The translations under genes and the position numbers were made by a program. The notes under the pieces were generated by a model, which did no database searches, was not told the DNA's origin, and saw nothing but the letters and a program-made list of their open reading frames with translations. Of a stretch of 62,087 nucleotides of DNA, positions 1 to 62,087 are shown one piece after another. The stretch comes from Candidatus Yanofskybacteria bacterium (GTDB taxonomy: Bacteria; Patescibacteriota; Minisyncoccia; 2-02-FULL-40-12; GWA2-44-9). Positions within the stretch are counted from its first letter, which is position 1. Every line of letters starts with the position of its first letter. Location: contig JADZAY010000006.1 in the NCBI GenBank assembly GCA_020852375.1, positions 1 to 62,087 of the forward strand, written 5' to 3'.

Positions 1-36
1 GAGGCGTCTCCGACCGGGAGCGCCGAGAAACCGTCC

Positions 37-101
37 GAGTCGGGGTGCCGAGGGGAGCGGGAGTGGAGGGTCAGCCGCGCAGGGGCGGCAAGCGGGTCTG
101 A
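37..101 (+). repeat. Dispersed G-rich intergenic repeat, copy A
   Basis: 37-63 GAGTCGGGGTGCCGAGGGGAGCGGGAG is the exact reverse complement of 20430-20456. 72-89 is the exact reverse complement of 20402-20419. Confidence 0.9.
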
Positions 102-111
102 AAGGAGCGGG

Positions 112-852
112 CTAAGAGAGCTGGGAAAGCAGATCGTGATGCTCCCACTCCCAGAGCGTCTTCGCCGCGAGGAATGCATTGAGATCGTGCGCGTGCGTCC
201 CGAACTCAACGAACTCGAAGCGACCCTCCATTGGACCCCATTGATGGAGACACCCCTTGCCACCTGCGCTCACGCGGAAAACGCCACCCTTTGTTCGGAG
301 CGAGACGCCGCAGAGCTGGCAGGTCCTGCACTGATCGAGTCGGAGCACCCAGCTCGTTATCGGCTGTTCAATGTCGGGTGTTTCAGTGAGCGCGGCGATA
401 TACGCCGCGATCTGCATCCCGTAGTCGCGATACACCGATTTGCTCGTCTTGATATCGAGAACGCCAACGACGCCATTAATGCGAGCAAGCGCGTCAATGG
501 TTCCGGCGTACCGGTGATTGCGACTTACCACGCGCTCTTCGATGAGAAGCGGTTCGACATGATTGTTGCGGAGGAACTCTCGAAACGCGTCGATAGACGG
601 CTCGATCGTAGCCGGCACCGGTTCGTGCGTGCCATTGAGGATCGCCTCAACCGCTTCGTGAACCATGGTGCCCTCCCGGGCGCTTGCCTCTTTTGCATCG
701 TCTGCGGCCTTGAAACTACGCATCCCGCCATAGTAGCGGTAGAGCGCCGGCTTCGCTTTAATGGAAACAATGGAGGTAACACGGGGGTACCACACGCCAT
801 CGATGAGATAGCCTGCCCGTTCGCGAAATTCGTCTAGTGACTCGTACTCCAT
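112..852 (-). CDS. PD-(D/E)XK nuclease (phage exonuclease/MGME1-like)
   Basis: Motifs YPRVTSI, GTMVHEAVE, EERV..YAGTIDA, LDIKTS, QIAAY. Start moved to the ATG of MEYES at 852. Confidence 0.8.
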   Translation of the reverse strand: MEYESLDEFRERAGYLIDGVWYPRVTSIVSIKAKPALYRYYGGMRSFKAADDAKEASAREGTMVHEAVEAILNGTHEPVPATIEPSIDAFREFLRNNHVEPLLIEERVVSRNHRYAGTIDALARINGVVGVLDIKTSKSVYRDYGMQIAAYIAALTETPDIEQPITSWVLRLDQCRTCQLCGVSLRTKGGVFRVSAGGKGCLHQWGPMEGRFEFVEFGTHAHDLNAFLAAKTLWEWEHHDLLSQLS

Positions 853-957
853 CCCGTTAGAAGCGACGAAGTAGCTTGCATCTGTACACTGCGGGGAGAT
901 GTGCACGTTCGGTTCGCATGGTGATTTGCATTACTCGTTCGTTTCCAACGGGACCAC

Positions 958-1629
958 TTATTTGATGTTGATGTACTGGTTCCAATACGCGAACAGCTCT
1001 GCTGTCGCGCGGATGTCGTCGAAGCAGTAGCGCGCAATATCCAGATACTTGGCCTCCTTGAAGAAGCGGGGGACTTCGTAGCCAGTGATACCGCCCTCCT
1101 TGCTCGAACGAATCCCGAACGCCTGACACCACATGTGGAGGCTCATGGTTCGCCGCACTGCCCCAAAAAACCCGAGGCGATCGTAGAGATCGATATGCTC
1201 ATCGCCATATCGGTAGGGGACGAGATTTTTTGTCGGACGGACCTTATTGACCGCTGAACGCACCATGAGGAACGGGCAATCGAAGGCGCGTCCATTAAAG
1301 GTGATGAACTGGTCGTAGAATGCGATCGTTCGCCAGAACTTTTCGAGCACCTGCGCCTCGTTCCCGGAGGAGTAAACGATGCCATTCTCTTCGTGTTCGG
1401 ATGGCTCGGTGTTCGGTGCCTGGTAGTACACGGCACCCTTTCCGGTATCCGGATTCAACAGCGCGATGGCAACCACCTGGCCCGTAAGAGGGGAGAAGCT
1501 TAACTGCTCTGGGACCAGCTCCTTCTCCTCGGGGGTGCGAGCAGCCTTCAGGAGATACTCTTGGGCCTGTTCGTCGAGCGAGTCGAAGTCGACTCCGACG
1601 GTTTCGATATCAAAAACGACACGCGGCAT
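958..1629 (-). CDS. PolB-like 3'-5' exonuclease (DEDD/RNase H fold)
   Basis: ExoI FDIET, ExoII TFNGRAFD, ExoIII YCFDD. The start could be 1638. Confidence 0.85.
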   Translation of the reverse strand: MPRVVFDIETVGVDFDSLDEQAQEYLLKAARTPEEKELVPEQLSFSPLTGQVVAIALLNPDTGKGAVYYQAPNTEPSEHEENGIVYSSGNEAQVLEKFWRTIAFYDQFITFNGRAFDCPFLMVRSAVNKVRPTKNLVPYRYGDEHIDLYDRLGFFGAVRRTMSLHMWCQAFGIRSSKEGGITGYEVPRFFKEAKYLDIARYCFDDIRATAELFAYWNQYINIK

Positions 1630-1701
1630 AGGGCTCATCGTACCTCTTGCCAACCAGTGGTGCAAGGAGTAGCATTCCGCCCAATACGTCGGAGGTGGAC
1701 C

Positions 1702-2112
1702 ATGTTGGCACTAGCGCTTGCGCTACTTGTGGCCGGGGCATCTGGTACCCACCAAAAGAACGTGAACAGCAGCCGCAAGAGCGAACCATTCGCCTTGCGC
1801 CGGATACCGCAGCAGCAAGTCGTCATGTCTCAGCGCATCGTTTCGTTATCGCTTCACGTGGTCGTCTCGGCGACCATCGAAGAGTACTGGTGCCCCGCGG
1901 TTGAAGTCGAATGGGGGGACGGGGAAGCATCCTTGATCGCTCCGGACTGCCGACCATTCGCGGAAGCGACTGATGAGGACCGATGGGAGCTTGAAGACAT
2001 GTACCGCTTCACGCATCCATACCGAACCAAAGGCGAGCACGTTATCCTGGTGAACATCAGCCGGAACGGAAAGAGGATCCGCCAGCTAAAGAGTCGGCTG
2101 GAGATTCGCTAG
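1702..2112 (+). CDS. Small secreted protein with PKD-like motif
   Basis: GGAGGT SD at 1691-1696, signal peptide MLALALALLVAGAS, motifs EWGDG and FTHPY..GEH. Confidence 0.6.
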   Translation: MLALALALLVAGASGTHQKNVNSSRKSEPFALRRIPQQQVVMSQRIVSLSLHVVVSATIEEYWCPAVEVEWGDGEASLIAPDCRPFAEATDEDRWELEDMYRFTHPYRTKGEHVILVNISRNGKRIRQLKSRLEIR

Positions 2113-2120
2113 AAGACGCA

Positions 2121-2145
2121 GGCACACCATCCGGTGTGCCTTTTT
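2121..2145 (+). terminator. Intrinsic terminator
   Basis: GGCACACC-ATCC-GGTGTGCC followed by T5. Confidence 0.8.
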
Positions 2146-2511
2146 ATGCCGTGCATGTGAAGAGGGAGGGGCCAGCGTTCGTGGTTCTATCGTGTCGTAC
2201 AATGTAGGTTATGCGACTTAATAACCCCGCATACTCCCCTACATATGCCAAAAAAAACGACCGGATCCAGAAATGACAAAAATTCATATTCACTCATTTT
2301 TTGTCTCGCCTCCGGTCGTGTACACTCGCCCGACCTCGTCCCCGCCTTTGTGCCGCCGCTCATGCTCGAGATCTACATCGACGGCACTTCTCCGAACGGC
2401 AAAAAAATACCGTCGCGGAACACTCGCCGTGACGGAAGGCCTATCTGTCTTATATTCACGACGAGCGATTTCTGTGAGCGGCCTCCCACTCCCCCTCCCC
2501 CGTCTGCCTGC

Positions 2512-3747
2512 CTAGAGATAATCGGACGGATTCACCGTTCCGTCGAAATAGTTGAAATACAATTCATCGCCCTTCAGATAGGTGAAGAACTCCTTGTAGA
2601 GCGAAAGGTGAAGATGCGACCCGGTGACCTTTCCGGTCGTTCCTTCGTAGCCAAGCACATCACCGGCTTTCACTTGGGCGCCGACCTTCAAGAATGAGAG
2701 CGAACTCATATGCCCATAGACGCTGACCATGTTATTCGGATGCTGAACGGCGACCCAGTTACCCCAGCCGCTGTTCGATCCATTGGCAACGATGCGCCCG
2801 TCGCCGATCGATTTGATCGTCGCCCCATACCCCGCGGCGATATCGATCCCGTTGTGCGGCGCTCCGCCATACGCCCCTCGCTTTGCGTACTTCGTCATGC
2901 CATACCCTTGGGTAAGGTGGTAATCGTCCTCGGGCCAGGAAAAGAGCTTTGTACCCCGTGGTGGAACATGTTCGGCTTTGATGTGCACGATATAGAGGCC
3001 GCCGGAAACGACCTTTAACTCCAACTCCCGGAGCTCTTTGAAGAATGCCGCCTTCTGTTTCTCCACTTCCGCGAGTTGCTTCTGATATGCAGCCTCCTGA
3101 CCCTTGGTGACCTGAAGCACGCGGTCGCGCTCTCCCTTGACACCGGCAAGCTGCTGGCGACGCTGAAGTGCCTGCGCGTTCAGCGTTTCGAGTTCCTGCT
3201 GCTTTCCCTCGAGCTCCGCCTGATCTCGCTCAAGCGACATCTTTGCATCCTTGAGCTCAGCGATCATGCCCAAGAGACGATCCTGAATGGTCGCGAGATC
3301 GTGGAACTGCTGAAGGAAGTCGGACAGGCTGGTGAACTTGAACAGGCTCGCGGCAAGATCCTCGTGGTCACGCTGCTCCAAAAAAAGGACCATGCGTCCG
3401 ACGGTCTCTCGCTTGCGGCTCATCTCCTCGCGCGTTTTTTCGATCTGCGTTTCGACCTGTCCGATCTCTGTTTTGGTCAGGTCGATCTTTTTGCCGGTTG
3501 CGGCGATCTGCGCTTCGATCTGACCGATCTGCCCCTTCAGGACAGCGATCTCCTTTTTGAGTGAATCGGCTTTGGCGCGCTCAGTGGCAATGCCGGATCG
3601 GAACTGTGCTGCCTGCTGTTCGAGTGCTTCGATCTGCCGCTGCAGCTCTTGGATCCGGGCCTCTTCGGGGGTGAGCGCTCGGGCTATGCCCGAGGTCGCA
3701 TAGAGAAGAACCGCCGAAACGATGAGGGCTCGGACACCGATACTCAT
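2512..3747 (-). CDS. Coiled-coil M23 peptidase (EnvC/NlpD-like)
   Basis: Signal peptide, long coiled coil, M23 motifs HNGIDI, YGHMS and HLHL. ATGA overlap with the gltX stop. Confidence 0.9.
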   Translation of the reverse strand: MSIGVRALIVSAVLLYATSGIARALTPEEARIQELQRQIEALEQQAAQFRSGIATERAKADSLKKEIAVLKGQIGQIEAQIAATGKKIDLTKTEIGQVETQIEKTREEMSRKRETVGRMVLFLEQRDHEDLAASLFKFTSLSDFLQQFHDLATIQDRLLGMIAELKDAKMSLERDQAELEGKQQELETLNAQALQRRQQLAGVKGERDRVLQVTKGQEAAYQKQLAEVEKQKAAFFKELRELELKVVSGGLYIVHIKAEHVPPRGTKLFSWPEDDYHLTQGYGMTKYAKRGAYGGAPHNGIDIAAGYGATIKSIGDGRIVANGSNSGWGNWVAVQHPNNMVSVYGHMSSLSFLKVGAQVKAGDVLGYEGTTGKVTGSHLHLSLYKEFFTYLKGDELYFNYFDGTVNPSDYL

Positions 3748-5042
3748 GTGGCAAGTTTGTGGATGGCAGTCTGGATACGACTCTGGGTGCGCTCGGAGCC
3801 GATGGCGGCGGCGATCTCGAGGGGACCGGCGCTGTTTTGTCGTCCGGAGAGGGCGACACGAAGCGGCCAATACACACTCCCCTTTTTGCCCGCGAACTGC
3901 TCAAGAGCGGCGGCATCAAGTGCGGGCTGGTTCAGCTCTCCGCGCGCCGCAAGATCGGCACAGAGCTCAAGCGCCGCCCGAGTTACTTCCGGTGCGTCGT
4001 CCTTCCAGGAAAGGAGTGCGCTCTCGTATTCCGGCTCTTCCCAGAAGTATGAGAACTGGGCGATATCGGTCAAACGCTCGAGTCGTTCCGTCATGATCGG
4101 CACGGCACTGTCGGGAAGGTCGGGCTTTCCAATGAGTTGCTTGAATGTTGCGGGAGGCAACCGCTTGAGATACTGGGCATTCGTCCAGTTCAGTTTCGTC
4201 TGATCGAACACCGCACCCGACTTGTGCACCCGCGCAAGATCGAACTGCTTCGCCATCTCATCCAGCGACAACAGCTCCGCATCATAGGTGTACCCCAGCT
4301 GCCCCATGAATGACACGAGCGCCTCGGGAAGATAATCCGCTTGGTAATCGGCGATGTTTGTCGCCCCATGCCGCTTGGACATTTTCGAGCGATCGGGACC
4401 AAGAATGAGCGGGAGGTGCGCGAACACCGGTGGCGTCGCTCCAAGGGCCTCATAAATGAGAAGCTGCTTTGGTGTGTTCGAGATATGGTCTTCGCCGCGG
4501 ATCACATGCGTGATATTCATGTCGAGATCGTCGACGACAACAGCAAAGTTGTAGAGCGGCGTATCGAGATCCTTCGCAAGCACGACCTGCCCGACATGCT
4601 TCGCCTGCACGGCAACTCGTCCGCGAATCTGGTCGTCGAATGCGAGCTCCCGCTCAGGGTCGCTGGGAGGCGTGAGTGCGATGACGCGATCGCGAGCGGC
4701 GCGCCCATCCCGCTCCATATCGGCCTTCTCTTCGGCGGTATACTCGCGCCAGAAGGCCGCTCCGCTCTCCAGAAGACGCTCGAGATAGCTCCGATAGAGC
4801 GGGAGCCGCTCCGTCTGGCGAGCGATGTGCTCGTTATCCCACTGCAAGCCCAGCCAGTGAAGACCTTCGATAATATTTTCCTCGTATTCCTTCTTACTGC
4901 GCTCAAGGTCCGTGTCTTCGATCCGCAAGATGAATTCGCCGCCATGGTGACGGGCAAAGAGCCAATTAAAAAGCGCCGTTCGGGCGGTCCCGATATGCAG
5001 ATTTCCGGTGGGTGAGGGGGCAATACGAACGCGTACAGGCAT
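3744..5042 (-). CDS. gltX: Glutamate--tRNA ligase
   Basis: RIAPSPTGNLHIG, LRIEDTD, VIRGEDH, KMSKR. Confidence 0.97.
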   Translation of the reverse strand: MPVRVRIAPSPTGNLHIGTARTALFNWLFARHHGGEFILRIEDTDLERSKKEYEENIIEGLHWLGLQWDNEHIARQTERLPLYRSYLERLLESGAAFWREYTAEEKADMERDGRAARDRVIALTPPSDPERELAFDDQIRGRVAVQAKHVGQVVLAKDLDTPLYNFAVVVDDLDMNITHVIRGEDHISNTPKQLLIYEALGATPPVFAHLPLILGPDRSKMSKRHGATNIADYQADYLPEALVSFMGQLGYTYDAELLSLDEMAKQFDLARVHKSGAVFDQTKLNWTNAQYLKRLPPATFKQLIGKPDLPDSAVPIMTERLERLTDIAQFSYFWEEPEYESALLSWKDDAPEVTRAALELCADLAARGELNQPALDAAALEQFAGKKGSVYWPLRVALSGRQNSAGPLEIAAAIGSERTQSRIQTAIHKLAT

Positions 5043-5147
5043 AGATGTAGCATACGAAAAAATCGACGACTATTCAAACGTGAACCACATTTGTTTTTTA
5101 AGCGTGTCAAGCATGCATTCTTCGGCAGGTGTGGTTCAATACCAGCA

Positions 5148-7049
5148 ATGTTCGTCCTCCGTGTTATCCCCTTGGCGTCGCTTCCCGCAACCGCCCCGGG
5201 AGTTCTGGACTACTTTTGGAGCGCTCCCCTGCCGATCGGCTCAGTCGTGCGCATTTCATGGGGGCGCCGACAGTCGCCTGCCGTTGTCACCAACTGTATC
5301 GATGTGCGTCGCGCAAAGCTCGCGGTCAAGAAATCGTCATTCGCCCTCAAACCCATCGATGCGGTCCTCATCGACACTCCGCAGGCGACCGAGAGCCAAA
5401 TCGCACTCGCCCAATGGCTCGCCACATACTATGCCGCATCTCCGGCAACCTCGCTGAAAACCGTACTGCCTCCGTTCTTCGGAAAACCGAAACACCGGGT
5501 AACGCTCCCCGAATCACCAAAACTCGGAGCGGCAGTGCCGACCGGCACCTTTGTGCTCACACAGCCCGACACCGCGATCGCCGAACTGCGCACGGTCATT
5601 GCGCGATCCGACGGACCCGTACTTATCATCGCCCCCGAACGCTCGACCGTTGAGCACCTTGCGCATCACCTTGCAGACACAGGCCCGACGGTGTTCCACA
5701 GCGGCCTCTCTACGACCGCGCACGCCGCTCTGTACCGGGCCGTCATCGCCCGAGAGGCACGCGTGGTGATCGGCACCCGCGGGGCGCTCTTCCTGCCGTG
5801 GACCGCGCTCTCACACCTTGTCATCGAGGATCCTCTGAGCGAAATCTATAAAAGCGAATCGGCTCCGCGGTACAACACGCCCGATGTAGCGCGACAGCTC
5901 GCCGCACACCATTGCGCGCGACTCACCTGGATCTCGCCCGCGATCAGCACCGTCCACTTCCACCTCAAAGAGAATGGAGCCCTCCGCGTCGTGGATCACA
6001 AGCCGCATTGGCCGACCGTTGAGACCGTTTCCATGGAGCATGAGCGACGTGATGGGAACCGCCTCCTGCTGTCGCGCAAGGCCCAGGACGCGATTCTCGA
6101 TGCCTACGAAGACCGCTCGCCACTCCTTGTGCTCTCGGCCCGAAAAGCATATGCGACGGCGCTCCGCTGCGCTCGGTGCCACTCCTCACCGCGGTGCGCC
6201 AACTGTCGCATTCCGCTCCGCCTGCACCGCACCGTTGAAGATATGCTCGTCTGCTACCATTGCGGCGCCTTCCATCAGGTTCCAAAACAGTGCCCGTCAT
6301 GCGCATCCGGACCCCTCAAGCCTGCGGGCACTCCGGGAAGTCAAAAGCTTGCAGAGGCGATCAGGACACTGCTCGACCGCTACGGGCACTCCGCCGGCAA
6401 GCTGCCCATCCTCGATGGCGACCTCGTACGCAACGAGCGCGACGAACGCGCCGTACTTGATGCGTTCAATGCCATGGGGCGACCGATGCTCGTTGCGTCG
6501 TCTATGATCTTCGGCCACCGGTACCAACGGACATTTTCCACGGTCATCATCCCGCACATCGACGCACTCGCCGCAAACCCCGATTTTCGCACCAACGAGC
6601 GCCTCGTCGCACAGCTTGAGCGCATCGCTGATCTCCGCCCCTCCCGGATCATCATCCAGCAGTGGCACGATGACGAACTCCTCGACGTCACGGGCCGCGC
6701 ATGGGACAAGCTCTACCGCGACGAGCTGGCTCAGCGCAAAATGCTTCGCTGGCCTCCGTATACGCGCCTCGTAAAGCTCTCTGTTCGCCACCGCGATCGG
6801 CGTGCCGTCGGGCGCCTCGCGACGGTTGGAGCGGATCGGCTCCGCCGAGCGATCGATCATATGGGCGCAACCGCTCGCTCAGGTACGAGCATACTTGGAC
6901 CATCGAACGCGCTCATCGAGCACGCGCGAGGCGAGTGGACACAACAGATCATCCTCAAGACCTCGCTGACCGGCGAGCGACTGCCCGAGCTTCTCGCATA
7001 CCTTCCACCCGGATGGCTGGTTGATGTTGACCCGAGGTCAATCGCGTGA
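5148..7049 (+). CDS. priA: Primosomal protein N' with degenerate helicase motifs
   Basis: N-terminal LDY..G..V domain, VIGTRGALFLP, four CxxC zinc motifs, C-terminal WPPY. Walker A and DEEH are not recognisable. Confidence 0.85.
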   Translation: MFVLRVIPLASLPATAPGVLDYFWSAPLPIGSVVRISWGRRQSPAVVTNCIDVRRAKLAVKKSSFALKPIDAVLIDTPQATESQIALAQWLATYYAASPATSLKTVLPPFFGKPKHRVTLPESPKLGAAVPTGTFVLTQPDTAIAELRTVIARSDGPVLIIAPERSTVEHLAHHLADTGPTVFHSGLSTTAHAALYRAVIAREARVVIGTRGALFLPWTALSHLVIEDPLSEIYKSESAPRYNTPDVARQLAAHHCARLTWISPAISTVHFHLKENGALRVVDHKPHWPTVETVSMEHERRDGNRLLLSRKAQDAILDAYEDRSPLLVLSARKAYATALRCARCHSSPRCANCRIPLRLHRTVEDMLVCYHCGAFHQVPKQCPSCASGPLKPAGTPGSQKLAEAIRTLLDRYGHSAGKLPILDGDLVRNERDERAVLDAFNAMGRPMLVASSMIFGHRYQRTFSTVIIPHIDALAANPDFRTNERLVAQLERIADLRPSRIIIQQWHDDELLDVTGRAWDKLYRDELAQRKMLRWPPYTRLVKLSVRHRDRRAVGRLATVGADRLRRAIDHMGATARSGTSILGPSNALIEHARGEWTQQIILKTSLTGERLPELLAYLPPGWLVDVDPRSIA

Positions 7050-7061
7050 CATAATTACCCC

Positions 7062-7535
7062 ATGCAGCTCACCCATGTCCCCCACCCCGTGCTCGCGAAA
7101 CAATGCACCCCGCTCACCGCGGAGGATTTGAAGGCCGGCGCATACACGCAGCTCATTGCGGAGATGAAAAAGGACATGGTCGCCCACAATGGCATTGGAC
7201 TTGCCGCGAACCAGGTCGGCAAGGATCTCGCCCTCTTTGTCATCGATGAAAAGCTGGCCGAAGAGCATGACGTCCCCTCGGTATTCGCGAATCCCGAGAT
7301 CACTGAATACGGAAAAGAATCGGAAGATATCGAAGAGGGGTGCCTTTCCATCCCCGGGACGTGGCTCATCATCCCCCGCTCAAAGAAGGTGATGTTCAAG
7401 GGTCTTGATGAACAGGGAAATCGGGTCAAATTCCGCGCGCGCGGCATGCTTGCTCGCGTGCTCCAGCACGAGACCGATCACCTCAATGGCCTCACCATCA
7501 AAGATCGGGCCGCAAAAAAATCCCGCTCTCGCTAG
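7062..7535 (+). CDS. def: Peptide deformylase
   Basis: GIGLAANQVG, EGCLSIP, QHETDHLNG. Confidence 0.97.
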   Translation: MQLTHVPHPVLAKQCTPLTAEDLKAGAYTQLIAEMKKDMVAHNGIGLAANQVGKDLALFVIDEKLAEEHDVPSVFANPEITEYGKESEDIEEGCLSIPGTWLIIPRSKKVMFKGLDEQGNRVKFRARGMLARVLQHETDHLNGLTIKDRAAKKSRSR

Positions 7536-7552
7536 AGAACGGGACAGCATGA

Positions 7553-7804
7553 CTACTCCGCGGCGCTGGCGACCGCCTGCACGCCGCGAGCGAAGCTGAC
7601 TGCTGCATTCCAGAAGAACCCACAGGTCACCGCGAGAAGCGCCGTGAACGCGCAAGCGCCCAACGCCAACCCCGCCGCATTGCGCCAACGCTTTCCCCCG
7701 AGCAGGTTCAACGCCACACACCCAACCGCGATCGACACGATGCCCGCTCCGCGCAGTGTTGTGTCTGGGAACATCTCGGACACGGCAAGCCATGAAAGGT
7801 CCAT
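7553..7804 (-). CDS. Small 2-TM hypothetical protein
   Basis: GAGGAGG SD before the ATG and two hydrophobic segments. Confidence 0.55.
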   Translation of the reverse strand: MDLSWLAVSEMFPDTTLRGAGIVSIAVGCVALNLLGGKRWRNAAGLALGACAFTALLAVTCGFFWNAAVSFARGVQAVASAAE

Positions 7805-7892
7805 CGCGCCTCCTCACTGGTGAGATTATAATACACTATTTGCTGATTTAGTCAATTCGCGTCGCGGCACTGGCGCGATATACTACACCCAT

Positions 7893-8882
7893 ATGTCGCT
7901 CATCGTTTCCGCACCCCGCTCCGCCATACGTCTCACGGTCGCATCACGCACGGAATCTCGCGTGGTATTTTTCGGAACACCACTCTTTGCGGTTCCCGCA
8001 CTTCGCCGCCTCGTTGACGACGGCTGGCCGATCGCTGCAGTGGTCACTGCGCCCGACCGCCCCGTTGGTCGTCGCATGCGTATGACCCCCAGTCCCGTCA
8101 AAAGCGCTGCGCTCGAGCTCGGACTTCCGGTATGGACCCCGTCAACGCTCAAGGACGACGAGGTGTTCGTCCGATTTTCAGAGCTCCAACTAACCGTCGG
8201 CATTGTTGTTGCGTATGGAAAGCTCATCGGCCAACGGTACCTCGATGCTGCGCCACGCGGATTTCTCAATATTCACCCATCGCTCCTCCCCGCCTATCGC
8301 GGCCCCTCTCCTATTCAGTCGGCGATCCTCGACGGCTGCGCAAATACCGGCGTCTCGCTGATGCAGCTGGATGCCGAGATGGACCACGGTCCTGTCGTCG
8401 CACAGGAAACCTGGGAGATCCCGCGGGGGTTTGATGCAGTCATGTGTGAGGACGAACTTTCTCGCCTTGGCGCTGACCTCCTTGCCCGCTCTTTATCGGA
8501 ATACCTGGACGGATCGCTTCTTCCCGTTCCACAGAATGACGCTCTTGCGACCATCACGAAGAAATTCGAGCGCCCCGACGGGCGCATTGCGTGGACCGAT
8601 ACCGCTACCAGCGTGACGAACCGGATCCGCGCGCTTGCCGCAAATCCCGGAACATGGACCACCTGGAATGGGCGCGCGCTCAATATCCACCACGCCCATG
8701 CGATCGACGTATCCTCCTCTGAGGCTCCGGGCACCGTCACACTGCGCGGCACCGAGGTCTGTGTCGTGTGCGGCGAAGGAATGGTCGCTCTCGAGACGAT
8801 CCAGCTTGAGGGGAGCACCCGCCAGCAGGCTCGTGACTTCGTGAACGGCCGCCCCGCCTTTATCGGAGCGGTGCTTTCTTGA
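7893..8882 (+). CDS. fmt: Methionyl-tRNA formyltransferase
   Basis: VFFGTP, VVTAPDRP, NIHPSLLPAYRGPSPIQ, MDHGP. The true start may be slightly downstream. Confidence 0.95.
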   Translation: MSLIVSAPRSAIRLTVASRTESRVVFFGTPLFAVPALRRLVDDGWPIAAVVTAPDRPVGRRMRMTPSPVKSAALELGLPVWTPSTLKDDEVFVRFSELQLTVGIVVAYGKLIGQRYLDAAPRGFLNIHPSLLPAYRGPSPIQSAILDGCANTGVSLMQLDAEMDHGPVVAQETWEIPRGFDAVMCEDELSRLGADLLARSLSEYLDGSLLPVPQNDALATITKKFERPDGRIAWTDTATSVTNRIRALAANPGTWTTWNGRALNIHHAHAIDVSSSEAPGTVTLRGTEVCVVCGEGMVALETIQLEGSTRQQARDFVNGRPAFIGAVLS

Positions 8883-8939
8883 CAACTCAGGCACGCGCTG
8901 CATACTAGCAATAGCTGTTTGATACCGCCGGAGCACGCC

Positions 8940-9485
8940 ATGGAATCTCTCATCGAGCTTGTCATGCCGTGGGATGTCGCCGTCTTGAAAGAAATCGGGG
9001 ACAACGAGGCACTCGCAGCGGATCCGAAGCAGGCCATGGCAAACCAGCGATCATGGTGCATAGACATCTTCCGCTTGCTTGCACGCATCGCCGAGCGGCG
9101 CAACGCACGACGCGCCTACATCGCGGACCTCACCCATACACCCGACGAAAGCGAAATGCGCCTTGTGACGCTTGGGAAAGACGTCCTCACATCCACATTA
9201 GCAGCACAAGGAATCGCCGTAATCGACCCGGAAAGCGTGCGAGCACTTCTTCGCCTCAATCCGCATCTCACTGAGCAGTTCACCGAGGCTCGTAACCCGT
9301 TTTTCGATCTGTTCTTTGGATGTGGCGTCGCCCACCAGCTCTATCTCCCACTTGATGGCCTTGAGAACCAGAAAAATGAGCTCCTGGTACGTGAAGCAAA
9401 GGAAAAGCACATCACGATCATCCAGTGGCACGTCGAGCTCGAGCTCGTGCTCCGTCCCCGCGAAGCCAAAACGCCCCAGCAATAA
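8940..9485 (+). CDS. Hypothetical protein
   Basis: ORF fills the gap with coding-like composition and has GGAG before the ATG at 8940. Confidence 0.6.
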   Translation: MESLIELVMPWDVAVLKEIGDNEALAADPKQAMANQRSWCIDIFRLLARIAERRNARRAYIADLTHTPDESEMRLVTLGKDVLTSTLAAQGIAVIDPESVRALLRLNPHLTEQFTEARNPFFDLFFGCGVAHQLYLPLDGLENQKNELLVREAKEKHITIIQWHVELELVLRPREAKTPQQ

Positions 9486-9499
9486 GCCGGGGCGTTTTC

Positions 9500-9528
9500 T
9501 TGCCGAGCAGAGCTTTCTGTGCTAGAAT
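9500..9528 (+). promoter_or_regulatory. Sigma70-type promoter of efp
   Basis: TTGCCG-17nt-TAGAAT with an extended TG. Confidence 0.6.
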
Positions 9529-9559
9529 CTCCCCGCTGTATTGTGTTTATATCTTCCCT

Positions 9560-10126
9560 ATGTCCCTCGGTGTCAACGACCTCAAACCAAAGACGTATTT
9601 CATCTACGAAGACCAGCCGTATGTCGTACTGGAGACGCACCACCTGAAGATGCAGCAGCGGCGTCCGGTGGTGCAGACCCGCATGCGCAATCTCCTGAAC
9701 GGAAAGGTGCTCGAGCGCAACCTTGCGCAATCGGACTTTTTCGATGAGGCGGATGTGCAGCGCAAAAACGTGAAATTCCTCTACAACCACCGCGATCAGT
9801 ACTGGTTCGCTAACCCAAATGACCCGAGCAAGCGCTTCGAGCTCCCCCAGGAAACCATCGGCGATCAGGTTCGCTTCCTGAAGCCCAACACCATCCTCGA
9901 GGCCCTCTCATGGGACGAGAAGGTCATCAATGTATCGCTCCCCATCAAGATGGAGTTCGCGGTCACCGAGGCGCCCCCGGGTATCAAAGGCGACACCGCT
10001 ACCGGCGGCACCAAGCAGGTAGTCATCGATACCGGCGCGACCATCAATGCCCCGCTCTTTGTGAACGAGGGCGACACAATCATCATCAACACCGAAACCG
10101 GTGAGTACGTAGAGCGCGCGAAGTAA
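9560..10126 (+). CDS. efp: Elongation factor P
   Basis: VQTRMRNLLNG, PGIKGDTATGGTK, APLFVNEGD..NTETGEYVER. Confidence 0.95.
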   Translation: MSLGVNDLKPKTYFIYEDQPYVVLETHHLKMQQRRPVVQTRMRNLLNGKVLERNLAQSDFFDEADVQRKNVKFLYNHRDQYWFANPNDPSKRFELPQETIGDQVRFLKPNTILEALSWDEKVINVSLPIKMEFAVTEAPPGIKGDTATGGTKQVVIDTGATINAPLFVNEGDTIIINTETGEYVERAK

Positions 10127-10155
10127 TTCCCTCCTCAGACAGAACAACGCCGAGC

Positions 10156-10848
10156 TTACGCTCGGCGTTCTGTCGTCTCCGGCTCAGTGAGCACCAGGTC
10201 CACGAGGTCCTCTTCGGTTTCGCATGCGCATATCCGGTGCATCACTACCTGCTCGACAAGCCGAGCATCAAATTCACCCGCACTTGCTGCGCTCGCGATG
10301 GCCCTCGGATGAAGCCCCTCCGCAATCGCATTGTGAATGCTGATTGCATGCCGCACCCGTTCGATTTGCCACAAAAATCGAATAAGTCCACCGGACGGGG
10401 CGCTCTCAAGACTCGGGGAAAACATGCGAGGCAACACTCCGACCATCTGTAGTCGATGTCGAACCTCGTGAGCCGCAACTGCAATCAGGAATTCACGAAT
10501 CCTTGGGTGGGCAACCCCCGCAGGAACTATCTGCAGATTCCCCGTTGCTCGAGAGATGAAGAATTGCGTCTTCCGCACGTCCCGCCGTACACGCCGCACA
10601 ATAGCGTAAGCATGTACAATGTAGCGGTAGGTTCCATCAGTGAGCTGATGGCACTCTGCAAGAAAGTCCTCGGGCTCGTGCTGAATGATGATGGGCGCGT
10701 AGTCCTTCGCCCCGAAGATCTGCACATCAAACCATCTGATGTATTCCGTCAGTGTCAGCGCAAAGAGCGCGTCCACCCGAGGAACTCCCTCGTGCACGAG
10801 CTTTGGCGCTAGCTCGCGTTTGACCTCCCGAAACGAGCGACTCTCCAT
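10156..10848 (-). CDS. Hypothetical protein with HEXXH motif
   Basis: GGGAGG SD, and AAHEVRH suggests a zincin-like metal site. Confidence 0.6.
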   Translation of the reverse strand: MESRSFREVKRELAPKLVHEGVPRVDALFALTLTEYIRWFDVQIFGAKDYAPIIIQHEPEDFLAECHQLTDGTYRYIVHAYAIVRRVRRDVRKTQFFISRATGNLQIVPAGVAHPRIREFLIAVAAHEVRHRLQMVGVLPRMFSPSLESAPSGGLIRFLWQIERVRHAISIHNAIAEGLHPRAIASAASAGEFDARLVEQVVMHRICACETEEDLVDLVLTEPETTERRA

Positions 10849-10914
10849 GGACGCCTCCCGCGGTCAAAGAACGTTCAGAGAGCGTATCGAAAACCACGCG
10901 CGGAGACAAGCACA

Positions 10915-11418
10915 CTACTCCGTGTGCTCTCGCCGCAGGAGCGGGAGTATCGCCAGCGAGGCCGCTGGCCATGCCCATCGCGCAGAGGTGCCTGCAAAGA
11001 ATACATACCACCGTCCAACGATCGCTCGCGCAAACGGCTCATCGATGAACAGAAGACTCATGCTCACGAGGAGCCCAACTTGTACCAGAGAAATGGCCCC
11101 GACTTGCCACAGCGACAGCTCCCCCATACTGAGTCGCCCGTGGCGCACCGCAGATGACAGTATCAAAAAAGCAAGCACGTACGCTCCGAGAAAAAGTCCG
11201 GCATGCGCGTACAGCTGGAACCGTTCTGGTAGGCGGGCGCTAACGGCTTGCGAAAAGGGGAACAGGATCGCCAATGTGTAGGCGACATAGATCGAGAGCA
11301 GCGAGATCAGCGCACGGGTGCGCCCTACCGACATACCGTAAAGCACCAGCACCAAGACGACGAGTGCTGCGCCCAGCCCTCGAGGATCGCGAAGCGCTGC
11401 AAGAACTGCCGCTTCCAT
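10915..11418 (-). CDS. Multi-pass membrane protein
   Basis: About 5 hydrophobic helices, directly downstream of dnaJ. Confidence 0.7.
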   Translation of the reverse strand: MEAAVLAALRDPRGLGAALVVLVLVLYGMSVGRTRALISLLSIYVAYTLAILFPFSQAVSARLPERFQLYAHAGLFLGAYVLAFLILSSAVRHGRLSMGELSLWQVGAISLVQVGLLVSMSLLFIDEPFARAIVGRWYVFFAGTSARWAWPAASLAILPLLRREHTE

Positions 11419-11433
11419 ACCCCCAGTATACTC

Positions 11434-12204
11434 TTATTTTGCCTGGAGAGTGATCAGGAGATCGCCCGGCGGCGTACCCTGCTGACCGGCATTCCCCGCC
11501 TTCGGAAACGCGATATGGTACTGGTCCTCGATGCGCTCCGGAATATGGAGCTCGAGCGTCCGCTTTCCTTTGACGCGTCCCGCACCACCGCACTCCTTGC
11601 AAACATGTTGAGGGACTTGCCCGTCGCCGCCGCACTCCGGACATACCGTCACCTGAGCGAATGTACCGAAGGGGGTTCGTACTGCCTGTCGCACTCTCCC
11701 CTGCCCCTTGCATTGACCGCACTCCTTGAGCTTGCCTCCCTGCGCACCGGAGCCGGAACACGTTTTGCACGACACGAACGCATCGAACTCATACACCTTC
11801 TTCTTTCCAAAATCCTTCGCGTGCAGGGTCACCCGAAGTTGAAGGTCTTCCCCTTTCTCCGGCTTCGCGCGGCGGCCCGGCATGCCGCCCCCAAACATAT
11901 CGAAAATATTCTCGAATCCCCCGCCCATGCCTCCAAAATCAAAATCCTGGAACCCTCCGGCTCCCCCGAATCCACCCGCACCAAAGCCGGTCGGCCCCTC
12001 TGCCGATCCAAATCGATCGTACCGCGCTCGCTTCTCGGGATCCGAAAGCACCTGGTAGGCCTCATTGACCTCCTTGAATTTCGCTTCATCCCCACCCTTT
12101 TTGTCAGGATGATACTGGTGCGCAAGCTTCCGGTACGCTTTTTTCACCTCATCCGCAGAGGCGTTCCGGGAAACTCCAAGCGTTGTATAGGGGTCTGCGG
12201 GCAT
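11434..12204 (-). CDS. dnaJ: DnaJ, C-terminally shortened
   Basis: J domain with HPD, G/F region, four CxxCxGxG repeats. Ends after [12 protein letters not shown]. Confidence 0.92.
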
Positions 12205-12251
12205 TCTTGACTATTTCGGAATTTAGTATACCATGCTTCCGGAGGTCCCAA

Positions 12252-12428
12252 ATGATATTTTGGCAGGGCGTAAAAGCATTCCTGTGTGGAGTTGTGGCTG
12301 AATACCTCACAATCCACATCCTTCTGCGAGACGCGGGCCTAGCCGTCCTCGGATCCGGGGCGCACGCCGTGTTGCTCATCGGATTTGGTGTCGCGGGCAT
12401 CTTCGGCGCCTGGGTCGCCAGAAACTGA
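12252..12428 (+). CDS. Small 2-TM protein (58 aa)
   Basis: GGAGG at 12241-12245, TTGACT-16-TACCAT upstream, terminator downstream. Confidence 0.55.
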   Translation: MIFWQGVKAFLCGVVAEYLTIHILLRDAGLAVLGSGAHAVLLIGFGVAGIFGAWVARN

Positions 12429-12448
12429 GCACGCAGTTCACCTCCCCG

Positions 12449-12471
12449 CCCGCCTGCACTGGCGGGTTTTT
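12449..12471 (+). terminator. Intrinsic terminator
   Basis: CCCGCC-TGCACT-GGCGGG followed by T5. Confidence 0.7.
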
Positions 12472-12472
12472 C

Positions 12473-13273
12473 TTACAGTGAAAGCACCTCGGCTTTCACA
12501 TCGCGCTCCTCCACACGGACGAACTTCACCGCTTTGAGCAGTGCGAACAGTCCTACTCCAACCCAGATCGCAGCCTCCCGATAGATGAACGACACCGACC
12601 ACAGCGCGAGGAACAACGCAAAGGCGAGTATCGGTGGAACCAGCGGTCCCAACGGACCCAGTACGCCCTTTACCCAGTCGTCAACGAACCGCGCGAGATC
12701 TCGCTTCACTTGCACCTGCATACCGCTGGGCAACTGCGACAGCTGCTGTTGGACGAGCGGCTGATCGTAGGTGCTCTCCAGCGAACTCTGCAATCCCTTG
12801 CTCACCACGCGGAAATCGGCGGTCCGGCTCGACGGGAGCAGGTAGAACCCCAGCGACGCCATCAGGAACGCTCCGAGCAGAATGAATTTCGCGCCCTGCC
12901 CGAGCGTTGCGTTCACCCGCAACTTGCGCCGATCCACCATATCCCCTTGGATGCGGCGGGATGCCTCATACCAAAAGAACAGAAGCACCGGCAATGCTGA
13001 AAGGTACCAGATGTCCGGCTTCCAAAACACAATGAACGTCGCCCACGAGGCCAGCATCGACGCCAAACGCTCCAGGGGCCGGTCCAGCAGCATCCAGGCG
13101 ATCGCAGCAACCGCCGCGAACAGCACGACCGCCAGTGACGGCACCAGCGCAGCCTCCCAGCTGGAGAACCGCGCAGGACCCTCAAGCCACGACCGCGCAG
13201 CTGCCCAGGTCAGCGTTGCGCAGAGCGCTACGGCGACGATCAGCCCGATACGCTTGTAGTCGATGGCTTTCAT
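12473..13273 (-). CDS. Multi-pass membrane protein
   Basis: About 6 hydrophobic helices, follows dnaK. Confidence 0.75.
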   Translation of the reverse strand: MKAIDYKRIGLIVAVALCATLTWAAARSWLEGPARFSSWEAALVPSLAVVLFAAVAAIAWMLLDRPLERLASMLASWATFIVFWKPDIWYLSALPVLLFFWYEASRRIQGDMVDRRKLRVNATLGQGAKFILLGAFLMASLGFYLLPSSRTADFRVVSKGLQSSLESTYDQPLVQQQLSQLPSGMQVQVKRDLARFVDDWVKGVLGPLGPLVPPILAFALFLALWSVSFIYREAAIWVGVGLFALLKAVKFVRVEERDVKAEVLSL

Positions 13274-13296
13274 GCTGTCATGGTACCACAGACGGC

Positions 13297-15165
13297 CTAC
13301 TTCTGCTCCTCCGGCTTCACTTCCTCGGCTGCCTGCGCCTCCGGGGCTTTTTCATTCGCCGCCGACTGCTGGTAGAGACTTCCGCCAACCTTCTGTGCCG
13401 CCTGTCCCAGTGTATCTCCCGCCGCCTTGATCGCGCTAAGATCCCCGCCCTGGAGCGCCGTCTTCAGCGCGGCGATCTTCTCTTCGAGTTCCTTTTTGTC
13501 GTTCTCGGCGATCTTGTCCTTGTTGTCAGCAATCATCTTCTCGGTCGTCCAGACGAGCGTTTCGGCGGCGTTCTTCGCCTCGACCGCTTCTTTCTTCTTC
13601 GCATCTTCCGCGGCATGCTCCTGGGCCTCCCGCACCATGCGCTCCTTCTCCTCTTTCGAAAGCCCGCCCGAGCCTTCAATGCGGATCGAGTGCTCCTTGC
13701 CGGTGCCCTTGTCGCGTGCCTTCACATGCAGGATGCCGTTCGCATCGATGTCGAAGGTGACTTCGATCTGCGGAACGCCGCGCGGTGCAGGCGGAATACC
13801 ATCGAGATTGAACTCGCCGAGGAACTTGTTATCCCCGAACATTGGCCGCTCACCCTGCGCGACGCGGATCTGCACCGACGGCTGATTATCGGCTGCTGTG
13901 CTGAAGGTCTGCGACTTGCTGGCCGGAATGGTCGTGTTCTTCTCGATCATCGGCGTCATCACGCTTCCCAGCGTTTCGATGCCGAGCGTCAACGGCGTCA
14001 CATCGAGCAGGAGCACATCCCGCACATCGCCCTGCATGATACCGCCCTGGATCGCCGCACCGATGGCGACTACTTCGTCCGGATTGATATCGCGATGCGG
14101 GTCCTTCCCGAACAGCTGCTTCACCGCCTCAACGATCGCGGGCATGCGCGTCTGTCCGCCGACCATGACCACTTCGTCGATATCGGAGAGCCGGAACCCG
14201 GCATCTTTGACTGCCTGCCGCGTAAGTTCGATCGAGCGGTCGATGAGGTCCTTGGTAAGCGCTTCGAGCTTGGCGCGCGTGAAGGTGAGCGTGAAGTGCT
14301 TCGGACCAGCCGCGTCAGCGGTCAGGAACGGAATGTTCACATCCGTCTGGGCCGTGCTCGACAATTCGTGCTTCACCTTCTCGGCGGCATCTTTCAACCG
14401 CTGAAGCGCAAGCTGGTCTTTGCTCACATCAACGCCCTGGTCTTTCTTAAACTCCTCGGCAAAGTGTGCAATGATGCGCTGGTCGATGTCGTCGCCGCCC
14501 AGATGCGTGTCGCCACCCGTGGCGCGTACTTCGATGGTGTCCTGCGACACCTCGAGTACCGAGATATCGAAGGTCCCGCCTCCGAAGTCGTACACTACGA
14601 TCTGCTCGTCTTTTTTCTTGTTGAATCCGTACGCGAGCGCCGCCGCCGTCGGTTCGTTGATGACGCGCTTTACCGTCAGCCCCGCGATCTCACCCGCGTC
14701 TTTGGTCGCCTGCCGCTGGGCGTCGTCGAAGTAGGCGGGTACGGTCACAATGGCCTCCGTGATGGTCGTCCCGAGCTTCGCTTCCGCATCCGCTTTCAGC
14801 TTCTGCAGAACCATCGCCGAGATCTCGGCGGGCTTATACCACTTGTCGCCCATCTTCACTTCGACCGAATCGCCAGAGCCCTGGCGGATCTCATACGGCA
14901 ACAACTTCCTATCGCGCTGAACTTCCGGATCGCTGAACCGGCGCCCGATGAGGCGCTTCACCGAGAAGAGCGTATTAGCCGGGTTCGTGACCGCCTGGCG
15001 TTTTGCGGTCACCCCAACGTATCGCTCGCCCGTCTTTCCGATCGCCACCACGGACGGCGTCGTGCGAACTCCTTCGGAGTTCTCAAGCACGCGCGGAGTT
15101 CCCCCATCGACGACCGCCATGCAGGAGTTCGTCGTCCCCAAATCGATACCAAGAATTTTGCTCAT
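13297..15165 (-). CDS. dnaK: Chaperone DnaK
   Basis: [32 protein letters not shown]. Confidence 0.99.
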
Positions 15166-15236
15166 AGTGTTCGTGTGTTATTCGTCCCTCGATCCCGGTC
15201 CGGACCGTTTCCGGACCAGTGCAGAGGGACCAATGA

Positions 15237-15659
15237 TTACCTAACCTCAACTTCGATCGTCTTCGGCTTCGCCTGCTCGATCTTCGGCAGCACCACTTTC
15301 AGGACGCCATGCTCGAACGACGCCTTCGCTTCGCCCTCTTTGACCGACACCGGCAAAGAAAGCATGCGCGTGAAGTGCCCGCGACGGATCTCCCGGCGGA
15401 AATACTCTTTGCTCTTCTCTTCCTTCTCCTCGGAAGCCCCGCCTTCGACCTTCAGGACGCCGTCCTCGACGGTCACTTTGATATCCTTCGGGTCCAGCTT
15501 CGGAACTTGTAGCTCAACGACCAGATCGTGCTCGGTCTGATACACATCCATCGCAGGCTCCATCGACCGCTTCATTGCGGGGATGAACCCGAACGACGGG
15601 AACTCTTCATCGAAGAATCGCTCGATCTCATGGAATGGGTCACGTCGAATGATTGGCAT
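15237..15659 (-). CDS. Hsp20/alpha-crystallin small heat shock protein
   Basis: PAMDVYQT, EIRRGHFTRMLSLP, ASFEHGVLKVVLPK. Confidence 0.93.
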   Translation of the reverse strand: MPIIRRDPFHEIERFFDEEFPSFGFIPAMKRSMEPAMDVYQTEHDLVVELQVPKLDPKDIKVTVEDGVLKVEGGASEEKEEKSKEYFRREIRRGHFTRMLSLPVSVKEGEAKASFEHGVLKVVLPKIEQAKPKTIEVEVR

Positions 15660-15681
15660 GGTAGTGATGTGATACTGATTG

Positions 15682-16152
15682 TTACTCGTAGATAATGACG
15701 CGCGCCGGGCGGATGACGCGGCCATGGAGCATGTACCCCGCGCGCACCTCGTTCGTCACGGTGTGGCTCGGACCGCCCGCGATCATGGAGACGGCTTCCA
15801 TGGTCGCTGGGTCGAATAGTTGCTGCGCCGTCGGAATGCGTTCGACCCCGAACTTCTTCAGTGTTGCAAGGAACTGGGCCTGAATGTGCTGGAGACCGGC
15901 GAACCACTCGCGCTGCTCCAGCACGACCGGCGGCGAGAGTGCGATGGCTTGTTCAAGATGATCCAGGACATCGACCATCTCCCGAACCACGGAGGTTGCG
16001 CCGAATCGCGCCACCTCGCCAAGCTCTTGTTCCATACGCTTTCGATAGTTTTCAAAGTCTGCTGCAAGCCGAACGTATTGCTCTTTCGGAACCGTTTCGA
16101 CCGACTGTTCAGTCGCCTGCGGTTCGGTATTCTGTGGTGTCGTATCGTCCAT
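15682..16152 (-). CDS. grpE: Nucleotide exchange factor GrpE
   Basis: RLAADFENYRKR, FDPATMEAV, GYMLHGRVIRPARV. Confidence 0.96.
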   Translation of the reverse strand: MDDTTPQNTEPQATEQSVETVPKEQYVRLAADFENYRKRMEQELGEVARFGATSVVREMVDVLDHLEQAIALSPPVVLEQREWFAGLQHIQAQFLATLKKFGVERIPTAQQLFDPATMEAVSMIAGGPSHTVTNEVRAGYMLHGRVIRPARVIIYE

Positions 16153-16161
16153 AGGAATGGT

Positions 16162-16944
16162 TTATGTGCGTGATATACGGTGGGCCGCCTGGGCGACATA
16201 CGTCATCAGCCCGATATTGCGCCGATAGTCCATGCGCATCGGACCGACCAGCGTGAGCGTCCCTTCGTGCCCCTCCGGAAGGCGGTATCGGGCACAGATC
16301 ATGGTCTCGTCTTTGATACGATCGTCCGTGTTCTCGGAGCCGATCAATACGCGCACATCCCCGCCATCGGACTGCCGCGCGGACGCGGTCGGGTACGCAG
16401 GTCCGAACGCGCGTCGCATGAGCGAATCAGCCATCGCATCGAATTGGTCGAAGAACTCCGCAAGTCCAGCGAAGCGCCCGATCTCCCGGAACTCCGGGAA
16501 TGCAGCGAGATTCGAGATCCCGAATTTGTACGCCTCTTCCCGCTCACTCATCGATGCCATGACCAATGCCCCCGACAGCTGCCCCACCACCCGCGCGAGC
16601 GCCTTGTTCACCTGCTCCGGGTCGCGCACGTCGATCGCCGCAAGCGCCTCGTCGATGCGGCGCCGGTGTGCGTGGCTGATGGAAACACCCTCGGTCGCAA
16701 GCAGCTGATTCACATACAGCCGATACGCCTTCGCGGTCGGCACACGCCCCCCGGATGTGTGCAGCTGCTGGAGATAACCACCGTCCTCGAGGTCGGCCAT
16801 TTCGTTGCGAATGGTCGCTGAGCGAACATCAAAGTAGCCGCTCTGCGCGATGGCCTTGCTCGAGACCGGTTCGGCGGTCTGGATGTATTCCTCGATGACC
16901 TTCGCGACCAGCTGATGCTGCCGCGGTGTTAGCAATCCATTCAT
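16162..16944 (-). CDS. hrcA: Heat-inducible transcription repressor HrcA (compact)
   Basis: EYIQTAEPVSS, SATIRNEMADLE, HTSGGRVPT, GPMRMDY. Confidence 0.95.
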   Translation of the reverse strand: MNGLLTPRQHQLVAKVIEEYIQTAEPVSSKAIAQSGYFDVRSATIRNEMADLEDGGYLQQLHTSGGRVPTAKAYRLYVNQLLATEGVSISHAHRRRIDEALAAIDVRDPEQVNKALARVVGQLSGALVMASMSEREEAYKFGISNLAAFPEFREIGRFAGLAEFFDQFDAMADSLMRRAFGPAYPTASARQSDGGDVRVLIGSENTDDRIKDETMICARYRLPEGHEGTLTLVGPMRMDYRRNIGLMTYVAQAAHRISRT

Positions 16945-16953
16945 GACAGTGCC

Positions 16954-16991
16954 AGTATAGAAAACTGGCACTCTAGCGTCAAGAGTGCTAA
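16954..16991 (-). promoter_or_regulatory. CIRCE operator overlapping the hrcA promoter
   Basis: On the minus strand TTAGCACTC-N9-GAGTGCCAG (16991-16965). The -35 TTGACG lies inside the spacer, 17 nt from the -10 TATACT (16959-16954). Confidence 0.93.
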
Positions 16992-17000
16992 TTATCCACA
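16992..17000 (+). promoter_or_regulatory. Perfect DnaA-box sequence
   Basis: TTATCCACA immediately abuts CIRCE. Confidence 0.45.
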
Positions 17001-17060
17001 CCGGCATAGCCGCTAATTGACATATTCTTTATATTATGTACGATAAATCCGGAGGTGCAC

Positions 17061-17654
17061 ATGGAGCGCGAATGGCAGTTGCCGCCGACCGTGGACCGCA
17101 TGGAGGTCAACGCGGCGCTTACCGTCCTCACAGAGCGGTTCGATGCGGACGCGGCTCGCTTGGTGATCACGGCATTCCAGAGTCTTCCCGCCGACACTCA
17201 GTGGCGCCCCTGGACGACACACCACTCAGAACCGCGAACGACCATCGGCGGCGAAACTCGGGAACACGGCACCGTGGAAATCAGTGAGACCTCGCCGCAA
17301 ACACGGACCGTCGGTGGTCAACGAATGAATGCGCGCCTTGGTTCATTCCGCGTTTTCCGTATCCAGCGACCGGGTTGCTACCCGAGTATATGGTTCCGCC
17401 CGTTCTGGGAAAGTGGTCCGAGCTTCTCTACCCACGCACTCCCGGATGAGTTTCAGCTCATCTACGACACGAAGCGGCGGGTGCCAATTGAACTCGACCG
17501 CTACGAATGGCAGCTGGGCGCCACATCGCTGTGGGATCGCATACAGTATGCCTTCCAGTTCCGAATGCTCAAGGCGTTCTGGATTCCTATCATCACGCGA
17601 CTTCGCGCGCACGCAGAAACGATGTACGCCGCGAAGGAATATGAGAATGATTAA
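17061..17654 (+). CDS. Hypothetical protein
   Basis: TTGACA-16-TACGAT promoter, GGAGGT SD, hairpin plus T-run after the stop. Confidence 0.6.
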   Translation: MEREWQLPPTVDRMEVNAALTVLTERFDADAARLVITAFQSLPADTQWRPWTTHHSEPRTTIGGETREHGTVEISETSPQTRTVGGQRMNARLGSFRVFRIQRPGCYPSIWFRPFWESGPSFSTHALPDEFQLIYDTKRRVPIELDRYEWQLGATSLWDRIQYAFQFRMLKAFWIPIITRLRAHAETMYAAKEYEND

Positions 17655-17704
17655 CCCCCGCACCGCGGGGGATTTTTTTCGCGCAGTACGGTATACTGGA
17701 CGAG

Positions 17705-18958
17705 ATGAAGAATCGCCTTCTCCGCTTCTGGCGCGCCCTCGGACCCGGCATTATCACCGGCGCAGCAGATAACGACCCGTCCGGCATCACCACCTACTCC
17801 ATCGCCGGTGCACGATTCGGCACCGCGCCGCTGTGGATACTGTTGTATATACTGCCGTTCATGATCGCTATCCAGAATATGTGCGCCCGCATCGGGGCGC
17901 TCTCGGGCTGTGGCCTCGCCGGAAATATTCGCCGCCACTACCCCGCCGCTATGCTTGCCGTTGTCGCCACCGCATTGGTCGCCGCAAATGTGTTCAATGT
18001 CGGCGCTGACATCTATGGCATGGCAGGAGCACTCAACCTGATCATCCCGCTCGATATCCGCGTCCTCGGTGTCGTAATGGCGATAGCGATCATGGTGCTG
18101 GTCATCGCACTCCGGTATCGACAGATCGAAAGCATTTTCCGGTGGTTCGCCCTTTCGTTGTTCGTCTACGGCCTCGCGCTGTTCTTGGTAAGCCCGGACT
18201 GGGTGCGCATTCTCCGCTCCCTCCTGATCCCGGTATGGACCAACGGCAGCACCTTCTTCCTTACACTCTTCGCGATGCTCGGTACAACGATCTCCCCGTA
18301 TCTGTTCTTTTGGCAGGCGTCCCAGGAAGCGGAAGATGTCCGCCAAGATCACCCCGCGATTCGTGTCTGCAAGTTCCGTGCAGTTCGTCCGGGCGTTCTG
18401 CATCAGATCGAACTTGATACTCGCATCGGCATGATCGCCTCGAACCTCGTGTCGTTCTTCATCGTATCGCTGACCGCTTCCACGATCTTTGCCGCGGGCG
18501 TATCCGACATCAGCACCCTCCGGGATGCCGCCGCAGCGCTCCAACCGATCGCAGGCGAATACGCGTTTATCTTATTTGCGCTTGGGGTCGTCGGGTCAGG
18601 CCTCCTTGCGATCCCCGTTCTTGCCGGCTCTGCGGCATATGTTGTCGCTGAGTTCATGGGCTGGCCGGCATCATTGGATAAACCGTTCAACCGGGCTCGC
18701 CAGTTTTATTTGGTCATGGTCGGCGCCGTCGCCGTCGGGATGCTGATGCCGTTCATCGGCATCACGCCGGTTCAGGCACTGTACTGGTCAGCGATCCTCA
18801 ACGGTATGATCGCACCGCCCCTCATCATGCTCATCATCCACATGGCGAACAACCCGAACATCGTCGGCCCCCATCGAAGCAGCGCACCCGTCCATTACCT
18901 CGGAGTTGCCGCCATGATGCTCATGTTGACCGGGACTTTGTTCGTGGTATTTTCATAA
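17705..18958 (+). CDS. NRAMP-family divalent metal transporter
   Basis: GPGIITGAADNDPSGITTYS, GTTISPYLFFWQ, about 11 TM segments. Confidence 0.93.
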   Translation: MKNRLLRFWRALGPGIITGAADNDPSGITTYSIAGARFGTAPLWILLYILPFMIAIQNMCARIGALSGCGLAGNIRRHYPAAMLAVVATALVAANVFNVGADIYGMAGALNLIIPLDIRVLGVVMAIAIMVLVIALRYRQIESIFRWFALSLFVYGLALFLVSPDWVRILRSLLIPVWTNGSTFFLTLFAMLGTTISPYLFFWQASQEAEDVRQDHPAIRVCKFRAVRPGVLHQIELDTRIGMIASNLVSFFIVSLTASTIFAAGVSDISTLRDAAAALQPIAGEYAFILFALGVVGSGLLAIPVLAGSAAYVVAEFMGWPASLDKPFNRARQFYLVMVGAVAVGMLMPFIGITPVQALYWSAILNGMIAPPLIMLIIHMANNPNIVGPHRSSAPVHYLGVAAMMLMLTGTLFVVFS

Positions 18959-18963
18959 CTCGC

Positions 18964-20370
18964 ATGCCCGTCAACCTCTATAATTCACTGACTCGAAAGG
19001 TTGGAACACTGACCCCGCGCACCGAGGGCACAGTGCATATGTTCGTCTGCGGGCCGACTGTATTCGACTTCATTCATGTCGGCAACGCGCGCACATTCAC
19101 CATTTTTGACGTGATCGCAAAGTGGCTTCGCTACCGTGGCCACGAAGTCACCTATCTGCAAAATATCACGGACATCGACGACAAGATCATTCGCCGCGCC
19201 GCTGAACAGGGTCGCGAACCGTTGGAATACGCCCGAGAGTTCGAGCAGCACTACCGCGACGACATGCAATCACTCGGAAATACTGCCGTCTCCCAATACC
19301 CCCGCGCCACCGATCACATTGAGCAGGTAAAAGCCCAGGTGAAAACGCTCATCGCAAAAGGGCACGCCTACCTCATCGACGGCGACGGCTGGTACTACGA
19401 TCTCGCCACATTTCCCGACTACGGCAAACTTTCCGGCCGCACTGGCCTCCAAGCGGACGACGCCGTTTCCCGCATCGACGACAGCGAGAAGAAGCGCAAC
19501 ACGGGAGATTTTGCTCTTTGGAAGCTTTCCAAGCCGGGCGAGCCCTCATGGGATGATCCGGAACTCGGAGCCGGCCGCCCAGGCTGGCACATTGAAGACA
19601 CCGCGATCACCGAGCACTACTTCGGACCGCAGTATGACCTCCACGGAGGCGCTATGGACCTCAAATTCCCCCACCACGAGGCAGAGATCGCCCAGCAGGA
19701 GGCGGCCTCCGGACTAGTGCCGTTCGTCCGATATTGGATGCATGCGGGGTTCCTACAGATCGACCAGAAGCGCATGGGGAAAAGCATGGGGAACATGCTC
19801 TCCGTGCGAGAGGCGCTCGCCAAGTGGTCTCCGGAGACGATCCGATTTTTCCTCCTCTCCGGACACTACCGAGCTCCTTTGGATTTTTCCGAAAGCGCCC
19901 TCGACGCCGCACACGCTGCGATCCAGCGCATCACCGAGCTGCTCACGAAAATCCAGACCCTACCCCCATCCGAAAAAGACGATTCAGCGCTCGTGCAGAT
20001 CATCGCCGAAACTCGTCATGCCGTTGAGGATGCCATGGATAACGACTTCAACACTGCCGCGGCGTTCGGAGCGGTGTTCGCTCTTGTTTCGGCAGCGAAC
20101 AAAGCGGTCACCGAGCAGCGCATTGGAACCGAATCAGGAGCGGCACTCCGCGCGTTCTTCGCTTTCCTCTCCGAACAGTTCGGCATCATTGCCACCGGCG
20201 GCGCTTCCCTCCCCGAGACTGTCCAGTCGCTCGTCAACGAACGCCAGCTCGCCCGAGAGCAAAAAGATTTTGCTACTGCCGACCAGCTTCGCGACCAACT
20301 CGCACAGCTCGGCTATGTGGTGGACGACACAAGCTACGGTCCTCTCGTAAAAAAGAAGGTCCAGAGTTAG
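18964..20370 (+). CDS. cysS: Cysteine--tRNA ligase
   Basis: CGPTV..IHVGNART, NITDIDDKII, DFALWK, GRPGWHIE, DLKFPHHE. Confidence 0.97.
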   Translation: MPVNLYNSLTRKVGTLTPRTEGTVHMFVCGPTVFDFIHVGNARTFTIFDVIAKWLRYRGHEVTYLQNITDIDDKIIRRAAEQGREPLEYAREFEQHYRDDMQSLGNTAVSQYPRATDHIEQVKAQVKTLIAKGHAYLIDGDGWYYDLATFPDYGKLSGRTGLQADDAVSRIDDSEKKRNTGDFALWKLSKPGEPSWDDPELGAGRPGWHIEDTAITEHYFGPQYDLHGGAMDLKFPHHEAEIAQQEAASGLVPFVRYWMHAGFLQIDQKRMGKSMGNMLSVREALAKWSPETIRFFLLSGHYRAPLDFSESALDAAHAAIQRITELLTKIQTLPPSEKDDSALVQIIAETRHAVEDAMDNDFNTAAAFGAVFALVSAANKAVTEQRIGTESGAALRAFFAFLSEQFGIIATGGASLPETVQSLVNERQLAREQKDFATADQLRDQLAQLGYVVDDTSYGPLVKKKVQS

Positions 20371-20401
20371 GAGGTCGCTCTACTCCCCCTCGGACACACT
20401 C

Positions 20402-20525
20402 GCCGCCCCTGCGCGGCTGGCTTCCTCCCCTCCCGCTCCCCTCGGCACCCCGACTCTCGACCCCCCCCCGCCTCTCCGCTATGCCCTCCGTCGGCACTCG
20501 CGCAGGGAGCGGCAAGCGGGTCCGA
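20402..20525 (-). repeat. Dispersed G-rich intergenic repeat, copy B
   Basis: Shares 27- and 18-nt exact blocks with copy A. Shares a 23-nt exact block and a 26-nt block with 2 mismatches with copy C. Confidence 0.9.
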
Positions 20526-20648
20526 GGGGGATGTGTCGGGCATGGGAGGCGGAGCGGAGGGTGAGAGAATGTTTTCAACTCGCAATCAACACCTCGGTTG
20601 CCCGCGCTCTTTCATTATCGGATAATGCGAAAGCATTCCATCCGCGCT

Positions 20649-22016
20649 ATGGCGAATTCACTTCCCGAAACGATTCCTCCGCAGAACCTCGAGGCCGAAC
20701 GGTCGCTTCTGGGCGCCATTCTTTCCGACCGCGAGGCGATCAATCGAGTGATCGACATGGTCACCGATGAGCACTTCTACCAGCGCAACCACCAGCTCAT
20801 CTGGAACGCCTTGGCGAGTCTGTGGGAACGGCGCGAGAACATCGATATTCTTTCCGCCTCGACGAAGCTCGCGGACATGGGCTATCTCGATGCTGTCGGC
20901 GGGGTGGCATACCTGACCGCGCTCGCCAGCGAGGTCCCGACCGCCGCACACGTGCAAACCTACGCGCGCATCGTGCAGCGAAAGAAATCGCTCCGCGATC
21001 TGTTGGATGCGTCGCACCGCATCAAGGCGCTCGCGTATCGAGAAGACGACGACATCGACGCCGTGCTTGGAGAGGCCGAACAGCAGCTGTTTTCGGTTAC
21101 CCAGCGCACCCTGAGCAACAAATTCGACGAACTCGCCGGAGAGCTCGATCGAGCGATGGAGCGTATCCAGACCCAAGACGACGGCCAGCTTCGCGGTGTC
21201 CCCACCCGGCACACCAAACTCGACCAAACGCTCGGCGGATTCCAGAAATCCGACCTCGTCATCCTCGCTGCACGCCCATCGGTCGGTAAAACTGCGTTCG
21301 CGATCGATATTGCGCGCCGCGTCGCCGAGAATCAGACGCCAGTCGGAATATTCAGCTTGGAAATGAGCGTCGACCAGGTCGTCGATCGTCTCATCGCGTC
21401 CACCGCGCGCACCTCCCTCTGGCGCCTCCGCACCGGCAAGCTATCGCACGAGGGCGAACAGAACGACTTCCTGAAGATCACGAATGCCATCTCGGAGCTC
21501 CGCGACATGCCGGTCTTCATCGACGACACTCCCGGTTTGAATGTCATGCAAATGCGCGCGATGGCTCGCCGCTTGAAGGCGGAACACGGACTAGGCATAC
21601 TCATCGTTGACTATCTCCAGCTCATGAGCGCCCGCCGCAACTATGATTCCCCCGTACAGCAGGTCACCGAGATCAGCCGCGGCTTGAAGGGGCTCGCAAA
21701 AGAGCTGCAGATCCCCGTGATCGCCCTCTCCCAGCTTTCCCGTGCCGTGGAGAACCGCGAAGGAAACCGCCCGCGACTGTCCGACCTCCGGGATTCCGGC
21801 TCCATCGAGCAAGACGCCGACGTGGTCATGTTCATCCATCGCGACGATAAGATCAATTTCCAGCGCGCCCAGGAGCAGGGCCGTCAAAACCTCGCGCAGC
21901 TGATCATCGCCAAGCACCGCAACGGTCCCACAGGTGAGATCGACTTCCACATCAACCCCGAAAACCTTGAATTCTCAGAGATCGACACCGTACACACCGA
22001 TTCCGATTTCCTCTAA
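20649..22016 (+). CDS. dnaB: Replicative DNA helicase
   Basis: PPQNLEAERSLLG, AARPSVGKT, IVDYLQLM, ALSQLSR, DLRDSGSIEQDAD, KHRNGPTG. Confidence 0.98.
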   Translation: MANSLPETIPPQNLEAERSLLGAILSDREAINRVIDMVTDEHFYQRNHQLIWNALASLWERRENIDILSASTKLADMGYLDAVGGVAYLTALASEVPTAAHVQTYARIVQRKKSLRDLLDASHRIKALAYREDDDIDAVLGEAEQQLFSVTQRTLSNKFDELAGELDRAMERIQTQDDGQLRGVPTRHTKLDQTLGGFQKSDLVILAARPSVGKTAFAIDIARRVAENQTPVGIFSLEMSVDQVVDRLIASTARTSLWRLRTGKLSHEGEQNDFLKITNAISELRDMPVFIDDTPGLNVMQMRAMARRLKAEHGLGILIVDYLQLMSARRNYDSPVQQVTEISRGLKGLAKELQIPVIALSQLSRAVENREGNRPRLSDLRDSGSIEQDADVVMFIHRDDKINFQRAQEQGRQNLAQLIIAKHRNGPTGEIDFHINPENLEFSEIDTVHTDSDFL

Positions 22017-22022
22017 TTCCCC

Positions 22023-22622
22023 ATGGATCCCTCATTCGAGCGTATCGCGGCACTCCTGCAAACACTCCCGGGCATCGGTCCGCGAGCTGCGGCGCGACTC
22101 GTGCTCGCGCTTCTTGATCGGCCACAAGCCCAGCTCGACGAGCTTGGGAATGCCATCATCGAACTCAAAGACCGCGTCCGCCAATGCAAGGAGTGCTTCA
22201 ATGTGAGCGAAGACGAGCTGTGCGGCATCTGCCGGGATCGCCGGCGCGATCCCCGAGCCCTCCTTGTTGTGGAGAAGATCACCGACCTTCAGTCCGTCGA
22301 GCGCGCTGGACTCTGGCGGGGGCTCTACCATGTGCTCGGTGGCGCCATATCACCCGTTGATAGCGTGGGGCCGGAGCAGCTGCGCATCCGTGAACTAACC
22401 GAGCGTGTGGAACGGTTCGTCCAGCAAGCCGGCGCCGTCGAGATCGTTCTCGCAACGAATCCCACATCCGCAGGCGAAATGACCGCGCTCTATATCCGCG
22501 ACCTGTTCGCCCGTGTCCCGAGCATCAGGGTCACCCGCCTCGCCCGAGGCCTCGCCACGGGCACGCATGTAGAGTACGCCGACGAGATCACTCTCAAGCA
22601 CGCGCTCGAAGCGCGGAAGTAG
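22023..22622 (+). CDS. recR: Recombination mediator RecR
   Basis: LPGIGPRAAARL, CKEC..CGIC, YHVLGG, TOPRIM with EYADEITL. Confidence 0.97.
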   Translation: MDPSFERIAALLQTLPGIGPRAAARLVLALLDRPQAQLDELGNAIIELKDRVRQCKECFNVSEDELCGICRDRRRDPRALLVVEKITDLQSVERAGLWRGLYHVLGGAISPVDSVGPEQLRIRELTERVERFVQQAGAVEIVLATNPTSAGEMTALYIRDLFARVPSIRVTRLARGLATGTHVEYADEITLKHALEARK

Positions 22623-22639
22623 TCTCCCCACGAGTGACA

Positions 22640-22764
22640 GGGCATGCGCTCGTCAGCCGATAGCTCATTCGGCGCAGAGGGCCGGGCATGTAGTAAGTCA
22701 GTTGCTGTACCAAAGCCAAGCGAACAGCGATGGCGACGTTACGCACTCTGACGAGCGCATGTCT
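22640..22764. other. Structured intergenic element (candidate ncRNA or MITE)
   Basis: 14-bp perfect inverted repeat 22643-22656/22748-22761 enclosing two internal hairpins. Confidence 0.45.
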
Positions 22765-22806
22765 GGCCATCTGCGTAGTCGAATGGGCAAGAGAGGGTCC
22801 TCGCCG

Positions 22807-22837
22807 AACAAAACGCCCCCAGCGGGGGCGTTTTGTT
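22807..22837. terminator. Bidirectional terminator
   Basis: AACAAAACGCCCCC-AGC-GGGGGCGTTTTGTT. Confidence 0.85.
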
Positions 22838-23153
22838 ACTTTGCAGAGATCTTGCCGATCTTCACTTTCGTGAACGACTGGCGATGGCCTTTCTTTTTCT
22901 TGTAGCGGACCTTCGACTTGTAGCGAAAGACCATCTTCTTCTCGCCTTTGCCCTCGGCAACGACGGTCGCGGTCACGGTTGCCCCCTCAACGAGCGGCTG
23001 GCCGACCACGGCCTTCTTTTCGGACGCGACCAGCAACACCTCGTCAAAAACAACCTTGTCGCCCTCGTGTTCGAGCTTCTCAATCTCAAGCTCAAGTCCC
23101 TCGTGGACGATGTACTGCTTCCCGCCAGTTTTGATGACTGCGAATGTGGTCAT
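22836..23153 (-). CDS. rplU: 50S ribosomal protein L21
   Basis: FAVIKTGGKQY, KGHRQSFTKVKI. Confidence 0.97.
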   Translation of the reverse strand: MTTFAVIKTGGKQYIVHEGLELEIEKLEHEGDKVVFDEVLLVASEKKAVVGQPLVEGATVTATVVAEGKGEKKMVFRYKSKVRYKKKKGHRQSFTKVKIGKISAK

Positions 23154-23175
23154 GGATGAGATAAAATGCTCGAAT

Positions 23176-23204
23176 ATCCTAGCAGAAACGCAAAATACTG
23201 TCAA
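23176..23204 (-). promoter_or_regulatory. rplU promoter
   Basis: TTGACA-17-TAGGAT on the minus strand. Confidence 0.65.
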
Positions 23205-23229
23205 TGAGCCCCGCCGCGTGCCGGAGGTA

Positions 23230-23257
23230 TTGACCCTATCTATATATATGCTATAAT
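23230..23257 (+). promoter_or_regulatory. Promoter of the 23306 gene
   Basis: TTGACC-16-TATAAT with an extended TG. Confidence 0.7.
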
Positions 23258-23305
23258 ATATCCATCGCAGTTTGACAATCCGGTCCACAGCACAGAGGAG
23301 GATTC

Positions 23306-24088
23306 ATGAGGCAGGACTTGTCTCACGTGCTCAGCATTGCCCCTGGGGGCTTCCGGGAGCCCAACAAGAACCGCTGGTCGCCGCACCCCGCGATGCTGCT
23401 GGGTGACCCGGAGATCGTCCAGGCTCTGGACGACTCCCCCCGCCGTCTCCCCATGCGTCCGCGGCGCCGTGAGCCGCGCAGGATGGGCTTCCGGTTCTCC
23501 ACGCTCAAGCGCGTGCTCCAGGCGCAAGTCGGCCGCCCATGGGACAAGGTCTTCGGCGAGCTGATCGAAGCGCTCAGCGGAAACGTCGCCCGCAACGCCC
23601 GCGAGCACATCACGTGGTACGTCGAGACCAACTGTGTGATCGACGAACGCAACACCCCGTGGCGCCACTTCGGCGGCAGCCTCTTCCCGGTGCGCGGCCT
23701 GTACGTACACCCGACGACGGGCATCCTCTCCAGGACACTCGACGAACCGCGGCGCAGCCACGGAGAATCCTGCCTGCGCGAGTGCTGCGCGATCGAGAAT
23801 CCGCTGGGGAAGAGCATGAACCGCCTCTGGGCGGAAGCCAACTACCGCCCCATCGACAAGAGCCGGTTCGCTCGGCGCGAGAACGGCATCTGGTACATCT
23901 ACCAGGTCGCCGTGCACAAGCCCTCGGACGTCTACGCGACCCGTTGGAGCGACTTCCTCGCCCAGGCGGAGGTGACCACCTACGCCGACCGTCCCGACGT
24001 GGACCGTCGGTACGTCGCGCGACGCACGCAGGCCAGTCGCAAGCTGCTGCGTCGCCTCGGCGTGCGCAACGCCCCCGTCACCATCTAG
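23306..24088 (+). CDS. Uncharacterised basic protein (VGRPWDKV / GLYVHP motifs)
   Basis: GAGGAGG SD, own promoter and terminator, visibly higher GC than the neighbours. Confidence 0.75.
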   Translation: MRQDLSHVLSIAPGGFREPNKNRWSPHPAMLLGDPEIVQALDDSPRRLPMRPRRREPRRMGFRFSTLKRVLQAQVGRPWDKVFGELIEALSGNVARNAREHITWYVETNCVIDERNTPWRHFGGSLFPVRGLYVHPTTGILSRTLDEPRRSHGESCLRECCAIENPLGKSMNRLWAEANYRPIDKSRFARRENGIWYIYQVAVHKPSDVYATRWSDFLAQAEVTTYADRPDVDRRYVARRTQASRKLLRRLGVRNAPVTI

Positions 24089-24104
24089 TGCCCCCTGACG
24101 CACC

Positions 24105-24134
24105 GCGCCCATCCGCAAGGATGGGCGCTTCTTT
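24105..24134 (+). terminator. Intrinsic terminator
   Basis: GCGCCCATCC-GCAA-GGATGGGCGC followed by TTCTTT. Confidence 0.8.
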
Positions 24135-24135
24135 G

Positions 24136-24210
24136 TACCGCCAACCGGATTTGAACCGGTGTTCCTGCGCTGAGAACGCAGTGTCCTAGACCGGGCTAGA
24201 CGATGGCGGC
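24136..24210 (-). tRNA. tRNA-Glu(CTC)
   Basis: Cloverleaf, anticodon arm CTGCG-TT-CTC-AG-CGCAG, T-arm GGTTCAAATCC. CCA is not encoded. Confidence 0.95.
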
Positions 24211-24268
24211 ATCTGGTGTATCATTATACCCCGTTGGACGGGTTTCTGCAACCCACTGGAGGGCTCCC

Positions 24269-24703
24269 GTGAAGGTCATATTCCTTGATATCGACGGCGT
24301 CATGAACAACTCCGAAACGGCGCCGAAACTGCTACAGCAGGGATTCGATCCCGTGCCGCTCCGGTGCCTCCTCGAGATCCTTGCCGCGACCGACGCAAAG
24401 ATCGTTGTGAGCGGAGCGCTCGGACGAGTGTTCGAGTTCGAGGATCTCCAGCTCTTTTTCGACTGCCACGGGATTCCCAAGGACAGGGTCATCGGTGCAA
24501 CTCGCAACACCGGCACCACCCGAGGAGGTGATATCTCCGCCTGGCTCGCTGAGCACCCCGGACATGCGGAGCGCTACCTGGTCATCGATGACGCTGACCT
24601 TGATCAGATCCGCCCCCACGGTCCGCGATTCCTCAAGACCGAATGGCATATCGGCCTCACTCCTGCGCACGTACGTCGCGCGATCCGTATGCTCAACGCA
24701 TAA
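24269..24703 (+). CDS. HAD-domain protein (HAD_SAK-like)
   Basis: KVIFLDIDGVMN, KIVVS, IGAT, YLVIDD. GTG start. Confidence 0.85.
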   Translation: MKVIFLDIDGVMNNSETAPKLLQQGFDPVPLRCLLEILAATDAKIVVSGALGRVFEFEDLQLFFDCHGIPKDRVIGATRNTGTTRGGDISAWLAEHPGHAERYLVIDDADLDQIRPHGPRFLKTEWHIGLTPAHVRRAIRMLNA

Positions 24704-24742
24704 CGCCACCCGAACGGGTGGCGTTTTCTCTCTCCTGACAAT

Positions 24743-26029
24743 CTACTTCGTTAGCCAGCGGGCCGATTGCCGCACCAACAGCTGTGGCGCCCGCTGGGGC
24801 TCTGCCATGATCTCGCGAACGATGCGCTCCATGCGCACCCCCTGACTCCCCTTTACCAGCACAACATCCCCGGAGCGGATAAGCCGCTGCACCTCCGGTG
24901 CGGCGATGGCCGAATCGGGATACCAATGCACGCGCTCCGGCGCAAGCTGATTTCCAGCCGCATCGGCGATGAATCGCCCGCTCTCTCCCACCGCAACAAG
25001 CTCATCGGCGACTGCGGCGGCCATCGTGCCGATGCTCTGATGCGCCTGTACGGAGTAGCTGCCGAGCTCGCGCATATCACCCAGCACCAGCACCTTTCGG
25101 CCAGGTAGCTCGCGGATGGCATCGATAGCGATATGCATCGCAGCAGGCGAGGCGTTGTAGGTATCGTCGATCACGATACTTCCCCGAATGCCGGAAAGGA
25201 TGTGGAGGCGCCCCGGAGGCGGGCTCATGCGGCTCACCGCCTCGACCGCATCGGCAAGACCAATGCCGCGCGCCATACCCACAGCGACCGCTGCTGCGGC
25301 GGCTCGCGCGACCCCCGCGCCGATCACACCCGAGACAACGCACGGCATCGATGCTCCATCAGCGGTGATGTTGAACGAGACACCGACCGGTCGTTCACCG
25401 GAGTATTTCACATGGATATCGGATACACGCACGGATGCTCCTGGTCCGATCCCAAATGTATGCGTTTCTGCTTTTGTCGCATCACGCATCTCCAGTACGG
25501 AAAGGTCATCGCCATTCAGCACGGCGTCCCCCTGCGCAGAAAGTGCCCGCACCAACTGAGCCTTCTCGACGGCAAGCTCGCGCGGCGATGCGAAGAACTC
25601 GACGTGCACCGGGACATCCCCCACCTGCGTGACGACTGCAACCGTCGGGCGGAATCGAGCGGCAAGTCGGCGGATATCCCCCGGGCGGTCCGCTCCGTAT
25701 TCGAGTACCAGCACCTCAGGATACCGCTGTGCAGATCCGAAAAGCCCCGCGATACCTCCCGCGAGTACCGACAACCAAAACATTCGCGTACCGCCTTCGC
25801 GGTAGTAAGCGTCGGCATGATCGCCGATGATGGTCGCCGGAAGACCAAGCTCGTTGTTCAAATTGCCTCCCGTAGCACGAACGCGATAACGCGTTGCGAG
25901 CACCGCCGCAACCGCCTCCTTGGTAGTGGTCTTCCCTGCATTCCCGGTGATCCCCACAATGACCGGTCGAAAGCGCCACACGTACATGCGGGCGAGGAGC
26001 GTGAGGAGAAGCGTAAGCAGTTTCGTCAT
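24743..26029 (-). CDS. murF: UDP-MurNAc-tripeptide--D-Ala-D-Ala ligase
   Basis: GITGNAGKTTTK, NNELGLP, IDDTYNASP, LGDMRELG, LVKGSQG. Confidence 0.95.
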   Translation of the reverse strand: MTKLLTLLLTLLARMYVWRFRPVIVGITGNAGKTTTKEAVAAVLATRYRVRATGGNLNNELGLPATIIGDHADAYYREGGTRMFWLSVLAGGIAGLFGSAQRYPEVLVLEYGADRPGDIRRLAARFRPTVAVVTQVGDVPVHVEFFASPRELAVEKAQLVRALSAQGDAVLNGDDLSVLEMRDATKAETHTFGIGPGASVRVSDIHVKYSGERPVGVSFNITADGASMPCVVSGVIGAGVARAAAAAVAVGMARGIGLADAVEAVSRMSPPPGRLHILSGIRGSIVIDDTYNASPAAMHIAIDAIRELPGRKVLVLGDMRELGSYSVQAHQSIGTMAAAVADELVAVGESGRFIADAAGNQLAPERVHWYPDSAIAAPEVQRLIRSGDVVLVKGSQGVRMERIVREIMAEPQRAPQLLVRQSARWLTK

Positions 26030-27738
26030 CGGGTTGGCGGTATGTTGAAGTAGTTCAGAAGGAAGAGCGCCATGTCCTTGAATGCCGGACTCAAGCTGTC
26101 CGCCGCGAACGTGATGCCCTGCGGCTTTTCCATCTTGATGAGAATAACGAACTTCGGATCGCTTGCGGGGGCAAAGCCGACAAACGAGTGATTGTACTGC
26201 TTCTCAAGGTATCCGCCCGTAGGGCTGGCAATCTGAGCAGTGCCCGTCTTTCCGGCGACATCGTATCGCGGGATACGCGCTTTGTCGAAGCCGTTGTCCA
26301 CCACCGATGTCAGCATCGTCCGCAGTTGCGCGGCGGTCTTCGCCGTGAACGGCGTACCGATCATCTCCGGTTTTGTTTCGGTACGGTTCCCCAGCTCATC
26401 AACAACGGCACCGACAACATACGGTCGCATCAATTTCCCCCCGTTCGCGATCGCGGAATATCCGTTAACCAACTGCAACGGTGTCACCGTGAGACCTTGA
26501 CCGAACGACGCGGTCAGAAAGTTGATGCGGCGCCCGCTGTAGAGATTACTGATATCTCCGCTCGCCTCACCGGGCAGATCAATGCCGGTCCGCTGACCGA
26601 ACCCGAGATCCACCGCATACTTCAGAAATGCGTCGTTCCCGATGAGCGTTTCAACCCACATAACGCCAGTGTTGATGCTCTTCTCCAGCACTTTTGTCAT
26701 CGTGACCTTTCCGAAGCTCTGCTCGTTGAAGTTCTTGATCGTATAGCCATCGATCTGCACCGGTCCTTGGTCATCGAACACCGTCGACGGCGTGATCTTC
26801 CCGAGATCAAGCCCCATCGCCATCGTGAACGGCTTCACCGATGATCCGGGCTCGAACGGCACGAGTGCACCATTCATAAAACTAGCGACCGGAAAACTCC
26901 CGTAGCGGTTCGGGTCGAAGCTTGGACTATCCGCCATCGCGAGCATTCTCCCGGATGTCGGGTCCTGCACCAAAAGAACGCCGGACGCGGCCTGGTATTT
27001 CTTCAGAACGCCGTCGAGCACCGTCTGTGCGTATGCCTGAATGGTCGCATCGAGCGTAAGCTCGACATCCAGCGGACGATCGTCGCGCTCTTCCGCGCTC
27101 GTCGATGAGCGCCCGAACAGTTTTCCCAGCTGTGCGCCAATATTCCATCCTCCGCCGGAGCGCAGACGCCCGGATAATTCGGTTTCGTACGACGCCTCGA
27201 CGCCATACTGTCCCTCCCGCCCATTTTGCCCGTACCCCAGGAATCCGATCGCGTCGGCGGCAAGCATACCCGCGGGATACGAGCGATCGGTCTCGTACGC
27301 GATCGTCACGCCGCGAATGTTCGCGGCCTTGATCGCGTTCGCCTGTTCATCGGTAATCTTCTTGGCGATCGTTTTCGTTCCGGACGTCGTGCTCCGCATG
27401 AGCGTCGCAATCGACTCACGCTCGCCTCCGAGGATGCCGGCGACAGTCCCTGCAGTCGCGTCGATCGCCGACCGGTCGAACTTTGCCGCATTCAGTATCA
27501 GCGCCGGAAATGCGCGATTCGTCGCAACGACCCGCTGCTGCCCTCCTCGATCGGTCAACGAGATCGTGCCGCGCATCAGGACATTGCTCACTCCGTTTGC
27601 CTGCGCTTGTGCCGTCTGCGAGTACCATGCATGCCTCCGCCAAGAAATATCAAACAGACGCCACGAAATGACGCCGAGTATGGCGAGCATGCAGATGAGC
27701 GCAAATAGCGGACGCCCCGCTCCAATACGGTGCTTCAC
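26026..27738 (-). CDS. Class B penicillin-binding protein (FtsI/PBP2-like)
   Basis: FEPGSSVK (SxxK), SIN (SxN), AGKTGTAQ. Confidence 0.93.
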   Translation of the reverse strand: MKHRIGAGRPLFALICMLAILGVISWRLFDISWRRHAWYSQTAQAQANGVSNVLMRGTISLTDRGGQQRVVATNRAFPALILNAAKFDRSAIDATAGTVAGILGGERESIATLMRSTTSGTKTIAKKITDEQANAIKAANIRGVTIAYETDRSYPAGMLAADAIGFLGYGQNGREGQYGVEASYETELSGRLRSGGGWNIGAQLGKLFGRSSTSAEERDDRPLDVELTLDATIQAYAQTVLDGVLKKYQAASGVLLVQDPTSGRMLAMADSPSFDPNRYGSFPVASFMNGALVPFEPGSSVKPFTMAMGLDLGKITPSTVFDDQGPVQIDGYTIKNFNEQSFGKVTMTKVLEKSINTGVMWVETLIGNDAFLKYAVDLGFGQRTGIDLPGEASGDISNLYSGRRINFLTASFGQGLTVTPLQLVNGYSAIANGGKLMRPYVVGAVVDELGNRTETKPEMIGTPFTAKTAAQLRTMLTSVVDNGFDKARIPRYDVAGKTGTAQIASPTGGYLEKQYNHSFVGFAPASDPKFVILIKMEKPQGITFAADSLSPAFKDMALFLLNYFNIPPTR

Positions 27739-27771
27739 CTCTGTACGATACCAAGGAATGACCCTCCGGGT

Positions 27772-28125
27772 CTAGCGTGCCGCAACCGGACGCTCGGGTG
27801 TGAGATATACCACATCGCCCGCCGGAACCATGCCGAGCTGAGCGGCGAGATCTGTCAGGTGCTGACGGTTATCAAACGATGACTGCTCTGCCACCAGCGT
27901 CGTGCGAACGTCCCGCGCTTCAGCAAGCTGTGCCTGTGCATCGCGCATCTCCCACGCATGAGCGGCGAGTGCATTCGCCTGCACCACATAACATACCAGC
28001 GCAGCCACCGCCAGAACGGCGAGAACACCGTTCACCAGCGCGTATCCGCCACGCACCGACTCCGCATGCGGGATCATGCGTACCGATTCGTGAGATGCCG
28101 CTCGAGAAATGTTGGAAGTTGTCAT
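27772..28125 (-). CDS. Putative FtsL-like bitopic coiled-coil protein
   Basis: Lies between rsmH and the PBP gene, one TM followed by a coiled coil and AQLGMVP. Confidence 0.6.
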   Translation of the reverse strand: MTTSNISRAASHESVRMIPHAESVRGGYALVNGVLAVLAVAALVCYVVQANALAAHAWEMRDAQAQLAEARDVRTTLVAEQSSFDNRQHLTDLAAQLGMVPAGDVVYLTPERPVAAR

Positions 28126-29006
28126 AGGCGTTCGATGATTTTGAGCTTCGCACTGCGTGAGCGCGGATTCGTGCTTACTTCGCCCCACGACGGGCGCACC
28201 GTCGATCTGGTCACCCAGCGAGCGGTACCGTTCTTTGCAGCAGTCTTGAAAAGTTCGCGAACGATCTTGTCCTCTGCCCCTTGGAAGGAGATGACCAGCA
28301 GTCGTCCTCCCGGCTTAAGCACCCGAAGCGCCGCCGCCACCCCCTGCTCGACATTCTCGAGTTCGGCATTCACGGCAACCCGGAGCGCTTGGAATGTTTT
28401 GGTCGCGCAGTGGAGTTTCCGATGCCGATACCATGCCGGAACCGCTGACTCGATGCACTGCACCAGGTCAGTGGTCGTACGGAGGGGGGCAGTTCGTCGG
28501 GCCAGAGCTACCGCCGCGGCGATCTGTCCGGCGAACTGCTCCTCGCCGTACTCGGTCAGGATCCGCTCCAGCTCTTCGATGGGCCACTCGTTCACGATGC
28601 GACTTGCCGTCACGGGGTTCGTCTCGGGGTTGAACCGCATGTCGAGCGGCTCATCTCGAAGGAACGAGAACCCGCGACCGCTCGTTTCGTAGTGCAACGA
28701 TGACAGGCCGAGGTCGAAGAGGATGCCGTCGGGAGCCACACCATGGTCGGCGCAGATGCGCTCCAAGTTGGTGTAGGTATCGTTCACGACCGTGACTATG
28801 CCAACAAGCTCGGGATGGCGCTCCGGAAATGCGGCGGCGATGGTCGGGTCCCATTCGATGCCGAGCACTCGTGCCCCCGTCGCCACGATCGCAGCGGCGT
28901 GGCCGCCACCGTTCAGCGTGCAGTCAACGATCCACTGTCCGGGCTTCGGATCCAGGTATGCAATAACTTCGTCTAAAAGAACCGGGGTATGATTCGCGTC
29001 GCTCAT
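28122..29006 (-). CDS. rsmH: 16S rRNA m4C1402 methyltransferase
   Basis: HTPVLLDEV, DCTLNGGGH, FDLGLSS, PLDMR, NPRSRSAKL. Confidence 0.97.
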   Translation of the reverse strand: MSDANHTPVLLDEVIAYLDPKPGQWIVDCTLNGGGHAAAIVATGARVLGIEWDPTIAAAFPERHPELVGIVTVVNDTYTNLERICADHGVAPDGILFDLGLSSLHYETSGRGFSFLRDEPLDMRFNPETNPVTASRIVNEWPIEELERILTEYGEEQFAGQIAAAVALARRTAPLRTTTDLVQCIESAVPAWYRHRKLHCATKTFQALRVAVNAELENVEQGVAAALRVLKPGGRLLVISFQGAEDKIVRELFKTAAKNGTARWVTRSTVRPSWGEVSTNPRSRSAKLKIIERL

Positions 29007-29441
29007 TCAAATGGTGCCCAGATCCCCTAACTTCTGAGCAATTGCGTCTCCGTTCTTCTCAAGTGCCGCCTTGTACTTCTCCCAAGCCTTTCGATCCCAG
29101 ATCTCCAGCCGTGTATGCACCCCCGCAACAACGACTTCCCGCGTGAGCGATGCATACTGCTTCAGATAGTCCGGAACCAGGATGCGGCCGAGGGAATCGA
29201 ACTGGACCTCGCTTGCGCCGGAGAGAAGAAGCCGAGCGAACGAGCGGCTGTCGGACTGCGCCATTGGCAATCCAGCGATCCGCTGCGCGAGCGCCTCCCA
29301 CTGTGTCCGAGGAAAGAGCCACAAGCACCCATCCAATCCGCGAGTGAGTACGGCACCGGCTCCAAGCTCCTTGCGGAATTTTGCAGGAATCGACAGGCGC
29401 TTCTTCGGGTCCAAATTGTGGACGTGTTCGCCTATCAGCAT
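29007..29441 (-). CDS. mraZ: Transcriptional regulator MraZ
   Basis: DPKKRLSIPAKFR, DSLGRILVP, EIWD. Confidence 0.97.
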   Translation of the reverse strand: MLIGEHVHNLDPKKRLSIPAKFRKELGAGAVLTRGLDGCLWLFPRTQWEALAQRIAGLPMAQSDSRSFARLLLSGASEVQFDSLGRILVPDYLKQYASLTREVVVAGVHTRLEIWDRKAWEKYKAALEKNGDAIAQKLGDLGTI

Positions 29442-29487
29442 TCCACTTTATAACACTCCGTCCCACTACATAGACATTATATCCCAC
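29442..29487 (-). promoter_or_regulatory. MraZ-binding direct repeats and -10 box
   Basis: Minus-strand GTGGG/GTGTT/GTGGA at 10-nt spacing, a fourth GTGGG 21 nt upstream, and TATAAT at 29481-29476. Matches the known MraZ operator pattern. Confidence 0.7.
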
Positions 29488-29584
29488 CGCCTGCAGAGAC
29501 GACAAGTGGATAATTCAGAACAGAAAACAGCGCGTTCAGCGCTGTTTTCATCAGTTCAACAACTAGCTGCGAGCCGACCGGGTG

Positions 29585-29658
29585 TGGGCGCACCTGGATT
29601 CGAACCAGGGACCTTTGCAATGTGAATGCAACGCTCTAACCAGCTGAGCTATGCGCCC
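29585..29658 (-). tRNA. tRNA-Val(CAC)
   Basis: Cloverleaf, anticodon arm TTGCA-TT-CAC-AT-TGCAA. Confidence 0.95.
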
Positions 29659-29706
29659 GCAGGAAGTATTGTAGCACAGAACCCGGCACTTGGCCAGGTT
29701 CTCGAT

Positions 29707-30303
29707 CTACCGATCCAGTTTATCGATGATCTTCCGATGCGGTCCCTCGAGAAGAACCCGGAGGAATCGGTCGAACATCTCATACCGATACTTGAATTCG
29801 TCGGTCTCCATGACTCCAAACCGGATCTCGGTGCCCATTTCCGCCTCAAGGGATTTCAGGAGCTTCGTCAGCTTGCCGCGATCGATATCGTCCCCCACGA
29901 TGAACAGGTCCGCGGGCGTTTCGTATGTCGTGTCATCCGGCTGACTCACGAAAATACCCGCAACGACCGCGAGCTTCACACGGCCAAGCGATGCGATGCG
30001 CTTCACGATGCGATCGGTCTCCGCCGGGGACGGTTTCAGGACCAGGTCTTGAAGCTCCTCGAAGAAATCAAACTCCGCAGTAAGTCCGTAGCGCTCGCTC
30101 CCCGCTTTCGCGCCGCGAACTTTTCGCGCCAGCCCGATCTGCTGCAGCACCACCAGCTCACGCCGGACGATGAACGACGGCTCCTGAACGCGCACCACAA
30201 GGTCGCTCATCGCGAGCGCCTCCGGATGCTGACGATACAGCAGTTTCAACAGCTTCACGCGAACCCGTGAACCGAACAAATTATCCAGTATCGATTTTGA
30301 CAT
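29707..30303 (-). CDS. Winged-HTH plus nucleotidyltransferase-like protein
   Basis: LFGSRVRVKLL HTH start, then an NTase-like beta region (AGIF..ADLFIVGD) with degenerate motifs. Confidence 0.7.
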   Translation of the reverse strand: MSKSILDNLFGSRVRVKLLKLLYRQHPEALAMSDLVVRVQEPSFIVRRELVVLQQIGLARKVRGAKAGSERYGLTAEFDFFEELQDLVLKPSPAETDRIVKRIASLGRVKLAVVAGIFVSQPDDTTYETPADLFIVGDDIDRGKLTKLLKSLEAEMGTEIRFGVMETDEFKYRYEMFDRFLRVLLEGPHRKIIDKLDR

Positions 30304-30398
30304 AGATGCATCCGCTCGCGTACAATGAGAACGCGCAGATAACTCTCGTGCGCAACCCTAGCGCACCTCTCCGGCATTGGCAAGTGAACGATACCGTC

Positions 30399-32399
30399 AT
30401 GGAGAAACTCACCCTCACTCCTCACCTGAATGAAATTGTCGTGAACAACGGCGCCTCCGACGGCGCCGTTGACGTGTTCTCATACACACCGGACGATGCG
30501 GCAAGCCGTCCGCTCGGCTCGATCTCCATCATCGGATATCGAAGCACCGATTCCAGCAACATGGGCTACATGGTGAGCCTCCTCGCAGCCCTTGCCCGCC
30601 GCGAGTACTACGCCCAGCCTGGCACGCCCCCGCGAGAGGCATTCGCCCGCACGCTCCGCAAGGCGAACGAAGTCGTCGAGGAATTCTTCCGCGCCGGTGA
30701 TGTGGCGCTTTCCGTCGGCATCGTTGCGATCGCCGGCAGTACGCTCATGGTCAGCAAGCTGGATAAGTTCAAGATCCTCCTCGCCCGCGATGAGCAGGTC
30801 ATCGATGTGCTCGGCAACGTCGCCCTCTTCTCGAAGGATCACGGAGAGCGACGAGGATTCTCTAGTGTCATCCATGGCTCTGTTCAGCCAGGAGACCGCA
30901 TCCTTGCATTCGTGCCCACGCGCTCCGTGACCGCCCGCGAGCGCACGATGAAAACTTGGCTCCTGAAACTGCCACACGATGCTTTTGCCGAACACGTCGC
31001 CAAGATCGGACAGCAGCACGCCACCTTCGCCACCGCGATGCTCCACGTCACCATCGAACAGAACGCCGAACCGGCGGCACAGCCGTCGCCGCAACCCCGA
31101 GAGCTTATGCCGGAAACCCCTCTCGTAGCGCCTGCTGCGCCTCCCGTGCAGGTTTCCATGGCATGGGCGCCTCGTCAGCACCGAACTCCCGAACCCGTCG
31201 CCACGACCCCGCCCGCACCCGTTCACCACGCCATCGAAGCGGAACCGGAAGTCCCCCGCATCATTTCGAGTGAGTTCGCGCTCGGTATCCGTCGCAATAT
31301 GTTCTCCCGCCTCAGCGACCGTATCCGCTTCATCCGCTTCGATAAGCGCGGCAAGGCGATCGCGCTCGGCCTCGTGGCGCTCGTCATCGCCGGCGGGACA
31401 CTTTCAGCCCGCTCGTTGTTCTTCACCAGCACCCAAGAGCAAGAGACGAAACGGATCGTTGCCGATGTCACGCGCGACATCGACCTTGCCCGCACCAAAG
31501 CGGCGCAAGACGAGCAAAACGAAGCACGCCAAATCCTTGGGCGCGCCCTTTCCGCGCTTACCGCAGTGGACCACTCGAACGAGACCGCGACCGCGCTTCA
31601 GGCAACAATCGGTGCAGCGCTGGATGAGCTCGATCATGCTCGCGCCGTTTCCGCATCGCTGATCGCCGCACCCGGAGAACACGAGTCGGCGCCATCGCTC
31701 GTCGCATGGGCGTCTGCGTCGCAGACCGTCTGGGTTGGTGGCATATCAGAGAACAGCACCACCTGGACTGCGGCCATCCATGACGGCGCGTTCGGCACGC
31801 GCCTTGATTTCGGCGCCCTGAAGGCCGATATCCTCCTCGGCTGGCGTGATGGCGTTGTCGCCATCGACCTCCCCAACCGCATTATCGCGCGGTCCGTCGG
31901 AGGCACCCCAAAGCTATATACGATCCCCACACAAGAGGATCTCCAGGATGCCGCAGAATTCGCCGATGCGATCTACGTTCTCACCGACGCTTCCATCCTC
32001 AAGATCACAGACCTCGATACCGACAAGCCCGTCACCAAGCAGTGGCTCACCAAAGACGGCGAGTTCGTTCCGGGGGCTTCTCGTATCTGGGTGGATGGGA
32101 CGATTTGGACAATGGGGCGCGATGGCACGCTCAGCGCCTACTACAAAGGCGCCCGCACCGGACGAGTAATGGCGCCGATAGCGCCGTCAGGCACCTGGCG
32201 ACTGATCGGCTCCCCCGATGGGCTCCTGACTGCCGCACAGGGTGATGCGCGCCGCATGTATCTACTGGATCCGAAATCCGGGGAACTGGATCACACGCTG
32301 AAGATCGAATCCGACCAGCCGTTCACCGCCCTCTCCGTCGGCCCCGATTACTCGACGCTTCTCGTCGCCAAGGACGGCCGCATCTGGCAGGTAAGATAA
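30399..32399 (+). CDS. Membrane protein: PP2C-like N-domain, Pro-rich linker, TM, beta-propeller-like C-domain
   Basis: Domain inference from composition and SVIHGSVQPGDRI. TM at KAIALGLVALV. Confidence 0.65.
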   Translation: MEKLTLTPHLNEIVVNNGASDGAVDVFSYTPDDAASRPLGSISIIGYRSTDSSNMGYMVSLLAALARREYYAQPGTPPREAFARTLRKANEVVEEFFRAGDVALSVGIVAIAGSTLMVSKLDKFKILLARDEQVIDVLGNVALFSKDHGERRGFSSVIHGSVQPGDRILAFVPTRSVTARERTMKTWLLKLPHDAFAEHVAKIGQQHATFATAMLHVTIEQNAEPAAQPSPQPRELMPETPLVAPAAPPVQVSMAWAPRQHRTPEPVATTPPAPVHHAIEAEPEVPRIISSEFALGIRRNMFSRLSDRIRFIRFDKRGKAIALGLVALVIAGGTLSARSLFFTSTQEQETKRIVADVTRDIDLARTKAAQDEQNEARQILGRALSALTAVDHSNETATALQATIGAALDELDHARAVSASLIAAPGEHESAPSLVAWASASQTVWVGGISENSTTWTAAIHDGAFGTRLDFGALKADILLGWRDGVVAIDLPNRIIARSVGGTPKLYTIPTQEDLQDAAEFADAIYVLTDASILKITDLDTDKPVTKQWLTKDGEFVPGASRIWVDGTIWTMGRDGTLSAYYKGARTGRVMAPIAPSGTWRLIGSPDGLLTAAQGDARRMYLLDPKSGELDHTLKIESDQPFTALSVGPDYSTLLVAKDGRIWQVR

Positions 32400-32492
32400 A
32401 AAGGCTGGACCCCGACGAGGTCCGAGCGATTTCCTGAGCGAGAGGCCATAGGCCGTGCATGAGGAGGGCCTGGGGAGGCAGGAGCGAATCAA

Positions 32493-32524
32493 AATCAAAA
32501 CACCCCATCCGGGGTGTTTTGATT
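32493..32524. terminator. Bidirectional terminator between convergent genes
   Basis: AATCAAAACACCCC-ATCC-GGGGTGTTTTGATT. Confidence 0.8.
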
Positions 32525-32577
32525 CGCCATGAGCGACGCTGGAAGGGTGCGAGCGTACTCGCGAGGCCCCTCCAGAC

Positions 32578-32943
32578 TTACTTCAGCTCGACGACGGCTC
32601 CAACCTCCTGGAGTTTCTTCTTCATCTCCTCGGCCTCCGCAGTCTTCACGTTCTCTTTGACGATCGAGCCCTCCTTGTCGGTCATATCCTTGACCTCCTT
32701 GAGTCCCAGCCCGGTCAGTTCGCGGAGCACCTTGATCACCTGGATCTTCTGGTCGCCCGCCTTCGCGAGCACCACGGTGAACGCATCCTTCTCTTCCCCG
32801 GCGGCAGCGCCACCGGCGGCAGGCGCAGCGGCTGCGAACGCAGCGGCAGACACGCCGAACTTCTCTTCCAGTGCCTTCACGAGCCCATTGAGCTCGGAAG
32901 CGGTCATCTGTTCGATGGCCTCAACGAATTTCGCTTGGTCCAT
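32578..32943 (-). CDS. rplL: 50S ribosomal protein L7/L12
   Basis: [29 protein letters not shown]. Confidence 0.98.
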
Positions 32944-32956
32944 GAATGGTAATGAA

Positions 32957-33589
32957 TTACGAGGTTGCTACTTCTTCTGCGGGAGCGGCTGCCTCGGCGG
33001 CAGGCTCCGTGACCGTCGGTTCCGCTGCAGGCTCTACAACGGGCTCCGCGGCCGGCGCAGGAGCTTCCGGAGCGGCGGGAGCCGCAGCCGTTTTGTTCTT
33101 TGCGACCTGATCGAGCACAATCGCCAGGGACTTCACCGGGTACTGCAACATACCCAAGAGACGGGCGATGAGCTCCTCGCGAGACGGCAGGGTTGCCATA
33201 TCGGTCAGCTCCGCAAGAGATATGGCGTGTCCGTCGGTCCATGCCGCAAACAGTTTGAGCGCCGGATTCGCTTTCGCGAACTGGTACAACTGCTTGGCGG
33301 CGGCGTAGACATCTCCGTGTGCCAGGACGAGCCCCATCGAGCCATCCATCCCGAACACATCGACGCCGTCATACTTGAGCTGCTGGAGCGCCTTGTCGAC
33401 GAGCGTCTTCTTGGCGACCACATACTCGCTCTCCACACTTCGAAGTGCCCGCTTCAACTCCTGCAGCTGCGCCACCGACAATCCCTGCTCACCTCCGCGA
33501 GCGAAGGTGGTGAAGATGGTGATGGAGGCATCCGGCAGAGTTGTTGCCAGCGCATCGATACTCTCCTTTTTCTGTACTTTTGTTTTCAT
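32957..33589 (-). CDS. rplJ: 50S ribosomal protein L10 with A/P/E-rich tail
   Basis: [30 protein letters not shown]. Start at MKTK. Confidence 0.95.
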
Positions 33590-33696
33590 AATGATATGAG
33601 CAGAAAAAAAGATCTGCTCATCGCAGATCGACCTGAGACGCCCCCGAAAAGGGGCCCTCACCTCGGGGCGACTTATGGCTGCGCCCTGTCTACGAT
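33590..33696 (-). ncRNA. L10 leader with terminator-like hairpin
   Basis: CGTAGACA-GGGCG...CGCCC-CGAGG resembles the L10-leader core. It is followed by GATCTGC-GATGA-GCAGATC-T7. Confidence 0.75.
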
Positions 33697-33768
33697 GATA
33701 GGAATACTATAGCAAATACCCCGGCATAAGTAAAGAGGGTCCGGATTCCGGACCCTCAACCGCCTCGC

Positions 33769-34113
33769 CTAGCGCTGTTCGACGTTCAGGACGCACAGCT
33801 GGAGTCGGGGGTTGCAGTAGCCCTCCACGTGCTCCCCGGTGAGTAGGCGCCCCCGGATCCACCAAGACGGCGCCTTCATTATGAGCGTCGGACGGATCGG
33901 GCACGGCCCATCTTTTTCGATGAGGTCCGACCCGGTAACCTCGACCGTGAGACGCTCCGGCACGCCATGGCCATGCTCATTCAAGAAGTGCCCGTCCAAA
34001 TGGAGCCGACGAACACCGACATACTTATCGAAGCGGTCGTAATGCGCGAGCATCAGTTTCATGAGAGAAACCGAGCTCCCACCGACGTGGTACTGTCTCG
34101 TCGCGGCGGCCAT
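33769..34113 (-). CDS. Hypothetical protein
   Basis: AGGGGG SD before the ATG at 34113. A hairpin at 33735-33757 follows the stop. Confidence 0.5.
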   Translation of the reverse strand: MAAATRQYHVGGSSVSLMKLMLAHYDRFDKYVGVRRLHLDGHFLNEHGHGVPERLTVEVTGSDLIEKDGPCPIRPTLIMKAPSWWIRGRLLTGEHVEGYCNPRLQLCVLNVEQR

Positions 34114-34357
34114 ACGGCCCCCTTCTTTGCCTATGCACTCCCAGGCAGGTGCGGGAGTGTGACGCCGTTGCCCTTTCGGACCACCCCTCCATACAGAGAG
34201 GAATTGCAATGACTATACGATGTTCTGGAAAAAAGTAAAGCCTCGACCGATGGCCGAGGCTCACACCGCGCTAGAGGCCCTGCAGGCCTCGCTTGATCTT
34301 ACGCACCAGGCGGTTCATCGCTTCGCGATCCGCGCCCCGAGCCAAAAGTAAATTGGC

Positions 34358-35335
34358 CTAGAACCCTAGATACTTCGCGCGATTGCGAAGATGCTCCTCG
34401 AGCGTCTTCGAGTAGATCAGCTGCGAGCCGTCGCGCGTGGAAAGGTAGTAGAGATACGGTGAGTCCTTCGGATGCGCTGCCGCCGACAGCGCCTGTATAC
34501 CCGGGTTCGCGATCGGCCCCGCAGGAAGCCCTGCGCGGGTATAGGTGTTGTACGGGCCGTCGATCTTCAGTTCGGATGCGATGGGCGCTTGCGTGACATC
34601 GCATGCTCCGGCATACCCAACAGTGCGCAGACACCAGCCGTATGCAACGGTCGCATCGATCTGCAGCGGCATGCCGCGGCGCATACGCTCCCGAATGATC
34701 CCCGCGACCAGCGCCATATCTTCGGCGGACTTCGCCTCTTTCTCCAGCATGGAAGCGATGACCAGCTCATCGCGACGCAGTGTTCCGGCGCGCTTCCCGA
34801 ACTCAGCTTTCATGCGGTCCACGATGTCGGAAACGGTCGCATCCTTGGCAAAGCGATAGGTCTCCGGGAACAAACTCCCCTCCGCACTTCCCGCCACACG
34901 CGAGAATTGGCCGGTGCGCGCAAGAAGGCCCGCGGAATGGAAGATGCGATCCAGCTCCCATGCGTTCACACCCTCCGGAACGGTCACCATAACATCGTCC
35001 GATAGCGCCTCCCCCGCTGCAATCATGCCGGCGATGACTGGCACGGGATCGCACGGGCACAACAGATAGGTTCCCGCTTGCAGCTCGTGTGCGCGATTCG
35101 TGAGTGCAACGTATGCGGAGAATCCGATCCAGTGTCGGATCACTCCTTCACGCTGAAGGGTACGCGCGATCCCTGCCGCTCCGATACCCTTCGGAATAAC
35201 GACCGCTCGAGGGGCCGCACCGTCATCGCGCGCGGAAAACAGGAATGAAGCCCCGGTGAGAATGGCAATACAAACGGCCGCCACGAGAATGACAGCCGTT
35301 TGTCGTCGATCGAATCGCTTGAAGAGTTCCCGCAT
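34358..35335 (-). CDS. mltG: Endolytic transglycosylase MltG
   Basis: VTVPEG, EGSLFPETY, IASMLEKEA, LQIDATV, YNTY..GLPAGPIANPG. Confidence 0.95.
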   Translation of the reverse strand: MRELFKRFDRRQTAVILVAAVCIAILTGASFLFSARDDGAAPRAVVIPKGIGAAGIARTLQREGVIRHWIGFSAYVALTNRAHELQAGTYLLCPCDPVPVIAGMIAAGEALSDDVMVTVPEGVNAWELDRIFHSAGLLARTGQFSRVAGSAEGSLFPETYRFAKDATVSDIVDRMKAEFGKRAGTLRRDELVIASMLEKEAKSAEDMALVAGIIRERMRRGMPLQIDATVAYGWCLRTVGYAGACDVTQAPIASELKIDGPYNTYTRAGLPAGPIANPGIQALSAAAHPKDSPYLYYLSTRDGSQLIYSKTLEEHLRNRAKYLGF

Positions 35336-35349
35336 CCCCGCCTACTGTA

Positions 35350-37824
35350 CTACCGAAGCGGCTGAGTGTCGATGACCTTCCCTGGGGGAATCGCGCGCTG
35401 ACCGGTTTCCAGCTGAGCGATCTTCGTTGCAAGGACCTCGTTGTCCGGATTTGCTTTCTGGATCTCCCGTAGCTGAGCAAGCGCGTCATCGATCGCGCCG
35501 CGATCCTCAAGTAACAGCGCGTAGTACCACCGCGCGTTCGCAAAGTTCGGTGCGACGAGCACCGCTCGCTGCATTGCAATGTATGCATCGTCCTTTTGGC
35601 CCGCACGGATGTAGAGTAGTCCGAGCTCGAAGATCAGGGTCGACTCGTTCGGATTATAGGGAACGATCTTCTCAAGCTGTGCAATCGCCTCGTTCACCTT
35701 CCCCTGCCGGTCGTACACTGCACCAAGGTTGTAAATGGCAAGGCCGTAACTCCCGGACTTCTCGATCGCTCGCTTGAAGGCGCTCTCGGCATTGGCAAGC
35801 GACGCGTCCCACTCCTTCTCAAGCCGACTCGCGGTGGGGGCATTCGACTGATTCGCGAGCGACCGCACAAGATCAGCTCGCGTCAGCCACATCTGACCGA
35901 CCCTATTGTCGAATAACGGATCACCTGGGCGAAGCTCACCCGCTTTACGGAACGCATCCTCGGCAAGTTGCTCAACGTTCTCGACAAGCCCGGTCAACGA
36001 TTGGTATACGTCTCCCAGATTGCTCCAGTTCATTGACTCCAGCGGCTGAACGGTCGCGGCCCGCTGAGCGAGCTGGATGCTCGAGGAGATCAGATTTTGA
36101 ACGCGCTGAGCGCGATTTGCATCCGCATCGCGCTTCGCCGCCTCAGTGCGAAGGAGAGCGAGCGCAGTTTGTGATGCACTGCGGAGATATTCGTCATTCG
36201 TCGAGTTCAGGTTCATTGCTCGAACCAGTGCATTCATGACCTCCTCATTCGACGAAAGCGCGCGAGCATGCGCATATCGCGCATCGGCAAGATACCGAAC
36301 GGTCGTCAGGTACAGCCCCGACAGGACGACGATAAGACCGACGATGAATCCGAGCGAGGCGGACAGCGACACGATAGGACGATCCTCGATATCAAAGGAT
36401 GTCGATTTCGTGCCCGACACAGCGAGTCCGGCAAGCACCAGAAGCGCCACGGTCACCATCCAGAGCGGCAACGGGAAGGGATAGAGCAGGAATGCCGCAA
36501 TAGCTGCAATAAGCGACGCAAACACCCCCGTCGCCTCGGTCGCACCGGAACGAGCAGTGGCGACCGAAAGCATGCCACCGAACTGCCGAAGAAGCTGGAA
36601 GAGTCCCCAGATCATCACTCCCAACGCCAGCACTGCGAGTAGTCCGCCATGCACGATGACATTGAAGAGCTCGGAGGTTGCATCGAAGAATCGGATCGAA
36701 GAAAGTTCCGAACTCGCGATCTTTCCTGCACCGAACCGATCGAATGTGAGGCTAAAGTTCTCCGGACCCCATCCGAAGATCAGGCGCTCCTTGATGACGC
36801 TCGTAGCGATCCCAAACGAAAGCTGATACGACGGAGCAACCTCGACCGGAAACGCTGATTTCAACTGCGGAACACTGAATCGCACCAGGAGCAGGAATGC
36901 ACCGACCACCAGCACGATAACGGGAACGATGAACCGCGAGAGCACGAACCGCCGCTTCCTGCCGCCATAATCCTGTGCAAGCTGCGCGGCATTGAGGCTG
37001 TCGAACGCGATCGTGGCGAGCATACCGACCAACGCAACGGTCCAGAGCACCCACCAATTTAGGATGCCGAGCACCAGAATAGAGAGCGCGATGCCGAGGA
37101 TCGCGAGCGAGCCGATCACGCGACCAGCCGCGCGCATACCCGTCCGTGCGAACAGCGGCAAGAGGATGGCTGCGAAAACACCCACTACATTCAGCGAACC
37201 CAACGGGGTGAACCCGCGCGCATGCGTGAACGACCCGGGGAGGATGTACCAGCCGAACATTTGGCATACACCAGCGATCAGCGCGACAACACCGGAGACG
37301 AGAAGCGCCGTGCGAAGCATGCGACCGCCATCATGAAGCGTATTGACGGCAAGGAAATAGAAGAGCGCGAGCGCGATGAAGCTCAGGAGGGATGAGCTTA
37401 CACTTGCACTGAACCCGAACAGACTTTTTGCGGGAGTAAGCGAGAAGATCGTCGCAACGATCATTGCACCCAAAAATGCAAGGACGCCTTTATCTAGAGG
37501 CGATGATCGCACCGTAAGGGTACCCCGGATCACTACGCCGAGGAGCCAAGAGACCAGCCCCACCGACACCAACACCAAAAGGAGCGCCTGCTTGTTGTAG
37601 TCTAGCACGCCGCTCGTCCACGGAAGATAGAAAAGCGGAACGAGCGCAGCGGCAGCAATCAGTACGACCCGTACGATGGTGTCGTATACCGAACTTCCGG
37701 CACCGCGCTTCTCCGGCTTTTCAGAACGAACCGCTGCGAGCTCTGCCACCGGCTCCGACTCCACCACGGGGCGCTCCTCCGGAAGCACCGGGGAAACGCG
37801 CGGCTTCATGAAATTGAGTTTCAT
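35350..37824 (-). CDS. O-antigen-ligase-like polytopic membrane protein with TPR tail
   Basis: About 12 TM segments, FGWGPENF motif, C-terminal TPR repeats. Confidence 0.8.
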   Translation of the reverse strand: MKLNFMKPRVSPVLPEERPVVESEPVAELAAVRSEKPEKRGAGSSVYDTIVRVVLIAAAALVPLFYLPWTSGVLDYNKQALLLVLVSVGLVSWLLGVVIRGTLTVRSSPLDKGVLAFLGAMIVATIFSLTPAKSLFGFSASVSSSLLSFIALALFYFLAVNTLHDGGRMLRTALLVSGVVALIAGVCQMFGWYILPGSFTHARGFTPLGSLNVVGVFAAILLPLFARTGMRAAGRVIGSLAILGIALSILVLGILNWWVLWTVALVGMLATIAFDSLNAAQLAQDYGGRKRRFVLSRFIVPVIVLVVGAFLLLVRFSVPQLKSAFPVEVAPSYQLSFGIATSVIKERLIFGWGPENFSLTFDRFGAGKIASSELSSIRFFDATSELFNVIVHGGLLAVLALGVMIWGLFQLLRQFGGMLSVATARSGATEATGVFASLIAAIAAFLLYPFPLPLWMVTVALLVLAGLAVSGTKSTSFDIEDRPIVSLSASLGFIVGLIVVLSGLYLTTVRYLADARYAHARALSSNEEVMNALVRAMNLNSTNDEYLRSASQTALALLRTEAAKRDADANRAQRVQNLISSSIQLAQRAATVQPLESMNWSNLGDVYQSLTGLVENVEQLAEDAFRKAGELRPGDPLFDNRVGQMWLTRADLVRSLANQSNAPTASRLEKEWDASLANAESAFKRAIEKSGSYGLAIYNLGAVYDRQGKVNEAIAQLEKIVPYNPNESTLIFELGLLYIRAGQKDDAYIAMQRAVLVAPNFANARWYYALLLEDRGAIDDALAQLREIQKANPDNEVLATKIAQLETGQRAIPPGKVIDTQPLR

Positions 37825-38009
37825 CGATCACATATGCCACACCCGCTTACAAGCCGCCGTCGAGCGACTCCCTCCACGAGTAGTGGCCGAGTAGTACCTT
37901 CCCATCATACCACGCCATGCTCCGCGACCTGTTGATGACAGAACATTTGACCTTCGCGCGCGTCTGCGATACGCTTCCCGCACATTCATAAACATTAGTA
38001 TCTCGCTCT

Positions 38010-38228
38010 ATGCCAAAGAAATACCTCATGGTGCAGGAAGTCGCACGCCTCCTGGGAGTCACACCGCTGACCATCAGGAATTGGGATGCGAAAGGAAAGC
38101 TCCCCGCGTACCGCCACCCCCTCAACAACTATCGTATGTACAAAGTTGAGGATGTCGAGACGATCATCCGGAAAATGGAGATCTCCCGCGAGAAACCGAA
38201 AGCGCGGAAAATCGATATCGTTGGTTAA
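38010..38228 (+). CDS. MerR-type HTH-only DNA-binding protein
   Basis: VQEVARLLGVTPLTIRNWDAKGKL..R...NYRMY. Confidence 0.9.
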   Translation: MPKKYLMVQEVARLLGVTPLTIRNWDAKGKLPAYRHPLNNYRMYKVEDVETIIRKMEISREKPKARKIDIVG

Positions 38229-38261
38229 GAAAAGCCCCTCACTCTCGTGAGGGGCTGAACG

Positions 38262-41129
38262 TTAGACCGGCTTGGGAAGGAACTTCCGCCAGTCGAACGA
38301 GCGCGGATTGGCGAACCAATCCCGGATCTGGTCGTACATCAGGGAACGCACCAGAACGGGACCGTCCTCCGGTCCACCGACCGGGAGGCCGATGAACAGG
38401 ACGCCCGTGTTGTTGGGCGGGAAGCCACGCTCACCGTACAGATCGGTGTGCGTGTTAGCGGGGCCCATGACGTAGATGGCGTACGGGGTGATGACCTTGT
38501 TCTTGAAGTGCTTGTCACCGTACGTCTTCAGGGTGACACGTCCAGTCGCATGGCCGAAGGAGTCGCCGCGGGCGCGGTCGTTGTTGACCACGGCCGAGAG
38601 CGGATCCGACCAGCTCGAGAGACGCGCGGGGGACGCGAGAAACGTCAGCCCCCACTCGTATCCACCGGGAGCACAGATCGTTCCGAGCGCGAAGTACTCG
38701 TTGCTGTAGAGCGGCGCGAGCACATAGCGATCGAGAAACGCCTGCTGATCCTTCCAGTGGGAAAGCCCTGCCAGCCGCGCACGGAGATACTGGGCGTAGA
38801 AGACGCCCTCCGTGAGCGTGTCCTGAACGGACGCCGCCAAGTGATTCCCGGAGCCGATGTTGAGGATGCCGACGTCGCGCCCATCGTATGGGATACCGCG
38901 GATCTCACTGAGACCGCGGATCACCAGCTTGGAACGCTGAGAGCGACGGAGCACCGAATCGAAGAAGTCCAAGTTGGGGTCGATCAGGCGAGTGAACACT
39001 TCCAGCATCTGCGGCTGGACCCAGTCCAAACCTCGTGCGAGGAACTGGCCGAGGTCGAACCGCGCGGCGTCCAGGGTGAGCTGCATCACTGCGGCCGAAT
39101 CGCCCTTCTTCGCGGCCTGCGCGATTTCGTCGTGACGCGTTCGCCACCACTTCTCGATCCGATCGTACGACATCTCGCTCGGATCAGGCTGCTTGTGCGT
39201 GTCGTAGTGGTTGCCCTGCGTCGGGTCATCGTTGATGGTCAGAAGGTGGATCGGGAAATCGCTGCTATCGAGGATGCCATCCCGCCGCATCATCATGGCG
39301 ACCGCCTCGGAGACACCGAGATTCCGCCGAGTCGCCGTGTCGAAGATGTGCTCGCGGGAGCGGCTACCCATGTGGATGTCCGTCATCTCGACGGTCCAGA
39401 TGTAGCGCGTCTCCGGATACGGGTAGTACCCGGGAATGCCGGCCTTCGGGCGCTGTGCCTTCGGGAGGCGCTTCAGATGGAGGCTGTTGTCCAGCTTCGC
39501 GATGGGGAACGAGTCCCCCGTCACGATACCGTTGACGCGCTGGAGAACCAGCACGCCGGGACGGAACTGCTCGGACTTCAGCACCTTCGAGACGGGATGT
39601 ACCGCCTTCGTGGAGCCACGAAGCTCCGCGCGAAGGAACGATTCGTCGATACAGATGGGAGCCACGTGCACTTCGGACGAATCTCGCTGACCATTCTTGT
39701 AGTGATCGCGGCCGACCATGCGGTGGTTCAGAGCGTACGGGTGGCAGATGACCGCAGTGTGCGGTACCGCTCCGCGGTACGCCTTCGCACCGAACTCGTC
39801 CACGAAGGACGAGAGAAGACCGTCGGTGACCTCGACGTGCCCCGGGATGTAGATCTCGATGGGATCGTAGTCGCCCACCTTGATGTGACTCGTCCCCTGC
39901 CCGATGACGCGGCAGTTGGGAATGACCTCTTCCAGCTTCTTCGCGAGCAGAGCGCGGAGCCGCCGACGGCGGCGTTCCAGGTCCTGGTCGCTGACGTTCG
40001 TGATGATGGTCATCGCGCGCTCTTCCGTAAGCTCGCGCAGATCCTGCTCGTACTTCGCGATGTCGATAGCAGCCTGGCGCCGATCCGCGGCGCTCCTGCT
40101 GTTGAGCGCGCTGTACGCTCGCGCCAGTTCACGCTTCGTGAAACTGATGTGAGCTTCGAGCTGCTTCTGTTCCAGCAACGTGATGTAGCGCACTTCGTAG
40201 TACGCCGCCGTGTTGATGAGCTCCTCCTCGACATGGCCGAGGGGGTACAGCACGGGACCGCCGAACTCGGGGGAACCGTCGGGTCGGTGCGTGATCTTGT
40301 GCCACGCATCCAGAAACCCCAGGAACTTTGCCTCGAGGGGCATGAAGATGACCTCGTCGAGCGCCTTGCTCGCGAGGATACGACGCGCCTTCGCCTGATA
40401 CGAGGCGGGAAGGTGTTCGATCTTCACATGGAGACCCGAGACCTGAGCGCGGTACGTCTTGATGGGACCAGCGGCCTTCTTGAGGTCCATGGACAGGCCA
40501 TTGGTGATCACGACGCACGCATCGCCCCGCTTTTCAGCATCCGACAACGCCCGCCGGACCGGATTGTCCTTGATCAGACGGTTGTGCTTGATGCCGATGA
40601 GGCCACCATTGACGAACGCGACCGTCCAATCCGCCCCCGCGGGCACGACGAACGGGTTCGCGAAACTGGACTCAGGGAACTCGAAGAGCTCGGCATCCGC
40701 AGACAGCTCCTCGGTGGACAGGCGCCCCATGCCAGCGATGAACTTCGCCGATGCGTGCGCATTCGTGACACCCGTGAGGAACTTCGCCTTTTTGGCGAAC
40801 AGATCCTCGGGGATGTACGGGTAGTACTTCTTCCGGAACTCATCCAACGGTATGTTGGTGCGGATCGCACGCTTAAGCGCATCGAGCGCCTGCGTGGTCC
40901 AAATGAGCTTCGGCAGTCGACCGATGAGACCCTGCTTCGAAAGGCGCAGGCCCCCGGTCAGCTTCTCGACGAATTCGGTGCGGAGTGTCTGTAGGATCGA
41001 CTCTAAGCCGCCCTTGCGCAGGAGCGCACCCGACTGGATGAGCTCACGGCAACGGGACTCGAGGCCCTGGATCCTCCAGACGTCCTTCGCCGCCGAACCG
41101 TTTCGGTGTGACGTCTCGGCCTTCGCCAT
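38262..41129 (-). CDS. 955-aa protein with tandem calcineurin-like phosphoesterase folds
   Basis: C-domain has TDIHMG, NDD, GNH and GDKH. The N-domain has degenerate counterparts. AAGGAG SD. Confidence 0.7.
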   Translation of the reverse strand: MAKAETSHRNGSAAKDVWRIQGLESRCRELIQSGALLRKGGLESILQTLRTEFVEKLTGGLRLSKQGLIGRLPKLIWTTQALDALKRAIRTNIPLDEFRKKYYPYIPEDLFAKKAKFLTGVTNAHASAKFIAGMGRLSTEELSADAELFEFPESSFANPFVVPAGADWTVAFVNGGLIGIKHNRLIKDNPVRRALSDAEKRGDACVVITNGLSMDLKKAAGPIKTYRAQVSGLHVKIEHLPASYQAKARRILASKALDEVIFMPLEAKFLGFLDAWHKITHRPDGSPEFGGPVLYPLGHVEEELINTAAYYEVRYITLLEQKQLEAHISFTKRELARAYSALNSRSAADRRQAAIDIAKYEQDLRELTEERAMTIITNVSDQDLERRRRRLRALLAKKLEEVIPNCRVIGQGTSHIKVGDYDPIEIYIPGHVEVTDGLLSSFVDEFGAKAYRGAVPHTAVICHPYALNHRMVGRDHYKNGQRDSSEVHVAPICIDESFLRAELRGSTKAVHPVSKVLKSEQFRPGVLVLQRVNGIVTGDSFPIAKLDNSLHLKRLPKAQRPKAGIPGYYPYPETRYIWTVEMTDIHMGSRSREHIFDTATRRNLGVSEAVAMMMRRDGILDSSDFPIHLLTINDDPTQGNHYDTHKQPDPSEMSYDRIEKWWRTRHDEIAQAAKKGDSAAVMQLTLDAARFDLGQFLARGLDWVQPQMLEVFTRLIDPNLDFFDSVLRRSQRSKLVIRGLSEIRGIPYDGRDVGILNIGSGNHLAASVQDTLTEGVFYAQYLRARLAGLSHWKDQQAFLDRYVLAPLYSNEYFALGTICAPGGYEWGLTFLASPARLSSWSDPLSAVVNNDRARGDSFGHATGRVTLKTYGDKHFKNKVITPYAIYVMGPANTHTDLYGERGFPPNNTGVLFIGLPVGGPEDGPVLVRSLMYDQIRDWFANPRSFDWRKFLPKPV

Positions 41130-41206
41130 TGTGATTCTCCTTCATTGTCAGAGAACGACGCCAAAACTATACCAATCTGTTTCACCACGACAACTTGACG
41201 ATATAC

Positions 41207-41234
41207 AAAAAAGAGGGCGATTTTCATCGCCCTC
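41207..41234 (-). terminator. Intrinsic terminator
   Basis: Minus strand GAGGGCGA-TGAAAA-TCGCCCTC followed by T6. Confidence 0.7.
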
Positions 41235-41241
41235 GAATGTC

Positions 41242-42474
41242 CTATGCGGTCGCCGGGACCGCCTTCACGATCTTCGGCTTTTCGTCCATCACCGCCCCGG
41301 ACAGCTGCTCCGCCTTCATCGACAGATTCTGCCCGATAAGACTGCCGCCGGCATTGCCGACGATGTATGGCGCCGCTTTCTCAGCGGTGATGGCGCCCTG
41401 CGCAAGGTAGTGCATGCACAGGTACCAAACACCGTTCGAAAACACCGACGTCCACGCGAGGTATTGCGAGCTGTTCCGCTGGCGCGCGCGACTCACCATG
41501 GTGAAGCTCACCGCCTGCCACGCAGAAACCCCCAGCAGCAGAAGGGCGGGCCGCCAACCGGCAACACCGAAGACCATCACGTGCACGATCAGCACGAACG
41601 CCAGCGCCTGCAACTGAGCGACGGGCCACCGGACCTTCGCACCGCCCGTGACATGCGCGTCGAAGCTTGCCTTCAGCTTCTTCCCGAGATCCTGGCCGAC
41701 GTTCGCGCCGATGAGCGAACCGATGATGCTCCCCGTCGTGACCGGTAGGAACAGCGCCCAATCGAGGCGATGGCTGATCATGATGAAGAGCTTCAGGAAT
41801 GCGACCCCGATCTGGAAGACAACGGCGCCCGTGTGGAACCAGTAGTGGTCGGTACTCCGCGCGACGCGCAGGAGCGAGAATGCGAAGCTTTCCACCACGG
41901 TCAGCAGGAGCAACGCACCCAGGAGCTCGCGTCCGAATGTCGGCGCGCTCACTACCATCTGTACGGCGAGCGCAGCCGTAAGCAACGCGACCGACGGCCA
42001 CAGCTTCATGAGCTGCGGCCTACCCTTCGCCCCTTCCGCGGACAGGCCCAACGCTGTTTCGATCTTGATGGAAAGCGTGTTGGCGTGCAGCGTACCGAGA
42101 ATGGTGGCGAACACGTACGGCGCCAGAAGCGCCGGCGGCAACTCGTTGCGGACCAGCAGCTGCAACGACCAGAAGAACGTGAAGCTCGCCGCTAGCGCCG
42201 CAAGCGCATGGTACGCGTTGCTGTTCCGGTTCGCTGAGCGCGACTGAAGGCCGTATGCCGTGTTCTGGAGATACGCCAACACCATCACGGTGGTGGCCGT
42301 TAGCGGGAGCCACAGTGCGGGATGCATCTGCACGAACTGAACGAGATGACCGTAGGTAGTCCAGAGCTCATCGAAATGAACCCTCGAGAAAACGCCAAGT
42401 TGCGCCACAACAATACCGCCAATCAACCACAGTGGGTTGATGCTCCACACCCGTGTGCCAAGACGAGTCAGCAT
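41242..42474 (-). CDS. Membrane protein with three DUF5698-like repeats
   Basis: Three units of the form Q/E...SR.(R).RN...F...W/F...PY..G..G.L. Confidence 0.7.
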   Translation of the reverse strand: MLTRLGTRVWSINPLWLIGGIVVAQLGVFSRVHFDELWTTYGHLVQFVQMHPALWLPLTATTVMVLAYLQNTAYGLQSRSANRNSNAYHALAALAASFTFFWSLQLLVRNELPPALLAPYVFATILGTLHANTLSIKIETALGLSAEGAKGRPQLMKLWPSVALLTAALAVQMVVSAPTFGRELLGALLLLTVVESFAFSLLRVARSTDHYWFHTGAVVFQIGVAFLKLFIMISHRLDWALFLPVTTGSIIGSLIGANVGQDLGKKLKASFDAHVTGGAKVRWPVAQLQALAFVLIVHVMVFGVAGWRPALLLLGVSAWQAVSFTMVSRARQRNSSQYLAWTSVFSNGVWYLCMHYLAQGAITAEKAAPYIVGNAGGSLIGQNLSMKAEQLSGAVMDEKPKIVKAVPATA

Positions 42475-42540
42475 GTGACTTCCTTTCTTGTAAATGATGC
42501 CGCCTGCACCCTAGCACACATGCAACCCCATTCAAGCACA

Positions 42541-42651
42541 TAGGTAATCCTACGCGCTGCTGCGCTCAGGATTGTTGCGCGACGGGGTCAACCGCAATAG
42601 GTAATCCTACGGCCTGTTGGCCTCAGGATTGTTGCGCGACGGGTACGCGCA
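42541..42651. repeat. Tandem REP-like hairpin units (57-nt period)
   Basis: TAGGTAATCCTACG-N10-CTCAGGATTGTTGCGCGACGGG at 42541 and 42598. Confidence 0.85.
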
Positions 42652-42682
42652 ACAAAAAGACCGCCCCTTCGGGCGGTCTGCG

Positions 42683-42979
42683 CTACTTCCCTTGCAGGCC
42701 CTGCAGACACTGTGCCAACTGGTGCACTTCTCGAGCGGAAAGACGCTCACACTCGCAGAACTCATCGGGCCGGGCATCGTCTCCATGCAGGAGCACAATG
42801 TCGCCGAACACCTCGTTCTTGATGAGCACCCCGCTAAACCGCTTCCCCGCAGCTCGCGCGATGAGGTCGGCCAAACTCGGAATGTCCGCCACCTCTCTGA
42901 CCTCGTTGGATATCACGCAGAGAAACACGACGAGCCGCGGATACGCAGCGATCGTCTTGCACACCGGAACCTTGTACAC
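42683..42979 (-). CDS. Hypothetical protein
   Basis: AAGGAGG SD before the GTG. Terminator at 42654-42680. Confidence 0.55.
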   Translation of the reverse strand: MYKVPVCKTIAAYPRLVVFLCVISNEVREVADIPSLADLIARAAGKRFSGVLIKNEVFGDIVLLHGDDARPDEFCECERLSAREVHQLAQCLQGLQGK

Positions 42980-42980
42980 C

Positions 42981-43298
42981 TTATTCCTCCTTCGACGGGA
43001 GCGGCCCTGCGACCGCCCGCTCCAACTCTTCCATCTCCTCGTCGCCAAGTGGCTCACAGTGAGCCACTGTGCCGTCGGGGAGACACTCGAACGACGCGAA
43101 CATGTCCGTTCCGACTCGGATCACCATGCACGCCGGAGCGAGCGCCACACGCTCACCCCGAACGTACCACGCGACCGCGGACAGCGAGTCAAACACGCCA
43201 AGCTCTTTGCCCTCGATATCGGCGACCACGAAGGTGTCCGGCCCTGCAGAAGGATGAATGACGGTCCGACAGAACACGACCAGCTCACGAGCCGGCAT
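42981..43298 (-). CDS. Hypothetical protein
   Basis: GGAGG SD, translationally coupled to the next gene. Confidence 0.55.
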   Translation of the reverse strand: MPARELVVFCRTVIHPSAGPDTFVVADIEGKELGVFDSLSAVAWYVRGERVALAPACMVIRVGTDMFASFECLPDGTVAHCEPLGDEEMEELERAVAGPLPSKEE

Positions 43299-43451
43299 AC
43301 TGCACCTCCCGAACGAACCGGCCCTACGGTACCAAGATTCGGGGCTCTGCGCAATCTTCGGAAAAATTGACTATTTCAGATAACCATGGTATATAATCCA
43401 TCCCCGCAGATCCTTTCCAAAACCAACCCTGTTTCTAAGGAGTGTCCGAAA

Positions 43452-44048
43452 ATGAAGAAGTTCGCCGTCGGAATCGTGGCAGTACTGGTGCTCACCGTCA
43501 TGTACGGCATCAGCATCAACAACACCATCATCGTGCACCAGCAGGATGCCGAGCAGAAGCTCGCCAATGTCGCCTCCGCGCTCCAGCGCCGAGCCGACCT
43601 GCTCCCCAACCTAGCGAGCATCGTGGCCCGCTACGCAACCCACGAGCACGACACCTTCATCGAGACGGCCCAGGCCCGCGCCTCGGCCGCCGCATCCATC
43701 AAGCTGGACGCTGAGACGCTCAGCGACCCCGAGAAGCTGAGGAAGTTCCAGGCGGCGCAGGGTGAGGTATCGTCCTTCCTGTCGCGCCTGATGGCGGTTC
43801 AGGAGCAGTACCCCAACCTGAAGGCCGATCGGCTGTTCATCGACCTGCAGGCGCAGGTGGAAGGAACCGAGAACCGCATCAAGGTCGAGCGAGACAACTA
43901 CAACACGGCGGTCCGCAACTACAACAACATCGTCCTGATGTTCCCATCGAGTCTGGTGGCATCGTTCCGCAACTTCCCGAAGCTGCCCTACTTCCAGGCG
44001 GAAGAGTCCGCGTCGAAGACGCCGGATCTGGGAGACCTCCTGAAGTGA
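43452..44048 (+). CDS. lemA: LemA family protein
   Basis: LQRRADLLPNL, EQYPNLKA, EGTENRI..ER..YN, FPSSLVA. Confidence 0.95.
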   Translation: MKKFAVGIVAVLVLTVMYGISINNTIIVHQQDAEQKLANVASALQRRADLLPNLASIVARYATHEHDTFIETAQARASAAASIKLDAETLSDPEKLRKFQAAQGEVSSFLSRLMAVQEQYPNLKADRLFIDLQAQVEGTENRIKVERDNYNTAVRNYNNIVLMFPSSLVASFRNFPKLPYFQAEESASKTPDLGDLLK

Positions 44049-44740
44049 GGCGCCCGCTCGCAGCCATCGCATTCGCCGCAACATTCGCTGTTGCGGCAGA
44101 GGAGCAGCTCCCCCGGCCCACCGGATATGTGACGGACACCGCTAGCCTCCTCTCGACCACCGCGGTGACCCGCATCGACGAGCAACTCAGAGCGTTCGAC
44201 GCGCAAACATCAACGCAGGTGGTCGTCGTCACCGTCCTGAGCCTCAACGGTGCAGCGCCGGAGGCGTACGCAAATCGCCTGTTCCGCCAGTGGGGTGTCG
44301 GCCAGAAAGGCACCAATAACGGAGTGCTCCTCCTCATCACCAAGACCGACCGAAAGCTCCGCATCGAGGTCGGGCGCGGACTGGAAGGAGCACTGCCTGA
44401 CGCGACCGCCAAGGAAATCATCGACACGGTCATTGCCCCGCACCTCGCCAAGAGAGAGTTCGATGTCGGCGTTGGCGCTGGCGTGGATGCCATCCTCGCC
44501 GCCGTGAAGGGTGAGTACACCCGCCCACCATCGACCGGATGGCCAACATGGCTCATCGTGCTCATCATCGTCATCGTGATCCTCCTCATCCTCATCGTGC
44601 TCGCTGCAAGTAACAGCAGCAGAGGGGGCGGGTACTACGCTTCCGGCGGAAGCGACTGGGGCGGGAGCAGTGGCGGCGGAGGTGGATGGTCTGGCGGCGG
44701 AGGAGACTCTGGTGGCGGAGGAGCAAGCGGCGGATACTAA
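44045..44740 (+). CDS. TPM-domain protein with Gly-rich tail
   Basis: GYVTDTA, WGVG..GTNNGVLLL, RIEVGRGLEG, GGGGDSGGGGASG. Confidence 0.92.
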   Translation: MRRPLAAIAFAATFAVAAEEQLPRPTGYVTDTASLLSTTAVTRIDEQLRAFDAQTSTQVVVVTVLSLNGAAPEAYANRLFRQWGVGQKGTNNGVLLLITKTDRKLRIEVGRGLEGALPDATAKEIIDTVIAPHLAKREFDVGVGAGVDAILAAVKGEYTRPPSTGWPTWLIVLIIVIVILLILIVLAASNSSRGGGYYASGGSDWGGSSGGGGGWSGGGGDSGGGGASGGY

Positions 44741-44758
44741 TCTATCGCTCGACTCCAT

Positions 44759-44826
44759 GGCGGGTTCTTCATGAACCCGCCTTTTTGTACCCGCAAATTG
44801 CCGATACCGAGATTTTATGCTAGAAT
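44759..44826 (+). promoter_or_regulatory. Terminator followed by tRNA-Trp promoter
   Basis: GGCGGGTTC..GAACCCGCC-T5 (44759-44786), then TTGCCG-17-TAGAAT (44798-44826). Confidence 0.7.
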
Positions 44827-44837
44827 GCAGCACTTTC

Positions 44838-44908
44838 GGGGGATTCGTTCAGTGGCAGGACGGCGGTCTCCAAAACCGCTAACGTGGGTTCGATTCCTAC
44901 ATCCCCCG
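44838..44908 (+). tRNA. tRNA-Trp(CCA)
   Basis: Cloverleaf, anticodon arm GCGGT-CT-CCA-AA-ACCGC. Confidence 0.95.
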
Positions 44909-44910
44909 CA

Positions 44911-45480
44911 ATGCAAATCGGCAGAACATTATACGTCTCCACAGCAAAAGAGTGGCGCACCTGGCTCAAGAAACATCACGCAAACCTGAAGGAAGTCTGG
45001 CTTGTGTATCCGAGAGCCGGCAGCGGGAAGCCGCGCATACCTTACAATGACGCCGTCGAGCAGGCGCTCTGCTTCGGATGGATCGACAGCACCGCAAAGT
45101 CGCTCGATGACCGCCGCTTCGCCCAGCGCTTCTCGCCACGCCGAGACCCGAAAAATTGGTCGCAGCACAATATCGAGCGTATGCACCGCATGATCGCGTC
45201 TAAGCAGATGACCTCAGCGGGGTTGGCCGTATTCAAGTACCACACACCGCTCTCGAAAACAAAACGCCTCGTGCTCGCACCCGATGTGAAGGCAGCGCTC
45301 ACCGAGGACCCTGTAGTGTGGCGCACGTTCAAAGCGTTCCCCGCGTCCTACCGCCGCATTCGTATCGCCGCCATCGAGCACTACCGGAAACGAGGTGCCG
45401 CCGCCTTCGCCAAGCGCCTCGCCCACTTCGTTAAAACAACAAAGGCCGGAAAGCGCATCGGCTTCGGCCACGGAGAATAA
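44911..45480 (+). CDS. YdeI/OmpD-associated family protein
   Basis: EWRTWL, YNDAVEQALCFGWIDS, FSPRR...WSQHN, MTSAG. Confidence 0.9.
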   Translation: MQIGRTLYVSTAKEWRTWLKKHHANLKEVWLVYPRAGSGKPRIPYNDAVEQALCFGWIDSTAKSLDDRRFAQRFSPRRDPKNWSQHNIERMHRMIASKQMTSAGLAVFKYHTPLSKTKRLVLAPDVKAALTEDPVVWRTFKAFPASYRRIRIAAIEHYRKRGAAAFAKRLAHFVKTTKAGKRIGFGHGE

Positions 45481-45517
45481 GAAACGGCCCCGGTGGGGCC
45501 GTTTCTGTGCCGCTCTA

Positions 45518-45682
45518 TTAGCCGGTCAGTTTGGTCTCTTTGTGCGGAGTGCGCTTCTTGCACTTCGCGCAGAACTTCATGTATTCGAGCTTCCGCTCCA
45601 CCTTTTTCTTGTTCTTGGTGGTGTAGTAGTTCGCGCTCTTACACTTCTGACACTTCATGCGGAGGAGATTGTCTTGGGACAT
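45518..45682 (-). CDS. rpmG: 50S ribosomal protein L33 (Zn-ribbon type), absent from the ORF track
   Basis: Translates to MSQDNLLRMKCQKCKSANYYTTKNKKKVERKLEYMKFCAKCKKRTPHKETKLTG. Confidence 0.96.
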   Translation of the reverse strand: MSQDNLLRMKCQKCKSANYYTTKNKKKVERKLEYMKFCAKCKKRTPHKETKLTG

Positions 45683-45731
45683 GGGGATGAATTAGCTTGC
45701 ACACTGTAGCACAAACCGTCCGATTTGTGAA

Positions 45732-45796
45732 GTCCTTCGCGCTTATCCGCTCATCCTACTCGCTACTGTAGTCCTTCGCGCTTATGCGCTCAGGAC
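45732..45796. repeat. REP-like hairpin pair
   Basis: GTCCTTCGCGCTTAT(C/G)CGCTCA at 45732 and 45771, same architecture as the 42541 units. Confidence 0.75.
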
Positions 45797-45846
45797 ACTT
45801 GGCCAGCCACTCTCTTCATACAAACAGAATATAGAGTGGCCAAGTG

Positions 45847-45919
45847 AGCCGTTGGCCGGAATCGAACCGGCGACCTACTCCTTACCATGGAGTTGCTCTA
45901 CCATCTGAGCTACAACGGC
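45847..45919 (-). tRNA. tRNA-Thr(GGT)
   Basis: Cloverleaf, ACTCC-AT-GGT-AA-GGAGT. Confidence 0.95.
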
Positions 45920-45927
45920 AAGCTGCT

Positions 45928-46155
45928 TGCGAAGCCGCATGCCACCTGGCATCCGTCTTCGCATCTGTGGGGGCGGTAGGATTCTCCCTCGCCTCTCGCC
46001 TCGCCGTCGCTCGGCTCAGGCTGGGCACCGACTCGCGGCAGCGCCAGCTGGCGCTGCATCGCTCCGTCGTTCGGATCCTACCTCTTCCGACGACGCTATG
46101 CGAAGCCGCATGCCACCTGGCATCCGTCTTCGCATCTGTGGGGGCGGTAGGATTC
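45928..46155 (-). repeat. 57-bp direct repeat (171-bp period) containing the tRNA-Tyr 3' end
   Basis: 45928-45984 is identical to 46099-46155. Confidence 0.92.
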
Positions 46156-46222
46156 GAACCTACGAAGGCCAAAGGCCGACAGATTTACAGTCTGTTGTGA
46201 TTGACCACTCCACCACACCCCC
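46139..46222 (-). tRNA. tRNA-Tyr(GTA)
   Basis: Cloverleaf with long variable arm, ACAGA-CT-GTA-AA-TCTGT. Confidence 0.95.
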
Positions 46223-46246
46223 ATTTTCAACGCGAAACTGCCGGTG

Positions 46247-46318
46247 AGCCGGGGGTCGGGATCGAACCGACGACCTTCGCTTTACAAAAGCGTTGCTCTA
46301 CCGCTGAGCTACCCCGGC
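46247..46318 (-). tRNA. tRNA-Thr(TGT)
   Basis: Cloverleaf, anticodon loop TT-TGT-AA. Confidence 0.93.
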
Positions 46319-46364
46319 GGGTAGCCAGACTATTATACCTCAAAACACTCAGAAATCAAACGCT

Positions 46365-47012
46365 CTACTCCCCCTGCGCGACCGCGGCGGCGGCGTCTTT
46401 GTCCGCCTGCTCCCGACGGCGACGGGCGCGCTCGAGACGCTTCGCAAGCTGCTCATCTTCAGGAATCAGCTTCATCGCAGCTTCAAGCGCCTCAACCGCA
46501 TCGGGATAATTCTGAAGACGCAGATAGACCCGTGCGATGTCGCTATAGAGCTTGGCGTCCTTCGGGTTCTGTGCGATCGCGACGATCAGACGCTGCTCCT
46601 CCTGTCGGAGCTGTTCCGGATCTTCCATATCGATCTCATCGGTATCCACCTCTTCTTTCGCCTTTTCCTTTTCTTGCGCGATCTCGATGCGCTCCTGCTC
46701 TTTTGCGGTCTCCTGGTGTACACGGCGAACCTTTCGGATCACCCGATCGGACGCGCGATCGATCGCAGACACGAGCAGCCGACCACGCCGAAGGAACTTC
46801 TCGATCTCAACGAGAAGCTTGTGGACATACTGCCGCCACGGGATCGTGCTCACTCGTTCGACAACCTCAGGCGCGAAGTCGTGAAAGATGGTGGCTCCAA
46901 CCTCATGCGTCTCCGGAGTAAGCTTCCGGAGGTATGGCATTTTCCGCCACACGATAACGCTAGCACCGATCAGTGCGAGCAGAGCGAGCGAGAGCGGAAG
47001 AATGAGAAACAC
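46365..47012 (-). CDS. Membrane-anchored TPR protein
   Basis: N-terminal TM and C-terminal TPR (NPKDAKLYSDIARVY). Confidence 0.8.
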   Translation of the reverse strand: MFLILPLSLALLALIGASVIVWRKMPYLRKLTPETHEVGATIFHDFAPEVVERVSTIPWRQYVHKLLVEIEKFLRRGRLLVSAIDRASDRVIRKVRRVHQETAKEQERIEIAQEKEKAKEEVDTDEIDMEDPEQLRQEEQRLIVAIAQNPKDAKLYSDIARVYLRLQNYPDAVEALEAAMKLIPEDEQLAKRLERARRRREQADKDAAAAVAQGE

Positions 47013-47015
47013 GAC

Positions 47016-47468
47016 TTATCCAATAACGAGCACCGAAACTGCGGCGAGCTGGATATTCTCGCCGAGCTTCGCGATCGCTTGGTTGATGACGTCCTGTACG
47101 GTGAGCGACGGATCTTTCACGAATGGTTGTGTGAGCATCTCGGCGGCATCCGCAGGGCGCATCGCACTTGCATGCATCGCAAGGTCGCGCGCAAGCGTTT
47201 TGAAGTCGTCGTTACGGGCAACGAAATCCGTCTCGCACCCGACTTGGACCATAGCGCCGATCTTCCCGGTGCTATGCACGTATGCGCCGATAGCGCCGTC
47301 CTTCACCTCGCGCTCCGCCTTCTTGGCGGCAGCGGCTCCGGCCTGCGAGCGGAGGAGCTCGAGTGCGCGCTCCTTGTCGCCGCTGACCTCGTCGAGCGCC
47401 TTCTTGATCTTATCGAACGAGAGCCCCGTCTCGTCGCGAAGTTCCTTGATCAGTTCAACAGTGCTCAT
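47016..47468 (-). CDS. tsf: Elongation factor Ts (minimal, 150 aa)
   Basis: IKELRDETG, CETDFVARN, KLGENI. Follows rpsB. Confidence 0.95.
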   Translation of the reverse strand: MSTVELIKELRDETGLSFDKIKKALDEVSGDKERALELLRSQAGAAAAKKAEREVKDGAIGAYVHSTGKIGAMVQVGCETDFVARNDDFKTLARDLAMHASAMRPADAAEMLTQPFVKDPSLTVQDVINQAIAKLGENIQLAAVSVLVIG

Positions 47469-47486
47469 GAAATGAATGATACACCA

Positions 47487-48185
47487 CTACGCCGCCTTCG
47501 TCTGCAGATGCTCGCGCATCGCCACGAGGAGGAGGTCGACCGACTTCTTCGAGCGGTCGTTCGCAGGGATGACCTGCACGAGACCCTTCGGGTTCGCATC
47601 GGTGTTCGCGATCGACATCACCTTTACTCCCATCTTGGTTGCCTCATGGATGGCGAGCGCGCCCTCACGGACGGACGAGACGACCACCATATCCGGCATA
47701 CGGGTCAGCTTCTTGAGGCCCTCAAAGTTGCGTGTCATCTCGGCGAGCTCACGGCTCAGTTCGAGCTGCTCTTTCTTAGTGTATTTCTCCCAGCGGCCGG
47801 CGGCTTTGTCTTCCTCAAGCTGGATCAGGCGCTTCACGCGGGCATTGATCACCTTGAAGTTCGTCAGGGTACCGCCAAGCCAGCGATCCATGACATACGG
47901 CATACCCGCCGCATCGGCGAGTGCGCGCATGGACTCCTGCGACTGCTTGGTCGGCGCAACAAACAGCACCAAACCGCCCTCCTGAAGGGTTTTGTTCAAA
48001 AGATCGATGGCGGAGCTGAGTGCCGCCTGAGTCTTGAGCAGGTCGATGAGGCAAATGCCGTCACGGACCGAGAACACATACTGCCCCATCGTGGGGTTAA
48101 ATACGGTTCGCTTGCGGCCGAAGTGCATACCGGCCTGCAGCATCTCTTCGTACGGGATCAATGAGTCCTTCTCGGTATCGGTCAT
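47487..48185 (-). CDS. rpsB: 30S ribosomal protein S2
   Basis: AGMHFG, RWLGGTLTNF, IPANDRS. Confidence 0.97.
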   Translation of the reverse strand: MTDTEKDSLIPYEEMLQAGMHFGRKRTVFNPTMGQYVFSVRDGICLIDLLKTQAALSSAIDLLNKTLQEGGLVLFVAPTKQSQESMRALADAAGMPYVMDRWLGGTLTNFKVINARVKRLIQLEEDKAAGRWEKYTKKEQLELSRELAEMTRNFEGLKKLTRMPDMVVVSSVREGALAIHEATKMGVKVMSIANTDANPKGLVQVIPANDRSKKSVDLLLVAMREHLQTKAA

Positions 48186-48326
48186 GTGGGTCGTGCCCGG
48201 TGCCGTGCACTGTCTGGCGCGTCTCTGGTCCCTGAGGGCCCACACGCCGCACTACCGGACAAATCAATTATTACGCCGGAATAGCATAGCAAAAGAGCGA
48301 TCGTCTGGCAAGTGGCACAGGCTCCG

Positions 48327-49289
48327 CTACTCTCGGTCGGATGCCGTTTTGCAGGAGAGCGGGTAGAGCTGTAACTGCTCGATATCGACGCTCCCGCCCG
48401 AGGACGAGCTCACCCAACCAAGGGCGACCCCGTAGAGATGCCGCTCCTTCGGTGGAACGACCGACGATGGAATGCTTGTTTTTACCCACTGCTGCCCGTC
48501 AACGCGCATATACATATCGCCTCCCGGTGTGATGTACCATTGAATGTCGACCATGCGGTCCGGCCATGTCTGCGGCTGCGAAAGCGGGAAGAGGCTTGGA
48601 TTGCCGACCCCGAAGTTATTATGCTGATATGCGACACCGCCCAGCATCGGATATGGCGTCGGGGTGACCCCGACCGGCACAATCTGCTGGGTCGCCCCGA
48701 CCGTCAGATCGCGGACCCATGTCCCATCCGCCGGCCAGAGTGCGGAATTGTACCCGCCCAGCAGCATAATAGGGCTACTTGCCAAGCACCCGGTGCACGA
48801 AAAGTAGTGCTGGACTCGGGAAAGATTCACACGGAGATGCCCCGCCAGTGCGTTCATCGGTTCAGAAAACCGCTTCAACACGACGCGCTCGTACGAGTGT
48901 GTACCGGCCGGACCTCCCGTCGCGCGCAGCGTCCAATACCTGCGAACATACCGCCCCCAAAGACTGGCCGGCTGGACAAGCGAAAGATATTTGCCGTTTC
49001 GGATCTCGGAGAACACTCCGCCGGCGGTCATGTCCGTGCCGTTCCGCCACCGAGCATCCAGAAACGCCGGGCACGCGAATGGATCCCGACACACACCTTC
49101 TGCTCCGCAGTACATCCCCGCCGGGCATGCGGCATCACCTGAACACTCGATCACCAAGCGCTCCCCGCTGGCACTACTGCGTGCAAAAAGAAGGTTCTCC
49201 CGTTGCCACGCGACCGCACTCACAGCACCCACAACGAACAGCGCGGCCCCGACGGCATGAAGGAAGAATAGCGGTCTTCGGATGGCCAT
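48327..49289 (-). CDS. Exported protein with Cys-rich module and beta-rich domain
   Basis: N-terminal TM/signal and [19 protein letters not shown]. Confidence 0.65.
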
Positions 49290-49374
49290 ACCCCACCAGC
49301 ATACCACACGCAGATGAGGTCGCCTGTGGAGAATCCTGGACAGAATCGCCCCGAGCTGCTATACTGGGAACGCT

Positions 49375-49596
49375 ATGAAGGCAGATATCCACCCAATCTA
49401 TCATCCCACCGCAAAGGTCTCCTGCGCATGCGGGAACAGCTTTGCCGTGGGCAGCACCAAGGAGAAGCTCGAGGTGAGCATCTGCTCCGCGTGCCACCCG
49501 TTCTACACGGGCACCGAAAAGATCGTCGACACCCGCGGTCGCGTCGACCGCTTCAAGAAGCGCCTCGCGAAGAGCGCATCCACCGCGAAGAAGTAA
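49375..49596 (+). CDS. rpmE: 50S ribosomal protein L31 (Zn type)
   Basis: [24 protein letters not shown]. Confidence 0.97.
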
Positions 49597-49640
49597 CGGC
49601 ATCGGCCGCCGGAAAAGGCGGCTTTTGCATTGTACACGTC

Positions 49641-50480
49641 ATGTCGGATCATCACGACGACAATCAAGCCCACGACTGGCGGTACTGGGCGGAGATGGGC
49701 AAGAAACAGAAGGCCGCGGAGGGCGGTAGTGCGCCAGGCAACGAGGCCATCGTTGAGGTTCGGCCCGGTGCCGGCGGCGATGAAGCCGCTCTGTTCGGAA
49801 TGGAGCTGCTTCAGATGTACAAGAAGTATGCCGCGCTCAAAGGCTGGCGGGTGACCGTCATCGACTCCAATGAAACCTCCCTTGGCGGGCTCAAATACGT
49901 CTCATTCGAGATCTCGGGAGCCGGGGCCTACGATGCCATGAAGAACGAATCCGGTGTTCACCGTGTCCAGCGGGTTCCAGAGACCGAAAAGTCAGGCCGC
50001 GTCCACACCAGCACCGTGACGGTCGCCGTTCTGAAAAAGGCGACCGAGCAGGAAGTCACCATCAACCCGAACGATCTCGAGGTCACGTTTTCGCGCGCCG
50101 GAGGCCCGGGCGGACAAAATGTGAACAAGGTTGAAACGGCCGTCCGCCTCCACCATAAGCCCAGCGGCATCGTCATCTCTGCACGAGAAGAACGCTCCCA
50201 GCTGGCGAACCGCGAGCGCGCTATGGAAGTGCTTCGCACCAAACTGGCCGAACTGCAGCGCCTCGAACAGACCGGAAATGTGTCCGAGGAGCGGCGAAAG
50301 CAGGTGGGTACCGGAGATCGAAGCGAGAAGATCCGAACTTACAACTTCCCCCAGGATCGCATCACCGACCACCGCATCAAGGAAAGCTGGAGTAATATCC
50401 CGAAGATTCTCGGAGGAGATATGGATCGCATTGTGACCGCCTTGCAGGAGGGGCTCAAGGATGGTAGTACGACGGCATGA
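49641..50480 (+). CDS. prfA: Peptide chain release factor 1 lacking most of domain 1
   Basis: [20 protein letters not shown] (PxT), [25 protein letters not shown]. Confidence 0.92.
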
Positions 50481-50992
50481 CCAGTCAGCCGCCACTCATC
50501 GATCCCATCGGACCGGCGCTCCCCGGACCGCTCTTCACCCCCCGTCCCGGATGGGGCGGCAAGCTCCGCGCCTGGCTTACTGACCACGCGTACCTGCTCG
50601 TATTTCGGGTCGTCCTTCTCGTCGCCCTCCTCCTCATCGGACGCTCCCTCTGGCACGCTCGTTCGCTGCCCAGCACATCCCCCGCCCCAACCCCGACACC
50701 GGTGATAGCGCAGAACATTGCCCTGACCGCACGCCCAGGAGACGGACTCACCGACCTCGCCGCCCGTGCCATCGACCTTCTCCTCGCCTCCGGATCGGCA
50801 ACCATCCGCCTCGACGCAGCCCAACATCTTTTCGCGGTTGATTCGCTCGCCCGCGCCATGGGCTGGCGGCGCCTCCTCCTGAACGAAGAGCTCCTCTTCA
50901 AAACATCGGACATCACCGCGGCAGTTCTCCAGGCGCTCACCCTCTCTCCCTCCCGCCACGCCGCTTGGGAGCGCCTGCTCTCTACGCGTTGA
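50477..50992 (+). CDS. Bitopic membrane protein with Pro-rich linker
   Basis: One TM and SPAPTPTP. Start overlaps the prfA stop. Confidence 0.6.
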
Positions 50993-51039
50993 CATAGCTT
51001 CAACATAAAGGTACGCTGAGTACCTCTTGGGAGGAAGTC

Positions 51040-51359
51040 ATGAAGCGATTGACGGAGCTCGTTGCAAAGATCACCAGCGGCGACGCCGAGGAGGAGGCGC
51101 CTCCGCCCAACAAGGTCGAGGTCCTCTACTGTGGCATGTGCAATGGCGCATTCGGCTGAGCAACAACCAGCGTCGCTTCTGTCCATCGTGTAAAACGAGC
51201 GACGACGGCGCACCAGTAACGCTAGTCCTGTGTTGCTACGAATGCAAGAAGCCGCTCGCGGCTCTCAACGGAGGTGGATACCACTGCCTCTCCTGCAACT
51301 TCTCGCCATCCATGCAGGACCTCTGCTTCGAGTACATCGAAGAGGTCACCTTCTCCTAG
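51040..51359 (+). pseudogene. Frameshifted multi-Zn-ribbon protein (4 CxxC)
   Basis: Promoter TTGACA-17-TACGCT and GGAGG SD. The ORF from 51040 stops after CGMCNGAFG, and the rest continues in the -1 frame. Confidence 0.7.
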
Positions 51360-51433
51360 CTGTTCGCCCACTTCGGTGGGCTTTTTCATACACAAAGCCC
51401 CGCGATCGCGGGGCTTTGTTCGAGATTCGAGTA

Positions 51434-52138
51434 TTACTCCGTTGCCTCGGCAGGAGCGGCTTCTGCGCCCTCTTCGCCTTCCTCGGCAGGCTTCTCCTCC
51501 TTCTTGATCTCCTCCACGGCCGACACATCGGTCGTCGGAGCGGCCAGTTCTGCCTCAAGCTCAGCCTCGGACTTCGGCTCCTGAACGGTCGCGATGATCT
51601 CATCGGCGCCACCGACCAGAACCGCGTCATCGACGTTCACGTCACCCAAGGTGATCTGATCGCCAAAGTTCTTCAGAGAGCTGACATCAACCGTGACCTC
51701 ATGAGGCAAGTTCTGCGGAAGCGCCTCAACTTCGAGCTCGTTCACGTTGCGGACGAAGATCGCCTTCAGCTCCTTGACCGCCGGGCTCTCGCCCACAAAG
51801 ACCACCGGCACCATCGCCTTGATCTTCTCGGTCAGAGACACCTTGTAGAAATCGGCATGGAGCGTCTCACCGGTCAGCGCATCGCGCTCAACCTCTTTGA
51901 TGATCGTCGGGTACGACTGACCTCCGACCTTCAGGTACACCAGCGTAGATTCGCCGGCCTTGCGGAAAATGCCATCGAACTCCTTCCCCGACACCTGGAC
52001 GCTCATAGCCTCCTGGCCCTTACCGTAGAGCACCGCCGGAACAACGCCGGTCGCCCGGAGCTGACGAACACGACTGCCCACGATATCGCGGGTTGAGGCC
52101 TCAAGTTCCAATTTTGCTGCGGTCGAATGCTTGGTCAT
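51434..52138 (-). CDS. rplY: 50S ribosomal protein L25/Ctc
   Basis: VPAVLYG, HADFY, EVEALPQNLP, acidic tail. Confidence 0.95.
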   Translation of the reverse strand: MTKHSTAAKLELEASTRDIVGSRVRQLRATGVVPAVLYGKGQEAMSVQVSGKEFDGIFRKAGESTLVYLKVGGQSYPTIIKEVERDALTGETLHADFYKVSLTEKIKAMVPVVFVGESPAVKELKAIFVRNVNELEVEALPQNLPHEVTVDVSSLKNFGDQITLGDVNVDDAVLVGGADEIIATVQEPKSEAELEAELAAPTTDVSAVEEIKKEEKPAEEGEEGAEAAPAEATE

Positions 52139-52247
52139 CTGCGAAAATAGTTAGTCGCTCACCAGAGCGCGTAGGAAGAAATGATAACAGAATTCCCCGA
52201 AAACGCAATACCCCCGCCCCAGTATGGGCGGGGGTACGCGCAGACAC

Positions 52248-55200
52248 CTACGAGCGGTCTCCCTGAGACCGACGGAAAAACCACCACCAGAGCAGAATCG
52301 CGAGCAGGATGAGCAGGAGGATCCACCACGGGAATGACCACCCGAAGAAGCTCCCGATAGCAGCGACCTGATCGTTCCCAGAGCCGTCACCGATCGTCGA
52401 GGGCGTCGGGGTCGCCGATGCGGACGATGTCCCCCCTCCCACCTCGCCGCCGGTCAGCCCACCAAGCGTCTCCCCATTCACACCGCCACCGGTCGAACCG
52501 CCTCCGCCACCACGAGCCGGGGGTGTCGGGGTTGACGAACCACCTCCCTGATCGCCACCGGTCGGCGTCGGGGTCGCTGTCGGGCTATAGACGATGCCGC
52601 CGCCTCCGCCGCCGTTATCTGAAGCACGCGTAGCCGGTGTCGGTGTAGGAGTCGGGGTCGGAGTCTCTTCTTCACCGTCATCGGACCGGTAGGTATTCGT
52701 GATCGTACAGGTCACCTCTTCGCCGGACGAAAGCGAGATGCCGCCCTGCAAGCACGCCTCATTGTAGGATGCCACATAACTCGCGAGTTCCGGCGATTCG
52801 GTAATGCTATGGTCCCCGGCCGCGACTGTATACCACTGGTTATGCGCGACCAGGATGCCATCGGTGTAGAGCGAGAAGTCGGAAGATGCCAGCTCGCCGA
52901 ATTGACCGTTCACGACCACTTTTCGAACGCGGAGCAACGGAGACACCGGCCCATCGCCGTCGCAGACCCCAACCCCATCATCATGGGATGCCGATGTCTG
53001 GAACGGAATGGTCGAGCCGTACTCATCACCGGTCGGAACGGTCGCCTGCACCATCAACGATTCCCCGGGATGATCACCAGTCTCAAGGTAGACCGACTCC
53101 CCTGCAGGGACGATACCGAATCCGCTTTCTCCCGGCCCGGAACCGATGGTCCAATCAAAGGAGAGCGGAAAATCATTCGGATTGAAGACGCGCCAGCGCC
53201 AGGAGCCCTCGACATCATTACTACACGCAGAAGTCACCTCCAGATACTGCGTCGGGATGACTGCATCGCTGTGGTTGCCAAAGTCCAACCCACTCACCGG
53301 CTCGCCGCTCGGCGTGACCGAGTGGCATCCCGGTGCGGTCGGGTAGGTCTGCGCCCACCCTTCCTGCTGAACCTCGCACACCAACACCTCTTCTGCGGCA
53401 TCGGAGATATCAATGGAGTAGCTCCCGTAGCCATCGGTCGTATCGGTTCCGATGTGACGGTAGATCTTTACGGTAAGGCTGCCAACATTATCACCATACC
53501 AGCTTACATTCGGAGTGTTCGTGCTCGCATCACCATCGAACACGCGGAAGTTGACCGACGTTCCCGATGCCGTGAACATGCGCGCATAGGCATGGTCGCT
53601 GTTGTATGGCCCCCAGTCTCCGAACTGCTGGGCTATCTGAAGCTCAAGAATACCGTCGCCATACCCGGTGAACCCGTCCATGTGCGATGCCCAGGTGTCC
53701 TCGGTAGAGTATTCGGTATCCACGAGGTTCAGCGGTGAACGGCGGTTTTCCCAAGTGCCCGTGGCAACCGCGAGGTAATCCCCCGCCGGAAGCGCGGAGC
53801 TGTCGACTCCGCCCATAGCTGCGGCATCCACTGAAAGCGTCTCGACATACTCGTACGCATTGATGGTCCAGCCGGCAAGACCCGCATCCTCTTCATCTTT
53901 CTGCCCGTTGCTGTTGTGGTCGTTGAACTTCATACCCGACACCGTCGGCGACGGCGTGGGAACCGGATCCGGCCCATCGTTCACGATGGTAAAGGTCTCC
54001 TGCGAGCCCTCCACCGCGACCGATGTGAGGCCGCTCACATTAGTCCAGCCATCCTGCTGAACCTCATCCACCGTATAGTTTCCCAACGGAACGCTCTCGA
54101 ATGTCGCGCACCCGTTCTCGCCGCCGGTCGTGCCGAGGTAGCCGGGATATATATCAACGGTAAGACTACCTTCGTTGTTCTGCGGGTATACATCGTTGAG
54201 CGTGAACACCACCGCGTTTCCCGTACCCGTAAATGGGATGGCGTAGGTGTGCCCGCTGAAGTAGGAACCCCAGTCGGGTGAGGCACCATTGACCTGAAGG
54301 TCGAGCAGCTCGGGTCCATAGCTTTCATAGTTCTGCACGAGATCTGTCCATGTCGTACTCGGCGCGCGCACCGAGTACTTCGCGTCGGCGGTAATGCCGT
54401 CGTTCGCCCAGTAGGTACCGCGTGCGACGAGCACATACGGCTCGTCGCTCGCGAGCGTCGCCAAAGAGGAGGCCGCGATTGGAGTGCCGCTCCCACTGTA
54501 CGCGGGCACGGTGACGGTTTCGAGCTTCTCGCCCAGCAACATGACACGCCATCCGGCCTGCGGAGCCTCATCCTCGTCCAACTTACATACATTCACAGTC
54601 GCCGCGATAGGATCCGGTCCATCGTTCACGATGGTAAAGGTCTCCTGCGCATCATCCACGGTCACCCCACCAAGACCGCTCACATTGGTCCAGCCGTCCT
54701 GCTGGATCTCATCCACTGTATAGTCGCCATGCGGGACATTCGTGAACGTCGCACAGCCGTTCTCGCCGATCGTCGTACCAAGACGACCGGAGTAAATATC
54801 GACGGTCAGCGTCCCGCTGTTGTCGCCATACGCACTATCGAGGATACGAAAGTCCACCGGACCACCGGCCGTCGCGTATGCCTGCGCGTAACGATGATCG
54901 GCGTTGAAGGCGTCGCCCCAGTTGTGCGCGGTCTGCCCACCCACCAACAAGCTCAAGTACCCGGTCCATGGGGCAGCAAAATTATTGCCGTTCGCCCACG
55001 GTGCATACACGCCCAGCGTACCGCCCGTATAATATCCGGCCTCTCCGGCCTGCCGCTTCGAGAACGCCGCGTCAGCATCGGTCGCGTTCGGATCGCTCGG
55101 TCGATACGAGTACGTCCCGTTCGCGATGAACACATAACTCCCCGATGCCAGCGGAGCCGACGCGTGCACAGCACCGTCGGCGGGCACAGTCACCGAACCG

Positions 55201-57136
55201 ATATAGTCACCCAACAACATCACCTGCCAGTCACTCTGCGGCTGCTGACGCTCGTTCAGCTTGCACACATTCACGGTCGAGGGCGGCGTTGGCTCAAAGT
55301 CAAATGTTGCCGTGTGCGTGTTCAGCCCCGTTTTGATGCCGACGACGGCCTTATCGAGGTTCTCCGCGTATCCATCGGGATACGGCTCACCGACGCGAAT
55401 ACCGAGGAACGCCCCGTTGCGAGGGTTCGCACTGCGGGATAATCGGAAAGGATTTGGCTCCACGTCTTCGGTGTCGTCCCTGGTTGCCCGGTCACTGGCC
55501 ATGTTGCCCCAGAGTAGCGCCAGAGAGCGGCGCCCCCATTGATAGCATCCCACTCCTGCCAGGTGTCTTGTGCAACGGATCCGTTGTCAGACGGCAAGAA
55601 CACGAGCCGCCTCTGCCAGGTGTTCGCACCCGTGAAATCAACATTGAACTGCAAGTAGCCGGAACGATTCGCGCTCCCGCCGTTGCCTGCGGATGGATTG
55701 TAGGTGCTGTATTTCAGCGAAGTAACATCTGCGAGCAGAACTCCACCATACCGCGAGGTGGCCAGATTGCGGCGTTGCGAGCCCGACACGCTGATCTGCA
55801 CGCTCCCATCGCCTAACGGTGCCGTGGCGGGCCCATTCACGAATGAGCCGAGCGTATTATCGGTGACATCGGTCTCATCGTTATAGAGGTACCACTTGCC
55901 AGAGTCGGTATACGCAGAGCCGAGGTCTTCCGCCCGGACCACAATGGTCTCGGATGTCTGCGTCGGCTGCGGGTTATAGGTGTTCGTGACAATGCAGGTC
56001 TTATTCTCCCCAACCGCCAATACAACACTCCCATTCTCGTCGCAGTCGTTTGAGAATGTCGGTGTAAAGCCAGCGACCGCCTCCTCTCCCACTGTGTAGG
56101 TTCCTGCGGAGAGCGGAATTGCGGTGTTCTGGGGGACTGGAGAGGCCGATGGCGATGTCACCGAAGAAAGTGTCAGCTGAAAGTCAGCTGGAACAGCATC
56201 GGTTTCTCCCTCAACATGCTTGATGAGCGTAAGCGACGGCGCAAGGTCGTCGTTCGTAATCGTACATTCGTAGACCTGCCCGTATTCCGCATCCGTATTC
56301 AGGGAACATCCCTGATACTCGGCTCGATAGCCGGGCACCTCATCTTCGACGACCGAAAATGTTGTCGTACCGATGGTGAACTCCTGGAAATCCGCAGAGG
56401 TCGATGCGCGCACATCAAACCTGTCGGGCTGCGAAATCGTGAAGCTGAAGTCACCGGCACCCTTCGTGCCACCGTTGTCGTTGATGACAACCTTCCGAAC
56501 CTTCAGCTTCGGCGCGATCAGCTGATCTCCCGTAACTTCTACATCATCGATCCAAACCTTATCGGAATCCGAATCTAAGTGACTTACAAAACGAATATTG
56601 AAGCCAAGCTTGTTGCTCGCAGACGTCGGGAGCGTGTAGGAGGCATTGTGCCACTGACCATCATCTTTTGTGTCGTCGATAGTGTACGAAGCAGGAAATG
56701 GAGTCCAAGTGGAGCCGTCCATAGTCCATTCGGGCCGAACATAGTCACCGTCGCTGTCTTCGAGACCGTCATCAACATATGGGGCACCGTGATGGGGAAT
56801 CACGATTTTTCCCGCTCGATATGCAAAGGAAACAATAAGTCCTTCGTACCCGAGGCTACCCGATGCCGTAAATTTCGCCGTCAGATTGTCGTTGGAGCTT
56901 CCCGTATCACCCTTCGCCCGCACAGAACCGTCTGCAAGGTTGCCGGCGCCCCCATCATGCGCCCATTTCGCACTTGCGGGAACTTTTGTCCACTGTGAAA
57001 TGCCGCCCGAGAAGCTATCTGAAAATAACGAGGTCGGAGCCGCCAGCGTCGGAAGCGGGACGAACGAGGTTGCAAGCATCGCGAACACGGAGAGCGATGC
57101 GACGAGACGGTTGATACGATGTACGGTGCCTTTCAT
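52248..57136 (-). CDS. Giant cell-surface protein split by a 1-nt frameshift near 55412
   Basis: Signal peptide in ORF 55322-57136. Cna-B/SpaA-like and repeated modules, PT/G-rich stalk and C-terminal TM in ORF 52248-55553. One extra G joins the two. Confidence 0.8.
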
Positions 57137-57156
57137 ATGAAAGAATGAGTTAGTAC

Positions 57157-57239
57157 AAAAAAGCCGTTGACTGCTTTTCCGCGCGCGCTCGGGGCGCAGG
57201 AAAACAGGCAACGGCCTTCTTGGTTAGTACGAGACTAAC
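57157..57239 (-). terminator. Long terminator-like hairpin in the leader of the surface-protein gene
   Basis: GCCGTTG...CAACGGC stem (57215-57163) followed by T6, ending 20 nt before the ATG. Confidence 0.65.
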
Positions 57240-57315
57240 ACGGAACGAAAGAAACACGGTCAGCGAGTTAGCTGCCCTATGCTAGCACCATGCACTCGTG
57301 CGTCAATGAGGATAA

Positions 57316-57705
57316 CTAGCCGAGCAGGAGCGCGAGAAGACCGCCGAGGATGACCACATCGAACTCCCAGCCCATTTTGTTTCCCCCGTTGAACCCGATT
57401 TGCCAGCGAACCGCTTTGAAGTAGGTCGCGCCGACCATAATGACCGCAAGCAGGATGGCCGACCAATCGAACAGCTGCCCGAGATAGATGAACGGGCTCA
57501 AAACCAGCACAATGCCTCCGGCGAACTCGACGAACCCGTGCAGCAGCCCCGCCACCTTTGGCAGCCCGAGCGCACTGGCGATACCTCCCGGATTTCGAAG
57601 CTTCGGCCACCCGTGCACGACAAACACAACCCCCAGCACGACACTCAACACGATTGACCCCAGACCGGTATATGCAGAGAGGAATTCCATCATAGATTTC
57701 AACAA
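57316..57705 (-). CDS. DoxX family membrane protein
   Basis: FVVHGWPKL, VEFAGGI, GWEFD. Confidence 0.88.
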   Translation of the reverse strand: MLKSMMEFLSAYTGLGSIVLSVVLGVVFVVHGWPKLRNPGGIASALGLPKVAGLLHGFVEFAGGIVLVLSPFIYLGQLFDWSAILLAVIMVGATYFKAVRWQIGFNGGNKMGWEFDVVILGGLLALLLG

Positions 57706-58572
57706 TTATGGATGAATACGGGCCGCCATGAACAGGCGGCATTTTTGTTCGACCACATCCCGTACCGCGTCGTCCGCCGACTGCAGGTAGCGATAGGGAG
57801 TCGTTTGGCCGGGATGCTCGGCCAGCTCCTCTTTAAGCTCGCGTTGATACGCCACACGAAGCTCGGTATTGAAATGCACATTCGTGATGCCCGTTCGGAT
57901 GGCGCTCACGACCTGTTCATCGGGAAGGCCCGATGCTCCGTGAAGCACGAGGTAGGCATCCGGAATCGCGGCGGCAACCCTGGCGAGGTGCTCGATGTCG
58001 AGAACTTCTTCCTGCTTGGTCACAATGCCATGGATATTCCCGAACACGGGAGCAAATCGCTCGACGCCGGTTCGTCGGATAAAATCGGCGGCCTGCTCCG
58101 GCTTTGTAAAATCGTCCCTGCCGATGACGACCTCCGTCTGCACTTCGGACCGCCCCTTCAGATAGCCGACCTCCGCCTCTACCATGAACGACCCGCGCTT
58201 AGTCTGGGCGTATTGCCAGACGCGCTGGGTCTCGATGACGTTTACCTCGTATGCCAAGCGAGAACCGTCGAAGAGCACCGAGTCATACCCCGCATCGATC
58301 GCCTCCTTGCAGGCATCGAAAGATGCAAAGTGGTCGGCATTGAGAAATACGGGGAATTCCGCAGACCGGCGCGCCGCCTGAACGAGCGCCACCGCTTCCG
58401 CCATACCGAGAAACTCCGCCTCCCCAGGGCTCGTCCCCACCAAAACACACGGCGCACCAGCTCGCATCGCGCCTTCAACGATCGCGCGCAAAACATCGGC
58501 GGTCGCGAAGTTGAAATGCCCGATCGCCCAGCCCTCCGCTTTCGCCTGCGCAAAATACTCTCGCAGTTCCAT
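57706..58572 (-). CDS. fba: Class II fructose-bisphosphate aldolase
   Basis: AIGHFN, NADH, FDGS, VEAEVG, GNIHG, LVLHGASG, HFNTELR. Confidence 0.93.
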   Translation of the reverse strand: MELREYFAQAKAEGWAIGHFNFATADVLRAIVEGAMRAGAPCVLVGTSPGEAEFLGMAEAVALVQAARRSAEFPVFLNADHFASFDACKEAIDAGYDSVLFDGSRLAYEVNVIETQRVWQYAQTKRGSFMVEAEVGYLKGRSEVQTEVVIGRDDFTKPEQAADFIRRTGVERFAPVFGNIHGIVTKQEEVLDIEHLARVAAAIPDAYLVLHGASGLPDEQVVSAIRTGITNVHFNTELRVAYQRELKEELAEHPGQTTPYRYLQSADDAVRDVVEQKCRLFMAARIHP

Positions 58573-59864
58573 CAGGTCGTATGGTTATATCCGTTCCCTA
58601 GCACGATAAAGCCGTCAACGATATGCTCCTCGATCAGCTCCTGCATGCGCTCCCGACCCATATATTCCACGAAGATCTTGTTCCACAGCGCCTCCTGCTG
58701 GTGGTAGAGATATTCCGCGCGAGGTCCGTCGCCATGTACGAGCGACATCAGAAGATCGATAAGGTCAAAACTCAGCAACTGCTGCTGGCCGCTTACAGGA
58801 TCGACGAATTCTTCCCCGATGAAATCGAGGCCCGTCCACCACCCGAGATCCAGCCCGCCGTGATCGCGCCCGAGAATGCGAGACAAACGGCTCAGGTCGT
58901 CCTCAGCCCGCCACCAATGGTCGGCCTCCGGATTCACATGCGGCTCGCCCAGACGCGGGTCGTGGATATCCTTCTTCGCAAGGTATTGCTGCACGACGCG
59001 CCACGCCACTCGCCCATCGTTCGGCGCTGGCGCACTCGACACATCCCCCCGAAGAAGACTCTTGAAGATCGTCCCGAAATCCGGATGCCCGAGGTAGCGC
59101 CGGAACAAACTCGCGTAGAAGGGAACCTCGTGCAGATAGTGCAGCATGAGGGTGAACAAGCGCAACGTCGCACCCTTCCCCTCAATACTGGCTGGGATCA
59201 CAAAAATGATGCCCAGCTCCTTCAGGTGGGAAACGTTGTGATACTTCCTCCGCAGAAATTTTTCGGCGACCGAAAGCCATTTCGTATCAAGCACCAAGTG
59301 ATCAACCTCGCGTTCCTCGAAGTCGTCGGCCGTCAGGCCGGAATATGCCTTCTCGAAAAACTCGTGCATCCATTCATCGGTCTGCGTGAACCGTAATGAC
59401 ACCATGACCGACGCGAAACCCTCCCGGTCCACTAGGTCGCGAACGGTCGCATATCCAAAGTGCTCGAGCAGATTGGCGGGCGGATACTGCTCCAACAGCT
59501 CCACCATCCGCTCGCGCTTGATGAACAATCCTGGCGGCGGGACGAACACTTTCGCCACCGTCGTACAGAGCTTCGCGCACGCTTCTTCTGGTTTCGTGAG
59601 ATCGGGGCGATCGAGTAGATCGTACAAATGACCATCGAGGTGCCCCAGCCGCTCCACCAGCGCCGCATACACCGCGGCAAGACCGTCCCGCCGTGTCACC
59701 CCAAGACCGGCAAGCGTACGGTCCACAGTGATGTCGATCTGCCGAGCAATATCTTCGAACACACCCTCCTGCCCGGTGATCGCGTTCATCTTCTGCTCAA
59801 TGGCAAAAAGCGCCTTCGGATCGGCGCGCATGAGACGCGCAAGCTTGTTGAACGGGTCGCGCAT
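58572..59864 (-). CDS. Conserved hypothetical protein coupled to fba
   Basis: Its stop overlaps the fba start. His/Glu-rich motifs YHNVSHLKE, HYLHE, HVNPEADH, YHQQE. Confidence 0.85.
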   Translation of the reverse strand: MRDPFNKLARLMRADPKALFAIEQKMNAITGQEGVFEDIARQIDITVDRTLAGLGVTRRDGLAAVYAALVERLGHLDGHLYDLLDRPDLTKPEEACAKLCTTVAKVFVPPPGLFIKRERMVELLEQYPPANLLEHFGYATVRDLVDREGFASVMVSLRFTQTDEWMHEFFEKAYSGLTADDFEEREVDHLVLDTKWLSVAEKFLRRKYHNVSHLKELGIIFVIPASIEGKGATLRLFTLMLHYLHEVPFYASLFRRYLGHPDFGTIFKSLLRGDVSSAPAPNDGRVAWRVVQQYLAKKDIHDPRLGEPHVNPEADHWWRAEDDLSRLSRILGRDHGGLDLGWWTGLDFIGEEFVDPVSGQQQLLSFDLIDLLMSLVHGDGPRAEYLYHQQEALWNKIFVEYMGRERMQELIEEHIVDGFIVLGNGYNHTT

Positions 59865-59931
59865 GGTTTCCTTCAGTATACCCCGCCTGGAGCCGCGGCG
59901 GATGTGCATAAAATGGCCATTTTTGGGGGTA

Positions 59932-59960
59932 TTGACAAAATGGTTCAGAAATGCTATCAT
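59932..59960 (+). promoter_or_regulatory. Strong sigma70 promoter P1
   Basis: TTGACA-17-TATCAT with an extended TG. Confidence 0.8.
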
Positions 59961-59966
59961 ACTTCT

Positions 59967-60402
59967 GCCACGCTCGGGCCAGGCTCCTGGTGAGCCCGTT
60001 GGCTAGAGGACGGCGTGGGTAGCAGTGTTTCGATCCGAGGTATAAAAGTGCCTCGTAAGAAGAACCTGATACGAACGCGCGGTGCATTCCGTTAGTACCT
60101 ACCAGCGCTCTCCCACACATGGGAGCAGCCCGCCATCGATCGTCGACTGGAATAGCTGAGGATGGGAGTTTTAAGCAAACGTCCTCCTGTCACTCGGCCG
60201 CGACCTCCTCGTCGAAACGGAGATGGAACACCGGGCACAATCATGACTCCTTTCTAAAGGAGCCCGAAAGGGACGAAGACGTCATGCCGGTTTCAACCGC
60301 AGACGCGTAAGCGGCACCGGAGAACAGCGATCCCGAGTAGAACGACGCCACAAACGAGGCGGGAATACTATTCCCAAACCATGTGGCGTCTTTCATTTTT
60401 TG
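59967..60402 (+). ncRNA. Candidate large structured ncRNA 1
   Basis: Bounded by P1 and a GACGCCACA/TGTGGCGTC stem plus T-rich tail. Many hairpins and no credible ORF. Confidence 0.55.
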
Positions 60403-60418
60403 AACATACTCGAGGCAC

Positions 60419-60447
60419 TTGACGCAAAATAAGCATCGTGGTATGAT
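60419..60447 (+). promoter_or_regulatory. Strong sigma70 promoter P2
   Basis: TTGACG-17-TATGAT with an extended TG. Confidence 0.8.
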
Positions 60448-60453
60448 GCCTCT

Positions 60454-60829
60454 GTGGAGGTTCGGTCCGGCGCTGCTAGACCTGGCGCGTCCTTCCGGGG
60501 GATGTCTTAGCCCATCCTACCGACAAAAGGACCGTGCGTCGCCGGCGCGACGCATCCGCCGTCGGCAGCACCCGGGGCCGAACCTCCACACCCGCTCTTT
60601 TTCTATAACCTTCACCTCTCCGGCCGAAACCGGCGCAGAGGGCACAGCGCCTCTGCACTCCCGCGAGGACTGGAGCCGCGGTTGCCGACCGCGATCACTG
60701 AAGCGTTCCTCTCGGGGCCTGCTCGTACGGAGATCCGTACGGGGCATGTTCGCCTCCTGCCCGCCCGATCCTGGGCGGGGTGCCGTGAGACCGTTGCGAA
60801 AAGACAGGATATCGCAACGGTCTTTTTTT
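60454..60829 (+). ncRNA. Candidate large structured ncRNA 2
   Basis: 15-bp closing stem starts at the predicted +1. A 12-bp terminator plus T7 lies at 60788-60829. Confidence 0.6.
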
Positions 60830-60838
60830 GTGCCGCAT

Positions 60839-61831
60839 TCACCGCGCACCCACGCTGGTACGCACCACAGGGACCAACGGCCACGAGCCAATATCCCCGA
60901 CTCGGAGAATGCCCGCTTTCGCCCCGTACTGCATGACGACCGAGGTGGCGTTCGCGGTGCCGAACTGGATCGCCTTTTCGATGCTTCCGGAACGAATGAA
61001 CTCAGCGAGAAAACCGGCATGGAACGCGTCCCCCGCACCGGTGCGCTCGATCGTAGATCCCTCCGGGGTTCCGGCAGTATACCGCATGCGCCCATCGGAA
61101 ACAGCAACACCGCGCGGCCCGTTCGTCATACTGCAGATCCCTCCGATCGCATCATCAAGCGCAGCAAAGATAGCGTCGGGATCATCGAACGACTTTCCGG
61201 TGAGCTGAGCCGCTTCTTCCTGGTTCATCCCAACGATATCAAATGATTTCCAGAGCGGCGCAAGCACTGCAAGACCATGTGCCAGCTCTCCTGGCCCTGG
61301 GTTGGTCGCTACATGTGCTCCGGTCCGCTGTGCGAACGCCGCGATACGCTCAAGCATCTCGATACTTCCGCCGAGCGAGTTCACATACACCCACTTCGCA
61401 GAAAGCCGGTCCCACGGGATGTGCTCCGGATGCCAGTGAAGCCCCTCGCCCTTGTACGACAGGATCGTGCGTTCACCCCCGTCGCCAACCAGGATCGACG
61501 AGTACGCGGTAATATCGTCATCGCCCGCCATCATGTATTTCCCGTCGACCCGCTCGCGCCGAAGCTCATCGAGTATCGCGGCGCCGTTCGGGTCTTTTCC
61601 GATCACACCGATGCACGCAGCACGATACCCCTGACGGGCAAACGTGACCGCCGCATTCGTGCCACCGCCCCCTGATGCGAACACGATCTTCTTGACCGGC
61701 ACCTTCGAGCCAAACGGGACGCACAATCCTTTTCGCGTAGGAGATTGGTCGTCGTCGAGCACGCGGAACGCATCCGCGCTGAAAAAGACATCTTGGGTCG
61801 CCGACCCGATAGCGATAACGTCGTAGTTCAT
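60839..61831 (-). CDS. PfkB-family carbohydrate kinase
   Basis: IGSATQD, SGGGGTNAA, ERTGAGDAF. Confidence 0.93.
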   Translation of the reverse strand: MNYDVIAIGSATQDVFFSADAFRVLDDDQSPTRKGLCVPFGSKVPVKKIVFASGGGGTNAAVTFARQGYRAACIGVIGKDPNGAAILDELRRERVDGKYMMAGDDDITAYSSILVGDGGERTILSYKGEGLHWHPEHIPWDRLSAKWVYVNSLGGSIEMLERIAAFAQRTGAHVATNPGPGELAHGLAVLAPLWKSFDIVGMNQEEAAQLTGKSFDDPDAIFAALDDAIGGICSMTNGPRGVAVSDGRMRYTAGTPEGSTIERTGAGDAFHAGFLAEFIRSGSIEKAIQFGTANATSVVMQYGAKAGILRVGDIGSWPLVPVVRTSVGAR

Positions 61832-61904
61832 TCCCTCCGTTATATATCATCATACCACACCGCCTCCCCGCCCCCATACTCCACCTCTCGACCACACCCT
61901 CCCA

Positions 61905-62065
61905 CTCCCCTCGGCACCCCGACTCTCAACGCCCCCACCTCTCCGCCATGCCCTCCGTCAGCATCGCCAACGGATGCCAGTGATTCCTTCCGCTCGGAAG
62001 CCTCCGGAAGACATAGCGGCGATGCGGTAGGGTCTTTCCTCCACGACCGAACGCCTCGGCACCCC
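61905..62065 (-). repeat. Dispersed G-rich intergenic repeat, copies C and D
   Basis: 61905-61963 matches 20436-20496. CCTCGGCACCCC recurs at 62054-62065. Confidence 0.88.
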
Positions 62066-62087
62066 AGCGAGGCTTCGCGGACCGGGA

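Follow-up and report, generated by a model that had tools for sequence, protein, structure and literature searches.

The window, a stretch of 62,087 nucleotides, is contig C6 of a Candidatus Yanofskybacteria genome (G000) that comprises 744 kb on 24 contigs with a G+C content of 59%. Genomes of the CPR/Patescibacteria, to which this bacterium (Paceibacteria) belongs, are tiny and gene-dense, at about 0.7 Mb. In the window, an ORF-poor gap of approximately 970 bp separates two genes of the minus strand. One encodes a 430-aa protein whose family is unassigned (58572-59864) and is coupled to a class II fba gene on the same strand (57706-58572). The other encodes a pfkB-family sugar kinase (60839-61831). 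The plus strand of the gap contains two sigma-70 extended -10 promoters, at 59932-59960 and 60419-60447, and each is followed by about 400 nt that are rich in helices and close with a hairpin and a T-run. The first of these units, RNA A, has the 430-aa gene as its divergent neighbour and the pfkB gene as its convergent neighbour. The second, RNA B, possesses the promoter TTGACG-17-TATGAT (60419-47) and a predicted plus-strand transcript of about 60454-60830 with a terminator at its end.

A -10 element of the 430-aa gene itself, TATACT (59875-80, minus strand), lies 10 nt upstream of its ATG. A TACAAT or TATACT hexamer is located 6-10 nt upstream of the ATG of this gene in all relatives. This places the RNA genes between two transcription units and not within an mRNA. 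RNA A occurs in a single copy in the genome, and no internal tandem or guide-array repeats were found in it. A mobile element was considered and rejected, as RNA A is single copy per genome and flanking repeats are absent.

The promoter of RNA A consists of a -35 element, TTGACA (59932-37), a 17-nt spacer with TG, and a -10 element, TATCAT (59955-60), and matches at 11 of 12 positions. Only two promoter-like sites are present in 59500-61000, compared with 0.4 +/- 0.6 in shuffles, and 28 extended -10 promoters of this type, including that of RNA A, were identified in the whole genome. The presumed transcript is a promoter-to-terminator unit of about 436 nt on the plus strand (59967-60402), with a predicted +1 at about 59967. 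It ends in a terminator domain (60344-60402) in which a 9-bp stem, GACGCCACA/TGTGGCGTC (60344-52/60382-90), encloses an inner hairpin, GGGAAT/ATTCCC (60361-66/60370-75), and is followed by TTTCATTTTTT. A simple terminator scan misses this end because the "loop" is 29 nt. The initial annotation of this DNA had proposed the TTGACA-17-TG-TATCAT promoter, a +1 at 59967, and a final stem with a T-rich run; the promoter, stem, and run were found where they had been placed, the last two as the sequences given above. Promoter hexamers, predicted start, and terminator are all conserved in the G003 orthologues described below.

Secondary structure and covariation of RNA A

RNA A folds with a minimum free energy (MFE) of -167.9 kcal/mol (z = -3.81), a value that 0 of 100 shuffles equalled. 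The opposite strand gave z = -1.50 against shuffles. Folding of the orthologue G003b gave z = -3.17, and the RNA of the intermediate homologue L101 folds only marginally better than shuffles (z = -1.61).

The 5' domain (59968-60018, plus strand, as are all elements that follow) contains three helices. P1, CCACGC/GCGTGG (59968-73/60013-18), is also kept in G003, and L101 has CACGCU/GGCGUG. By our reading, P1 in G003b carries a C-G to G-C swap that was mis-registered by MAFFT. P2, GGCC/GGCT (59977-80/60001-04), has a G.U pair that becomes A-U among orthologues, and the P3 hairpin, GGCT/AGCC (59982-85/59993-96), has two compensatory pairs. The 5' domain is followed by a variable region (60019-60127) of local hairpins, CCGAGG/CCTCG (60035-56), GTGC/GTAC (60082-98), and CTCCCA/TGGGAG (60110-15/60120-25). 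In G003 the last of these is kept as UUCCC-GAAAA-GGGAA, the 60082-98 hairpin is kept, and the 60035-56 hairpin is replaced. A loosely tRNA-like subdomain had been suggested at 60017-60104. ARAGORN and RF00005 do not recognize it, G003 keeps neither its ACCA nor its CGAGG hairpin, and no part of the RNA is less conserved than the one that holds it, so that this suggestion is not upheld.

The M domain (60128-60236) is a long irregular hairpin composed of M1 (GCCCG/CGGGC), M2 (CCATC/GATGG), UCG/CGG, M3 (TCGAC/GTCGA), and M4 (GGA/TCC). Its tip is variable, and its unpaired GA, AA, and A are invariant. All four MFE folds draw the same shape for this domain. It is followed by a three-way junction (60242-60286) in which CATGA/TCATG closes H1, H2, and the single strand ACGAAGAC. 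H1 is the hairpin CTCCTTT/AAAGGAG (60247-62), and H2 is CCC-GAAA-GGG (60263-72), with a GAAA tetraloop. The junction is invariant across G000 and G003 except for one U.G pair in H2. The L101 counterpart of H1 is GACUCCC/GGGAGUC and that of G006 is GACUCCU/AGGAGUC; a U-A pair is exchanged for C-G. A second small junction (60287-60343), in which the helix CCGG/CCGG (60287-90/60317-20) holds the hairpin CCGC/GCGG (60297-300/60311-14), is invariant in the three orthologues, and the conserved strand AGAACAGCGAUCCCGAGUAGAAC follows the helix within these limits. Together, the approximately 100 nt of 60242-60343 hardly vary, even in the loops, whereas the 5' half is about 30% diverged.

In this part, RNA A contains AGCGA..CCCnAGUAG, which is what is left of an element, AGCGAACGGG-insert-CCCUAGUAG, that L101, G002, G007, L098, and L107 possess. 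The inner hairpin of the AGCGAA-CGGG..CCC-UAGUAG element is missing from the RNA in the window, and the conserved single strand AGCGAUCCCGAGUAG remains. The element could represent a loop-E/S-turn-like signature, with AGUA opposite GAA.

The local helices listed in the initial annotation, CTCCCA/TGGGAG among them, are all present at the positions given there, with some adjustment to how they fit together. Its first two helices both exist but both use GGG 59976-78. The CATGAC/GTCATG junction helix (60242-47/60281-86), which encloses CTCCTTT/AAAGGAG and CCC-GAAA-GGG, was likewise confirmed, but it shares C60247 with H1. Its long-range pairing of GCTCGGG (59972-78) with CCCGAGT (60332-38) is present and is part of the MFE fold, but conservation does not favour it. 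A G-to-A change in G003b produces an A.C mismatch in this helix and an A-U pair in the competing local P2.

Conservation was explored by BLAST among 60 relatives, and RNA A was found only in the same-genus MAG G003, where it occurs twice (contigs C8 and C16) at 76-78% identity. Both copies have the order fba - 430-aa gene, RNA A, RNA B, pfkB. With identical synteny, they are two strains within one bin and not paralogues. In the three-sequence alignment, a consensus of 83 pairs is 95.6% paired and includes eight compensatory pairs, a result reached by 0 of 500 shuffles (slid controls gave 0-2), a control that is not a probability. RNAalifold independently produced 95 pairs, nine of them compensatory. 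One compensatory pair of G003b lies in the outer stem of the terminator domain and three lie in its inner hairpin. The alignment contains ten G.U cells that would be A.C mismatches on the opposite strand, and the plus strand is therefore fixed. When L101 was added, the 22 pairs of the M domain were 97.7% paired over four sequences, with seven changed on both sides, such as CCAUC/GAUGG versus CCGGU/ACCGG; again 0 of 500 shuffles reached the result, and slid controls gave 0-1. Reliable alignment is limited to the three close orthologues and this one intermediate; these sequences are few and related, and the covariation is therefore narrowly based. The initial annotation had made its case for an RNA depend partly on covarying homologues, and orthologues with compensatory changes were indeed found.

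Known RNA families and coding potential

The window was compared with the 4227 models of Rfam 15 twice, once with the gathering scores as cut-off and once with E<=10; for homologues the limit was E<=1. The first comparison identified six tRNAs and nothing else in the window, and no family in RNA A, with OLE, GOLLD, ROOL, raiA, and HEARO included in the search. At E<=10, the only match within RNA A was a chance match to mir-7558 (17.7 bits against a threshold of 80), and at E<=1 nothing was found inside the RNAs of eight homologous loci. This is the Rfam comparison that the initial annotation had recommended. RNase P RNA is recognized by P4 and conserved CR regions and exists as one essential copy per genome. 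Its models (RF00010/RF00011) had no match in 59850-60900 even at E<=10, and the rnpB of this genome spans C16:26575-27003, where the match extends over the full length of the model (92.2 bits, E = 2.7e-29). Neither ARAGORN nor Rfam found at the locus a tmRNA, whose hallmark is a tRNA-like acceptor/T-arm domain with a tag reading frame, and ssrA was located by ARAGORN at C9:80354-80706 with the tag GYSNANYAFA*. The search for both genes elsewhere in the genome, which had also been proposed, thus placed them on C16 and C9. Group I and group II introns are marked by flanking exons and by a conserved core for catalysis, P3-P9 or domain V. Their models gave no Rfam match at E<=10, and the RNA A unit interrupts no gene. 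The earlier observation that RNase P, tmRNA, group I, and group II motifs are not recognizable is in agreement with these searches.

SRP RNA can be recognized by helix 8 with a GNRA loop, conserved internal loops, and the cognate Ffh. SRP RNA models (RF00169, RF01854) had no match in the region or in the whole genome at E<=1, and the small SRP model found nothing in 37 genomes of the order. No SRP54-type GTPase gene was found in the genome, so neither Ffh nor FtsY is encoded. Absence of ffh and ffs from Parcubacteria has been described (PMC4508563). Since there is no SRP system in this genome, RNA A is not a hidden SRP RNA. With rnpB and the tmRNA gene on other contigs and SRP absent, RNA A is not a diverged universal RNA. 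The 6S model (RF00013) matched neither at the locus nor in the genome, but it is insensitive and detected 6S RNA in only 5 of 14 control genomes. Thus, the proposal of a highly diverged known class is largely excluded, and only a weak 6S- or Ms1-type possibility is left.

It was also considered that RNA A encodes one or more small proteins, since ORFs of 31-107 codons occur on both strands. Substitutions among the orthologues are spread evenly over codon positions (25/23/28, 38/38/42, and 29/26/32), with no sign of codon periodicity. Most indels have lengths that cannot be divided by 3, among them 1, 2, 5, 8, 13, and 25 nt. The four small ORFs have no Pfam match and are not conserved in G003. 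Coding by RNA A is effectively refuted by these results, which bear out the earlier statement that no credible ORF is present.

RNA A has the features that would be expected of an independent ncRNA gene, namely a predicted promoter and terminator, no coding signal, and compensatory structure. The earlier description of an uncatalogued large bacterial ncRNA fits these data well, as RNA A has no Rfam match and shares its promoter, terminator, and helices with its orthologues, compensatory changes included. In a full-text literature search, no paper describing structured ncRNAs of the Yanofskybacteria lineage was found. An enrichment of GGA motifs of the CsrB type was rejected; the approximately eight GGA motifs in RNA A equal the expectation from composition.

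Distribution and modular evolution at the locus

Of the 62 family genomes, 56 carry the 430-aa gene, and what lies in the adjoining gap differs between members of the genus. Through synteny, an intermediate homologue was found in L101, a metagenome lineage, where a promoter-to-terminator RNA of 537 nt (L101:1344-1880) adjoins P0014, a homologue of the 430-aa protein with 69% identity. Model R1, which was built without L101, matches it with 48 bits (E = 1e-12). A BLAST chain connects G000/G003 to L101 (E = 6e-7), L101 to G007 (1e-4), and G007 to L098 (2.5e-16) and G002 (5e-7). The RNAs that it joins to RNA A are more diverged and differ in length (340-540 nt). Anchors shared along the whole chain are a 5' CACGCU, a hairpin followed by AGCGAA-CGGG, 8-120 nt, and CCC-UAGUAG, and a branched terminator domain. 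Outside such short anchors, a MAFFT alignment of all RNAs of the genus is unreliable.

Promoter-to-terminator RNAs of about 340-680 nt are located upstream of RNA B at the G002, G005, G007, G010, L098, L107, and L109 sites. A TTGAC(A/T)-17-TGcTAT... layout precedes every homologous RNA. Promoter and terminator are kept in the homologous loci that were read (both in G003, and in G002, G005, G007, G010, L098, L101, and L107), and the flanks diverge. At the G006 site, a B1-like hairpin and an A-like H1-H2 module are fused to each other. G005, G010, and G006 are not linked by BLAST, and their homology is therefore uncertain. RNA A is dispensable at the locus in some members of the genus: G004 has no gap and instead a tight rpe-pfkB-430aa-fba block, G008 has a short hairpin RNA only (parts of RNA B), and G009 has RNA B only. 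RNA B is conserved beside RNA A in G003, and no element of the locus is kept more widely across the genus than B1, the first hairpin of RNA B.

The range of the sequence found in the window is narrow. Model R1 gave credible matches only in G000 and G003 among 62 family and 401 class genomes. One weak match, in G185 (21 bits), resembles coding sequence, is expected by chance, and was discarded. Model R2, which covers the M domain, matched only G000, G003, and L101/L102 among the 62 family genomes and 26 further loci, so the M-domain form belongs to 3-4 lineages only. Exact-pattern scans for the H1-H2 motif found only G003 and G006 among genome contigs, with 0 matches in JGI metagenome contigs and 0 in IMG/VR viral contigs. 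The AGCGAACGGG..CCCTAGTAG motif had two matches in viral contigs, one of them amid phage tRNA genes. These showed no further similarity and no Rfam family; their count is, by our estimate, about as chance predicts.

The RNA A family appears to be fast-evolving and modular, with a single genus as its range and a single intergenic "RNA slot", bounded by the 430-aa gene and pfkB, as its site. The locus illustrates how such RNAs can evolve through module exchange and resizing at one fixed site.

Interpretation and comparison with known systems

RNA A would, on balance, be a stand-alone gene for a stable, highly folded ncRNA of an uncatalogued family. In the proposed scheme, the strong sigma-70 extended -10 promoter would drive RNA A and an intrinsic terminator on a branched hairpin would end the transcript. 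The predicted architecture from 5' to 3' is P1-P3, the variable region, the M domain, the GAAA three-way junction, the second junction, AGCGAUCCCGAGUAG, and the terminator domain, and the gene of RNA B, which has the wider distribution, would lie downstream of it. The best-conserved parts are whole modules with invariant loops, bulged A/G, and GNRA loops, and there is no conserved complementary target. For this reason our best guess, made tentatively, is that RNA A acts in trans as a folded particle, in protein binding or as a scaffold, and not through long antisense pairing. A gene-dense genome of about 0.7 Mb that keeps nearly 1 kb of promoter-driven and structured non-coding DNA between core genes of sugar metabolism implies a selected RNA function.

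One alternative is that RNA A regulates by base pairing in the manner of RNAIII, RsaE, or an anti-Shine-Dalgarno RNA, with C/U-rich stretches that would pair with ribosome-binding sites. In a variant, GGAG stretches would titrate 30S subunits and hairpins would serve as switches. H1 contains CUCCUUUCUA, a 10-mer identical to the 16S 3' end of the genome, GGAUCACCUCCUUUCUA; ACCUCCU is found in the 3' strand of the M domain, and RNA B of the relatives carries UCACCUCCUU. However, both C/U-rich stretches of RNA A are buried in helices, opposite AAAGGAG and GGA(GG), and the 16S-like 10-mer is lost in L101 (CUCCCCGAUA) and G006 (CUCCUCGACA). The sites at which the 16S tail is best predicted to pair change from one orthologue to the next, with no signal above shuffles. 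Conservation gives no support to a mimic of the 16S tail, and the 10-mer is paired within H1. The energy of an A-B duplex equals that of shuffles (-244 vs -240 +/- 10), and the genome contains no long complementary target. Taken jointly, the two forms of this reading are unlikely. A diverged housekeeping class, chiefly a 6S- or Ms1-like RNA that binds RNA polymerase, fits the strong promoter and the stable-looking RNA, as for 6S and Ms1, and no 6S RNA is detectable in the genome with the insensitive model noted above. Against this, RNA A is multi-branched and not a rod with a central bubble, it has 436 nt and thus over twice the size of 6S, and its lack in several genus members is unexpected for a housekeeping RNA. 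With RNase P, tmRNA, and SRP excluded, a housekeeping role is very unlikely.

The near invariance of 60242-60343 could also indicate a catalytic or ligand-sensing RNA whose active or binding site is built from the 3' junctions. RNAs with a tertiary fold typically have GNRA loops, bulged purines, and multi-way junctions, all of which are present in RNA A. But L101 and the relatives of the G002 type have a different 3' arrangement, which would be surprising in a catalytic core. Models of known ribozymes and riboswitches do not match RNA A or the homologous loci, and no associated gene hints at a substrate. A ribozyme or sensor is distinctly improbable on these grounds. It is also conceivable that the region has no function at the RNA level and is an insulator or antisense transcription unit separating two operons, a decaying remnant, or a structure of the minus strand. 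Presence does vary within the genus, and the site falls within the tight block of G004. Yet only the plus strand accounts for the compensatory changes and the G.U pairs, the minus strand folds no better than shuffles, and promoter and terminator have stayed conserved while the sequence diverged by about 30%. The 430-aa gene, with a -10 element of its own, also speaks against this explanation, and the chance that it is correct is slim indeed.

Our verdict, drawn from comparative sequence data, is that RNA A can be regarded as a genuine, uncatalogued, genus-restricted, modular structured ncRNA. A bolder reading of the preferred stand-alone RNA would be that RNA A, probably with RNA B, forms the RNA core of a novel particle of the Yanofskybacteria lineage, either an RNP or self-assembling. 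This is speculative and unlikely as judged at present. If it were true, the M domain and the junction modules, swapped and resized at a dedicated "RNA slot", would point to a new functional class and not to a small regulator. RNA A adds a well-delimited family and a testable secondary-structure model to the orphan structured RNAs of uncultured CPR; its narrow range and the lack of a functional handle limit the immediate impact.

RNA A can be compared with several known systems. 6S RNA forms a rod of about 180 nt that has a closing stem and, at its centre, a large bubble, and none is annotated or detectable in the Yanofskybacteria lineage. For 6S and the mycobacterial Ms1, an abundant stable RNA from a consensus promoter is expected, and the same is predicted for RNA A. 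In contrast to 6S, RNA A is branched, has twice the size, is dispensable in some congeners, and has no model match. Staphylococcus aureus RNAIII and the C-rich RsaE/RoxS resemble RNA A as large (about 500 nt) RNAs with multiple hairpins, their own strong promoter and terminator, and C/U-rich stretches of the anti-SD type. RNA A differs in that its C/U-rich stretches are in stems and not in loops and are unconserved in the family, and in that it has no embedded ORF or identified target.

A further likeness is to the raiA motif RNA, OLE, ROOL, GOLLD, and HEARO. Like RNA A, these are stand-alone genes of several hundred nt with many helices. They also share multi-way junctions, GNRA loops, recognition by comparative sequence analysis, a fixed gene neighbourhood, and a function that was unknown at discovery. 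RNA A does not match their Rfam models, and its range, one genus, is far narrower. Its evolution is much faster and modular, and it has no association with prophages or tRNAs and no partner gene. Thus, RNA A is a new family of a known general kind, the orphan structured bacterial ncRNAs, with an unusually narrow range and modular evolution.

RNA units between pfkB and the 430-aa gene

RNA A, the predicted structured RNA of the window, is directly followed by a second promoter-to-terminator RNA, RNA B (window 60419-60830, + strand). The first part of RNA B, B1 (about 60454-60601, + strand), is a long hairpin that begins at the +1 and has CCACACCCGCUCUUUUU at its end. This is the element that is kept most widely at the locus, being found in the same-genus genomes G002 and G005-G010 and in the extracted loci L098, L100, and L101. 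The second part, B2, contains UCACCUCCUU in G003, G005, G009, and G010, and this motif resembles the 16S 3' tail.

Depending on the species, the gap between pfkB and the gene for the 430-aa protein holds from zero to four promoter-driven units without ORFs (G004 L048, G008 L046, G009 L047, G006 L044, G010 L054, and L109). This stretch between the two genes acts like an "RNA slot" of variable content. In the G003 MAG, the whole block of fba, 430-aa gene, RNA A, RNA B, and pfkB occurs twice, on contigs C8 and C16 (L006 and L007). The two copies are diverged, both showing about 78% identity in the RNA and 88% protein identity to G000, the genome of the window. The presence of two strains in one bin best explains these copies.

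An element consisting of AAGCGAACGGG, a hairpin, and CCCUAGUAG was also found in two IMG/VR viral contigs (L096:550-581, - strand, and L097:12833-12881, + strand). Both sites lie in ORF-poor stretches with no Rfam family, and the neighbours of one site are phage tRNA genes. These viral matches may be due to chance.

Promoters and further candidate RNA genes

A -10-like hexamer, TACAAT or TATACT, is located upstream of the 430-aa gene (window 59865-59880, - strand) and is conserved at the equivalent place in L042, L043, L045, L101, and L107. Because the ATG is only 6-10 nt downstream of this hexamer, a leaderless or near-leaderless mRNA is suggested for the 430-aa/fba pair.

Over 55 nt, the promoter of RNA A together with the first 12 bases of the predicted transcript resembles (78%) a promoter in G004 (L008:2920-3016) that belongs to the gene for a 188-aa protein. 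The 5' UTR motif of that gene, CCUUGAAAACCAAG, recurs in G000 at C9:376 (- strand). A further set of consensus extended -10 promoters was identified in G000 at C5:101(+), C5:106062(-), C19:591(+), C19:82086(-), C20:7307(-), and C3:44334(+). Downstream of each, the sequence is rich in G+C and the first 70 nt contain no obvious SD or ATG, so that additional ncRNA genes may lie behind these six promoters.

Universal RNAs of G000

The RNase P RNA of G000 (C16:26575-27003, - strand) scores 92.2 bits. This is below the Rfam gathering score of 100 bits for RF00010, and standard annotation would therefore overlook the gene. Neither SRP RNA (RF00169, RF01854) nor an SRP54-type GTPase (Ffh/FtsY) was detectable in G000, which is rated 100% complete, and the small SRP RNA model also had no match in 36 relatives of the order. 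This agrees with the loss of SRP already published for Parcubacteria (PMC4508563).

Follow-up and report, generated by a model that had tools for sequence, protein, structure and literature searches.

A putative structured RNA family of Candidatus Yanofskybacteria, with a 5'-terminal long-range helix and segments resembling the 16S rRNA 3' tail

Known bacterial RNAs of comparable build

The closest described parallels to the RNA considered here, termed RNA2, are found among the C-rich small RNAs of Firmicutes. RsaE/RoxS, the other Rsa RNAs and RNAIII of Staphylococcus aureus are each transcribed from their own promoter and end at a Rho-independent terminator, as does RNA2. In these Gram-positive RNAs, unpaired C-rich anti-Shine-Dalgarno (anti-SD) motifs, often located in hairpin loops and sometimes present in several copies, bind the Shine-Dalgarno (SD) sequence by means of a UCCC motif; a 5' hairpin is described as stabilising, and the RNAs are independent of Hfq (PMC2790875). 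Both of the latter properties are proposed for RNA2 as well, and like RNAIII it is a large RNA composed of multiple hairpins. An own promoter and an intrinsic terminator, which characterise this C-rich/anti-SD class, are present in RNA2 and in its orthologues. The class is a functional one, however, rather than a homology family, and RNA2 is a putative member of it: it has no sequence or covariance-model similarity to the Firmicute C-rich RNAs, and the models of RsaE and RNAIII are unmatched. Moreover, RNA2-type relatives copy up to 10 nt of the 16S rRNA tail, whereas the Firmicute RNAs carry UCCC, and the 5' element of RNA2 is a long-range helix around a hypervariable module of ~45-120 nt, in place of their simple hairpin.

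Additional RNAs of similar appearance are the raiA motif RNA, OLE, ROOL, GOLLD and HEARO. Like RNA2, these are several hundred nucleotides long, bounded by a promoter and a terminator and heavily paired, and they are supported by covariation while being orphans in terms of function. Yet RNA2 matches none of their Rfam models, its distribution is much narrower (one genus-level clade), and it evolves far faster. The 6S/Ms1 RNAs share with RNA2 a closing helix between the 5' and the 3' portion of a domain, as well as a poorly conserved sequence, and Ms1 RNA was, according to one account, found by synteny (PMC9130861), as were the orthologues of RNA2. In contrast to the rod with a central bubble that typifies 6S/Ms1, RNA2 exhibits a closed domain in the form of a three-way junction, which varies in size, with a 3' domain of 240 nt after it; RF00013 is unmatched, and RNA2 appears to be dispensable in close relatives.

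To our knowledge, regulation by RNA has hardly been described at all for the Candidate Phyla Radiation (CPR), whose genomes of 0.6-1 Mb carry few protein regulators. The RNA2 family appears to provide a clean, covariation-supported case of a CPR-specific structured RNA, and its build is unusual in combining a long-range helix, which starts at the 5' end and surrounds a hypervariable module, with segments that resemble the 16S rRNA tail. It may serve as a good entry to CPR riboregulation, yet its distribution is narrow and its hosts are all uncultured.

The locus and its transcription unit

The window, meaning the whole stretch of 62,087 nt that was analysed, is contig C6 of a genome of 0.74 Mb in 24 contigs (G000). 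The RNA2 unit (60454-60829, + strand) is situated in the interval that separates pfkB from an unknown gene of 430 aa, here called unk. The order at the locus is fba, unk, RNA1, RNA2, pfkB, with both RNAs on the strand opposite to the genes, and the stop codon of pfkB is 10 nt away from the RNA2 terminator. The genome has a single copy of the locus. The earlier note had described RNA2 and the upstream unit, RNA1, as a tandem ncRNA locus opposite in strand to, and interrupting, a pfkB-unknown-fba run. This description is supported: the arrangement is syntenic in relatives, in which the surrounding operon reads rpiB-rpe-pfkB-[gap]-unk-fba, and in outgroups pfkB and unk are only 20-50 nt apart.

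The unit is preceded by a sigma-70-type promoter with an extended -10 element (60419-60447, + strand; TTGACG, a 17-nt spacer and TGgTATGAT), which has 10/12 consensus matches and coincides with the TTGACG-17-TG-TATGAT reported previously. The start site is placed at ~60453-60454, and the closing helix of the RNA, P1, starts at 60454, 6 nt past the -10 box. Within the 1.7 kb scanned, two promoter-like sites were found, compared to 0.6 +/- 0.9 in shuffled sequences. The form TTGAC-N15-TGnTAnnnT is shared with 41 promoters genome-wide, many of which lie ahead of protein genes that have an SD sequence, and the RNA2 promoter is kept in both G003 loci and in every RNA2-type orthologue. The RNA2 promoter is the only one among the 41 strong promoters whose +1 region lies in a long-range helix of at least 12 bp (16 bp in RNA2; 11 bp in the runner-up).

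At its other end the unit is closed by an intrinsic terminator (60788-60829, + strand), in which a G+C-rich stem-loop leads directly into a U-run on the strand that is transcribed. Its 12-bp stem (60788-99/60812-23) encloses a 12-nt loop and is followed by T7; the automated terminator scan, which allows loops of 8 nt at most, missed it. The minus strand folds well too (z = -4.4), such that folding energy by itself does not choose the strand. The U-run, however, is present on the + strand only, as had been claimed, and every G·U pair on the + strand would be a C·A mismatch on the minus strand. The ratio of 21:1 between G·U and A·C in P1, taken together with the promoter and the U-run, thus argues for a + strand RNA, and it is highly probable that 60454-60829 represents a real RNA gene on this strand.

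The earlier note had left two lengths open, namely one RNA of 375 nt or an RNA of ~140 nt plus a second domain. Neither a promoter between the 5' and 3' domains nor a canonical terminator after the 5' domain was found in any orthologue, and the sequence therefore favours one primary transcript of ~375 nt as the most economical reading. A U-rich tract does begin 6-25 nt after P1 in all members, not at the foot of the helix; since such spacing is not canonical, an RNA of ~140 nt ended by an intrinsic terminator after P1 is unlikely. Processing of the ~375-nt transcript, for instance if RNase III cleaved the 26-bp stack of P1 and P2, may also occur, and a shorter RNA could arise in this manner.

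The minimum free energy (MFE) of 60454-60829 is -190.1 kcal/mol, compared to -155.4 +/- 5.9 in shuffled sequences (z = -5.94; 0/100 as good). In the MFE fold, the 5' domain is closed by P1, the 5' strand of which (60454-60470, +) begins with the presumed first transcribed base, and the 3' strand of which (60572-60589, +) is assigned from the fold and from covariation. P1 has 15-17 bp in G000, with a core of 15 bp (60454-68/60575-89), and is extended by GCUGCU/GGCAGC, GAC/GUC and GGCG/CGCC. The interior of the domain (60472-60569, +) comprises the extension P2 (60472-81/60561-69, +) and hairpins A and B, which are arranged around a three-way junction; the junction helices are GUCCUU/AAGGAC, holding GGAUG/CAUCC, and UGCGUCGC/GCGACGCA. 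The 15-bp stem running from +1, its extensions and its junction, all proposed in the earlier note, are thus reproduced. Hairpin A (60489-60532, +) contains the stretch GGGAUGUCUUAGCCCAUCCUACCG, which is invariant in a close trio of sequences, and hairpin B (60535-60554, +) is deleted in G003_C8.

P1 is followed by a pyrimidine-rich linker, ACCCGCUCUUUUUCUAUAACCUUCA (60590-60614, +), which is single-stranded, with a predicted unpaired probability of 0.95 in G000, and invariant in the trio. Most family members have 'CACCCG' and a U/C-rich tract after P1, and the motif CAYCACCCG is found in 10/15 of them. The 3' domain, also on the + strand, then begins with hairpin H5, GGCGCAGAGG/CCUCUGCACU (60632-60659; 96% paired, one compensatory pair), and helix H6 (60660-69/60707-16), which is 96.7% paired and has 4/10 compensatory pairs in just three sequences. 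Hairpin H7 (60670-81/60689-700), inside H6, is 92.6% paired and nearly invariant, and hairpin H8, GCCUGCUCGUACGG/CCGUACGGGGCAUGU (60717-60749), is 97.4% paired with four compensatory pairs. Beyond H8 lies the segment UUCGCCUCCUGCCC (60749-60762, +), which is mostly unpaired and has an anti-SD-like core, CCUCCU, at 60753-60758. A hairpin specific to G000, CCCGCCC-GAUCCU-GGGCGGG (60760-60779, +; an 11-nt insertion relative to G003), comes ahead of the terminator, whose stem is 100% paired in the close trio with two compensatory pairs. The loop motif of the terminator, GAAAAGaCAGGAUAUC (60798-60813), is kept even in L081, despite a changed stem sequence. The pyrimidine-rich linker, the further hairpins and the 12-bp terminator that had been listed downstream of the stem are hence all present.

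Covariation and inheritance of the family

The proposal of a structured RNA is upheld by helices that keep pairing through compensatory changes, both for P1 in 13 sequences and over the full length of the close trio. When folded independently, all of the family members (15/15) have their 5' end paired in P1. This helix has 12-17 bp in the family, and pairs the very start of the transcript with a site that lies 70-145 nt further on. MAFFT failed to align the family across the variable interior, and P1 was consequently tested after the interior had been removed, keeping the register. Among the 180 cells formed by the first 12 ungapped positions in 15 sequences, 148 are Watson-Crick pairs, 21 are G·U, one is A·C and 10 are other combinations; swapping the partners between sequences yields 122.7 +/- 7.3 paired cells compared to the 169 observed, with 0/5000 swaps as high. 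In the alignment of 13 trimmed sequences, 96.2% of the P1 cells are paired, a value that is inflated by taking the 3' partner from the MFE fold of each sequence and that the slide and shuffle controls correct only partly. This choice bears less on the covariation counts and on the slide control: both-sided changes occur in 10/12 pairs, 0/500 shuffles reach the observed values, and sliding the partner by 1-3 columns reduces pairing to 31-52%. The P1 closing helix is therefore regarded as well supported by comparison of the sequences.

An alignment over the full length was possible for the close trio alone. In it 93.4% of the cells are paired, compared to 37-47% after sliding, and 16 compensatory pairs are present, compared to 7.0 +/- 1.9 in shuffles (0/500 as good). 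The best-supported helices of the 3' domain are H6, H8 and the terminator, and the long-range helix that closes this domain is weak (79.5% paired). Inspection by eye of L081, a more distant relative whose unk protein is 66% identical, shows that H5, H8 and the outer helix H6 persist, as do the CCUCCU segment and the loop of the terminator, and that the stems have changed; the counterpart of H5 is GCGCAGG/CCUGCGC.

The RNA2-type units have a common order of elements, consisting of the promoter, P1, the variable interior, 'CACCCG' with the U/C-rich linker, the 3' domain and the terminator, and the 5' strand of P1 is G-rich (GaUGGGGUCGG). The 5' domain, by comparison, ranges from 73 to 147 nt, and its interior of ~45-120 nt adopts folds that differ between members. 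Given this hypervariable interior, the constraint would seem to fall on P1 itself, i.e. on sequestering the 5' end, which fits the stabilising role proposed for the 5' hairpins of Hfq-independent Gram-positive sRNAs (PMC2790875). The family appears to be diverging rapidly, and across the clade its common parts seem to be P1, the linker and short motifs only.

A covariance model built on three 5' domains (R1), run against 62 genomes of the family, recovered nothing beyond itself and G003, and gave weak matches of 14-20 bits in the syntenic gaps. A mini-model of P1 and the linker with the interior removed (R2) recovers short-interior members only; in an order-wide search of 105 genomes it produced three matches, none of which has a promoter and all of which fall within coding or terminator sequence, and these were rejected as false positives. 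An exact 18-mer scan of genome contigs returned G003 and two chance matches only.

The flanking genes pfkB and unk, the latter with about 1,800 homologues, were located in the genomes of the genus, in 36 metagenome contigs and in 13 further assemblies. The same pfkB/unk site harbours RNA2 orthologues in some 13-15 genomes and metagenome contigs of Candidatus Yanofskybacteria. Among public relatives, the one closest at this site is a MAG, 'Candidatus Yanofskybacteria bacterium SJ168' (G003, JADLBM01), in which the locus is syntenic on two contigs at 72-80% nucleotide identity. RNA2-type units are found in G000, G003 (two), G002 (= L037), G005 (= L038), G007, G009 (= L083), L040, L073, L074, L076, L081 and L082, and variants in L075 and L043. 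In the clade of G000, the gap always opens with a conserved promoter that is antisense to the genes, and holds 1-3 promoter/terminator units. The spacing between pfkB and unk is 20-50 nt in many lineages (G004, G001, L041, L042, L044, L048, L051, L053 and others) and 100-1340 nt in other lineages; the RNA2 locus is absent from G004 and G001, in which the flanking genes are 30 nt apart.

In the maximum-likelihood tree of the unk protein, all RNA-bearing loci fall into one clade (support 100/99), with the exception of the sister-clade pair L043/L046. Outside this clade, L043/L046 aside, pfkB and unk are adjacent or split by AT-rich spacers. G004, with its adjacent genes, is nested within the RNA-bearing clade, which indicates a secondary loss of the RNA. 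From the tree and from the adjacent genes in the outgroups and in G004, it can be concluded that the RNA2 family is restricted to its clade, vertically inherited and, judging by these comparisons, dispensable.

Possible function and competing explanations

The 3' tail of the 16S rRNA of G000 is GGAUCACCUCCUUUCU, and segments matching it recur in the 3' domains of the family. They are UCACCUCCUU in both G003 loci and CCUCCUUUCU in L081, all at the position of the CCUCCU segment of G000, as well as ACCUCCUUUC in G005, ACCUCCUUU in G009, CCUCCUUU in L040 and ACCUCCUU in L082. Matches of at least 8 nt (8-10 nt) occur on the RNA strand in 7/15 members, the relatedness of which means that this recurrence is not fully independent evidence, and on the opposite strand no match to the tail exceeds 6 nt. 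The motifs of G000 itself are short, namely CCUCCU (60753-60758) and UCACCUC (60612-60618), and its match is not significant alone, as shuffled sequences reach 7 nt in 15% of trials. The motif is predicted to be mostly unpaired in 11/14 members, with a probability of being unpaired of 0.6 for G000 and of 0.75-0.99 for most relatives, compared to a mean of 0.32-0.45 for the whole RNA. In G005, G009, L040, L074, L076 and L082 it appears, by eye, in the loop of a 5-bp hairpin, the stem of which differs by lineage. In the B-type members (G002, L073, G007) the motif is weak or missing.

The best explanation overall, to which a probability of about 0.4 is assigned, is that RNA2 is a structured ncRNA gene of ~375 nt, belonging to a family of this clade and acting in trans by an anti-SD mechanism. 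Under such a mechanism RNA2 would operate independently of Hfq, by virtue of exposed segments, rich in C and U, in which the 16S rRNA 3' tail is copied. These segments would pair with the SD regions of mRNAs, thereby lowering translation or stability, and the 5'-terminal P1 helix and the terminator would protect both ends of the RNA. Regarding the functional part of this reading, a Hfq-independent regulatory RNA that pairs with SD regions, the odds are put at only about one in three, because no target was found, the B-type members are nearly devoid of the motif, and the use of SD sequences looks only moderate. Specifically, the complementarity of RNA2 to its own genome consists of 12-15-mers (15 nt at most), which is at chance level, and no target stands out; and a crude count of SD use in the genome gives 252, compared to 177 for a control motif. 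In favour of the reading, Hfq and CsrA yielded no tblastn match with approximate query sequences. If the anti-SD reading is true, translation control of the RsaE/RNAIII kind would exist in CPR as well, whether by independent origin or by deep ancestry, and would offer a handle on translation tuning in these organisms. If it is false, RNA2 stays a well-defined orphan for Rfam and for work on structure and function.

RNA2 may otherwise function as a protein- or ribosome-binding scaffold, a sponge or a decoy, and not as a regulator that pairs with mRNA. One possibility would be mimicry of the 16S tail towards a factor that reads it, and another the titration of an RNA-binding protein through the linker and the terminator loop. 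The RNA is indeed large and heavily structured, conservation among its single-stranded parts is highest in the CACCCG/U-rich linker and in the 12-nt loop of the terminator, GAAAAGNCAGGAUAUC, which L081 retains despite a different stem, and the complementarity search produced no specific mRNA target. We nevertheless consider this unlikely, as no candidate partner was identified, Hfq and CsrA were not found, the hypervariable interior would be unusual in a protein scaffold, and RNA2 is dispensable in G004 and G001. A related and less probable reading is a dedicated decoy of the 16S rRNA 3' tail, in which an abundant, end-protected RNA2 would rival the 30S for SD sequences. In an alternative and similarly improbable form of this proposal, RNA2 would titrate a factor that reads the 16S tail. 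In either form RNA2 would thereby set translation initiation genome-wide, in an ultra-small bacterium without Hfq, CsrA and, apparently, the whole SRP system, and the hypervariable module within P1 would then be a lineage-specific add-on.

The position of the unit raises a different explanation, whereby a strongly transcribed cis-acting unit convergent with pfkB would insulate or tune the pfkB/unk/fba operon, either through interference with transcription or by pairing, as an antisense RNA, with transcripts that read through; its sequence would then matter little. The family always occupies one site and is antisense to the genes there, with its terminator close to the pfkB stop codon; where the RNA is absent the genes are adjacent and presumably co-transcribed, and the fast turnover of the sequence is in keeping with a role of this sort. 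Vertical inheritance alone, however, explains the fixed site, particular helices are maintained by covariation, and the excess of G·U pairs speaks for an RNA folded from the + strand. Interference, moreover, has no need of conserved accessible motifs. A purely cis-acting unit is consequently held to be improbable, and the trans-acting regulatory RNA is retained as the preferred reading.

The locus might, alternatively, contain no RNA gene, but instead a small protein gene that is decaying on the minus strand, or a DNA inverted repeat or mobile-element remnant. G000, G003 and G005 do have a strong minus-strand SD sequence, which in G000 is AGGAGGCGAACAUG at 60747, together with an ATG, the minus strand folds well, and the site is prone to insertion. 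The open reading frame that follows was rejected as a gene: its lengths are 76, 122, 212, 47 and 48 aa or none, its sequence is arginine-rich and unconserved, and it is missing in G002, L074, L075 and L076. Neither strand of the RNA2 locus has an open frame conserved by length and amino-acid sequence. The 21 G·U pairs of P1, compared to a single A·C, would be mismatches on the minus strand, and the single-copy locus shares no terminal repeats with other loci and follows a tree that fits vertical descent, so that an origin of this type is very unlikely.

With respect to known families, Rfam 15 detects nothing but tRNAs in the window. At E <=10, the best matches in 59850-60900 score 16-21 bits compared to cut-offs of 38-80, and the 15 orthologous loci give no match at E <=0.05. 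The earlier note had named 6S, SRP and Y RNA, or any other Rfam family, as identities that would displace its reading; none of them was recovered, and at the RNA2 locus Y RNA/YrlA has no Rfam match. For 6S RNA, RF00013 matches neither the genome nor the region, and the fold, a three-way junction with a 3' domain, has no 6S-like central bubble. The SRP RNA models RF00169 and RF01854 are not matched in the genome, nor is RF00169 in 12 genomes of the genus, and a pattern search for the GGAAGCA-type domain IV motif at the locus was negative. No SRP54-type GTPase was found in the genome, including by tblastn, and six other members of the genus gave weak matches of ~17-20 bits; as the genus thus has no genuine Ffh or FtsY, an SRP RNA would have no partner. 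The genome has its own RNase P RNA (C16:26575-27003, 92 bits) and its own tmRNA, called by ARAGORN at 80354-80706 of another contig. A highly diverged housekeeping RNA (6S, SRP RNA, Y RNA, RNase P RNA or tmRNA) missed by the Rfam models is therefore extremely improbable, even though SRP RNA and 6S RNA are detectable nowhere in the genome and their roles are formally vacant, since the locus is missing in G004 and G001 and its 5' domain of varying size and fold is unlike a universal RNA. RNA2 very probably constitutes an undescribed structured ncRNA family, outside all Rfam 15 families, to the extent that sequence and covariance models can tell.

The suggestion of the earlier note that the locus holds an undescribed system is accordingly retained in part: an undescribed, clade-restricted RNA family appears to be present, and 'system' is too strong a term. 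Whether RNA1 and RNA2 co-occur in relatives, a check that the note had suggested, has a mixed answer, as set out below. The prediction of a duplex between the two RNAs, by a method that ignores intramolecular folding, gave values matched by 9, 7 and 8 of 30 shuffles. The tandem arrangement is found in G003, whereas in G009, L040, L074 and L081 an RNA2-type unit occurs alone, without one of the RNA1 type. In the genome studied, the two strongly promoted ncRNAs together take up ~1 kb, roughly 0.13% of its length.

The intergenic site between pfkB and unk

The intergenic site between pfkB and the unknown 430-aa gene unk (window 59865-60838) is a hot spot. When this gap was compared with those of loci L029-L036, L037-L068 and L073-L085, many relatives were found to have 20-50 nt between the two genes and other relatives 100-1340 nt. 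The site carries one to three promoter/terminator units that look unrelated to one another, as exemplified by L046 with at least three, L075 with three, and congener G008 (L039) with a unit of 110 nt. A -10-like GGTATAMW lies 11-13 nt 5' of the unk start codon (window 59866-59885, minus strand; also L034 and L028), and it is kept both where the RNA insertion is present and where pfkB abuts unk, which suggests that unk-fba has a promoter of its own and that the leader is very short. In six-frame matches to the unk protein, one in-frame TGA was flagged in four congeners (G006, G008, G009 and G010), possibly an artefact that arises where the alignment extends 5' of the true start.

In the metagenome-assembled genome of Candidatus Yanofskybacteria bacterium SJ168 (G003), the whole unk-RNA1-RNA2-pfkB locus is present as two diverged copies, on contigs C8 (L005) and C16 (L004), one of which sits on a contig of 3,983 bp. 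Relative to the genome under study (G000), the RNA is 72-77% identical in these copies and each unk protein 88% identical. The two copies most likely represent two strains or species in one bin rather than a duplication.

Conserved elements of RNA1 and RNA2

Within RNA1 (59962-60392), the stems of the hairpin GACUCCUUUCU-A-AAGGAGCC (60245-60264) are identical in G000 and both G003 copies, the variation being confined to the loop base. In this hairpin, CUCCUUUCU, which resembles the 16S rRNA tail, pairs with an SD-like AAGGAG, and anti-SD-like sequence is therefore found in both RNAs of the locus. The terminator loop of RNA2, GAAAAGaCAGGAUAUC (60798-60813), is kept in G000, in both G003 copies and in the distant locus L081 despite a differing terminator stem, and this retention suggests a role besides termination. 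The loop contains an A(N)GGA-like motif, although no CsrA was found in G000.

SRP, 6S RNA and further promoters

SRP RNA (RF00169) gave no matches in the 12 genomes (G000 and 11 congeners), and neither RF01854 nor 6S RNA (RF00013) had a match in G000. The search for an SRP54-type GTPase (Ffh or FtsY), positive in 14 of 14 control genomes, revealed no genuine one in G000 and the 11 congeners, only P-loop-like matches of 17-20 bits. The genus is possibly a bacterial lineage without SRP machinery.

About 12 of the 41 canonical TTGAC-N15-TGnTAnnnT promoters of G000 lack an SD-led ORF within 120 nt downstream, for example those at C1:18805(+), C5:82478(+), C5:106062(-) and C8:73696(+), as well as C9:48515(+), C19:82086(-) and C20:7307(-). 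Some of these ORF-less promoters may drive additional unannotated RNA genes.
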